NCBI RefSeq assembly: GCF_009834535.1
Contig: NC_045696.1
Coordinates: 88,352,001 to 88,416,000 of the forward strand
Source of the DNA: Camelus ferus
Lineage: Eukaryota
DNA length: 64,000 bases
Direction of reading: 5' to 3'
Part shown: one piece after another, positions 1 through 64,000 of the stretch
Layout of the letters: each line of letters opens with the position of its first letter
Position numbering within the stretch: the stretch's first letter is position 1
Position numbers and translations under genes: made by a program
Notes under the pieces: model-generated
Told to the model about the DNA's origin: nothing
Seen by the model: only the letters and a program-made list of their open reading frames with translations
The model's database searches: none

Positions 1-430
1 CAGAAAGAGAAAGAAAAATACCATATGATATCACTCACATGATACGTGGAATCTGAAAAAAAAAAGAGAGAGAGAGACACACACACAAATGAATATATTT
101 ACAAAACAGAAATTGATTCACAGACATAGAGAAAAATACATGGTTACCAGGGGATAAAAGGAGTGGGAAGAGATAAATTGGGAGTTGGAGATTTGTAGAT
201 ACTAACTACTATATACAAAATAGATAAACAACAAGCTTATACTATATAGCACTGGGAACCATATTCAATACCTTGTAGTAACCTATATTGAAAAAGAATA
301 TGAAAACAAATATATGTATGTTTATGTGTGACTGAAACATGCTGTTCACCAGAAATTGACACAATATTGTAAACTGACTATACTTCAATAAAAAAGAATG
401 CAAATTTAAAAAACAAAAACAAAACAAAGA
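1..430 (+). mobile_element. L1 3' end with A-rich tail
   Basis: Same 3'UTR as the L1 at 60514-61190 (cagatactaactactatata, aaactgactatacttcaat). Confidence 0.85.
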
Positions 431-452
431 CATCTTCTCCAGGCCTCACAGA

Positions 453-955
453 TGTTACTGGAGAGTAGGTTCTTGTTTCATCACAGAAAGAATTCAGAGA
501 GGAGACATGGAGGACAAAAAAGCAAAGCAAGGATTTAGTAAGCAACAGTACACTCTCAGAAGGAAGAGCAGGCAGGCTCAGGTGAGCAGATGCTCTGAGT
601 TCCTTTGGCAAGCTGGTTATATGGGGTGTGAAAATGACTGGGCAGAATATTCATTGGGGAGGGAGGGGTTTGGGTCATCTTTCCTGGTTTTCGTCCCAGT
701 CCGCCTTCCTGAGGGGTGGGGGAGTTTTTGTCCTTATTTGGTCTTGCCTGGAACTGTCATGGCATTGGTGCGTGATGGGTACTTCTCATTTGCAATGCTA
801 ATTTTATTATAATGAGGGCATAATGAGTAAAAAGGCTATATTTGGATGCTGGAGATTCCTACCTTTCTTTGTTTGCCTCTAGGATGCCTGTCACCACAAG
901 ATGTACCTGATGCCTCCCTTCTCTGCTCGTATCTAGCTAACTGTCTGCTCTGACA
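453..955 (-). mobile_element. Solo ERV LTR (~500 bp)
   Basis: TG...CA termini, flanks acaga/acagc (4 of 5 TSD match); orientation inferred. Confidence 0.65.
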
Positions 956-1727
956 ACAGCATATCTGCTCTTATTCCCATTTTACAGTTAAGAAAACTGA
1001 GGGTCAGAGAGGTTAAGGGGCCTGCCCACCAGACAGCTAAAAGGATAAAGAGAAAATTAAGCGATGATGACACAGCTTTGTTCCTCCATTTCTGTCCCAA
1101 TAAAATTATTTAAAATCACTTTTGTTTCAGTCCCTTGAAAATAAAGATAATTAATAACTCATGTTATTTCCTAGATTCCTCCTGACATGTTAGATGAGTA
1201 AAATTGACACAGATCCTAAATATTTTATTGTAATATAGAAATCAACATTTTGAGACCAATGTATGGCTACAACTCTTATGAAAATCATGTGAATTTCATA
1301 GGAAATAGTTTTGTCTATTTTCTTCTCAATTAAGAGGGAACAGTTTTGTATTTTTAACTGAGACAAATGAAAGGAATGTTTATAACAAATATGACCCAAT
1401 CTGAATGTCAGTAATAAATAAACAACTCATGTAATCCTGTGGGTTTAACACAAACAAATTGCCCAGACAATGCACAAAGGAAAAAATACAAATTTTTACC
1501 AAACATATGGAAGCTCATCAATAATAAAGCAAATTCAAAGTAAAACAATGATATCCCACATTTTACATATTGAATAAGTAGAAATTTTTAAATTTAAATA
1601 CTTGATGTTGGTTAAGTGTGACAATGAGCATTCTCATCCACTGCTGGTAGAACTGCATATCAGCATAACCTTTCTAGAAAGTGATTTGGTGAGGTGAATA
1701 AAGATCCTTCAACAATATGCTCTTTGA

Positions 1728-2170
1728 CTATGGCAGATTAAATATGTCACCGAATTCTCTGTCATTTTCCTGACAAAGAAATGTAGTCTATTTTACCACC
1801 CTCTGGAACGTGGCCTGTGACCAGTCTGACCAAGAGAGAGTGGCGGGAGAGACTCCGTGCCAGTTTCAGACCTGGCCTTTAAGAGGAATGCCAGTTTCCA
1901 CCTCCTCCCTCTTGGAACCCACTGGAAAAGCCCACGTTGGAGGAGAACTGAGGCTCCAGTCAACAGCCATCACCAAATTGTCAGTCATGTGAAAGTTACC
2001 TAGGAAATGGATCTCTAGCCCCCGTCAAGTCACCCCAGCCGGCTAACATCATGTGGAGCAGAGACAAATTGTCCCCAAATTGCAAAACTGTGAGCAAATG
2101 AATGATTGCTATTGTTTTAAGTGACTAGGTTGTAAGTTTGGAAGACATGCTACAAAGCAATAGATACTTG
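1728..2170 (+). mobile_element. MaLR (MLT1-like) LTR
   Basis: Typical MLT1 3' end (attgttttaag...agcaatagata). Confidence 0.6.
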
Positions 2171-4399
2171 ATATTAACCCCAAAATTTTACTTCTGGAAA
2201 TTTATCCTCCGGCACTAATCAGGAATGCAGACAAAGGCTTACATCCAAGACATTTTTTACAGAGAAGCTTCAGAAAACCTTGATGTCTAAATTAGGAAAA
2301 TGTTTATATGGGTTGTGGTATAACCATTATGAAAGTAATTTAAATGTTAGCAATACGGTAGAGTACTTATGGTAAACTTCTAGTTGGAAAAAGTCATATA
2401 AAACAGGAAAAAAATTAAAAGCTAATAGTGGTTATTTCTAGGCAATAGATTATGAGTGATTTTATTCTGACTTTCACATTTTTGTGATAATTGAATAAAA
2501 CAGGAAAAAATAAACCTTAAAAATGAAAAAAAAAAAACCCTACCAACTTATAAAATCTGTCCACAGATTTTTTTTTTAAAAAGCTTCATTTTAACTATAG
2601 TTTCAAACTTTTTCATATAACCATTTTACCAAGGCATTCAGCAATATTGATGTAGAAACATCTGTTATATCTCATAACTGACAGGCTGACAGGTAGTTAT
2701 ACTGCAATTTTAAAAATTAGCAAGAGACAGACTTATTAGCAACAGGCTTTGATAATCCATAAACTGGATGTAAAAATCTTGAATAATAAAGCAGTTCTAA
2801 TGATGTGGCAGAAAATAAAATAACTGAAGAAAAATCTCCAAGAAATCAGACTAACATTATTTTAAATATTTACCTTCTAGGAGCTTTCCTAGAGCCATGC
2901 CACAATCTTCACAATAGCCTTTGTGAGGTAGGTGTTACTCCCATTGTACAGGTGAAGAGCCTGTGGCCTTGACAGAACTTTCTACAGCCCTCACCTGCAG
3001 AGCTGGGAGTTGTGCTCAATGAACATGTTTTTTCCACAGTACCAGGCCACTCCTCTCCAAGGTCAGGGTTCAACATTCTTATGGGATGAAAAGAAAAAAA
3101 TTATTAGAACTGTAGGCTTTTTGAAAAAAATGTGTTATTCTAACACAATTCATTAAAATATATTTAATTGAACTTCTTAAGCTTCTTTTGTGGGATAATT
3201 TTCTTCTTGAACTTCAAACAATCCTAAAAAAGTCAATGCCAGTTTCATAAGAAGCCTAGAGTATTCTTGAGCAGTTGTAAACGGTTTGAGGGGAGGAGGA
3301 CCAGCTGACAAAGCACAGGTACCTAGGACACATCTCCCCACCTTGTCCTCTCACTCATGGCATCTCTGCAAAGCTCTATCTTTAGCATGACTGAAGCTTT
3401 TAGTCAGAAACTAGCTGTGCTCTTTTGCTTTATTCACTATTCGTATTTGTTTTATTTTGTTTCCAATAGGCTGTATCCATTTTAGGAGCCAAGATGTAAG
3501 GGATTGGTACCACAGAGAGGCACCACAGGGCATTTGATGGATAAGATGGAGAGCCAGATTTCAACCAAGTGCACTGGGTTTTTGTTTTTAAAGACAGTGG
3601 TTTGTTTTATTTGTTGTTAGTTAAAGAAGAGTAACTAGTAACAGCCAAGATTTCCATAGTGTTTATATGCATCAGCTCTGCGCTGTGCACTGTGTGTGAA
3701 CATCATCCTACTTAATCCTCAAGACTCTAGGAGGTAGGCACTATTTCTATCTTCATTTTATAGATGGAGATGTGAGGTCTGAGACTCCAGATAGATGGTG
3801 TCAGGGTATGAATTGTTTGATCTCAGGCCATGCTCCTTACTGGCACATGGACTGCAGGAGTCAGGGCTGGAATTTCAAAGAGAAGCCTGCTTCTTTCCCC
3901 TTCTGTCAGCTCCAGTGGGAACCCTGAGTATGAACAACAGGAGAAGGGCCACGGCTGTGGGAATGGAGAAGTGGGAATCCTAGCTGTGCAAGGCCGAGCT
4001 GGAGGGTCGCTCTTCCCAGAGCCAGGGCTGCTTGCTTCCTGGTTCCAAACTGCTAAGTATTCTGAGTCTTCTGTTAAAATGTATTTCTATTCATCCATTA
4101 TTCCCTGTTATCTAAAAGGATGTAAGATAGTTTATAATGATAGACAGAATATAACAACATGAAGTATGAAAGAAAAAGACATGAGTGGACCTTGAAATAT
4201 TCAATGGCCAATGTAAAATCACGATCAGCAGTCGTCACAGATCAGTGTCCATTAGATTGAAATAAACCAGTGGCTCAAGATAGGCACGACTAGTGTCAAT
4301 ATTAAGATTAGGAAAATATTTTCTCCTGAAAGCGAAGTGACACAGTGCAAAGTGGTAAGTAGTGCCTTCCGCGTCTCCAAAGGATTCAACACCAGGCAG

Positions 4400-4620
4400 C
4401 AGAGCAGAGTGGTTTGGCATACAGAGTCTGGAGCCAGACAGCCTGGGTTCTGTCACTTTCCAGGTGAGTAATCTTGGGCAAGTTATTTAAGCTGTCTGTA
4501 CCTTGGTTTCTTCATCTATAAGCAGGGTCTGGGGAAATACAGAGGACTAAATAAGATAAAGGCTGTAAAGCCTTTAGAACAGAGTCAGGCACGTGCCGTG
4601 TCTGTGTGCTAATGTTATCA
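4400..4620 (+). mobile_element. MIR SINE
   Basis: Core ttgggcaagttatttaa...tttcttcatctataa. Confidence 0.7.
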
Positions 4621-4629
4621 TCAGTCTGC

Positions 4630-5040
4630 TTTGGAACGTCACAGACATTTCCTACCTCAGGGCCCTTGCACTCACTGCTCCCCCTGCCTGACCCAGTTCT
4701 TCCCCCCATTGTACATGTGGCTCACTCCTTTCTCCCCTTGTTCTATTGTCACTTTCTCAGTGAGGCCTTTCCAGACAATATTTAAAACTGAAATGCTTTC
4801 CCTACTTGACTCCACCAAACCAGCAGCCTATATACTTCCTGCCCCAATGCAGGTTTCTCCTTCTCATGAGCACTTCTCATGCTCAAATAACCAATCACTT
4901 TATTTCCTTTGTTTTTCTGTCTTATCTTCCTCCACTAAATGAGGGCAAGTTTCTGTTTTATTCACTGCACTATTCCCAACTCCTACAACAGAACATGACA
5001 GAGAGCAGACACCCAACAAACATGTGTTGAATGAATTAAC
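4630..5040 (+). mobile_element. L2 3' fragment
   Basis: cctcagggcccttgcac...tgttgaatgaat terminus. Confidence 0.65.
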
Positions 5041-6776
5041 CAACATACTCATCACTGTACAACCAACAGCAGGGTCACTCTGAAACACCTGCAAGGGCAA
5101 GTCAGTCAGTCAAAAAAATGAACCTGCAAATTGTGGGAACTTTTCAATCTTCTGGTAATGATTTGAGAAAGACTTTGAAAATCTTATGTTACGTTATGGA
5201 GACAAAGGTAACTCCAGTGAGATTTGAGGTGACATGTACCGTTTTATACTCTTGGAGTGAGTTTAGAATTAGTGACTAAGAGTCACTTCCAGCTGGGGCA
5301 CAGCTAGATGGAACTGTCAAAATACAGAGTAAGAACAAAGCATTACTGGAATCAAATCATCACTCTGTCAGTTCTTAAAAGAGCCAGTCCAACAAATCAT
5401 AGGTTCTATTATCCAGTTCTCTCTTGACAGCAAAGCAAGGACAGGAAAGCCAGTTATTAATGAGAACATCTTATTTTAATGCCTCAGAGGAACTCAAAAC
5501 TCCATGCTTCCTAACACAAAGGCAAGTGTTAAGCGCGGAACTTGGTGAGAGACATCAGGACACATGGGGCTCCCACTTAGAACCAAGAGTTACGTGACTG
5601 CACAGGCCTAAGCGGTGAGTGGCTGTCTTTTCAGTCAGTGAAAGGCAATCTAGCAGAACAGAAAACATGCCACAGAAAGGGCAACAGAAGCCAACAAGGT
5701 GAGTCAAGCTCCAGGTGAATATGGGAAACTCTCCCAGTCCCAAAGACAGACTGACATGTGTCGTCCACATGTGGTAATATGCCAACCTCACAGTAGCAGC
5801 CATTTCTGTACACCACTCTTTGGCCAAACAGATGAGTTGGGGAGCTCTTAGCTTTCCCATGGCCGAAGTGTGAGAGCCAGGAATATTTCCAGGAGATATT
5901 CTTCATAAGGGATTCAGAAGAAAAAAGTTGACTTGGCTATGGTTGCATTCTGAGCATTCTGTTCATGTAAAATGTGGCCTGAGCATGGTTCCCAATTAAG
6001 AGAGAACTGTGTGGTGTAGATTGCTGCCTGGGAATGAGCCTGAGTGCTTCTTTGTCTCTCGGTACCATTTTTGGCTGAAAGTCAATTTTGTCTGATATGA
6101 GAATAATATACCCCTGCTCTCTTCTGTTTTCCACTTGCATGAAATATCTTTTTCCATCACTTCACTTTGAGCTTACACGTGTCCTTAAGGCTGAAATAAG
6201 CCTTCTTATAGACAGTATGTAGACGGGTCTTATTTGTTTATCCATCCAGCCACTCTGCGCCTTTTGATTGCTGAATTCAATCCATTTACTTTTGGAGTAA
6301 TTATTCACAGTTAAAGACATACTAATGCCATCTTATTAATTGCTTTCCGGCTGTTCTGTAGTGCCGGTTTCCTTTTTCCTCTCTTTCTGTCTACCTTTGT
6401 GAATTGGTGATTTTCCATAATGGTACACTCTGATTCTCCTCTCTTTATTTTCTGTGAATTTACTAAAGGTTTTTGCTTTTGTGGTTACCATGAGGCTTAC
6501 ACAAAACATCTTGTAACAGTCTATTTTAAGCTGATAGCATCTTAACTCCAATCACACACAAAATCTCTACCCTTTTACTCCTCCCTTTTTTTGTTTTTGA
6601 TGTCACAATTACCTCTTTTATATTGTGTTTTTGTTAACAAACTAGGGTAGCCATGGTTATTTTTAATATTCTTGTCCTTTAATCTTTACACTAGACTTAA
6701 GTGGTTAACACACCACTCTATTGCAGTATTCTGAATTCAATTATATGCTTATCTTTACCAATATGTTCTACACTTT

Positions 6777-8052
6777 CCTTTTTTTTTATTAAATTATAAT
6801 TGACATACAGTATTATGTTAGTTTCAGGTGTACAACATAGTGAGTTGATATTTAAATGATCACTATGATAAATCTGGTTACCAAGTGTTACCATAATTAC
6901 AGTATTATTGACTATATTCCCTATGTTGTACATTACATCCTCATGATTTATTTACTTTATAGGTGGAAGTTTGTACCTCTTAATCCCCTTCACCTTTTTC
7001 ACCCCTTTGCCCTCTCCTCTCCCTTCTGGCAAACACCAGTTTGTTCTCTGTATTTGAGTCTTTTCTGTTTTGTTTGTTTTGTTTTTTAGATTCTACATAT
7101 TAGTGAAATTATATGGTATTTGTCTTTCTTATTTTGTCGACTGACTTCACTTAGCATAATACCTGCTACGTCCAACTATGCTGTTACAAATGGCAAGATT
7201 TCATTCCTTTTTATGGCTGAATAATGTTCCATTGTGTGTGTGTAAATATATATAATACATCTTTATCCATTTGTCTATCAGTGAGCACTTAGGTTGCTTC
7301 CATGTCTAGGCTATTGTAAATAGTGCTGCAATGAACACAGAAGTGCATGTAACTTTTCAAATTAGTGTTTTCACTTTCTTCAGATAATATTCAGGAGTGG
7401 AATTGCTGGATCGTATGGTAGTTGTATTGTTAATTTTTTGAGGAACCTCCAAAGTTTCCCATAGTGGTTCCACCAATTTACATTAACACCTACATTACAT
7501 GAGGGTTCCCTTTTCTCCAGATCCTTGTCAAAACTTGTAATTTGCTGTCTTTTTGATAATAGCTATTTTGACAGGTGTGAGGTGATATCTCATTGTGGTT
7601 TTGATTTGCACTTCCCAGGTGATTAGTGATGCTGAGCATCTTTTCACATGTCTGATGGTCATCTGTATGTCTTCTTTGGAAAAATATTCAGATTCTCTAC
7701 CCATTTTTTAATGAGGTTTCTTTTTTTGATATTGAGTTGTATTGTTCTTTATATATTTTGGATATCAACCTCTTACCAGATATATCATTGAGAAGTATCT
7801 TCTCCCATTCAGTAGGTTGCCTTATCGTTTTGTTGATGGTTTCCTTCACTGTGCAAAAGTTTTTTTAGTTTGATGTAGTCCCATTTGTTTATTTTTGCTT
7901 TTGTTGCCCTTGGCTGAGGAGACAAATCCAAAAAAAAAAAAAAAAATCTTTAAAACTGATGTCAAAGAGCTTATTGTCTATGTTTCCTTCTAGGATTTTT
8001 ATGGTTTCAGGTCTTACATTTAATCCATTTTGAGTTTATCTTTCATATGGCT
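6777..8052 (-). mobile_element. Nested 5'-truncated L1 3' end
   Basis: Poly-T head, L1 3'UTR and ORF2 end; degenerate TSD 6756-6776 / 8053-8073. Confidence 0.8.
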
Positions 8053-9168
8053 TACAAGTGTGTTGTACATTTTTTATGTTACTAATTAGCATCCTTACAT
8101 TTCAACTGGAAAAACTCCTGCCAGTATTTCTTGTAAGGCATTGTTAGTGGTGTTGAACTCCCTCAGCTTTTGTTTTTCTGGGAAAGTCATATTTCTTCTT
8201 CATTTCTGAAGGATAACTTTGCCAGCTACAGTATTGTTGGTTGGCAGTGTTTTTTCTTTTGGCATGTTAAATATTATCATCCCACTCTCTCCTGATGTAA
8301 GCTTTATTCTGAGAAACTCACTGATAGCATTATGGGGGTTTCTTTGTAAGTTTCAAGCTTCTTTTCTCTTGCTGCTTTTAAGATTCTCCATTTGTCTTTA
8401 ATCATGTGTCTCGGAAGAATCTTTACAAGTTTGGTGACCTATGAGATTCATGAACTTGAATATCCAAATCTCTGTCCAGATTTGAGAAGTTCTCAGTCAT
8501 TATTTCTTTAAATAAGCTTTCTGCCCCTTTCTCTCCCTCTTCTTCTATTGGAACTCCAATAATTCACAAAGTACTTTTTTTTTCATGGTATCGTAAATCA
8601 CATGGGCTTCTGTCATTCTTTTTTCTTTATTTTTGACTGAATAATTTCAAAGTTCCTGTCTTCTAACTCAGATTTTTTTTTTTTCTTCAGCTTGATCCAT
8701 TCTGATGTTGATGCTTTCCACTGCATTTTTCATTTCACTCATTGTATTCCTCAGCTACAGAATTTTTGTTTGGTTCTCTCTCTTTTTTAAACTTTTCATT
8801 TTATTCACGTACTGTTTTCCTGATTTTGCTGAAATGTCTTGTGTATTTTCTTGTGACTCATTAAATTTCCTTAAAACAGATATTTTGAAATCTTTATCAT
8901 GTAAATTATAGATTTCACGTTTTTGAGATCAGTTACTGGAAGATAATTATAATCCTTTGGTGGAGTCATTTTTCTTTGATTTTTCATGTCCTTGAAGTTT
9001 TGTGTTGCTGTCTTCTCATTTGAAGTAGCAGTATCCTCCTCTAGTCTTTACTAACTTCCTTTGAGGAAGAAATACCTTTCATTAGCCCTGCTAGTGATTC
9101 TGAGGCTTTCTATGGGTACACCTGCTCCATTCTTCTTGCTCCCTCTTGCAGAAGAATTCTTAAGTTTA

Positions 9169-10000
9169 TTGGCATATCTTGAAGATATTATGGATTTGGT
9201 TCCAAACAACTGCAATAAAGTGAGTACTGCAATAAAGCAAGACATATGAATTTTTTGTTTTCCTGGTGCAAATAAAAGTCATGTTTACACTATACTGTAG
9301 TCAAGTAAGTGTCCAATAGCATTATGTCTAAAAAAATGTATATACTTTGATCTAAAAATAATTTATTGCTGAAAAATACTGTCATCTGAGCCTTCAGCAA
9401 GTTGTAATCTTTTTGCTGGTGGAGGGTCTTGCCTCAGTGTTGATGGCTGTTGAGTTATCAGGGTGGTGGTTACTGAAAGTAAGGGTGGCTGTGGCAATTT
9501 CTTAAAATTAGATAACAATAAATTTTGCCACATTGTTGACTTTTTTTCACAAATGATTCTCTGAAGCATGCAATGCTGTTTGACAGCATTTTACCCACAA
9601 ATAGAACTTGTTTCAAAATTAGAATCAATCCTCTCAAACCCTACTGTTGCTTTTTTAACTAAGTTTATATAATATATGTAATATTTAAATCCTTTGTTGT
9701 CATTTCAACATGTGATTAAGTTTGCCATCTTATATGGGCACAGTTTGTGGAGCCCCAAAACAATTACAAAGGTAACATCAAAGATGACTGATCACAGATC
9801 ACCCTAACAAATATAATAATGAAAAAGCTGAAATATTTTGTGAATTATCAAAATAAGCAGAGACACAAAGTGAGCAAATGTTGGAAAAATGGTGCCAACA
9901 GACTTGCTTGACACAGGGTTGCCACAAACCTTCAATTTGTAAAAAACACAATATCTGCAAAGTATAGTAAAGCAACACACAACAAAACAAAATATGCCTG
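9169..10000 (-). mobile_element. Internally deleted Tigger1 (TcMar) DNA transposon
   Basis: Termini ..ggcata / tatgcctg flanked by TA (9167-9168, 10001-10002); recognisable Tigger1 end sequences. Confidence 0.85.
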
Positions 10001-10308
10001 TATGCCTTCCCTTAATCCTGCAACAGGCCAGGCTGGGTGCCTACAGCCTCCCTTTGTTTTTACAAAGATGGCTAGCACGAAACCTCAAGTTTGTGGGATC
10101 TCCCTCAACCGCAGATTCAGGTTGGCTTTTCTCATGTGCTCACTAGCCATCTGCCAAAGCTCACTCTTGCTGCCACCGTGGGAGCATGCACAGGGAGCCA
10201 CCATGGTGTAAGAGAGGGGGACAAAGCACACAGAGCACTGGGGTGCCCATAGGTCATTTGGGGGATCTGCTGGCAAGGTGCCCCCAATGGTTCATAGGCA
10301 AGCTTCTT

Positions 10309-11660
10309 TTTTTTTAAATTGAAGTATAATTGATTTATAATGTTGTGTTAGTTTCTGGTGTACAGCATAGTGATTCAGTCATGTGTGTGTGTATACACAC
10401 ACACACACATACATATATACATATTCTATTTCATTATAGGTTAATACAAGATATTGAATATAGTTCCCTGTGCTATACTGTAGGACCTTGCTGTCTACCT
10501 GTTTTATATACAGTAGTGTATACCTGTTAATTTGAAACTACTAATTTATCCCTCCCCTCCCCTTTCCCCTTTAGTAACCATAAGTTTACTTTCTATGTCT
10601 GAGTCTGCTTCTGTCTTATAAATAAATTCATTGTCTCTTTTTTTTTTAGATTCCACATATGAGTGATATCATATGGTATTTTTCTCTTTCTGGCTTACTT
10701 CACTTAGAATGACAATCCCCAGGTCCCCAGTGCTGCAAATGGCATTGTTTTACTTTTTATGGCTTAGTAGTATTACACACACACACACACACACACCACA
10801 TCTTCTCTATTCAATCATCTGTTGATGGATATTTAGGTTGCTTCCATGTCTTGGCTGCTGTGAATAGTGCTGTTGTGAATACTGGGGTGCATGTATCTTT
10901 CTGAATTGGAATTTTCTCTGGATATATGCCCAGGAGTGGGATCACTGGATCACATGGTTAACACTATTTTCAGGTTTTTGAGGAATCTCCATACTGTTTT
11001 CCACAGTGGCTGCACCAAATTACATTCCCACCAACAGTGTAGGAGGGTTCCCTTTTCTCCACACCCTCTCCAGCATTTGTCACTTGTGGTCTTCTTAATG
11101 ATGGCCATTCTGACCAGTATGAAGTGATACCTCATTGTAGTTTTTATTTCCATTTCTCTGATAACTAGTGATATTGAGCATCTTTTCATGTGCCTATTGG
11201 CCATCTGTATGTTTTCGTTGGAGAAATGTCTGTTTAGATCTTCTGCACATCTTTTGATTGGGTTGTTCACTTTTCTCTTATTGAGTTGTATGAGCTGTTT
11301 GTATATTCTGAAAGTTAAGCCCTTGTTGGTCTCATTGTTTGCAAGTATTTTCTCCCATTCCATAGGTTATCTTTTCATTTTGTTTATGGTTTCCTTTGTT
11401 GTGCAAAACTTAAGTTTAACTAGGTCCCGCTTATTTTTGCTTTTATTTTTGTTGCCTTGGTAGACTGACCTAGGAAAACATTGCTATGATTTACATCAGA
11501 GAATGTTTTATCTATATTCTCTTCTAGGAGGTTTATGGTGTCCTGTCTTATGTTTAAGCCTTTAAGCCATTTTGAGTTTACTTCTGTGTATGGTGTGAGG
11601 GAGTGTTCTAACCTCATTGATTTACATGCAGCTGTCCAGCTTTCCCAACACCACTTGATG
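10309..11660 (-). mobile_element. Younger nested L1 3' end with ORF2 C-terminus
   Basis: Perfect 12-bp TSD ggcaagcttctt (10297-10308, 11661-11672); ORF 10950..11363 contains [18 protein letters not shown]. Confidence 0.93.
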
Positions 11661-12467
11661 GGCAAGCTTCTTGATGGAGTCTGAGACCCAGTTAGTGGGA
11701 TTCATGTCCCTTTGATGATCTCCAAGAGTCCAATCTGCTGCCCTCCCAGTCTTTCCCCTCACCTACCTAGTCAGGAAGCTCACAACTCAGTATTCCCGAT
11801 GGGGTGAGAGCAATGAGCCTGTTTGACAGTGTCTCACACAACTGGGGAAGCAAGATGCTCATTCACACACTCTTTTTTTCCCTTACAGAAGAAATCTGTG
11901 AAGATCTCTCTTGGCCCTAAGCAGTGCCATCTTGCGTATGTGGTGATGCAGGTAAAGACTTTTCTTCTTACCCACTCCAATGCATCCAAACTCATGTTTT
12001 TCTTACACTCGTGTGCTAGAACTTCTCCACTGGAAACTCTTGACTTCCACAAAGGCTCTCTTGCTCATGGGTCATTGTCTAAGACAGTGTTTTCCAGGGG
12101 CTCCTGGACTGCAGCCGAGAGGGGCAGGAGCCAGATTACAGACCACTGCAGGATCCACAGCCAGGACCAACGTCCATATTCCTATTACTTGATGCACAGG
12201 TGGGCAGACTCCTCCAGGATTCCTTGGCATATGGGACTGGATCCCACAGCTCCCACAAAGGCACTTTTGTCCCTGGATGGATGCCAGACTGTTGTTGCGG
12301 GAAGGACACAAACGAGGGACGTCTTAGTCAGCTACATGGCTGACATCACTCCCTAAACAACCTAGCCCTGTATCTTTCAGCAAGCTGAGCAATTCAAGAA
12401 TGGTAAAATCTAGACATTCCAGCATTCTGTACCACAAAATTCTTGGCTCCATCAACTACCTAAATCT

Positions 12468-12760
12468 TTTTTTATTCTTATTTTTTATTGAAGTGTAGTT
12501 GATTTACAATGTTAGTTTCAGGTGTTCAGCAAAGCAATTCAGTTATACACATACACACATACATTTATATTTTTCAGTTTCTTTTCCATTATGTGTTATT
12601 ACAAGAAGTTGAATACAGTTCCCTGTGCTATACAGTAGGTGCTTGTTGCTTATTTCCTTCACATATAGTAATGTGTATTCATCAATCCCAAACTCCCAAT
12701 CTGTCCCTCCTCAGTCCCGTACGCCCATCATGTTTCCCCAAGGTAACCACAATTTGTTTT
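12468..12760 (-). mobile_element. Short L1 3' end
   Basis: ttttattgaagtgtagttgatttacaatg, same family as 10309-11660. Confidence 0.8.
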
Positions 12761-15700
12761 CTGTATCCATGTCAACTATCTCTTAACCACCAGCTCCATT
12801 CCTTCAATTCCCAGTTTCATCTCTGTACAATATTGCCTCTAAACTTTGAACACTGTCCCCCATTATCCATCCCATGCTTGTCCTTTCGATCTGAAATGGA
12901 CTTGACTTCTCTGATTCAATCCCCTCCTTATTCCTGGCTCAATCCATCCTCAGTATCTACTCCAGGAAATGAAGCCTAGGCTCCCAGGACCAAACTAATC
13001 ATTAGCCAGATGCACAAGACTGCCACTGAGCTTATCTAGAGCCCCCCTTGGGAAGAAACTGGGTAACAGTACATGATGGCTGGACATGCTATAATTACCA
13101 TGAGTACCATTAGAAGGAGGGCACAATTCTGCCACACTGTCTGCTGCTTCTACCACCACCAGCAGCAGCACCTTTCCATGTCCTGGGTGTGTGAAGAGTG
13201 GTCTGGTTCAACCCACCACCACCAGAGCAACAAGTGATTTATTGGGGACAACAAAAATAAACTGAGAGACCCAAAGTATGAAAGTAGAGAAGACTATAAG
13301 CTCCCTTGAGGTGAAAATTATGTATGTCTTATTTATAATTGCCTCTTCAGGGCATGCTAGTATCTAACATGTTACTAGTTTCTCAATAAATCTGTTGAAA
13401 TAATTAATTAGGAAAAGAGTGGTACTGTCTTTGATCTCCATCTTACTGTCCTTTAAAGGAAATTAAATCAATAAATATGTTGTTCCAATCATGGTGTAAG
13501 GCTTTGCAAATGTATAAATAGATGAAATGAGTTACACATAATCTTTACTCACGAGAACTTCTCAAGAAGTTATCTACCTCATAAAGTTTTGTAAGGATAA
13601 CATGAATGTACATAAGGCACTTAGAACAATGCCTGACATAGTAAGCACTGTTTGCCATTACTATTTCCTCTTAAGAACAAAGACATCCTATAGGCCTGTA
13701 ATCTCAATTGACTTGGTTATGCAAATCTCAACCACAAATCTTAAGCAGAACAGAAGATAATGGGAAAACAAAGTAATACAAAGCAATGCTAAATCACACA
13801 TTCCACATTCCATCTGGCAGTTTTAACCAGTGAGCTGCAGTTTCATATTCTCTCCCTTCCTTGATCACCCTTTTGATCTAGACATACAAGAAAGGTGATG
13901 AACTCAAAAATGCAAGCAACAAGAAGTTGGAAAATAAGAAACTGGTGCATTTCAGATTAGACGGTCAGCCCCTTACTGGGGGAATGCTTCACCTGCCCCA
14001 GTGCTACTCTGACGCAGGGTTCAAATTCTTCCCTGCCTACTCCCTGGCTACAGAAGGATGGAGGAGTGGGGAGAAGCCTGTGCTAGGATTAGCAAACTTT
14101 CAGATGTAGAAGGGCATGGTTCTGGGAATCAAGCCTCTCATCCGAGCTCTGCACAGACCTCTCAGTGATCCATGGTGAATCACCTCAATTCTTTCTTCTT
14201 CTGTTTCATCTACAGAATGAGAATATGCCTATGCTCTGCCCCTCATAAATGTTGTGAAAATAAGTTGAAATAACACAGGGGAAGGCATTTTGAGAGTATA
14301 AAGTACTATAAAAAGTCTTACTAGTGACAGAGTTAGTATTAGTATAGCATTAATATAGCTTTCCCTAAAGTTAACAGATACACAAAATAAAGGCTCTATT
14401 ATCAAATTAATTTAGCAAATGATTCGTTAAGAAAATTCTCCAGATTTCTCCGCTTAGGATAGTGGTTTCCAACCCTCTCAAATCCAATGTTCTCTCGTTG
14501 TAAACAGGTATCTCTGTAACACCTCCTTTACCATCCTGAAACAAAATTCATAGGTATGTCCTACATAAAAGTAATTTTTCGAAAGACCAACAATAGCATA
14601 ATATGTATTTTAATATGTAAATCTTGGAAATGACTAAACCAAAAGACATAGGTAGTCAGCCCCCTGCCTTCACATGGAAAATTATGGTGAATGTGCCAGC
14701 TGCACACACAGGCTACACAGTCACACTGTATCGGGGATTCAAACACAACCAGTGCTGTTTGCTCATGATGCCCTTTTCTGAAATGGTAAAAAATTCTTGG
14801 TAAAGCTCCAAACAAAACAGAATACAATCTCCCCTTAATTTACATGGTCATTGTATTCCAAAGGCATATCAGTGACTACTCTTATGAAATCATGATTTTG
14901 TGTTTATATGTAAAAGAATTAGTTTCTAAGCTTAATTATAAATAGATTTTAAAGCTACCTGACCGTAAGGACAACAGTAAGTCCCAGGAAGCAAGGGACA
15001 ACTCTTGCTTTTACGGGACAGATTGTGCCCTGCAGGCTATCCATGACCTCTGGGCCAACTGGTGTGACAACAAAAACACTCCCACAGATTTATAATTTAT
15101 AAAATGTCCCCTCGGGGATAGTACTGCTCCACTGAAAATCACCACTATAGGCTTCAGGGTGTCTCTAACCTGATAGTATGAGCTGTACCTAAGACAACAG
15201 TTTGCCATTGCTTAACCACAGAACACTTCCCGAGCAGCTTCAAGAAAGACTATCATTTCACTCATCACACTTTTGGAAATACTGGTATTGATCATTTTGA
15301 AAAAGTGAATTCAATAGTGAAAACATACTGAGTACTTGCCACAAGTAACCAGCAGTAACAAGGTTCTGAAGATATGTTTTCCAGGGGTAGAAAACCTGAT
15401 ACTTGGCTGGTCCTCTTATCAATAATCCAGAAAAGGTATCATGTCTCCAAAGACAAGAGAGAAGGAGCTCATAGAAAATTTTCTAGGATAATCAGACTCA
15501 CAGAGCCATCAGTACCATTCAGGATAAATGGTATGAAAGTTTCACACTTGGAGTACAAGCTGCTGCTTGGAAATCACTTTTATGGTCCTTGAACATATTA
15601 ATTCATACTCATTTTTCAAGGGCTGTAAATTTCTCTATGCGCATTTCTCAAAAGGAAACTGGATTTGTAGATCAGTCCAGGGAATGAGGTGGATAATCTT

Positions 15701-16186
15701 GGCTATTTTTTCCTTATCAATTCAATACACAAAATTAAAGCAATGAAATGTTTATTTCCACTATTTTCCCAAAGCTGCAGGTTTTATAAGCATTGAAAGA
15801 TACATAAAATTGGAAAGTTCACATTTTAATACTTCTCCCAAACCTGGCTGGCTTTAACTCATAACCTAACGATTACTAGAAAAATAAATAAAAGCCCCAC
15901 TATCAATGGCCTAGTGAGACTAAAACTATCCCAATTCTCTATCTCAAATGAAAGGAATGGACTCTAGCAAATAATTACAGGGCAATCAGGTGAGTGCTAT
16001 TAGCTACAGGATCACAGAGAAAGACACCTCTCTCCACCTGGAGCCCCAGGAAGGGTTTCTTGAAGACTAATTAATAGAAAGCCAAAATTATCTCCTTAAT
16101 TACACTGTCAATACATTTTATTTTAACAGATTTTAAGATAAGTGTGAGAGTAAGACTTCTGATTTTCTAAGTACTTATCACGCATT

Positions 16187-16202
16187 GGTGCCATCTGGTG
16201 GA
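16187..16202 (-). promoter_or_regulatory. Candidate CTCF site
   Basis: Minus strand TCCACCAGATGGCACC fits the CCASYAGRKGGCRS core. Confidence 0.55.
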
Positions 16203-17069
16203 CATTTTTAGCTAAAGCTAAAATTACTGTTTAAAAGAATTTGGGGCTTTCTCCTCTTTAAAAAAAAAAAAGGAAAGAGAAGAACACATTTTTATTATTT
16301 TGCAATATATTTTATATTACAGTTTCTGTAACTGGGTGACCAATTCAATCCTATGGGGTTCTCTACCAACCTAAGTCAGTTCTCTTACCACATGGCCACA
16401 TCTCACCTTTATTCAGATTTATGAATGGGTTAAGTTAACCACATTATATGTAAAATTTGCAAAGCAAATTCAAGTGAAATGATCAATAAGAGAGCACAGT
16501 GTTTGTCAATATTTTTAAAACTACTTCCATTCATCCAATAGTTTTTAGAGAGACTTTTATTTATTCAAAAAATCTAAATTATGGATATCAGTTGCCCTGC
16601 CTAAGCAAGATCCAGAGAAGCACATACCTTAATAAGAAGAAAGAATTTATGGCTATAACTACATCAAAGTTAAGTATTTCTGTTTAGTGACAGACATTAT
16701 TTGCAAATTTAACAACTACTAAAATGAGTAAAGATATCTGCAATGTCTGAAACCAATAAGGACTATTTATACAAGACATTTCATCAAGTCAACATAAGAC
16801 AGAAAAATCGAAGAAAGAAGAGCAGAAGTAAATAAGCACTGGCTAAAAATGGAAATGATAGTCAGCATGTTATCAAATAAATATTAAAATGAGGTATCAC
16901 TTTACACCTATCAGGTTGACAAAAAAAAATTCATAAAGTCTGATACTAGCAAGTGCTAGTGAAAGTGTAAGGAAACAGAAGCCATCAAGTATCGCTGTTA
17001 AGAAAGAAATCTGACAGTACTTAGTTAAGTATGCATATATCCCACAACCCAACAATGACATTCCTGGGT

Positions 17070-17602
17070 ATATTAGTTACCTGGCGGTGTAACAAGTTAC
17101 CCAAGATTTAGAGGCTTAAAATGACAAACATTAGCTCAAAATTTCTGTAGGTCTGGAATCTAGATGCAGTTTAGCTGGGGCCCTCTGAGGTGTCTCTCAA
17201 AAGATTACAATCAAGGGTCAGCTGGGGCTGCAGTTACCTCAGGAGTAACTGGGGAAGCATCTGCTTCCAAGCTCACTCACAAAGCTGTTGTCATGCCTCA
17301 GAGACTAACTGACTGTTGGTCAGAGACATGGACCTCTCCACAGGTCAGTCCACAACATAGCAGCTGGCTTCCCCCAAAGAAGAAAGAATGAGAAATGGCA
17401 AGTATGATAGAAGTCACAGATCTTTAAAGGAAAAAAAAAAAAAACTGATCTTGGAAGTGACATCTCATCACAGCTGTCAGCTTCTATTCACCAGAAGAGA
17501 ATCACGAACCCCAGCCCATGTTAAACGGGAGGAGACTCAACAAGGGCATGGGTATGAGGAGACAGGGATCACTGGGAGCCATGTTAGAGGCTGCCTGTTA
17601 CC
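17070..17602 (-). mobile_element. MLT1-like MaLR LTR nested in old L1 (16860-17870)
   Basis: tattagtta...gcttaaaa...acaaaca start and ggctgcct...cca end; L1-like sequence on both sides. Confidence 0.6.
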
Positions 17603-18063
17603 ATACAGGATATATACCCTAGAAACTCAACAGACCAACAATAAAACAGGCATGAGGCTGTTCACTGTAATATGTATGCAAGATAATTGCAGGAAACCTG
17701 AATGTCCATCAATGGGAAACAGATGAGAAGAGAAAGGGAGAGTATCATGCAACAAAAAACAGTGAACCAATTTACAAGATGGATCCATTTCAAAATCCTA
17801 ATGTTAAGTGTAAAAAGGTAATAAAAAGTAAAAATTTCAGCACAACAGCATTTATTTAAATTTAACCCATGAAAAACATTACATATCTTTCAAGAATTTC
17901 CATGTATCTATGTAAAAGCATGAGAGGTAGACATATACATGGCATGGGTGACAACGGGAAGAAGGAATGGGCATGATGATTTGCATGAACCAAAATCAAT
18001 GTGCCATGAAATGAGTATAATCAATTCAATTCCGTGGATGTAAAAGCATTAAAAACAAAGTCC

Positions 18064-18214
18064 GGGGGAGGATATAGCTCAAGTCGTAGAGTGTGTGCTT
18101 AGCATGCAAGAGGTCCTGGGATGAATCCCCAGTACCCTCCATCAAAAAACTACATAAATAAACCTAATGACCTCCCTCTGCAAAAAAAAAAAAAAATAGA
18201 AAGAAAGAAAAAAA
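18064..18214 (+). mobile_element. tRNA-Ala-derived SINE (camelid vic-1-like)
   Basis: A box tagctcaagt, cttagcatg anticodon arm, damaged B box, A-rich tail. Confidence 0.85.
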
Positions 18215-20091
18215 GCCCAAAACACAAGGAGTAAAATGAATGCATCCCTTTACTACTGTGGCTCAAGTCCCCGAATTCTCCTTCCTAGACACACAGTTTC
18301 TGGTTATGGAAGATAAGTGCATATGCATAAGAAGGGACTGCACAGGTTAGTTACTTGTTATTTTTTACCCCACATACCCTTCAATATGCTGCTCTGAACA
18401 TCTGGGAAACATCAAACTATATTCCTAAGCTCTCTTGCCAGGTAGCTTTCTATGAGGCACTGAAAGGAACCAAGGAAGCTGAAGAAAAAAGACCCCAGCT
18501 TCCATTGTGTGCCAGTTGCTGGCAGACACTCTTGCTGCTATGGAAATGGAGTGATTCCAGATGAGAAGCCGGCACAGGAACAGCACTCTTTGGTTAAGTG
18601 ACACCTCTTCAGCAGATCCAGGCTGGCCTCTAACAGTGCCTTCAAGAGTACAGCCACAGGTCAACTTAAGGGTGGCAGCATCTGCACCTCTGATCTCTGA
18701 GCATCACCCCTTCATCTTCATTTTTACTGTTCCAGGCCCATTTGTCTTCCTTTTCGCACTTCCAGACCCTTTATGTCAGTACAGAGAGTACAGACCATCT
18801 GAAAAATACTGCTTTTCTATTACCTTGACAATAATGGGACCCCACAGTTTTAAACAACCGAATTTCCATTTTACAGATAAGGAGATTGAGTTATTTGCCT
18901 GAGGATCACAGCTGCGATGTGAACCCTGGACATCTGGCTCCTAAGCCTATGCACTCCACTATGTTCTTCCTTTCATACACAAGTCCAGTAAAACTGTATT
19001 TCCACGTGATGCCATTTTAAAAAAGAAATGTGACTGTATGATAAAGATAGCCGAGTAACACCTGTGGGCCTTTTAAGTAAGCATTTATTTTGTATCCTCA
19101 TGCCTTAGAAAAAGGAAAATACAAAATAAGTTACACAATAAAGGATATGACTGACCTCCCTTCCTTTCTGATAGATTCATTCATATGCTTGGGGTAAATA
19201 TGGCTCCATGTGTCATAGTACAGGTCTGATGCTAAACTTGCCATGGTTCAGTCAGTGAGAAGCACCAGATCGGGCAAATATATTGTCAGACCTGTAATCC
19301 ATGTTAGATTTGCATCATAAACTATTTTTTAAAATAATTAAAAGAGGTACTAAGACAAATCATAACACAATCCTTAAAATTCTTTTTTTTAAAAAAAGCA
19401 TTTGTATTTTCTTGCTTACACTAGAAATTCTCAAATCACAGAACACTGGGGAAAATAGTATAGGACATTGGTGATGTTATCATCACTGAATTAGGTTAGA
19501 GTCCAAAGCTAGGGGCTGTTAGATGATTTTACACCCCAAATCAGTAAGCCTCAACCCAACTCCTGTGAGCTTCAGTTTATCCCCAAATATCTGACAACAA
19601 AGGAGCATGTTACTGTAAACAATTACGCTTTGAACATTCTTAATGGAAAGAAAACTGCTTTTAATTTGCTAACACAAAGGTCTCCTGATTGCCGAAACTA
19701 AAAATCGCTAGTCCTCTGTTAGTTGCCTTCTGCCTAATAATAACCTAATAATCATAAAAGAAGACCCTCTGATCTCTCTTCCCTTTATCCAACATCAGCA
19801 ATAATAATGATCCCCTTTTGTGGGACTCCTATAAATTCCATTAGACAGAACCAAATAAACACATACATACACACATGTACCCTCTTACGTCACATTAACT
19901 TTTCTCTAAAGAACATTTCAGATTATCAGGAATGAATTGTCCAATAAAATGTCTCAATAGTCACTTAAATTTCTTTCAAATAAATCACTCGATTATTTAT
20001 TAGTATTTATTACTGTGATTTATTATTTATTTGATTATTAAAGGAAGAATTATTTCTTTTCCTCTAATACTAGCTCTTATACATGGCAATG

Positions 20092-20655
20092 CTTTTAATT
20101 CTTAACTTTTAATTCTGAAATAATTATACACTCACAGAACATAACAAAAAAAAGTACAGGGAGGCCCTGTGCATTCTGCACCTATGCTCCCAGCATGGAA
20201 ACATCTTGCATAACTACAGCACGTGATCAAGCCCAGGAAACTAACACTGAGACAATCCACAGAGTTTATTCAGATTTTATCAGTTTTACAAGCACATGTG
20301 TATGTGTATCTGCCTGTCTGCACATTTTATCACCTGCATAGTTTCATGTGATCATCACCACAATCAAAACATGGAACTATTCCATCACCAAAAAGCTCCC
20401 TTTATAGCCACACACAACCTCCACATACAAGCCCATCCCTAAACCCTGGCAATCACTAAGCTGTTCTCCATCTATAAAACTGTTGCTTCAAGTTTGTTAC
20501 ATTAATGGAACCACATAGTATATAACCTTTTGAAATTGGATCTTTTGACTCAGCATAATTCCCTTGAGATCCATCCAAGTTGTGTGTATCAAAAGTTCAT
20601 TTCTTTTTACTGATGAATAATATTCCATGGCATGAATGTACAAGTTTGTTTATAA
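20092..20655 (-). mobile_element. Old L1 (L1MC-like) 3' fragment
   Basis: Antisense L1 3'UTR motifs (cctggcaatcactaa.ctgttctccatct). Confidence 0.65.
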
Positions 20656-21089
20656 GCAACAAACTTTCAATTTTCTAAAAAACAGCTTTTTTTCCCTAAC
20701 AAAATCTTACCTGAAAACCAAATATCTAAAAAAAGTAAAGCTGCGAGCCTGACGCAGGGTTGGGAGCAACTGGAGCTAGGTCTTCTTGGCCTCCCCAGTC
20801 TGCCCAAGGCACCTATATTTAAATCAGTAAAACTTGTAATACTGGCAAAAGGGAGAGAGCATGGGAATGTACCCAATGTAACTGTTGTATCTGCTCACAA
20901 CAACAGTGAAAGCAGCAGTGAAAGCCAGGCTGCTTTAAGGGAATCTGTAGAAGTACATCCACTACCATGTAGGTTAAGTTTAACCCTATCAGATAAGTGG
21001 GGGAAAGGGAGGTTGCCTATTTCTACAATCAGAGAAGGTATTATCCATCAAGAACCACTTAATGAAATAAATTTTAAAGATGCAGAGAC

Positions 21090-21486
21090 TATTAGTTAGC
21101 TATTGCCAGTAATACTACATGAAAAACTACCCCAAAACTCAATGGTGTAACCGTAATTATTTAGTCTTAAACTCAGGGGTTCAGCAGATGTACAGGGTGA
21201 CACTGCTTCAAATGTTCCATTCTGAGCCCAGCTAGGGAGGAAGTGACTACTCAGGTTACTTCTCATGGTGAAGGCAGAAGGACAAAAACACAAGTGCAAA
21301 CAAGCAAAGGTATTTTAATCTTACCTTCTTACCATATCCACTAACATCCCACTGCCAAAGCAAGTCACACAGCCAAATCCAAAGGGGCAAAGAAACACAC
21401 TCCACCACCACGAGGATGGGGAAATAGAAAGTTATATATTACTTACAAAGGAATTAAGAATTGTTACCAACAATTCAATCTACCAC
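21090..21486 (-). mobile_element. MLT1-like MaLR LTR
   Basis: attagttagctattgc...aatctaccaca termini. Confidence 0.6.
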
Positions 21487-22959
21487 ACTCAGAAGACTTG
21501 CTATCTCCCAAAATATTTCCTCCATCTGAATGAGCCTTTGCTTAAGCCTTTGATCTCTAACAAATATGAAAATACTCTCAAGAATAACATTTTATTCCGT
21601 AACTATTTATTTATCCCTTACTTATAAATATCAGACCATTTCCTATGAAAAGAGAGAAAGGGAAAACAAAGAGTAAGGGATTGGGAGAACAACCCCAAAC
21701 AGACTTTTTGCAATATTACAAATTTACCTACCATCAGAGTCTGTGTATTCTCACACAGACACAAAAGGTAAAATGCTAAAATGGAACTCTACATTCAGAA
21801 CACAGATATTTTTAAGATTCTCTTTGAAACACAGAATTCCACATGCCAGACTATTCAGAGCGTCACCACTCCCAGGAATCTATCTTGTAACACTCCACAG
21901 AGACTTCTACACCTTCCTTTATGCTGACTCTAGAATCCAGATGAATGCTAATTTATCTCAGCCCCTGTCTAGTAGTCAGTGGTTCAACATTATTCTGATC
22001 CAAATGTATAAACACAGAAAAACTACCAGAGGTATTTTATATTTCTTGAATACTGCCCAACAGTTTATCCTTCTGATTATAGGTTACGGGTTTCTCTGTG
22101 CAAATCATTTGCACTTCTCTGTCCAAATGACTATTTTCAAATAGTATTTTGTGCTATTATATACAATAAAGTTCCCTGGAGGAAGAAAACAATTTACTGT
22201 GTGTTAAACAGTTTGTCTTAACACTACTTCAGACTTCTGTGGCTAACTAGCACTACTCACATAAAATTTACCAAGTTTAGAATTAAATACAGGTTTTGTT
22301 CCTATAAGTAAAATGAAGTCTACATGAACAACTCTCCCTACAAATCCCAATTACTGCCTCTCTAATGCTATTAAGATTGGCTTGATTTCTAGTTTATGGA
22401 CAGACTCGTAAGGAAATTATTTAAAGTAAAACTATACCCAACAAAAATTTCTACCCATTTTTCAAAATACTGACTTCAACCAGATCATACTACTAATTAT
22501 GTATTTGAGAACCTATACATTGTATTTGTATTGCCTTAAAGAAATATAGTCTAGTTAGAAAGACAAACACATTTAAAAATAGTAGTAACTCCAGAGGCAT
22601 ATAAAAACTAACCAAGTAGGACAGACTAACTGCAACAGAAGTTCAAAAAAACGATCACTATGGACCAGGCCTCACCTACTTAAGTCTAGAAAGCATTAAG
22701 TGAAAAAAAGAAAACACGTCAATCACCTACAACATTAAGACTGTAAAAGAGACACTCTCAGAAACTACCACATGATAAGTGTCTTTCTGGAAAGGATTTT
22801 TCTAAAGTGTCCTGAGATCCTTACATGCTCTTTGACAGTAATTTTATTCCAAAGAAAATAATGAGCAAAATGGACAGATTCTTACAGGAAAAGGAAAAAG
22901 GAAAAAGGAAAAAACCTGGCAATGATCAACTTTAGAGACAGGGTAATTAAATGTTGGTT

Positions 22960-23570
22960 TATCAGTCTACCAACTGTCTAATGCCACAATGCTGTGCAAC
23001 AACCACAAACCCTCAGTGGCATTTAAGTTTACTGTTCACGTGTCCAGGGTTAGCTGGGAGTTGGCTTGGCACCTCTGATGATCTTAGCTGGGCTTGCTCA
23101 ACGTCTGAGGGCTGACTGGCTTCATACAAGGCAACTGGGGCAACCTGGTCTGTACTATTTGTATCTCTTCCTCCAACACTCAACCAGGCATGTTTTCATA
23201 GTTATGACAAAGGCCTAACTCCTCCTAAGACCTAAGCTCAGAATCTGTACTTCATTCTAATTACCAAAACACAGACAAGAGTAGAAGGGCACTATAAAGT
23301 TATGTCAGGGGTCAGTAAACTGTAGGCTACAGGCAAAACCTGACCCACTGCCTGTTTTTTAAATAAAGTTTTATTAGAATATAGTCTCTTCCTTTCCTGT
23401 ACATACTGTCCATGGCTCTTTCACGCTACAACAGCAGAGTAGTTGTGACAGAGACCAAATGACCTGCAAAGCCTTAAATGTTTATCATTTGGTCCTATTG
23501 TGAGTTATAGGATAAAGGGAATGGACACAAGGAAGAATGAAAAATTGGAGCTATTTCTGCAATCTACCAG
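22960..23570 (-). mobile_element. MLT1-like LTR with nested MER58-like hAT element (~23306-23498)
   Basis: caggggtcagtaaact...aaataaagttttattaga inside MaLR-like sequence. Confidence 0.6.
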
Positions 23571-23764
23571 TGGAATATTATTTTATTATTAAATATGTTT
23601 AAGAATAGTTAATGGCTTAGAGAAGGCTAATAAGATAATGTCAAAGAAAAAAGAAGGTACAAAAATATACAGACAGTATGATCCCATCTCTACACAATCA
23701 TGTTTAATTACATACATTACATACAAATAGCTCACATACATATTTATTTTCACATATATTTTTA

Positions 23765-25650
23765 AAGGCAAGCCACAAAGAAAATATTTTCAAAACACAT
23801 ATCTGATAAAGGACCTGTCTCCAGAGTATACAAAGAACTCTTAAAACTCAACAATAAGAATATAATCAACACTGTTGCATATTATACACTTAAGTTGTTA
23901 AGGGTAAATCCTAAGAGTTCTCATCACAAGGAAACTTCTTTTTTCTTTTTCAATTTAATTTTGTACCTATTTGAGACGATGGATGTTCACTAAATTTACT
24001 GTGATAATCATTTTTCTCATGATGTATGTAAGTCATATCGTTATACTGTATACCTTGAACTCATAAAGTGCTGTATGTCAATTAGATATCAATAAAACAG
24101 GAAGGGAAAAAAACAACTCAATAAGAAAACCATATAATTTAAAAATGGGCCAAAGATCTGAACAGATACTTCATTATAGAAGATATACAGGTAGCAAATA
24201 AGCACAGGAAAAGATACTAATCATCATTTATCATCAGGAAACTGCAAATTAAGACAACAGTGAAATACCAGTGTACACCTATTAGAATGGCTAAAATAAA
24301 AAAAAACCCAAAAAACTAGTAATACCAAGTACTGTCAAGAACACAAAGCAACAGAAACTCTTACACATTGCTGGTGGGAATGTAGAACAGCACAGCCACT
24401 TTGGAAGCCAGTCTCTTCCAAAGTTAAATGTAGTGTTACCGTAAAAGCCGGCAATCATGCTTTTAGGTATTTATTCAGTTGATCTGAAAACTTTTATCCA
24501 CACAAAAACCTGCATGTGGAAGTTTATAGTAGATTTACTCATAATCACCAAAAGCTGGAATTAATCAAGGTATCTTTTGATAGGTGACAGGATAAAGAAA
24601 GTATGGCACATCTATACTATGGAATATTGTTCAACAATAAAATTAAATGCACTAACAAGCCACAAAAGACAGGGTAACAGTAAAGGCATATCACTAAATG
24701 AAAGAAGCCAGTATGAAAGACTATGTATTATATGATTCCAATTATATGACCCTCTGGGAAAGGGTAAACTATAGAGACAGTGAAATGATCAGTGGTTGCC
24801 AAAGGTATGGGGTTCAGAATGAACAGGTGAAGTACAGGAGACTCTGAGCGCAGTAAAACTATTCTGTATGATACTGTAATGGTGGACTCATACAAGACAT
24901 TATGCATTTGTCGAAACCCATATAACTTTACAGCACAAAGAATGAACCTTAATGTATGCAACTTTTAAAAAATCATTTATGAGGTCAGGGGATTAAATGC
25001 AGAATGTGACAACAGAGTCTAACTAATACAAATATATGAAAACAACTTCACTGAAGGAGGTGGGAGAAGTTATTTAGGTCACTAAATAACTGAAAATGAG
25101 TGCAGTCTGTAAAACTCAAGGCAAAAGGAACTGTGAACACGCACTTACTGCAATAATGTTTTTCACAGAGCATAAGTTAACAGTTCTGATACCACTATAA
25201 ATGTAGAGTGGAATTAAATAATGAAGTAAATGGATGGCAGGCTATGGGGACCAGGTTTTTTTTAACATCCATACAATTCAGTATTATTCAAAATAAAAAG
25301 TACTCTTGACATATACCATACTTAGACGAATCTCAAGTGCACCATGCTAAGTGAATAAAACCAGACTCAGCTACATACTGTATGGTTTCATTTACATATT
25401 TTGGAAAAAGCAAACCATAAGATTAGAAAAAAGATAAGAAGCTGATGGAGGTTAAGGATGAGTGAAAGGTTTGAAAACAAAGGGGTAGCAAAGGGAATTC
25501 AGGGAGGTTGGGGGGGATAAGAGAATTTTCTTGTATTTTGATTATAGTGATAATTACATGAATCTATACATGTTAAAATTCAAAGAACTGTAAATCAAAG
25601 CATAAACTTGACCATCTATAAATTAATGAATTTCAAAAGAAAAATCAAGT
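23765..25650 (+). mobile_element. Composite old L1 3' regions
   Basis: ORF2-end and 3'UTR motifs (aaaaatgggccaaagatctgaacagata, attagaatggctaaaat). Confidence 0.75.
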
Positions 25651-27074
25651 TAAAATAAAAGCTGCAAAGGATTAAATCCTTTAATTCCTTCAAAGAGAAA
25701 ACCAACAAATAAACCAAGAAAGTTTCGGAACATCTAGACTAACCGAAAGCCCATGTTCCCTAATGCAGTGCATTGAGAATTTAGCATTATGTCTGGGGTA
25801 GTCCTGCTACTAAAAGGGCTTAACCTAAATTTAATCATGAGAAAACTTCAGAGAAGCTTAAACTGAGGTCAATCTATAAAACAACTGATTTGGACGCTTC
25901 AAAAATGTCAATTACATTAAAAAAAAAAAAAAAAAAAAAAAACCTCAGGAACTGGTCCAGATGAAAGAAGTCTAAACAGATATGAGAACTCAATGCAACA
26001 CATAATCCTAGATTTTTTTTTTCCTATAAAGGACTTTATAGTTGGAACAATTGACAAAAATCTCAATTTGGTCCACAATTAAGTAACAGTATTGTATCAA
26101 TGTTTTCTTATTTTGATCACTGTACTGTGATTATTTAAGAAAATTCCCTGATTTGAAAGGGAAAAAGCAAATATTTAGGAAGTTACTCTTAAATGGTTCA
26201 GGAAAAAAAATGAGAAGGAAAGCAGTAAATGAGGTTAAGTATTCATATTTGGCATATGTGAGTGAAAGGTATCCAGGAATTCTCTGTACTAATCTGCAAC
26301 TTTTGTCTGAAATGACATCAAAATTTTAAATAAATTATTTTTAAAAGTAAACATCCTTTGGGCTAAAAATAACAGATCAAGTTATCTAAAGGATGGGAAT
26401 CAACATGAACATATTTAATAAATTAAGAGTCATGGGAAAACTCTTGGCACTTACTCAGTACTGACCAGAGAAGTGTGTTTCAGCACATTGCCTGGAATTC
26501 TGGGTTCTTGCTTAAATGAACCGGATCTTAAGCAAGGAATTAGCTCAATGCTGTTAAACATCTGAACTATACAAGCAACTCTCTCCCCTCAACTATTTCC
26601 TTGCTCATTAGTGATCTTAACTTATAAAACAGCAGCTTCACGAAGATCTGGCTACAAAAAATAATGAATCATACTGACTTTGAAATTATTTATATTTATA
26701 AATCAGGTGCCTGTGATTTTGATTAATTCCCAAATTGTATCAACTCTGGGACATCGAGTTTATTTTGGGACCCAGAAGCCTAGGAGCTACACTCTAAAAT
26801 GGTGGTTTTATCAAGGCTCTGTAACTGTGCACACTCTTGGCTAACAGCTTTTAACTATATTCCCTCACCTTGGCACAGCCTTCTTTTAACAGGTTTCATT
26901 ACTCACAAAGACACATCATCAAAATGAGTACGACTAAATATGGCTAGTGGGAAACTGTATTTTTCAGTGGGAAAATCATATGACAAGTACTTAAAGATTA
27001 GTTCTACTTTGAAAAACTGCATGAGATAGACACTGATGTAACCACTTCAAGGACACAAAAATGGGGAGAACATT

Positions 27075-27189
27075 TTTATTTTCATGCTTTTTAAACTCTT
27101 CACATAGAAGAGGTAAACACATACCACATATAAAAACTTTAAATATGAAGACAGAAAAGGAGCCACCTCAGAAAGCATACGGTTTTATT
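27075..27189 (-). terminator. Candidate NMD3 poly(A) signals
   Basis: Minus-strand AATAAA at 27189-27184 and 27080-27075, ~1.15-1.25 kb after the stop. Confidence 0.55.
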
Positions 27190-28333
27190 CAGAACTTCTC
27201 AATTAGGGAGTCGAATCTTATAAAGGGAAGTGGTCCCATTCAGCACTTACTCAATTCCCTTATTTAGTGGTGTATACAGAATTTATGAATTAGCTCTTAG
27301 TTCTGGCATGCTTAGTAAGTCCAATCTTGCTTATAGGAATAGGATCTTAATACTTCATTTTCAGAACACTTTAAAACCCAAGCCAAGGCTTCTCCTTCAA
27401 GGATGTGGAAGGCATTCCTCATTCATATCTGATTTGCAGTTTTATAAAGCATGAAGATCATTTTTGTTACTTCTTCATCTATCTGCTGGATTCTAATATT
27501 CTTTTTGATGATGATACATTCATTCAATGATAGAAACTTACAGAAAAAGAATTCCTTCTCAATTTGTAAATCAAAATTTTAAAAGCAAAACCTTTGAAGT
27601 GATAGGAAGACATTTTTATGACATAAGCAGCTACTGCACTAAGCTGCTGGCACAGACCAAAACAACAAAGGTATAAACTGCTCTTTAACCTTTAAATAGT
27701 CTACGTTTGCTACAAATCCACAAATATTTTAAATATACTTTCTTCTGCATTAAAAATTAAGATAACCTCCGGCTTTCAAAGAAGTAAATATTGTGAATTG
27801 AAAAAGATTAACTTTCCTATCGAATGTCCAATGATAAACTGAACTCCAACTTCCCTATTCCAAGGATATAAAAATGATCTAAAGTGGATCAACGTGCGTG
27901 GCAAATTCATATTAAAAATTATTTCTCATATACTCTTTTACTAAAGCAATTAATACAAAAAGAATGTAAAAGCTTGTTATATGCTTGAGGATTTAGGTAA
28001 CCTCCAAGGAATCACAACTTGTCAGCTTTTAAACCCAGAGTTATAGTATGTGAAAATACTATCGTCTCATAAAAAAGCAAGCCCATAAAACTCCATACAT
28101 AAAATGGCCTAAATATCAGCAATAATTACATTCTCCATAATCTTTTATCTAAAGCTTCAAAGCCATCAATCTTTTTCCAGTCTTCAAGTGAGCAATCAAA
28201 ATAGTCATATTTAGTCAGGTTTAAAACTAAATTTCTCCTTCTCAATATGAAAGCATAGACAGAAAAAACAAAAAGTTATTCCATCTAACATCCTGAGCCT
28301 AAGGATGTGGAAACCATCTACAACATTATCTCA

Positions 28334-28464
28334 TTATGTCATCATTGATTCACCTTCTTCACCAGTAGCATCCTGGGAAATGTGAAGGTCTTCAAGCATC
28401 TCCGCCAGACTAATACGAGGTGCTCCTTCATCATCTGTGTCACTTTCCACCGGAATGGTTGAAT
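28334..28464 (-). CDS. NMD3: NMD3 exon 16 coding part: (D)STIPVESDTDDEGAPRISLAEMLEDLHISQDATGEEGESMMT*
   Basis: 131 nt, TAG acceptor, stop TAA immediately followed by TGA; NES; in ORF 28334..28537. Confidence 0.97.
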
Positions 28465-31400
28465 CTAAGGAAAAATACAAAGAGGATTTCAAATAAATAT
28501 AAATAAGGAAATATGCAAATACTGCCGCCATCATCATTGATGTATTATTTAATCATATTATATCCACAGCTCTTATACCATATCTAGAACAGGCATTTAA
28601 ATATGCATTGAATGACTAAACTTCCATAAATGTATTATGAGTAACTATCTACTAGTAAAGGGATCAGCAAATTTGAGGGCTCATGCTAGGATGCAAATGA
28701 TTTCTAATGTGGTATAGTAAACAACATTTTAATAACTATTACTGTTCAAGTTTTGGGGGGTTATTTGGGGGAAGAGGGAGTAAATGTTTAGTTGTTTTAA
28801 AAACATGTAATAGGTCATTTATGGAATCAAAGTTTAAGATAACAAAATACTCACACTGGTATAATATATCTATACACAGAAGACACAACTTAAACACTCC
28901 TAAAACACCAACCTCTGTAAATGTTTACATTTTTTCTAATTGCCTCATCTTCTTCAAGATCTTCAAGGAAATCTTGGTATTGCCTAAGAAGGATAAAGAA
29001 ACATTCAAATATTTCATCTTTACCAAGAAAGTATGAAATTATGTTTTCTTCACTTTCAGCACTATAAGATAAATGTGTTCCAAGTATTAAAATCCTTAAA
29101 ATAATAACTGAAGGTCAGATATGGATGTCAATACTCTGACAGGTTTTTAAAAAATCTTTTCTTTCAAAATTACATGATAAAAAAAATACACACTGAATAT
29201 AAGGTGACATTAAATACACGACAATGAGAAGACCCCTTCAAACTTCATCCTCCCCTGCAAAAATTTATGGCCAAGTTGAAATACACATTTTAAGACTATA
29301 AATGAAATAGTCAAATATATACTTATAATATCTAATTAAGTTAACATGATATACTTATACATACTTATTTTAAATTATACTATGAGATTATATTTTAGAA
29401 ACACTGCTATTTTCCACTCACATTTCACGACACAATTTTATCCTAACAGTGTCTTCACCATCATTAAGGCCATTTTTCCAATCATCCAATACACTTCTCT
29501 AGAACACAATATCTTCATTTCTCATTGTTATTTGACAAACAGAATATCTCATATCAATGAGCTGTTTTCTTTTTATACCGTCTGAAGTACTCATTTGCTA
29601 TTTGTGATATCCACAAGGTGCTCATTATATTTTAACTTTTCAAATGAATCATCTACAATCATAACTCAGCCAATAATAACTAAAACTTTGTTAAATGTCA
29701 TTATGTCCGCTTATACCGATCCAAACAACACATTGATAAGAATACAAAATTAATACTGAGTACAAGGACCAACTGTGTGACAACTATTTCTTTACAATAT
29801 AAAAACCATAAAGATTTATCACAAGGATTTCCTTTGAGAAAACATATGAAGTTTAAAGAAAAGTGGAACCTTTCATTATCTGCATCCATGTTTTCTCTCT
29901 CTTTTGCAAGCTCTTTCAGTTTCCAGTTTCTACGACGTTGACGTTTGGTACGGTCATAGCTCTTCTTGATTAATACCTAAAAGTAATAGAAATATTTGCA
30001 AATATTTCTACAAAATATTTGTATTTGAACAAAAAAAGGGAACTAGGTAACAGTACCTCAAAATCCAATAAAATTAAAAAATGAAAGGTTATGGGAATGC
30101 CAGGAAGTCACCAAACTGATGATAGTGGTTGTACCTCATACCTGATAGTAGTCAGGGAAAAGAGTAGGGCTCAAGAAGCAGTGTCAAGAGACCATTTAAC
30201 ATTTTTCTTAACATACTTAGTATTTTATGAGAATGCATTTAACCCTTATTTGTATAATTATTAAAATTATTAATAAATTGTATAATTATTAAAATGAAAA
30301 CTGAAATCTTCCAATGATTGAAAATTGAAATATTTTACACCAAAAACTTCATGTTTTTGGTGACTGTTTTTTTCTTTATACCAAAGTATAGTAGCTTTCA
30401 GCTATCATTCACATAAATCATTCTGAAACATTATCACAGGCAGACATTTTTTTCTCCCTTTTACTCCTAATAAGCACTTATAGAACGATACATATTTCTC
30501 ACAACTGTATGTCCTACAACAGTTTAATAAAGTGTGGACTGTTTAAATGAAAATAACTTTACAATACAAAATTTTGTAAGACCATCTTGATCTTCTCTTA
30601 CAACTTTGTGAGAAATACCTATTTAGACTTACCTAAACCATGCTTCTATTTACTAATTTATTAATTAATAAAAGTACAACTGGGTGGTAAGAAAGAGAGC
30701 CTTTCTTATGCCATGACTTTATTTCTGTTATTTTTGACCACAGCTAAAGCAATCAATGTTTATTTTAAAAGAATAAGCAAGCAGGAGATATAGTCTTTTT
30801 CACACTTCACATTCACTGTTGCTCATGATTCATATAAACTCATGTTAGAATTTAACAGATTTTTTTTCAAAAGTAACATTTTTTTCTCTAAGACTTGATA
30901 CTGTGAGATTATTTTCAACTACAATTAAATTTCAAACCTGAAAAATGGTTTTAACTCTAAATGCCTTAACTAAACAATACATAATATACTGAGCCTAAAA
31001 GAATGAACAGCAATAAATTCTAAAGGTCATCATTTTTCGTTGCAAATTTATTTTTGTTCTACAGATACCATCAAACATTTTGACAGAATGAAAATCTGAT
31101 TATAAGAGCAACCAAAACACTCAATAAATCCTGAATTTTACCTACCAAGAATAATTATTTTAAAGGAAGGTTTTGCTATTACACTTTAACTGCAATATCA
31201 AAAGGAATCTCTAAATTGATTTGTTATTTCCAAAAATGTGAATTTATGCATCTTACCCATAAGAGTTACATCAATCCTTTGTTAACACAGGAAAAAAGGG
31301 GAAAAATCTAAAGCCTTACCACATCTGGGATTCTATCTGATTTCATTTTATTGACATGCTCATCATTTAAGTTACAGTTGGCCAAATCAAACCTAAAATG

Positions 31401-33256
31401 AAAACATAAGACACTTAATTACAAAAACATTTATTCTTTCCATGTAACTTTTTATTTCATAGATGATCACCTAAAAGTTCCTTCTAAGATCAAACATTTA
31501 ATATGCTTTCTCACTTTAAAAGTTTTGCAGTGTACTACACAGTGAACATGTTTCTACAGATTCCAGTAAATAAAATAATGTACTCTATCTCTGAGTTTCA
31601 CATGTCATCCATTATTGTCCACCTCACCATATACTTGTAAAAGAAGCAAAACAATTATATTTGGTCTAACATTAGGATTCAGTGAGATGGTCCCATTTAG
31701 ATTATAAATAACAAAAACAAAACACCTTTCATTGTCTAGTAAAAGGAACTGAAACCCTAAGAGCAAAAGTAATGTTTAATGCATGCTTATAAGTTCTGCA
31801 TCAGAATGGACTGTCCTATACCTGTAAAGAGCTCTTACACATACAGCTGCCATATTTTAAAAGGGAAATATTTTAACAGCAGCATATGCATAATAAAAAA
31901 CTACCTGCTTCCTCCAAAAGGCTATAAATATAATCTAATCATATAACTTCAGGGTTCAATTTCTCAAAATCTTGTAACAAATGACTCTTTAAGATGATGG
32001 CCAAAATGGAATAACTATGGGCTTCTATCCTCTATCCAATAAATAGTTTAATTTATTTATCAAAAATAAAATGAGCTAAAAGGTTCCTAAGAACTCTTAA
32101 ATTCTTTTTAGAATAAACAACTCTAGTATTTTAGATTGCTCCACTGGCTCCCAGAGAAAATCTGCAGTGCTAACTGACAGTTTAAAATACTGCAAGATAA
32201 TACAAACCCCAACACCAGGTCTCCAGGATTTAGAAGATGTCCCAAATGAGTGCGGCAAAAATACTGTTTATCTGTATTCATTTCAGATGTTTTCTGTACC
32301 CAGACTTCTCCGAGGGTATGCTTAACAGGAAAGAAAATGTACTCTTCAATAATCTAAGCATAACTTAAAAAGCACCTCATGGAAAAGTTAAATACAATGT
32401 TGATTTTGGTTTTCTGATTTTCATTTTAAAGACAGAAATTGTATTATTTTCCAGACTTCTGACATACTGTCAAAGTTCACAAATTACAGAATTATGAGTA
32501 CAGAAAAAGATTCATAAGTAACTCATAAGATAATATTTTATTAAGATTTTATTCAAAGCTTTTATAAGACATTAACATTGTCACCTAAAAACAGACACAT
32601 ATGTAGAATTCTCAAAAGATATGTTTCACAACGAGATGGGCCAACACAGACTGAGCAAAAAGAAAAACTTTTTTTAAACGTAGGGGAGTCTAAAATTCAG
32701 GTAACATTTTAAGCAACCCTGTTTTACGTAAGTTTAAAAAAACAGGACTCACAGAAAATAATCTAGCAATCCCAGTGGCACCACTACCACAAGAGAACCC
32801 AAATCTTTAAATCTATTTTTTGAATGCCTACTATTTTGAGGTTTAACTTTTTTCTTCTAAACTATTTGTCATAGAAATAACATCCCAAATTTGAACTTTT
32901 AAAGTAGAAAACCATTAAAGCCCCATTCCAACATGGAATTTTACAATTTAACTGACATTTCAAACTTCCAGGCTGAATTAAGTATAGTACATGCCAGTAC
33001 CTTTTACTAACAAAAACAGACCCAAGTAAAAAAGTTATACACAGAATTAAGGAAACTCAAAGAGGTGAAATGAAGAGGTAGCAATAGAGGAAGAAACTAA
33101 AATAACAGACATCAGATTCAGGAAAAAATCCAGATTTAGGGGAAAAAACTGGAAAAAAAAAAATGAATCGGGGAGAGGTATACCTCAAGCAGTAGAGCTC
33201 ATGCTTAGCATGTGCTAAGTCCTGGGTTCAATCCCCAGTAACTCCTCTGTAAATAG

Positions 33257-33289
<33 letters not shown>

Positions 33290-36200
33290 TAAATAAATAA
33301 ATAAATAAATAAATGTGAATCACCAGGGAAAGACTAAATTCTAGCTAAATGCATTTTCTGAAAGCAAAGAAAGTATAATATCTCATTTTATATATGCCTG
33401 AGAAGAGATGCTTAAAAGATAAGAAGTTTGCTCTTAATCATATTATTAAATTTTTTAAATAAAAATATGAAAAGTAATTAATTTTTCCATTTCCATTGAT
33501 TTCCCCCAAATTATCAGAGGTTAGTTTTGTCTCAAGACAAAATTACCTCAAAAGAAATGAGCACTGTTAGTATCCAGTTTGGGGGGACCTCAAAATACTA
33601 TTTCACAGCAGAAAAGAAATCAGACTTAACATCCTTGAAGAAATACCTAATTTCAGATACGGGGTAAGAACTATACAATGTGATTTTGGAACACGTAAAT
33701 GATGTGGTGGTGTGCCACAAAGAACGCTTTCAAAGACTAGAGAAGTTATGTCAAAAGAACAACATAGGTAGCAGATAAACAACGAAATCTTACTGTATAG
33801 CACAGGTAACTATATTCAATACCTTGTAATGGCCTATAATGAAAATTGTAAATTGACTATACTTCAATTTTTAAAAAAGGACACAGGAATAGACTGATAT
33901 CTATCAAAGAAACTTGAGTCAATAATTAATAATTTTTCAAAACAGAAAGCACTGGGCCCAGATGGATTCAATGGTGAACTGTATCAAACATTTAAGGCAG
34001 AAATTATACCATTCCTCTACAGTCTTTTCCAGAAGATGGAAGCAGAGGGAATACTTCCTAACTTTTTTACAAAACCAGCATTACCCTAAAACCAAAACGG
34101 AAGACATTACAAGGAAAACAATCTACAGACCAATTTCTCATGAACACAGATTCAAAAATCCTCAACAAAATATAAAAGAATTGTACACCATGACCAAGTG
34201 GGATTTAACCTATGTGTGCAAGGCTAGTTCAACATTTGAAAAACCCATCGACCACATCAACACGCTAAAAAGGAAAACAAACAAAATCACATGATGGTAT
34301 CAACACATAAAGACAAAGCATGTAACAAAATCCAACCCTCATTCATGATAAAAACTCTCAGTAAACTAGGAATTGAGAGAAACTTCCTTCACTTGATAAA
34401 GAATATCTACTTAAGAAAAAAAAAAAACTTAACCAGCATTACACTTAAAGGTGAGAAACTTGGAGATTTCCCACTAAGATCCTACAAGTCAAGAATGTTC
34501 CCTCTCACTGCACATTTTCAATATCCTACTGGAAAATCTAGCTAATGTAAAAGACAAGAAAAGGAAATGACAGGTATATAGATTGAGAAGAAAAAAATAA
34601 AATTATCGCTGCAGATGACATGATCATCTACAAAGACTATCTGACTGGACAAAAACACTCGTGGAACATAGCAAGATTACAGGACACAAGGTTATAAACC
34701 AAAGTCAGTCACTCCCCTATATACCAACATGAAAACAGTGGAATTTGAAATTTAAAAATATAATTTACATTAGCACCCAAAAAAATGAAATACTAAGGTG
34801 TAAATCTGACAAAATATGTGTAAGACCTCTATGAGGAAAACTACAAAAGTCTGATGAACAAAATCAAATAACTCAAACAGAGAGATGTTCCATGTTCATT
34901 GACAGGAAAACTCAATATTGTCAAGATGTAAGTTCTGCACAACTTGATCTTAAGATTCATGCAGTTCTGATCAAAATCCTAACAAGTTAAGCCATGAAGG
35001 TGTAACATACAGCACAAGGAATATGGTCAATAATACTGTAATAACTCTGTAATGATTACTAGTCCTTACCATGGTGATCATTTCATAATAGATGCAAAAC
35101 TCATATCACTTGTGTAGTACACCTGAAAATAAAATACTATTGTACATCAACTTTATTTCAATTTAAAAAAATCTCAACAAGTTATTTTGTGGATATTGAC
35201 AACTGATTTTAAAGTTTGTACACAGAGGCAAAAGATACAGGATAGTCAACACAATTCTGAAGAAAAGGTTGTAGGATTGACACTACCCAACTTTCTCAAC
35301 TGAAGAAAAGGTTGTAGGATTGACACTACCCAAGCATTACTATAATGCTACAGTAAGCAAGACAGTATGGTACTGACTAAAGAACAAATAGATCAATGGA
35401 ACAAAACAGAGAGCCCAGAAATACACCCACATAAATACAGTTAACTGATCTTTGACAAGGGAGCAAAAGCAATACAATGAAGCAAAGACAGTGTTTTCAA
35501 CTAATGGTGCTGGAATAACTGGACATCAGCAAGCCAAAAAAAAAAAAAAAAAGTCAATCTAGACACAAACCTTACATTCATCACAAAAACTAACTCAAAA
35601 TGGATCACAGACCTAAGTGTAAAATACACAACTATAAAACCCCTAGAAGATAACAAAGGAGAAATCTAGCTGACCTTGGGTTTGGCAATGACTATTTAGA
35701 TACAACACCAAAAGCAGGATCCATGAAAGAATAGTTGATAAACTGGACTTCAATAAAATTAGAAATTTCTGCTCTGTGACAATGTCAAGAGAGTAAGAAG
35801 ATAAACGAGCCTGAAAGGAAATATGTGCAAAAAAACACATCTAACAAAGGACTATTATCCAAAATTGACAAATAACTCTTATAACTCAGCAGTAAGAAAA
35901 CAAACAACCTGATTAAGAAATGAGCCAAAGATCTTAACAGACACCTCACCAAAGACATTCAGATGGCAAAAAGCATATGGAAAATACCCCACATCGTGTC
36001 ATCAGGGAAATATAAATTAAAATGACAGTAAGATACTAACACAGACTATTAGAATGGCCAAAATCCTAAACACTGACAACACCAAATGTGAAGATGTGGA
36101 ACAAGAGGAACATTGCTGGTGGGAATGCAAAATGATACTGCCACTTTGGAAGACAGTTTGGCACTTTCTTACAAAGTAAACATACTCTTACCAAACAATG

Positions 36201-39200
36201 CAACAAACATGCTCTTTGGTATTTACCCAAAGAAGCTGAAAACACATGTCCACACAAAAACATGCAAAAGGATGTTCACAGCAACTTTATTCATAAATTG
36301 TCAAAAATTGGAAGCAACCAAGATGTCCTTCAGTAGGTGAATGAGTAAACTGGTACACTGAAACAATAAAACACTGTTTGGCATTAAAGAAAAAAACAAA
36401 AACAAAAAAGAGCTATTAAACCATGAAAAGACATGTAGGAATCTTAAATGCACATTACTAAGTGAAAGAGGCAATTTGTAAAGACTGTATGAGTCCAACT
36501 GTATGACATTCTGGAAAAGGCAAAATTGGAGAGACAGTATTAAAAAAAAAAAAATCAGTGATTGTCAGTGGTTAGGAGGGAGGGAAGATGAATAGGCAAA
36601 GCACAGAGGATTTTCAGGGCAGTTAAAATATCCTGCATGACACTATAATGATGGGATTCATGTCATTATACATTTGTCCAAACCCACAGAAAATACCAAG
36701 ACTGAAACTTAAGGTAAAATATGGACTTTGGGTGATTACAATGTGTCAGTGCAGATTCATCAACTGGAACAAATGTACCACTCTGGTGGGAGAAGGGCAT
36801 TAAAAACGGAAGCTATGCATGTGTAGAGGCAAGGGATATGTAGGAAATCTTTTACCTCTTAATTTTGCTGTGAATCTAAAACTGCTCAAAAGAAGGAAAA
36901 GTCATTTAAACAAAATTTTTTTAAAGGGCATAGAAACTATTCTGAAGGGGCTCCTACTGGCTGCATTTCAGGCAATCTGAGTGGAAGGAAGGAAGGAAAA
37001 AGGCAGGCAGGCAGGCTAGTAACAAAGGGGGAAAAAAATCATAATTTACAATGGAGAGATCTGGCTATAAGTCAAACAGCCAACCATTGCTTGCCTCTTG
37101 ATATATCACAAAAAGTACACAGCATCACCTCTGAAATGTTCTGCCTAAATTAACCTAAATTCAAGCAAGACTTTAGACCCACTTTCCAGCTTAATGAAAA
37201 TACAAAAGATTCAGAAGTAAGTTAAATGATATCATGAGGAAACAATAAGATAAAGCCACAAGATAAAGGCCCTAATTGCTTTAGGAAGTTAGTATCATAA
37301 ATATTTAAGAAGTACAACATTCACATTCAATGAATAGTCCCTAACTAAATACTGGTTTGAATAAACCATAAAAGGCACTTTGGGACAAGTAAGGAAATTC
37401 AACAAACTATATAGTTTATATGTATGATAATACTTTGATTATGTAGAAAATATACCTATGTTTTAGAGATGCATATTGAAATATTCAGTGTTTAGTGATA
37501 ATATATATTTAATTCAAAATGTTTGAAATTTTTTAGAAGTAAAAAAAGGTTAGCTTGTCATGTGGTCCTTCTGTACAAAAGTAAAAGAAATGTTTTTTCA
37601 TAATAATATTTCCTATATGAAAGAGAAAACATTTAACATATCAGATAGTATAAATCTGATAGTTTTTACCACAATGACCACATTTTAAAAGCAAATGGCA
37701 TACAAACACATTTTTTTAACCTAATGTGGTGTTAGCTTTATCTGGAACATTCTGGAATGACGAACAACAACAACAAAAAAACCAAAGATACAAAAGAGAG
37801 AGAGAGAGACTTGAAGAGTAAGTCGGGGGTTAGGAGGAAGTGAGCAGGATGTAAATTACCTTTTTGGATATCATTCCAGCACCTGCACTGCGTTTTAGAT
37901 CTCGTACTATGCTGCAATCCATAACAATAAACTCCTCTAGCTGTCTGGGATGGCATAAACTATTAAAAAGATGACTCCAAAAAGTGTTCCCATCAATATC
38001 TGCAACTAAGAATAAGCATAGAACGTTATGGAACAAAAGAACTTAAATATTTCAAAAGACATCAACTGTGTTAACTAGGAAGTAGTTGGTATATACAAAC
38101 TGGGAAGCATCAGGTCAAAGGAACCACAGTGGTTCACTCACACTCTAGTGGATATCATTTATTCCTATAAATCAGCCCCAAATTCTCAGAGCACAAGAGA
38201 AATACCAGTTGTCAAACATATCGTAAGTAGTTACTATGATCTGAACACCACAATGTAAGTGCCTTTAAAATAAGGTCAGATCCAATCAGTTGTACAGTTG
38301 TTTCATGTGCTGGTGTTTTATTTCAGATACATTATCAATCATCTTAGGTGCTTAATTTATGGGAAATAAAGTTCTTCTACCTGACAGATGTTCATCACAA
38401 TGTTGCAAACAGATCTTTGATGAATAATTCTAATTGACATGGATTATGAATGACTTTCAACAAAATATAATGTTTTATAACAGAAAATTCATATTACAGG
38501 AAACATGTGAAAAAGATCAAGTAGGAGATACAACCAAATACTAATAAGACAGCTATCAACATGGGGGTCTCTTTTAAAAATAGTTTTTTTTATAAAGAGA
38601 ATGTTAAAAATTAGGTATAAAAATGATGAAATTAGTTAAAATTCATATTTAAAATAAATATTCTACCAGATTACAAAGTGTCTAAAGTTCCAAACTTTAA
38701 AACACTTGCTATACACTAAAATTTGGCAATGAACTTAGTCACAAAAATTAAATGAGGTAAATAAGTAAGTCGATTTCAGTAAAAATAAATAGAATAAAAT
38801 TAATAAAATTTTAAAAGTTCTCAGAAATCTTTCTCCAAATAAAATATACAAGGGTAACTTATCAAAAGCTTTAAAAAGTCCAGTGCTTTTAAACACTGCA
38901 CAGTAGTTTTTCAAAATGGTTATTACTGAGAATGCTTGATAAAATTACCAACAACTACAAGTTATTACTGCTCGTTGCACTGAACTGTCAAGGCAAATAG
39001 TTCCCAAAACTTACCTTGTAGGGTATTTGGATCTATGAGGTGGATAACGCTGGTTACTCGAATACACACACAAATCTGGTTCATGTTTCCCAGGCTTTGT
39101 GCCAGTTTCGAAGACAGACAAACAACATTATCCTAGGCATAAGAGCTAACATTTAATGTGAAGGAAATCCTAAATAACAGTCTCCAATAAACACTCATCA

Positions 39201-42200
39201 ATGCAAATCTGATCCAGGTGCATTTTCCCAAATCAAAATGTTATTTTTAATTCTCCATAACAACAAATGGCCTAAAAAAAGAATCAGACCTTAGAGAAAC
39301 AGAAAATAAGTTATACCTTCTTAAGATGGGGATATAGGTCTTAATAAAATGCTTTTAAAAATATATTCCAGATCCTAATCACCAAGCTGTTAAGTTTATT
39401 TCAATTTTACTGAAGGGTGAATGCTTGCTTATCACTCTATGTTAATACAGTGTACATTCTAAACAAAGTATTATAAATACCAGGAGCGTGATTGGCTAAA
39501 TTGATTTGTGACTTCGTTCAATATCTATAAAAATTAATTTCAGAGAAGCCACATGTTTCTCTTTCTTGTCTATATGTACCAATATGTAATCAAAGATTTA
39601 ATGCCCCGCAGAAAGCACATATGTCTATGTGTGCATTAGGAGAGATTACCAGCAATGTGGTTATCTGTTTTTAAGCTGATATTAAAACATGAAAAAGACC
39701 TGAGATATATTTTAAGTTGTATCTATTCACAATCATAGGCTCCCCCACTGAAGGGACAGTCTTGTGCATCCCTCATGGCCTAGTCCAGACTTTTTCGTTT
39801 AAACTTAATAAAAAAGAGTCTCCAAAGATTAATTAAAATACTCCTTTATATTATGTATTCATTCAGATACCTGTATGAATTACTCAAAGGAATTAATACA
39901 CAAGGCCTAAATATGCCCTTACACCTGAATTCTTATTTCCCCGGTTTTGTACCAGGAAAATGTTCCTTGTTTTAAACCAGAGGTCTGCAAAATAAGACCC
40001 TTAGGCCAAATTTTCGTAAATAAAGTTTTGCTGGAACACAGCCTCAACCCTTCATTTATCTATTATCAATGGTTACTTTTGTGCAACAGCAGCACAGCTG
40101 AGTGATTGCAAAACAGACTCCATAGTTTAAAAGCTGAAAATACTTACTCTCTGGTCCTTTCCAGAAAAAAATCTGCTGACTGTTTTACGCCATCATTTCA
40201 TCCCTGATACTGTACTACACCATAGATTAGTGATGACAGCTTTAAAGCCTTAGAGTCACAAACCTAGACACAAATCCTGGTTTGATCATTCTGTAGTTAC
40301 GTAACTTTGGGCAAGTCATCTAACCTCCTCAAGCTTCAATTTCCTCATCTTCAAAATGATGATATGATGATACACCAGTTGTTGTGAGACATGAAGAGGT
40401 GAAATATACTTAAGTACTCGGATAAAAACTTTATGTAGAATGCTCACTACAAATTATGGCATTTATCATTACTAATGATTTAAATACGGACACATTTCTA
40501 CTTGGCAGAGACCTCTAGTATATAATCCTTAACAAACAGCCTTCTGTACAATAGATCCTCAATAACTATTCATTGTATTTTAATTCATTTCTATTTTTTG
40601 AAGCAGGGTTTTTACCTGAGTAAAATTAATGAAATGACAATCTACATTTTAAGTGTTACTCAGATTATATTTTTAAAATCACAAAAATTATTCTATGATC
40701 TCATTTTCACAATACTGTTTAATTTTATTAAGCCAAAATCCAGTTTGAACACATTCCACAAAGTGTTAAAAGATATTTATCTTAAAGTCATTTCCTGTAT
40801 TCACAGTTTCATAGAACTGTATGTGTCCACTAGGATCACAAATTTTAAGGAATGTACATGGTAAAGAATTGCACACCAAAGATTCATAATTACAAGTTAT
40901 ATTTATAGTTAAAGAACTGTACACCAAAAATTTATAATTTTAAGCATGGTTACTTTCAAACATCTTTTTAACATGCCTAAAAATGTGTCAGAAATCATTT
41001 AAGAAAGAGGTTACTATAAATGCTTAACCAATCCCAGAAGGAAATCAGGAGCTAATAATTACATATAAACCAATTAATTTTACTTGTACTCTTTCATAAG
41101 AAAGACATGGTTTAATTAAATGAGAAAAATTACCTTGCATATTGGAACAATTTCCACAGAAAAAGTGCTTTTGTAATTGTATGTGTTACTGTGGATATCC
41201 TGAGAGATGAGTCTCTGTGAAGCTTTGTATCTGTTAAGAGAAAAAGTTAGCCATAATAAAAGACAAAGGTCCTTACTTGTGTAGTCTCGGGAATATAAAC
41301 TTTCATTAAATCAAATCATCACTGCCTGAGGTCTGAAATAGCTTCCTGATGCCTGCTATGTATGATAAAGCTAATTTTATCTATTTCATTTAAAAACCCT
41401 CACCAATCTACTGCACTCTACCGATTTTCAACTTTATCTACTAAAAACCTACAAAACACTCCCTTGGCTTAGATCAATCTAGTCCATATATAGCATCCAT
41501 TAAAAGCAACACTAATGCCCACCCCGTCTTCATTTACACTAATCTCATGTTCCAATATAAACTCTACTTTTGAAAATTTCCCATTTTAAGATCTTAAGTC
41601 CTTCACCCTCCATGAAGTTTCTTCCCATAGTCCTCTACCCCCATTTTCTTTTCTCTTATTTAAATATGTTCAATCAGCGGTTCAGAACTACAGGGCTTAC
41701 TATCACAGTCTAGCTTCCCAAAGAGATTCTTAATGCTGTTTGGCTAATGTTTCCCTTAAAGTGGCTAATCCAATAAATGCTTCTAACTGTGTAAGTATTC
41801 TTAGTATAATTTTAAATATCTTGAGATAAGTTGCTTAAGCCTGGAGAATGGATGTGACCTAAATTCACTCCGAGCTCCCTGGATTTAATCACATGAAGTT
41901 TCAGAACATACCTAGTGGGAACCGTACACTGGAGAAATTCTACCATCTTCTGAGCATGTTGTTTTGAGGAATAATAGAAATCCAGACCATCTTTAAAAAA
42001 AAAAAAAAGCTATATTAAAATAATTCTGCAAAGTAAGATTTTCCTCTACTAAGATGACTATATCACGATTTAAATGTGTATTATACAGTTAAATTATAAT
42101 ATTCTAGCCATAGCAATTAGGGATATCATATCACTTAAAACTTGTCTGACAAAAGGATAGATAAATCAGACAAATGATAAGGAAAAGAAACAAGATTCAC

Positions 42201-45200
42201 AATTTAAATTCCAGACAAAATAAAATTCAAAGTCAAAAGGGAAGAGAAAAACATTAAACAGAACAAAGGATAATTTCTATTTAAAGTGGAACAATCTACT
42301 AAGAAAACAATAGGAATGCATTTAATAACATAGCACTGAGATGCAGAAAACAAAAACTATTAAAAAGAAAAGAGGAAATTAACAAATGCTAACACATGCA
42401 CAATCACTGTGGGAGACTTGTATAAGAACATCAAAACCAAAATTACCAAACTGACCAAAAATAGGAAGGATGCATAGAACCTGAACAACGAACTGTATCA
42501 AGGCTGATTTAATCGAAATGACAAAACGTGGTCCCAAGAAAGAATATATATTATTTTCAAAAATTCATAAAACATTCATAAAATAATCATATACTAAGAT
42601 TAAAAAAAGAACTTCAATAAATTCCAAAAGGTAGAAATTAATACAGTGTTATCTGATCACAATGCAGTAGCATTAAAAATCAGCAGCAAATGGGTAACCA
42701 CAAGCAAACTACTTGCTGAGTAATGTTTGTAGAGATATTCTTCCAAACAACTCAGTACACTACAGGAGAGAATATTAAATAGTGCAGCGACTATGGAAAC
42801 TAGTACAGATGTTCTTCAAAAAAATTAAAAATAGAACTACCACATGATCTCACTTCCAGGCATTCACCCAAAAGAACTGAAATCAGTATCTCCCATGTTT
42901 ATTGCAGTACTATTCACAATAGCCAAAATGATGGACATTTAGGTTGTTTCCACAACAGCTGAATGGATAAAATGTGATATATACAAACAATGGAATGTTA
43001 TTCAGCCTTAAAAAGGGAGGAAATTCTGCGATGTGCAACGTCATGGATGAATCTTGAGTACATTATGATAAGTGAAATAAGCCAGTCACAGAAAGACAAA
43101 TACTGTATGATTCCACTTATATGATATACCTAAAATAGTCAAATTCATAAAATTAAAGAGTGGAATGGTGGTTGCCAGAAAGGAGGGAGAAATGAGGAGC
43201 AACTAATTAATGGGCATTAAGCAAGATGATTAACTTCTAGAGATCTGCTGTACAACATTGTACTTATAGACAACCATAATGTATTATACACTTAAAAATT
43301 TAAGAGGGCAGCTCTTAAGTGTTCTTATCACAATTTTTTTTAAAAAGACCCCATTTAAAAAATAAAAATATAGGGGAGTGATGGAAATGTTAGGTATTCT
43401 TGATTGTGGTGGTGGTTTCATATATACGTGTATCAAAATCCAACAAATTATACATCTGAAAAATGCGCAGTTTACCATACAGAAATTATACCACAATACA
43501 TTTGTTCATAAAAATTTTTTAAAAAGAAAAGAAAATGAAAATACAAACTAAGAGAAAGTATTTACAAATCATATGTGATAAGGGACATGTATCCACAGTA
43601 TATTTTAAGAAAACTCTTACAACTTAGTAAGACAAATGACCCAATTAAAAAATGGGCAAAATATTTAAATAGCTATTTCACCAAGAACGATTCAGGAATG
43701 GCTAATAAGCTCATGAAAAGATAATTAACATCATTAGTCATTAAAGAAATGCAAATTAAAACCACAATGTAAACTAACATAACACTGTAAACTGATCATA
43801 CTTTAATATAAATATATATATATATACATACACAAAAAAAACCCAAAATGAGATACAACTTCACACCATCCTCTAGAATGGCTATTTACAAAAAAAGAAA
43901 CAACAGCAAAGGTTGGTGAGTAAATGTAGAAACTTGAACCCTCAAACACTGCTGATGGGACTATAAAATGGTATAGCCACTCAGGAAAGAGTTTGGCAGT
44001 TTCTTAAAAAGATAAGTTTACCACATGACTCAGCAACTCTTACAGTGAGGCACGAACCCAAGAAAATAAAATAGATGAGATGCTTGCTCAGAAAAAAAAA
44101 GAAATATGCAATGGGTAGAGGAAAAAGGTAGCTACAAGTACCAGCTACAGTCAATATAATACACAGAAGAAAATTTGTAACTTTAAGTCTATATATCAGA
44201 AATTGAAAATAAACTAAGCTCAATTAATTCAAACAAAAGAAAACTGAGAAAAACTAAATAGAAGAGGAAATACTGTAAAACTGTGTGGTAATGTTTGTTA
44301 ACTAGATTCAATAGGGTGAACATTTAGCAATATACACAAATAGTCAATCAATATGCTGTACACCTGAAACTAATACAATGTTACATGTCAATTCTACAAT
44401 TCTATCTCAATAAAAAAAAATTTTAAACATCAGTAATAAAAGCAAAAATTAAGAAAAAGGAAAAATAAGGCTCTTTTGATAAAATTAAAGCTAACTCTCT
44501 GAAAAAACTAACATAATTGACAACTTTGGCAAATATGACAGGGAAGGGAGGAATTGAGGGGAGAGGAGAAAAGACAACAATAGCGACAATAAAGACATAG
44601 CGATAGTTACGAACGAGACTTAACACCATGATATATATAGTTCAATTTTATGCCAAGAGTGTAAAAAGCTAGATGAAAAGGTTTATTTCCTCGGAAAACG
44701 CTATTAAAATTGATTCAAGAAGCAGCAGAATACCTGAAAGAAACTAATGCTCTAACAAAGCAGTTGAAAAGCCTTTATTCCCTTTCCTCATACCAAACTG
44801 GATGGCTTAATGGGCAGGTTCTTACAAAACTTCAAGAGGTTAATTAACAAACACTATGCAGGAAGGGGGAAAACTTTCGAATTCTTTCAATATCAAACAT
44901 TAACTGATAGCAAGATTGGACAGAACAGTTTAAATATGTATGTAACTGTGTATGCATATGTCAAGCAGAAATCTCAACAAATACTCTACTTAAGGGTAAA
45001 ACACAGAAAGATAATAATGCCTGATACATTACCACTCAATGCTATTCTCCACTCCTAGCCAAAGAGAAAAAAAAAAGAGGAAAAATACTGCAAAAGAAGA
45101 AATAATATTATTGTGTACATATAATAATTTACCTAGTAAATCAAGAGTATCATGTATAATGTAATGATACATGAGTATAATGTATAAACTATTACTGATA

Positions 45201-48200
45201 TTAAGAAATTTCAGAAAGATCAATATATAAAATCAAGAGCTTTCCATAATATTAGCAATAATCACTTAGAAAAATGTAATGAAAAAAGTTGCTATCCATA
45301 ATAACAAAAAGTATAGAATAGTCCAAAAAAAACAAGAAACATTCAAAATCTTGAGGAAAACTGTATGTCACTAAGTATAGAAAAGAACTAAATACACGTG
45401 ATTACACACCAAGCACGGTTCTAAGGGCTTTACACAAAATTATTTAACCCTCACTATAATTCTATGAGGTAGGTGTTATCATCCTCTCTAGTTTACTGAT
45501 GGAGAAACTGAGGCTGAAAGAAGTTAAAAAACTTGCCTTAGGTCACAAAGCAAAAAACTGGTGGGACAGAGATTCAAACTCAAAAAATCTCGTTCAAGAA
45601 TCCGTGCTCTTACTATCAATCAAATTTTGCAAAAGAAAGGGGCACATATTATAAACTATAATTTACATACTGTGATAGAAGCAGTGAGATACAATAAATT
45701 AGAACTGAGCCATGTGCATAAAGGAATTTAGTATATACAGAAAAGGAGATACTTCAGATTAGTGAGGAGAAGACAGACTAGTTGGTAGGTAGATACTGCA
45801 ACAATGCAAGGTAACCTTCTGGGAAAAAGTCTTAAAAGGTAAGATTAAAGATCCAAAAGTAAAACAAAAATTTACTTTTTAAAAAATAATCTTGGGAGTA
45901 TAAAAAACTTTCCTATGTAAGACAAAATTATAAGCCATAAATGTATCATTAAAAAATGAAAAATTTAAATGATAAAAGACATGAGACATTGTAAGACAAG
46001 TATCTGCTCTCTCAGGTTCACACTCAGGAGCATGAGCTACATGCTCCTCTTTATACAGACATACACATACATAATGAGATTAATATCCTGAATAACAGAC
46101 ACAAAATAAATAAGGAAAAAATAGATACATGAAGAACAGAAAATTCACATTAGATAAACAAATGGCTAAAACACATGAAAATGTTAACCTTTGCTAATAA
46201 TAAAGGAAATGCAAATAAAAACAAGATTCCTTTATTTTCTTCATTAGCACGGGAAAATTAGTAAGTCCAATAAATCATATGCAGCACTGGAAAGTGTCCG
46301 GAAAAATGGAAACTCTCACAAGAGATGACACTGTAAACTGGCACTATTTTGGAAGACATTCTAGCAGCACATATAAAAATCTAACATTCACATACTCTTG
46401 TCTAGTAATTTCAATTCTTGAACTCAGTCCCACAGAAAAAACACTAACTATGCACAAACATAAGGATGTTTCTTACAATACTGTCTGTTGCAGCAAAAAC
46501 CTAGAATATCTTATAAGCAAATTAATAGGAAACAACTAAATAATTAAAAAATATTGATTAACAAATACACACAGTGGTCAAAAATGATGAAATAGGATTA
46601 TCTTCAATGATATAGGAAGGTTCCCAAGTATTTTAAGATGGCAAGTCACAGAATATTACAGAAAAGTCTCATACATGAGAAACAAATATTATCAAATTTC
46701 ATATATAAAGAGCACATACTGTATTATCTTGTTTTAAAGGGCTACATCTGGGAATAACAAGTGGATAGATGGACAGAGTTCCTTTATTTACATATACTTC
46801 TATTTTAATTTTCACTATTATTATGATTTTAAAATCAAAGTTACAAACAAGCAAACAAAAGATTCATTTACATCATACCAAGAACAAGTAGGGGGAAAAA
46901 AGCAGATTAATTCCTCTGGATGAAAAAAAGTTTTTTGGCTCTGAAAGTGACTGCAAAAGCATGTCCTAAAATGCTTTATCCAAGTCTTTTGCTACAAAAA
47001 ATTCTGTGTGAGGATATTTCAGCATGGTAATGAATAAAGCTCAGGGGTTTTTTTCTGCTTCCTTTGCTAGAATATTAGTCTCTCCTAATCCCCAAGAGTT
47101 AATCAACACATTGTTACTCAGAACAAAGGTAAAAATTTCTGCCTGATGGCTAGCCACAAATAGACAGACACCATGTTAAGCAGGCAGCAAAATATCTTAC
47201 CCACAATAAGAATTCAGTAAACTCTATCTCACCAATTTAGACTGTTAACTTTCTGTCTACAGGTAATGCACTCAAGTCAGATAGAAAGCTTAAAAGATTT
47301 TCTCCAGATGACACACTAATACTCAGTTTTCCCTGTTTAAGGACCCAACACCACATTTCTAAGTACTTTTCTCAAGACACGAGATAATGAGTAACAGATT
47401 AGCAAGTAACAGAGGAACTCACACTTTTAAAATAAGTAGTACAAGAATCTGATCATTTCTTCAAGAATAACCATCTCTAAACCTGTACTTTAGAGACTAG
47501 GAAAATAATGTACACGTCCAGCAACTAAAAATATTAACTTTTATCAAGAGACTTAAGAGTTTGCTAAAGAATATCTGTATTTTCTATGATTAATTGAAGA
47601 AATACTCATCCATCAACTAGTATATATAAGTATCCTACAACAGAAAGTGCTAAGCCATTATGAAATTACACAAAAAGTTTTAAATTCTAGCTTCAAGGAA
47701 TCTATATTATTTGTATATCACTATTTATTATTACTGAGTTTAGCCTTCTGATTTAAGGTATCCATTACAAATGCCTACAGGTACACGAAAAATAAAAATA
47801 TTACAACTTACAGATCTCAAAAATAATTTTCTTCCAATCAGAAACTGATCTCTGCATAAAATAAGTTTTCGATGAATTTCTATCATACCACTTTAAATCC
47901 TATTAATTTAGTTACTGGTTTACTCATCTGGTAGCTATTTAGTAGAAATTTAAATTAAAATAGAAAAAAATTAAAATTTAGTTCCTCAGTTGCACCAACC
48001 ACATTTCAAAATATCCAAAAGCCATATATGGCTAGTGGCTCCCATACTGGTTGCAGCTAAAGTACTAAGATTTTTTTCTTCCTAACAGAAAGTTCTTTTT
48101 GGACAGTACTATTCCAGATATTATCAGCAAAGATAAAAGACTCCTTGGGATAGTTGAAATAAAACTCTGACATTGTTTCAAATGCTTTTAAATTTTAACT

Positions 48201-51200
48201 CACCATGAATCTCTTTGATACGAAGTGTATTCTGGTGCATCCCATATTTCAAAATCAACTGTTCCAGGTAGTAGAAAGTTTTTTTGTGCAAAGTCTAAAC
48301 ATAAATGTATTATTAGATTAATAAACAAAATGAAAAAAAAAAGCCATCTATAGATATAGCACATTGATTTTTAAAACAAAAACAATCTTTAAAGATTATC
48401 TAAAGTACAGTAGTGATATGTTTCTAAAGGTGAATGCCCCAGGGACCTGGAATATCCCTGGTGCCTGAAGGATTTGGATAGAAGAGAAAGGAGGAAGTTT
48501 TACTCTCTATTTGTAACTGACAAAGATAAAATACAACATGAAAGATTCACGCATGATCTTCCTCTTATTACCTTTTGCCTCACTTGAACCACAGCCTTCC
48601 AGAAATCCTTAGCTTCTACTCTATGGCAGTCTCCACACATTTGGGGTTGAACAACATAATCCACCACAAACACTTGCTGAAGGATAGCACCATTCATCAC
48701 CTGATAAAGAAAACATCACACTCCTTCATTCTTTCCTTTCTATTTAATAACAAACACTTTCCTTAAAAGATGATCCTTTAACACTGAACTTAAAGACTTT
48801 TTCCATAATAGCTTTGAGGACATCAACAATAAAAGTTATACTTAAAGCCATAAATTATACTATTTCAGGAAAGATACGTAGGTTTAATTCATAGGATTTA
48901 TTAGATTAACATTTCAAATTTACCTTTAGGTCAAGTGGTTGCAAGAATATTCCTTGAAGAATTTTTATAGCTATATATATGTGTGTTTGCATGTGTGTGT
49001 ATAAAATTTATCCTTAGAAGACACGAAAACTCTCAAAAAAAGAAAACATTCCTTAATTTAACTGTTCTCAAACACAGTCAATCATCAGAAATCACCAGGA
49101 AAGCTTTACAGATTCCTGGATCTTACATCTAGTTGAATCCAGTTTGATTCAGGCACCCTGAGTCATGATAATCAGCCAAGTTTGAGAAGCACTGCCTTAG
49201 CTCATGTTTTTACTTCAATCTTATTCCAAATAAAAATAACTTTAAGAAGAGTATCTCAGCCTACTACTCATGAACAATGGTTTCTTTCACTTGTGACATG
49301 ATAATCTGTGCAGATGATCCAAAAGAAAACAAAAGGCTAAAATTAAGAGTGTATCTGTTAAAAAAAAAAAAAAAAAAAGAGTATATCTGTTTCCTTTTTA
49401 GCTATTCAAGCCACAATGTAACTTCCCAACAGGCCCTCATTTACACTTTAACCATGCTGAGAAAATTATGCATAGCTTACCTCTTTCTGAATAGTTAGTT
49501 TAACTTTAAGTCTCTTGGAATGGGGTTCAGTCCAAACAAAACTTGCATCTACAAGCCGCACCTTCAATAAAACACAAAAAAACATAAGTTCCCAAATGAG
49601 GAGAAAAAAGATGAAAGAATAATTCAGTAATTAACAGATTTCAAAAGATTCTCAAGCAATCTGTCATTAATCTACCCAACATTATCAGTTAAAAAAAAAG
49701 ATTCAAGATTTATCATCAGAGGTATGGCAACAAAAACAGCAAATAAAAGGAAAATCTCATGATATATTAATGCAACTGGTATAATACAAGCAAAAACTAT
49801 AATACTTGCATAGAAAACTCCTTTCCCCTAAAAACAATGTACTGTTTTTGGAGTATAAATTACAGTCTTGAATAGAAAACAAAGACCTGATGACATCATC
49901 ATCTACTAGAAATCTCATGAACAAAAGTTTCTACCTCTATTATTCTCTCTATATGAAGTATGTGAGTTTAAAAAAAAAAAGAATCAACTTTCATTAGAGG
50001 GAGTCTCATGCACTGAATACTGAATCCATAACAATAACTCACTGCTAAATCAGAAGAGTCAGCAGAGGCCAAAAACAGTTTGCCGTAAGTGAGGAACAGA
50101 ATGTAGCTCAATGATTAAAATGGGTGTTTTGAGGAAAGAAGCAGAACAAAACTGGAGGTTGTTTCAGTAATTTGGGCAGGAGTTGTAGATGAGCTGAACT
50201 GAGAGGGGCTGCAAGTAACAGAAGCAGAAAGATCCAAGACCTATTTAGGATATAAAATCTAGAGGATTTAATAATAACCAGATGTGGGAAGGAGAAAAAG
50301 ATTCTAGAATGACACTCAAGTATTCAACTTGGGCATCTAGGTAACACTATTTTTCTGACACAAATAAAAAACAGATTAAATGGGAAGAACATGTCATATT
50401 TGATTTCACACATTTAGTTTAAGAGGATTTATCTGAGATATCCAAGTGAGGTTGTTCAGTGGATAGTAAGATATATGTTTGATCTGGAGCTCTATGGAGA
50501 AATCTGAGCTACAGATAACAGATTTAGGGGACAACAGCAGGCAGATGATAATTTTCTTAAGACCTGTCTGGTGAGAACCTGTCTGAGTGCAGATCCGGCT
50601 CAGCAGAGTAAAACCCTCCTCATACGTCTGGCTCCGCTAAAGCAAAGCCTAGTAATCAACAAGCCACACAGGTACAGAGGGTAACTGACAGCTTTTTATT
50701 CCCTCAGCCTCCACCTGCAGGCAGGGGTCAAAAGGAAACTCCATGGGCACTGTCTAAGACTGCCCTTCCCTCAACCTCCAACTTCCATCTGCAGGAATAG
50801 AGGGAGGACTCTTGTCATCTACTTCACCATCCCCCAACACAGCCTCACCACACCATCCGTCCTCAGACAACAGGACTTATCCACCTTATTGAGCATTTAT
50901 CCTTCACTACTGTCTCAGACACTTCAGTCACCCCCTCATCTCTCACTCTGATCTCCATGTGGTTCCACATATTCCCTTTTCTGTCCACCTAACACTGTTC
51001 CCCAAATCCTGAAACTCTTTTACTACGGCCTCTGGAGCTCCACACTCACTAACAAATCTCCTAAACCCTCAGTCTCTTTGCTGAACATTCCCTTCACCTT
51101 CTAGATCTCCTGATTATATCAATTGCTCTCCCTACAGCTAATAAGAAGTAATGACTGATTTTTTTCCTCACCAAAACTTCACCCAAACTTTTATCATTAA

Positions 51201-54200
51201 AGGATCCCAGGATTCAGTACTCAAATTCCTCCCCTTCTCTATATAAAAACCCCTAGAAAATCTCTTCCAATTTCATAGCTTTAAATACCATCTATATCCC
51301 AAATTCATTATCTCCAGTCTGGGCCACTCCCTTACTTATCCAGCTCCTCACTCAGTATTTCTACTTCCATGTCTAACAGACACCTAAGTACCACTCTGAG
51401 ATGAGCTTTTCTCTCTCCCACCTGACCTGCTCCTCTTGAAGCCTTTCCTACTTCGCTAACAGCAACTCCCTCTTTCTGGTTGCTCAAGTTAAGAACCATG
51501 GAAGTCATCCTTGACTCTTCCAACTCATAAACATACGTCCAGCTTCATCAGTAATTCTAATGACTGTCTATAAAACATCCAGAATCTGTCTGCTTCTCAC
51601 CACCTCCACTACTGATCCAAATATCATCATTTCTCACAATTATTTCAATCGCTTCCTAAATGTGCCCACCCCCATCACATCTATTCTAAACACAGCCAGG
51701 GGGAACCGGATAAACTGTAAATCATTCATTTTACTATTCTGCCTATACCCTCTATACCTATTATACTCAGAGTAAAAACCAGTCTTCAAAGGGTCTACAA
51801 GGCCTGACCTACTCTGACTTTCCATCGTTTCTCTGGCCTCATCCCCAATTACTTTTCCTTCCCCACTCCACTCTAACCACATAGGTATGCTCCTGCCTCT
51901 GGCCACTATATTTGTTTTCTCCATAATGTTCTCCTCCAGATTGCAGCTCCCTCCCTTACTGCCTTTAATGTTTACTCAAATGTCACCCTATCAATGAGGC
52001 CTCCCCTAACCACTGTATTTCAAATTCCAACTTTTCCCTGTACAGTTCTTATCCCCTTCCTGGTTTTTTCCTCCACAGAATTTACACTTTTTAATATACC
52101 TACTTATTTTGTTCATTGCCTACTCCACACCCTCCCCTCCAACTAAAATAAAAGTTCCCTAAGACTGAGATTTTTCTCTCTTATTCACTGTACTATTCCT
52201 AATCACCAAAAACAGACTGGCACAGAGCTGACATTTAATGAACATCTGCTGAATGCTAGTGAATTATTAATAACATTTAACAATAGCCTGAAGTATGGAA
52301 GCAAAATACCAAGTTACATAAAAAACTGAATCCAAAAAACTGAGAAAAATCAGTTAACAGAAAGAAAGTAAAAAACAGTAACAATCCATTATCAAACTTT
52401 TAGAAAAATTCAATAGACTGCATCAAAGACATTAAAAACTCTAAACTTAAAATGTTACTACTTAAAAAAAAAAAAAAAGGAAGACAAAAATTGGAAAATA
52501 AAGTAAATTGCCAGGAATACAGGAAAAAGACAGAAAGATTAAAAACAATACAAGTGCAAAAAGGCAAAGTTTTAAGCCAGTAGGGCCAACGACTGATACA
52601 AATTCCAGGGAGGTAAAAAAAAGGAAAATAAAGGGAGAAACTTCGAAGAACTATTACTATCAGTATTTAAGAGAATCTGAAGGCCTTCAAATCAAGAGTC
52701 CATCAAGAGCCCACCAAGTTTAACATAAAGAGAACAGTGGGGGAGGGTAATAGCTCAATGGTAAAGTACATGTTCAGCATGCACGAGGTCCTAGGTTCTA
52801 TCCCCAGTACCTCTATTAAAGAAAAAAGAAATAAAATTGAAAGTGTTATGTAGAGAGGTTAACTAGACTAACAAACCCTATTTTTGGGGGGAGACATTTG
52901 TGCACCAACTTTAAGTAATAGGCATAAATTTTTTTTTTCCAGAGCAGTAATGAAAATTTTTAAAAAACAGAATATCACAGTCCTAATACTATAACCTCTT
53001 AAATTACATTGAGCAATGGCTTTATATATTTTCAGACAAAACTACTGCACGTAAGAGGTTCTCATTAAATAATGAATGAAAAAATTTGATTCTAAACTAA
53101 ATCTTTTAAAGCAAAAAGATTTTCATTTCCGTAAGAAGAGAATATATATAACTTTAAAAATGAAAACAGCATTTGTAGTAGCATGCTTACCAATAGTAGC
53201 ATTTAAGTTATTTTGGAAAATCTACTCAAACAACGGTTTTCTGAAAATGAGAGATTAAAACACACACAAACCCCAACAAAAACTGATTTTAGCTATTTGA
53301 CCTACCTTACTCAGAGGGGCTTTGATTTTTTTCAAACACAAAGCAAGAAGTTCCCTGGATTCTAACGCACACTGTATCCAAGTTCCTGGTGGCTGGAAAT
53401 ATCTGAGAGAAAAGATAATATATTGAAACCCAGTATCTCTCAGAAAAAAAAAAATTCCATCTGAATATATAGACATAACAATGATTATAAACCAGATATA
53501 ATAATATTCAAGGTTGATCTGAAGCATTTAACCCAAATATATTTTAATAGTTCTAGAAAACTTTCAGTTAAACCAATAGCTTTAATTAAAAAGGTAAAAT
53601 CTGAGTATTTGAGAAAGTCAATTTGAAACAACTCATTAAAAGGTCTTATTACTTCAAGCACCAATAAGAATTTCAGTGAGGATGACAAAATGCCCAACAC
53701 TTCCTTGAAAATAGCATTAAAATGGTTTATAATGTACATGTAAAATACTTATAAACTGCTTATTTCTCACACACAAAGGAGGTAAATTAGTACCTAATAC
53801 TATGTGTCAATATAGTTCAAACTATTTATCTACTTCAAGTCCCTTTCCAAATTTTAAATTATAAAACTGAAGTTTTAAAATCTTATATAAACACAACATT
53901 GTAAAATGACTATTACTCAATAAAAAAAGTAAAATAAAATAAAATCTTACATAAAACTTGACTAAAATCAAAATTTAAATTCCTAATGCATGTACTGTAA
54001 GTTTTTTAGCCCAGCCAGCCCAGGACTTAAATCAGTGTCTAACACACAGTAAGTGCTCAACAAGTTTGTTAAATAATAATACTTCTAATGTGTTTTGATA
54101 CATTTGTGAATGCTTTTTTTTTCCTTTTGGCCTACCTATTAATTAAATATTCTGATTTTCATTTTTAAAGGTTCACTGAAAAACCTTATACAGATTTCTT

Positions 54201-56626
54201 TGTTACAAGCATGTATTTGGAGTTAGAAAGGACTTCATATATTATCTAATAAAGCCCCTTCACTCTGATGAAGAAATAAAAGCTTAGAAAAGGTAAGTGG
54301 CCAAGAGTCTCAAAGAGCTAGTTTGTGAGAAATTCAAGACGATCTAGGTCTCCAGATTCTTTGTCCAATGTTTTTTTCACTCTATTACACTTGTAAATAT
54401 TTGTTAAAGATTAAGCCTCACACCTGCCAAACTTGAATAAGCATATATAAGCTTGTATATGATATATAAACTCCCTGAAACAATACACAAGTTTCTTGTG
54501 TTTGTACGTATGTACGTTTCATGCATTTTTCTGGGGAGGTGCAGTTTTCAAATTCTTAAAGGGATTCACAAACCTTTCCAAAAAAGTTAAGAACCACTAC
54601 AGTCCTAACCCATTTGGGAAATCACAGGAATACAATTTTCTGGGAAGTTACACTGGGAAGTTCCGTATTACTCAAAGGCCTAGGGAGGCAGTGACTGCAG
54701 TACCAGCAGCAACAGTGGTGACTACAGCGCAGGCTGCAGTGTGTATCCTGTGAGAGTGATGTCTGTGTGATTTTTGACTGGATGAGTTGTCTCTGCTGTG
54801 TAATTCTGGGTGGTGTTCCTGGCTATATGGCCCTGACTCTTGTCCTCCACTTTCCTGTGGATTTTGGGTCCTACCAAAAGCATGTCACAAATTCCTTTCT
54901 CCTAACTAAGCTTGAGCCAGTTTCTCATGCTGGTAACTAAGAATATCACACAATAAAGCAATTCATTCCATTCTTTAAAAAGGCTTCTGTTAGACTGTCA
55001 ACTAAAGAAAATGAAGAAGAAATAAAACATTAACTTTCAGAAGAAATCTGCCTTCAAATCCAGTCTTTATTTCAGATCATCCTAGATATGATACACTGAC
55101 CTTTTTTTCCATTAACTATAGTCATTTTAGTTACATGGGAACATCAATAGATACAATTTTTAAAACACATTGGTAACTTACTTTAAAAATAAGGTGCCTT
55201 TTATCATACATGGCTTCTTGTGATTGAAGGGAAAAATAAAAGCATCATGGTAATTAACAGTAATGTCTTTAAAATCTGCTGTCACCTTTAAAAACATCAA
55301 CTTGTATCAATTAACTGTATACATCAAACCTATTAATCCCTTAACAGAGAAAGAACAGATACAAATACCTTTGTAGCAGGGCAAACTACTAGAGTATGCT
55401 ACAAAATTGCAAATTCTAAAATCTCTAGCTATGCCAACATAAATAAAATGTAAATCTCAATTACATGCACTTTATTCCATGTATCTTAGTGTAATCTCAG
55501 CATATCCTAGTGGTTCTCCTAAATATAAATCTCAACTTTAAACAGGATAAAATAGTACTACATACCTTTGGCATTGTTTGCAGAAAGATATAGACACTTG
55601 TTTTGGAATGCCTTGGCTGATATCTACTTTACTTCGCAGACAGGCCACACAAATATTGGCAGGATTTGGACTAATTGGGACACCACAATCGCAGCACAAG
55701 CTAAAATAAATAAAGCATACGTTTTTCAAATGAGATTTCATAAGTGTACTAGCTAAATTAAAAAACTATCAAACAAACAAAAGCCTTCAAGTTAGGCTAT
55801 AATATCTCTGCCTTTTTAAAAAAACTAACTTAGAGCAACCTTCAAAGATACAGTAGATTAAAAAATAACCTTGGAATAGTGAGGCAAAAAACAAGGATGG
55901 CCACAATTTCAAAAATCCCCAAAATATAATTGAGTACAAAGGATCTAAAGAGTCTAAATCATTTCTAACAGTAATCATTAGACTGCTTCATAGTCCAAAG
56001 GCAATTCTTTTAAGGCCTCAGTGTAGCACAGGGACTGCCAAAATGTAACACATTTACCCAGAGCAGAAAAAATTTTAAAGGATGGAAAGGTAACATGTTT
56101 AGTGATTCAGTACAAAAGATGGGAGTTTCATAAACCTAAGTGCACTGGGGACAGAAAATGTTTAAGAATAACTGATGTTACCCAGAAGAAATGTTCTAAG
56201 GTCTATGTTGTCCAATATAGCAGCCACCAGGCATATGTACTATCGAGGACTTGATACGTGGGTAGTAGACCAGGGAATTGAATGTTTAATTTTATTTTCA
56301 TTTTAATTAAATTTAAAAAGCTACATATGGCCAATGGCTATTACAGCAATCTAGAATTATGTATAGTGAAGATTTTAATACTCTTAAAGCAGTATTTACT
56401 ACAACAAACTTTCCAGGGGAAAATGAATTCGATTTTCTCAGGAAATAAGGCTTTCCATTTTTCCCATTTAAGACAAAAGAATCTGCCCATCAAAAGAAAC
56501 GATTTTCCCCACAGCAAGTTTCAAAGACTCACGTTAACATTTTTAAATTTAAGGGGAATGGGGTAAAAGGGACGCAACTTACATGTGTCCAGGTGTGCAG
56601 GTGACAGATTCTGTCATATACTCCAT
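28334..56626 (-). CDS. NMD3: NMD3 ribosome export adaptor, full spliced CDS (15 coding exons, 1512 nt, 503 aa)
   Basis: Exon lengths 44+135+97+81+129+91+79+97+118+146+113+73+107+71+131=1512, phases consistent, all GT-AG. Translation MEYMTESVTCTPGHILCCDCGVPISPNPANICVACLRSKVDISQ...LAEMLEDLHISQDATGEEGESMMT* has four CxxC pairs, basic NLS KRQRRRNWKLK and Leu-rich NES. Confidence 0.98.
28913..28983 (-). CDS. NMD3: NMD3 exon 15: QYQDFLEDLEEDEAIRKNVNIYR
   Basis: 71 nt, TAG acceptor, GTTGGT donor. Confidence 0.96.
29870..29976 (-). CDS. NMD3: NMD3 exon 14: VLIKKSYDRTKRQRRRNWKLKELAKERENMDADNE(R)
   Basis: 107 nt, TAG acceptor, weak GTTCCA donor; contains the NLS. Confidence 0.96.
31320..31392 (-). 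CDS. NMD3: NMD3 exon 13: FDLANCNLNDEHVNKMKSDRIPDV
   Basis: 73 nt, TAG acceptor, GTAAGG donor. Confidence 0.96.
32208..32320 (-). CDS. NMD3: NMD3 exon 12: HTLGEVWVQKTSEMNTDKQYFCRTHLGHLLNPGDLVL(G)
   Basis: 113 nt, AAG acceptor, weak GTTTGT donor; phase matches exon 13. Confidence 0.95.
33170..33314 (+). mobile_element. tRNA-Ala-derived SINE with (GTAA)n(ATAA)n tail
   Basis: B box gggttcaatcccc; flanked by tgaatc direct repeats. Confidence 0.85.
33890..36915 (+). mobile_element. L1 ORF2 (RT region) to 3' end, antisense in NMD3 intron 11
   Basis: Decayed ORF2 peptides (YRPIS, KIQPSFMIKTLSKLGIE, gcagatgacatgatc = ADDMI); nested short L1 end 34990-35167 with TSD aaaatc..aacaagtta. Confidence 0.85.
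37860..38005 (-). CDS. NMD3: NMD3 exon 11: (V)ADIDGNTFWSHLFNSLCHPRQLEEFIVMDCSIVRDLKRSAGAGMISKK
   Basis: 146 nt, TAG acceptor, GTAATT donor; in ORF 37830..38036. Confidence 0.97.
39015..39132 (-). CDS. NMD3: NMD3 exon 10: DNVVCLSSKLAQSLGNMNQICVCIRVTSVIHLIDPNTLQ
   Basis: 118 nt, TAG acceptor, GTAAGT donor. Confidence 0.97.
39978..40180 (+). mobile_element. MER58-like hAT element
   Basis: cagaggtctgcaaa...taaataaagttttgctggaacacagcc. Confidence 0.65.
40230..40470 (+). mobile_element. MIR SINE
   Basis: ttgggcaagtcatctaacctc...tttcctcatct core. Confidence 0.7.
41134..41230 (-). CDS. NMD3: NMD3 exon 9: YKASQRLISQDIHSNTYNYKSTFSVEIVPICK
   Basis: 97 nt, CAG acceptor, GTAATT donor. Confidence 0.97.
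41912..41990 (-). CDS. NMD3: NMD3 exon 8: (D)GLDFYYSSKQHAQKMVEFLQCTVPT(R)
   Basis: 79 nt, poly-T tract plus AAG acceptor, GTATGT donor. Confidence 0.97.
42120..46800 (+). mobile_element. Highly decayed composite L1 with nested L1 ends and a MIR (~45390-45620)
   Basis: Strong A-skew; L1 ORF2 and 3'UTR motifs. Confidence 0.6.
48204..48294 (-). CDS. NMD3: NMD3 exon 7: TLHKKTFYYLEQLILKYGMHQNTLRIKEIH
   Basis: 91 nt, TAG acceptor, GTGAGT donor. Confidence 0.97.
48572..48700 (-). CDS. NMD3: NMD3 exon 6: VMNGAILQQVFVVDYVVQPQMCGDCHRVEAKDFWKAVVQVRQK
   Basis: 129 nt, CAG acceptor, GTAATA donor; in ORF 48500..48700. Confidence 0.97.
49481..49561 (-). CDS. NMD3: NMD3 exon 5: VRLVDASFVWTEPHSKRLKVKLTIQKE
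   Basis: 81 nt, AG acceptor, GTAAGC donor; WTEPHS motif. Confidence 0.97.
51150..52262 (+). mobile_element. L2 3' region
   Basis: ctttaaataccatctata, gtcatccttgactc, tgctgaatg motifs. Confidence 0.7.
52739..52836 (+). mobile_element. tRNA-Ala-derived SINE
   Basis: tagctcaatggta...agcatgcacgaggtcctaggttctatccccagtacctc plus A tail. Confidence 0.85.
53306..53402 (-). CDS. NMD3: NMD3 exon 4: YFQPPGTWIQCALESRELLALCLKKIKAPLSK
   Basis: 97 nt, CAG acceptor, GTAGGT donor; in ORF 53255..53527. Confidence 0.97.
55566..55700 (-). CDS. NMD3: NMD3 exon 3: LCCDCGVPISPNPANICVACLRSKVDISQGIPKQVSISFCKQCQ(R)
   Basis: 135 nt, acceptor AG 55702-55701, donor GTATGT; seen in ORF 55538..55741. Confidence 0.97.
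56203..56352. mobile_element. MER3/MER33-like hAT element
   Basis: tgtccaatatagcagccac...catatggccaatggcta; a related copy lies at ~47920-48115. Confidence 0.55.
56583..56626 (-). CDS. NMD3: NMD3 coding exon 1 (gene exon 2): MEYMTESVTCTPGH(I)
   Basis: ATG at 56626-56624 in aaaATGG context; donor GTAAGT at 56582. Confidence 0.93.
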
Positions 56627-56869
56627 TTTTCTGTATACCTTGATTTAAAAATGAGAGAGAATACTGAGATTTAAGACATTTGTCTAGTCACCTCTTTATA
56701 CAAATCTTTCTTCTGCCTCTCTGAATGAGGCAGCCAAGCCCCGTAAAGCAGCAAACAAGAAAAACCAATTCGATGTGGTACCTTGTGACGAACTGACTCC
56801 GTTAATAGCAGAACCAAGCGCATTCCGGAGTTTGCAACTACAAGACCTTAGAGCCAATAACCTGACCGC

Positions 56870-57530
56870 CAACCAGGGCGAACTCCAGGTGGGCCAGACG
56901 GGACTGAGGCCGCCCCGCACACCCCCACCCTCACCCCGGCGTCTGGAGTACCTCAAACCCGCACTGCAGGAGCCCACGGGCAGTCTCAACACGCCTGCGG
57001 ATCACCCACCCCGACCCGGCGCCCCGCACCCCTCACCCCGCCCGTGAGACCTCACGCCGGCTGCTGGCCCGCGGCGCACACGCTGCACGCACGCGGCCCG
57101 AAGTCGGCCCGAGACCGAGAGTCCGGCTCCCTCTCTCCTTGGGGACCCCGCGCGACTGCAGCCCGAGTCTTAGACCCCAGAACCTACTTAACGCCTCTGA
57201 GCTTGGCGCAGACTTTCTGGAAAACCGCGACAGAACCACCTCCTCTCACCCCGCAAGCAGCCACCACAGCTGACTCCGGTACTGCAAAAACCTCGCGAGA
57301 GAAAGGCTCGAAATCCCGCGGGCTGAGAGACGCGACTTAAAGCGGCGGGTGGGGACGGAAGAAGGGGAGGGCATTGTTGAGCGGTGGGGGTGGGACGGGG
57401 CTGGGCGAGGGGCGGGGCTGAGCCGCGTGAGGGGCGGGGCGGGGGGGCCTGGGCGGGGGGCCTGGCCGGTGGGAGGGATGCGGAGAGAAGGCCGGGGCTC
57501 TCGTACTATGGTTTACATCGTGCCGATTTT
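56870..57530. promoter_or_regulatory. CpG-island promoter of NMD3 with GC boxes and a BANP/ZBTB33-type motif
   Basis: Dense CpG in an AT-rich window; GGGGCGGGGC at 57409-57418 and 57431-57440; CCTCGCGAGA at 57291-57300. Confidence 0.9.
57188..57290 (-). other. NMD3: NMD3 non-coding exon 1 (TSS approximate)
   Basis: Lies in the CpG island; donor ...GAGGCGTTAA|GTAGGT at 57187; resembles the human NMD3 5'UTR as I recall it. Confidence 0.6.
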
Positions 57531-58704
57531 CCCTGGCCAGAATTCACTGCAAGCCTGCCTCGCACATGTATATAACACCACTTTTCAGCTGTCCCTATTG
57601 GGAGCTTGCTTATTGGTTAAATTATATAAAAGTTATCTGTAAACAATTCCACACTGCACAAAGAAATTAAACTCCATCGAGAGCAGTGCCTTTGTCCCTT
57701 TTGCTCACCATCATATGCTTAATGATAACTGCTCAAATGAATATTTTTTGGATAGATGAAAGAAAGAAATGTAAGAAATAATTATTTGTGGAGTCATTTT
57801 TTGATCACTCTAATTAGAATGTGCTTTCTCATAGTGCACTTAATATTTTTTTTAAGACTTTACACTTTGATCTTAGAGCAACTCAGACCATGTCTAATCA
57901 CCCTGATTGGCAGAATTTCAAATATTTGAAGATCATGACCATATTTTTTATGTCTTCTCCAAATTTCAAGAAATAAGCAAGGTCATCTTACAGAAGGTGA
58001 TCAAAGAAGGCCTCCCATTTCTTGCCTAGGGTACTTAGTCTCCAATTCCTTCTTCTTACTTCAGGATTCCAACCCATCCTTCTAAAATGCAAATGTAATT
58101 TTGTCACACTCCCCTGTTTTAATCCTTCAGTGGTCTCTGATCTTCTGGATTATTTCCAATTTCTCTGAATAGAAAGATCTTTCAGGATCTGACCTTGGCA
58201 TATCCTGTCACACTCCTAAGCACACAGCCACACAAACAACTGTCAGGTCCTGCAGGAACTAATCTGCCTTTGCTTACACCTGGGACACTCCCCCTTAAAG
58301 ATTAAGCTCAAGCATGCTGTATGAGTTTCCTATTGCTGCTGTAATGAATTATCACAAAATGTGTGCCTTAAAACAATGCAAATTTATCATCTTACAGTTA
58401 TGAAGGTTGCAAGTCTAAAAACAAATGTTCCTCCTTCAGGTATGATCTGACAGTATTTTTACAGGAGGTGTATGCCTCTATAATAATGCTAGCCACATTA
58501 AATTGGATCACAAATTTGCTCTTTGCATTGTCCACAGGTTTAAGCTCCGGGAGAGCCGTCCAGGTCTTGTTCTTCTCAGTATTCCTTTCACCTCGCACAA
58601 AACAGACCCTCAATATATGTTGGTAAATTAATTATCGATTTGACACAACCACTCTGAAGAGACAGTGTATATCTCCTCATTTTTTCCATTCACATTATCA
58701 TTTC

Positions 58705-59262
58705 TGGTGAGCCAAATACCACTAGGAATACAACTGTAGTTAAACAGATTGTGTTTGTTATTCATTAAGTGAATGCAAACACACCATGAGGAATCATGGA
58801 GTATCTCAGTAAGAGGGTGCTAGAAAAAAGCCCATCATAGAATATGGGCTTTGGTTGGGTAACTTGGGGATGGATGGTCTAAGAAGCAGAGGTTTGCTCT
58901 AAATTGGATGCCATCAAAAGCAGAGGCAAGTCTATGACTGGATAGCTCCATAAATCTTATGTATAGGAAGAGAGGCAAAAGAATGTAGCAGCAATTAGTA
59001 AAGAAGTATCCATCACTCATTTTTGGCTGAGAGGGAGTGTTTGGTATTTTGTGGGTGGCACAGTGACCTTGTATTTATCTACACTTAGAAAAAAAATCAT
59101 GCAGTGGCTTTGCTTTGGCTCATTTTATCATGGTCTCAGAGAAACCTTGTCTGGGGTTGATATTCTGTTAAATTGTTTATGTCTAACAGGAGAATGATGT
59201 GGGCTACCTGTGAGTCTAGGCCAGCTTCTGAATGTCGGGGGCTGCTCTGTTTTTCTTTCTCA
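58705..59262. mobile_element. ERV-type solo LTR (family not determined)
   Basis: ~550-bp TG...CA-bounded segment with LTR-like composition. Confidence 0.5.
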
Positions 59263-59563
59263 GTACACTCTTCCCATACCCTGTTTGATTTGGCACCAAG
59301 TGCCTCAATGCCAGGCTTGTTAGGCACTGGATATGTAACAGTGATCAACACAAACATGGTCCCTGCCCTCACAGACCTTATATTTTACAGATGAGGCTGA
59401 TATTGCAGAAGATTAGATAATCTGCTGGGATTTCTACAGCAAGTAAGTGGCAGAACAAGACCCGAACTACAATTTGTCTAACTCTGTACCTGTGCCCTTA
59501 ACACCATACCAAGCTGCCTGCTCTTCTGAGGCTCAGGCCAACTATTTTTATTCACAGGTATTT

Positions 59564-61359
59564 GTTTCTTTTTTAAGAAATTTTATTTTCCATCAACCGT
59601 ATTTCCATTTTCTGTTTAAGAGTACGTGAAGGATCAGCGTGAGACCACTCAGTGGCTGTTCCTCCCCATCCAGTGGCCTGAGCAGTGGGGGCTGCAGTCA
59701 GGTCTCAGGTGGGCAGGTCGTAGCCATCTTCAGCAGGAGCGGCTGGAGGGCACGGAGGCCACGGCACCTCCAGACCCATCTGCAACTTCTAGTTGAGTGG
59801 CAGTAAATCTGGGACCTAGAGCAGTGCACTTACCCCGATATTTCTCCTGGGTCACAGCCTCTTCAGCAGCCGCCTGCTCTTCCTTCTCAGTCCCGTCAGG
59901 ATCTCCGTGGAAGCAGAGATCAGGCCTGACCTCCCGGGGGCGCTCCCGGGGATGCGGCTGTGCGTGCGCAGAACCCCCAGGCCAGCATCATGAGTCCCGA
60001 CCCGCTGGGTGAGCTCCCTTCTGGCTGCAGGGATGGCGGTGTCCACACAGCGCAGAGTCCATGTTACAGGTCAACATCAGGCGCCTCTGTGAGAGGCTGG
60101 GGGCAGCCCTGGGATCTGTAACCACCCGCAGACACGGCTGAAGGCTGCCTGGAGCCGGTCAGTGAAGTTTCCAGAGGTGGAGCTGTACCAACGGGAGCGG
60201 CTCTGGTGGCAGCAGCAAACTTCAACACAGCTCACTGGCCAGCGTTCCTGGAGGACAGGACACTGGCATCAGCTGGGTTCTCAGTGTCAACAATGGCACC
60301 AGCTGCCAGCAGAAGCCTTTCCCACATTCTCTTCAGATTTATGAGTTAATGCCATCACTTTTCCTTTTGTGGACGTGCTGTTCCCTTTGGAAATGACAGT
60401 TGGTGCCACCTAAGCGGGTTCTACTGCAAGGATTTGAGGACATTCTCCTCCTTCATTTGCAGGACATCGCAGGCTCCAGACATTGTGAAAATTCCCCTTC
60501 AAGTCACAAGGGGTCCTTAAAAAACTAAAAATAGACTTACCATATGATCCAGCAATTCCACTCCTGGGCATATATCCAGAGAAAACTGTAACTTAAAAAG
60601 ACATACGCACTCCATTGTTCACAGCAGCACTATTTACAATAGCCAAGGCATGGAAACAACCTAAATGTCCACTGACAGATGAATGGATAAAGAAGATGTA
60701 TACACACACACATATATACATACACACACAATGGAATACTACTCAGCCATAAAAAATTAATGCCATTTGCAGCAACATGCATGGACCTGAAGATCATCAT
60801 TCTAAGCGAAGTAAGCCAGAAAGAGAAAGAAAAATACCAGATGATATTGCTTATATGTGGAATCTAAAAAAAGACACAAACTTATTTACAGAACAAAAAC
60901 AGAACACACTTAAAGTTACCAGGGGGTAAAGGAGGTGGGAAGGGATAAACTGAACGTTCAAAATTTGCAGATCCTAACTACTATATATAAAAAAGATAAG
61001 CAACAAATTTCTACTGTATAGCACAGGGAACTATATTCATATCTTGTAGTAATCTATAATGAAAAAGAATATGAAATGGAATATATGTATGTATATGCAT
61101 GACTGAAACATTATGCTGCACACCAGAAATTGACACAACATTGTAAACTGACTATAAATCAATTAAAAAAAAAAAGGAAAAGAAAAAAAGTTGTGAATAC
61201 CAGGAGGGAAAGTGGGAGGTGGGGGGATAAATTGAGAGTTCGGCATTTGCAGATACTAACTACTGTATATAAAATAGATAAACAGCAAGTTCCTACTATA
61301 TAACACAGGGAACTATATGCAATACCTTGTAATAGCCTATAATGAAGAAGAGTATGAAA

Positions 61360-61393
<34 letters not shown>

Positions 61394-61547
61394 AACTGAA
61401 TCACTATGCTGTACACCAGAAATTAACACAATGTTGTAAACCGATTAAACTTCAAAAAAATGTTTTAATTTAATTTTTTTAAAGTTACAAGGGGGAGCCC
61501 AGAACAACGCCGCCATATGAACCTCAGTCTGGTTAGCGTGGAAAGGC
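59564..61547 (-). pseudogene. RPSA: Processed RPSA (uS2 / laminin receptor) pseudogene, full length, 5'UTR interrupted by L1
   Basis: Intronless MSGACDVLQMKEENVLK from ATG 60483 to ...TATEWS with former stop at 59641-59639; 845 nt vs 888 expected, with frameshifts; AATAAA 59587-59582; A-tail remnant; 5'UTR continues at 61482-61547; degenerate TSD cacaggtattt (59553) / cacaggctttt (61548). Confidence 0.93.
60514..61481 (+). mobile_element. L1 insertion (two tandem 3' ends) in the RPSA pseudogene 5'UTR
   Basis: TSD aagtcacaagggg (60501-60513) / aagttacaagggg (61482-61494). Confidence 0.9.
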
Positions 61548-62289
61548 CACAGGCTTTTGACAAATGAAATATGTTTATGGTAGGAAGAACCTATATTTCT
61601 CCACCTACTTCTCACCCATCAGTACTAAGATCTCCAGATGTCAGAAGTAAGTGCTTGGTGTCGAATGTCTCTGCCAGAAACCTGGATGAGCTTGTTAGGA
61701 CTGGTTGGACAGACACATAATATTGGCAAATTATACCAGAGAGAAACTCATTTTGCACTTTGTATTTAATTCTCAAATCTCACTTTGAAAAAAATGGGTT
61801 CTCTTGTCCCATAGTCCTTACATTTGGGGTATCTGTCCTTATTCAAATCTTAGCTTTAGTTTGTTTTTACAAACTTAAATTGTGTGTTTGACCTCAGTTT
61901 TTAAATGGAATTCCTAAAAGGACTAGATGGCTTTGACCTCCTAGCAAGTTACAGGTTCAGCGAATTCATCATCCACTAACTCGTCAAAAAAAATTTTTTT
62001 ATAACAGAATGCATAAAATCTCTTTCAAGACCAATTACGGTAAATATAAATATTGATTTTTATCTCTTGTTTTAGATTATAATATACCTTTCTTAGAGAC
62101 AGGCTGAATAAGTGTTTTAAAAGAAGTAGAGTTTTTTTAATTTTAAGTAACTTCTAGACCTAGCAAGTAGTAAATGCTCACTTAATATAGGTTAATCAAT
62201 GAAATTCTACACAGAACTTTCCAATGCATAGTGTAACTTTTTTTTTCACACCATCAAATGTGATAGCACTTGTGGGATATCAATATCTC

Positions 62290-62695
62290 ATTGATTGGAG
62301 AGAGCTCAGGAAAGGTTTATTAGGGAGGACTCTAAGAATCAACACCTGAAGAAGGGAAGGACAGAACCACAGTTGGATAGAGGGAGAACTAGTGCTCCCT
62401 TGCCGTCTGATGGAGGTCTCACCACCCATAATGCTGGAAGCTCTGAAGCTGAGATGACTGTTCAGTTTTCCAGAGGGGGCTGGGCCATTGTTTATTGGTG
62501 AGTCATTGGATGTGACTGCTCAAGGGAGGAGGTGTAACCTTGGGTGAGGTTTCTCTCTTTAGCCAAGGCAGTCCCAGAAGTGGGTGGAACTCAGAGCTTT
62601 CTGTCAGCAGAAGGAATAGGGGAACAAGTCGTTCAGAGGAATTAATCCTTCACTCCTGCATGGGGATCTGGGAAACACTTCACAGCATGCACCAC
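62290..62695. mobile_element. MaLR/ERVL-like LTR fragment
   Basis: aggtttattaggga...agctctgaagctgagatg motifs. Confidence 0.5.
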
Positions 62696-63951
62696 ATAAA
62701 AAGTTTGTCTACTAGAACTGATACAAGACCTGGGCTCTAAGAGCCTTGCTTCAAGTCCAAGATTTGCAGTTTATTGACCCCGTGCCCCTAAGGGGTTGTT
62801 CACCTCTCTGAGCCTCAGTTTCCTTCTTTCTATAAAACTATGTAATAATCTGTCCCACATAAAGTTGTTGTGAGAATTGATAGAGATAAGGTATGTTGAA
62901 ATGTTAGTAAGCTGGAAAAAGATGAGCTTAGTAACTGCAAAAAGCTCTTAAGGACGGAGGTATGCTATTCTCCCATGAAGCTCATTACCAGCAACTGAAT
63001 TAAGTGGCAAGGAATGGTTTGTATTTGGTACACCAATATATAGAATTTGAAACATCACACTTGTGATCTTGCTTCACTATTAACTTACAAGATAAATAAA
63101 TTATAAACAAAATAAAAGTTGAGTGCTCATTTTGTGAAATTCATTCAGCTATTACATCTATGCATATGTCTACATGTGATTATATTTAGACAAAAAGTTT
63201 AAAAAATACAAATGAAATCTCACATAGAATCCCAGTAAATAAAACAGACAAAAAAAATTACAATACTAATACTTGATAAATGTCCCCATTTTTTCAAACT
63301 GCAAAATATCAGAGATTAAATTTGTAATGTTCTACTGTAGTTTTTCAAAGATGTAATCACTGACCTCTAGGTTTAGATGCTAGTGACGGCAGAGAACTAC
63401 TACTATAGTAGTAGATGAGGGAATATTTTATAAAGATAAATTTATTAGGTATGATAAAAGACAAGATGAACAAAGGAAAAACAGAAATGAACAAATTTAG
63501 ATGCACCATAATAACTTTCAACAATGAAAGTTTACATGCACTGGGTCTCAAAAAACCAAGAATTTGAGGATATGAAACTGACATTTTGCTCTGACCCTTC
63601 TTTTCAGTAATTGCTACCATATCAGTGTCTCATTTTTCTTAAAAGCCTCCTCACCTTTTGCTCTTAGAACATCTCAAAGATGCTTTGTGCTCTGTTTTTT
63701 TTTTTTTTTTTTTAATTTCACTGTAGCAGGAATGGAAAAGACATCAAAATTGTACTTGTAATGATGAGCCAATCTGGAGGTGATGGGGAGAATTTTCCTG
63801 CCAAGACTGTTTAGAATTAAACTTCCTTTGACTATATGGACATTTTATATAATCTGAAGTTTAGTTTCAGGGAAGAGTCCAGGGATGTACAGGTAGTGTA
63901 AGTAAGCAAATTTAGATGTCAGAAAAAAGTACTTTCTAAAATGTCTGACTA

Positions 63952-64000
63952 GGGGTTGCAGGGTATAGCACAGTGGTTGAGCACACACTTGGTGTGCATG
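63952..64000 (+). mobile_element. tRNA-derived SINE 5' part (cut by window edge)
   Basis: gggtatagcacagtggttgagcacacactt. Confidence 0.65.

Follow-up and report, generated by a model that had tools for sequence, protein, structure and literature searches.

A decayed RPSA retrocopy upstream of NMD3 in Camelus ferus with an excess of A/T to G/C substitutions, probably through GC-biased gene conversion

A dead, intron-less copy of the RPSA (uS2) gene, lying on the minus strand of a 64,000-nucleotide stretch of Camelus ferus DNA (the window), has undergone roughly three changes from A/T to G/C (W>S) for each one in the other direction (S>W), opposite to ordinary pseudogene decay. We give roughly three chances in four to the reading that this excess reflects GC-biased gene conversion (gBGC) acting in place, at a recombination hotspot that either lasted long or was used repeatedly. 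The likely centre of this hotspot is the 3' two-thirds of the copy. The element and its surroundings comprise the following features.

55565-55699, minus strand: NMD3 coding exon (Pfam NMD3, E 3e-10)
56900-57520, minus strand: NMD3 promoter CpG island, recognised by composition and given for context (GC 0.70, 62 CpG)
59553-59563, minus strand: putative target-site duplication of the retrocopy, 3' copy (tentative, by eye)
59564-59574, minus strand: poly(A) remnant, an A-rich run
59575-59638, minus strand: RPSA 3'UTR with AATAAA at 59587-59582, so named from its position rather than from mammalian reference DNA
59639-60483, minus strand: decayed, intron-less RPSA coding sequence (protein homology, codon alignment)
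60484-60513, minus strand: near part of the RPSA 5'UTR, the 30 bases adjoining the ATG, including the near copy of the L1 duplication (60501-60513)
60514-61195, plus strand: 5'-truncated L1 3' end inside the RPSA 5'UTR (sequence pattern)
61196-61481, plus strand: a further L1 3' end, shorter and in tandem with the first (GC* 0.40)
61482-61547, minus strand: remainder of the RPSA 5'UTR beyond the L1, its start at about 61545 rich in pyrimidines, including the far copy of the L1 duplication (61482-61494)
61548-61558, minus strand: putative target-site duplication of the retrocopy, 5' copy (tentative, by eye)

RPSA homology on the minus strand, proposed in the original prediction, was borne out by a protein match (E 2e-18 to mammalian uS2 for the translation of 59730-59987) and by a full codon alignment, in which codons 1-295 fit inside 845 bases from the ATG at 60483 with no introns. 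Bird and fish RPSA genes (loci L005 and L006) have introns across the same coding span. The copy is about 17% diverged and is disabled by 16 deletions totalling 43 bases and by in-frame stops at codons 85 and 274; all 16 alignment gaps are deletions and there are no insertions. Its former stop codon (59641-59639) now reads CAC, as had been stated. The far 5'UTR part (about 65 bases) aligns with three fish RPSA 5'UTRs, and we take its pyrimidine-rich start to be TOP-like. The putative target-site duplication, spotted by eye, is identical at 9 of 11 bases. The copy thus shows intron-less homology, a poly(A) remnant after a polyadenylation signal and a disabled frame, the attributes of a processed pseudogene. 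It is a full-length RPSA processed retrocopy with both UTRs, the 5'UTR having later been split by an L1. The extent first proposed, 59630-60500, does hold the substitution tract, but the element is larger: past the L1, its 5'UTR runs on as far as about 61547. The start of NMD3 lies some 2.2 kb downstream, likewise on the minus strand.

From its sequence pattern we take the insert at 60514-61481 to be L1, with ends of camelid appearance. It is bracketed by a 13-base target-site duplication (60501-60513 and 61482-61494), which makes the L1 younger than the RPSA copy. The two head-to-tail L1 3' ends share this single duplication, none separate being seen around the longer one; they could represent one insertion that brought a 3' transduction. 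RNA runs contained 0.12-0.46 of the sequence words of 55000-64000. The NMD3 and L1 parts could account for this figure, and the share is therefore no evidence for transcription of the RPSA copy. ARAGORN found no tRNA genes in the window, and no Rfam families were found in 54000-64000.

Substitutions were then counted over the whole length of the copy, using as reference the RPSA protein sequence common to 37 therian entries (P0023) and taking an ancestral base only at sites where every synonymous codon agrees. At the 518 aligned sites so defined, all of them non-degenerate coding sites polarised by the ancestral protein, W>S changes affected 55 of 244 sites and S>W changes 21 of 274, with 4 W>W and 8 S>S changes (Fisher p 1.7e-6). 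When 3 bases around each gap were masked, the counts became 52/214 and 17/244, with 2 W>W and 7 S>S (p 2e-7), giving a GC* of 0.78 (bootstrap 0.69-0.86; 0.75-0.78 across both counts). The bias had originally been read from two hand-picked segments, 59933-59877 and 60389-60363 (QREQHVHKR). These do contain the 7 + 4 = 11 amino-acid changes listed for them, and the one counter-example given, D14N, is present at 60444; as a measure of bias, however, they overstate the whole-length count. Over 20 alignment settings (five scoring schemes by four gap masks), GC* ranged from 0.73 to 0.79 and W>S made up 70-76% of the W/S changes. The predicted bias is thus real and strong, yet "almost unidirectional" goes too far, about one W/S change in four running the opposite way.

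The 16 deletions, the divergence and the hand-picking of segments could raise the suspicion of an alignment or selection artefact. The stability over the 20 settings largely refutes this, as do neutral simulations made with assumed mammalian rates and including deletions: none of 600 reached a GC* of 0.75, the maximum being 0.44. The sequence is also represented in 14 public runs under two organism labels, at most 13 of them further samples, which contain 0.89-0.93 of the sampled words of 55000-64000, a share that does not speak base by base for the tract. The chance of an artefact is next to negligible.

A local mutation bias, either the template RNA having undergone A-to-I editing or synthesis at A/T having been error-prone, would agree with the predominance of transitions (36 of the 52 W>S changes). 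Of the two processes, RNA editing produces no change but A>G, and synthesis errors at A/T include A>T. On the sense strand, A>G (23/134) and T>C (13/80) were equally frequent (p 1.0), so that strand asymmetry is absent and A-to-I editing was rejected. The 16 W>S transversions, both T>G and A>C being raised, exceeded the 2 A<>T changes (p 0.0013) and the 5 S>W transversions (p 0.007), and S>W changes were low overall. We consider a mutational origin very improbable. The copy has also gained CpGs: 15 of the 28 in the coding span are provably new, in that they contain a base differing from a fixed ancestral base. gBGC predicts this whole pattern; transcription-linked asymmetry and plain protection of CpGs, like RNA editing, do not. 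The claim of some 30 CpGs in an AT-rich setting proved accurate, 59630-60500 holding 29 CpG at a GC of 0.584 against 0.349 for positions 1-56000. The tract thus combines a W>S excess over the neutral expectation, a bias in transitions and transversions alike with none in GC-conservative changes, and a roughly kilobase scale, which is the form taken by gBGC tracts.

To compare this copy with others of its family, we used 82 RPSA-like proteins of mammals, picked for their names and divergence; 67 came from the 120 matches listed of 574 and 15 from members of the P0023 cluster. Positions variable among 11 orthologues (13 in all) were masked and single-base amino-acid changes were classed. The pooled controls gave a W>S:S>W ratio of 387:664 against 36:16 for the RPSA copy (p 6e-6), a contrast drawn with proteins whose retrocopy status is inferred, which are younger and frame-intact, some of them mutually orthologous, and in which nonsense changes are missed. 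In the 50 controls that had 10 or more classed changes, W>S made up a median share of 0.355, against 0.69 here, and none of them exceeded 17 W>S changes, against 36. Four of the 50 (from elephant seal, tenrec, dolphin and gundi) nevertheless equalled or exceeded a share of 0.69, and the controls were overdispersed (chi-square 155, 49 df). The excess over other RPSA copies that had been looked for is therefore there, but it is not exceptional: the copy belongs to the upper tail of RPSA-like copies and is not unique. Like the ovine processed pseudogenes RPSAP1-11, as the available text of that report describes them (PMC2850357), it is an intron-less, polyadenylated, disabled member of a multicopy family; unlike the median RPSA-like copy (0.36), which drifts to A/T, it drifts to G/C.

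The most W>S-biased controls came from the gundi (P0129, 17:1), white-beaked dolphin (P0091, 15:4), tenrec (P0063, 17:5), southern elephant seal (P0062, 14:5) and galago (P0096, 15:7). Judged from their sequences, these five copies are themselves candidate gBGC tracts. The comparison points to such a bias in about 1 in 12 RPSA-like copies of mammals, a class that can be surveyed at little cost.

The existence of such copies, which shows that potential donors exist, bears on a second explanation. A transcribed RPSA pseudogene could have been GC-shifted elsewhere and then retroposed or duplicated here, with neutral decay since. This would account for a bias coextensive with the RPSA copy, the flanks and the L1 being at background CpG. 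On the other side, the ends of the element are the pyrimidine-rich start and the poly(A) site of an mRNA, with no donor flank, and pseudogene transcripts are generally rare beside the parent mRNA. The one camelid paralogue compared, from alpaca (P0106), is AT-drifting (10:17) and has 1 of its 39 changes in common with the RPSA copy. Together with the poorer fit of early-burst models (below), these observations make a GC-shifted source, which the original prediction had kept as its alternative, unlikely, even though the bias does stop near the edges of the copy.

Those edges would also be expected from ectopic GC-biased conversion with other RPSA copies, in which only the homologous part is rewritten. 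Of the 84 proteins compared, none had more than 5/25 derived changes in common with the copy, and the shared changes recur in unrelated species, as at mutable sites. Conversion with the parent as partner would reduce divergence and not increase it, and ectopic conversion is generally rare between dispersed, diverged copies. We regard this explanation as extremely improbable. Y156C, V171A, Y202C and I210T recur in unrelated copies (musk deer, squirrel monkey and the copy described here); such recurrence indicates mutable sites and calls for caution in inferring a common donor. A seal RPSA-like protein, which was the top protein match and has a five-residue word in common with the copy, was tried as an orthologue and rejected, only 2 of 33 derived changes being common.

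Within the copy, W>S changes follow a gradient, from 9/64 in the first 200 coding bases to 43/150 beyond (p 0.024). Two further features were defined on this basis and on CpG content.

59640-60290, no strand: core of the W>S tract (W>S 43/150, counted after coding base 200)
59884-60083, no strand: best 200-base window, with GC 0.65, CpG o/e 0.62 and 13 CpG, a borderline case chosen as the maximum

The usual rule for a CpG island demands 200 bp with GC over 0.5 and o/e over 0.6; the best 300- and 500-base windows lay below this o/e threshold (0.55 and 0.51). Outside the copy, the CpG fraction was 2/64 in the 3' flank, 3/107 in the L1 and 0/74 in an LTR-like stretch, against a background of 0.033. 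If only provably new CpGs are counted, the contrast between the copy and the 3' flank, where GC is 0.46, is not significant (p 0.16). The LTR-like stretch (58730-59190, so labelled by eye) lies between the copy and NMD3 and has no CpG in 461 bases. The 3' flank at 59190-59555, in which we presume MIR-like and L2-like remnants, has a GC of 0.42-0.50 against a background of 0.35 with just 2 CpG, and it is possibly a shoulder of the tract. A search with nhmmer, using 7 segments, found no second copy of this flank within the window by which it could have been polarised.

The original prediction placed its hotspot 2-3 kb upstream of the NMD3 CpG island. The tie to the island that this implies found no support: the 1.1 kb adjoining the island has a CpG fraction of 5/170 and a GC of 0.37 (0.32 in its first 400 bp), and the 2 kb between island and copy, profiled but not polarised, is at background CpG with GC of 0.32-0.39. 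With CpG at background on both sides up to the NMD3 island, the peak falls on the RPSA copy and not on the island. Such a position speaks against spill-over from a hotspot of the PRDM9-independent kind on the island, 2.1-2.8 kb away, and is at the same time the best argument for a GC-shifted donor. PRDM9-independent breaks involve neither PRDM9 binding nor the double mark of H3K4me3 plus H3K36me3. By the available text of a survey by Joseph et al. (2024), hotspots of this kind are common in placental mammals, are stable, and occur at conserved hypomethylated loci in 33 of 52 mammals (PMC11161765). The amount of change, which calls for a long-lived source, would suit spill-over from one of them, and so would the return of GC* to baseline within 5 kb (PMC11161765). 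In that survey the peak lies no farther than about 200 bp from the hotspot centre, and replacing a methylated state by a constant unmethylated one cost our fits 3.4-7.1 log units. Spill-over is, in our estimation, decidedly unlikely. The copy resembles such hotspots in its high GC* peak, its implied persistence and a promoter island within 3 kb; because its peak lies off the island and the models do not favour hypomethylation, we did not file it among them.

The L1 offers a younger sequence next to the tract. Polarised by majority rule, with subfamily differences inflating both rates, 60514-61195 showed W>S at 24/313 and S>W at 22/134, a GC* of 0.32 without overall GC bias and inside the range of five other L1 fragments in the window (0.19-0.40). 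The half nearer the RPSA copy had a GC* of about 0.46 (W>S 13/134, S>W 8/69) and the farther half about 0.22 (11/179, 14/65), a weak lean on small counts. At the sole mismatch between the two copies of the L1 duplication, the near copy has G where two fish 5'UTRs have A. S>W changes amounted to 7% in the RPSA copy and 16% in the younger L1 within it, the latter rate being inflated by subfamily differences.

Simple models were fitted to five summary counts under assumed rates. A constant B of 2 with CpG decay fitted best (lnL -13.3). Late strong phases were 1-2 log units worse (lnL -14.6 to -15.4), and early bursts followed by neutral decay 2.5-6.7 log units worse (lnL -15.8 to -20.0). DNA kept unmethylated throughout gave lnL -17.8, and a further fit ranked the methylation states alike. 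It is the early-burst shape that a donor needs, since the copy has been resident for at least as long as the L1. In a three-count fit, hotspot activity confined to 5% of the time called for a B of about 60 and was about 1 log unit worse than a constant B of 1.6. Average B was 1.7-2.1 against an assumed mutational equilibrium of 0.30-0.40 GC. Modelled in this way, the counts suggest a long duration of the bias. The W>S total amounts to 0.11 per site (55/518), neutral background included. Single short gBGC episodes described in rodent exons reach 0.014-0.015 W>S per synonymous site in the available text (PMC12290510); against these, and with site definitions that differ, the copy has several-fold more W>S per site, accumulated over a much longer branch.

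Conversion in place thus draws support from the whole-length W>S excess, the excess over other copies and the biased transversions. After insertion of the intron-less copy with its UTRs and poly(A), and later of the L1 in its 5'UTR, the W>S excess and S>W deficit, free of strand bias and extending to transversions, would reflect a fixation bias produced by mismatch repair in meiotic heteroduplex DNA, as established theory has it. The simple models would put B at about 2 on average over the life of the copy, or allow for a stronger late phase. In the same models CpGs would have kept decaying in mostly methylated DNA, as in a "BGC island". The hotspot would have been placed by PRDM9 or by open chromatin, with about even odds. 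That the bias arose where the copy now lies is probable, given the mRNA-exact ends, the gradient, the one target-site base, the weak lean of the L1 and the model fits. On the opposite side stand the background CpG at both edges, which a donor or an episode before the L1 insertion explains easily, an adjacent L1 that is unbiased as a whole, and target-site evidence that consists of one base polarised by fish.

We also considered that the insertion itself seeded the hotspot, the GC-rich copy drawing meiotic breaks in AT-rich DNA for tens of millions of years. This is a doubtful proposition. Such a hotspot would be off the promoter island and never stably unmethylated, and if real it would belong neither with the short-lived hotspots of the PRDM9 type nor with the hypomethylated default ones. 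It would also lie in camelids, a lineage missing from the 52-species survey: none is among the 27 trios of Dataset S3, and Camelus, Vicugna and Lama are absent from four supplementary files (PMC11161765). Dated retrocopies would provide a genome-wide test. Should camelid retrocopies as a class attract lasting hotspots, this would bear on how hotspots are positioned and maintained and on the origin of orphan CpG islands.

The RPSA copy is a clear example of a known process, one more gBGC tract where thousands have been catalogued in humans. What it appears to record is a strong and probably long-lasting fixation bias towards GC that created CpGs in AT-rich DNA. A dead copy of a protein identical across many mammals can record the local substitution process without a genome alignment. 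Processed pseudogenes reportedly served Khelifi et al. in 2006 as reporters of recombination-linked GC evolution. Its W>S cluster, of about 650-900 bp, has the usual size of the tracts called by phastBias: Capra et al. (2013) give a mean of 1,018 bp and a median of 788 bp for human tracts at B = 3 in the available text (PMC3744432), those tracts being called on a genome alignment and ours against an ancestral protein. The class of "BGC" CpG islands of Cohen, Kenigsberg and Tanay is described in a later paper as made by biased conversion (PMC4121359), and orphan CpG islands, according to the available text of a further study, overlap gBGC tracts and have gBGC proposed as a source (PMC10197647). 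The copy is like "BGC" islands in gaining CpGs by W>S change and in models that favour ongoing CpG decay. It differs in that one 200-base window is at island values, the substrate is a retrocopy and methylation is a model prediction.

Our literature search, which left out most subscription journals, found nothing on this locus, on camelid hotspots or on retrocopies combined with gBGC and hotspots, and the ovine RPSAP paper (PMC2850357) does not mention NMD3 in its main text. Mammalian RPSA DNA was found neither in viral contigs nor in metagenome contigs, where 121 candidate stretches yielded 6 loci, bird-like and fish-like as judged by sequence and introns. The end of the window (63950-64000) resembles what we take to be the end of a tRNA-derived SINE. 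One metagenome contig of 1.5 kb (L001) carries at 435-1139 an intron-less, 5'-truncated RPSA stretch amid unrelated sequence, covering codons 62-295 with a protein 97% identical; it is either a retrocopy or a chimeric assembly.
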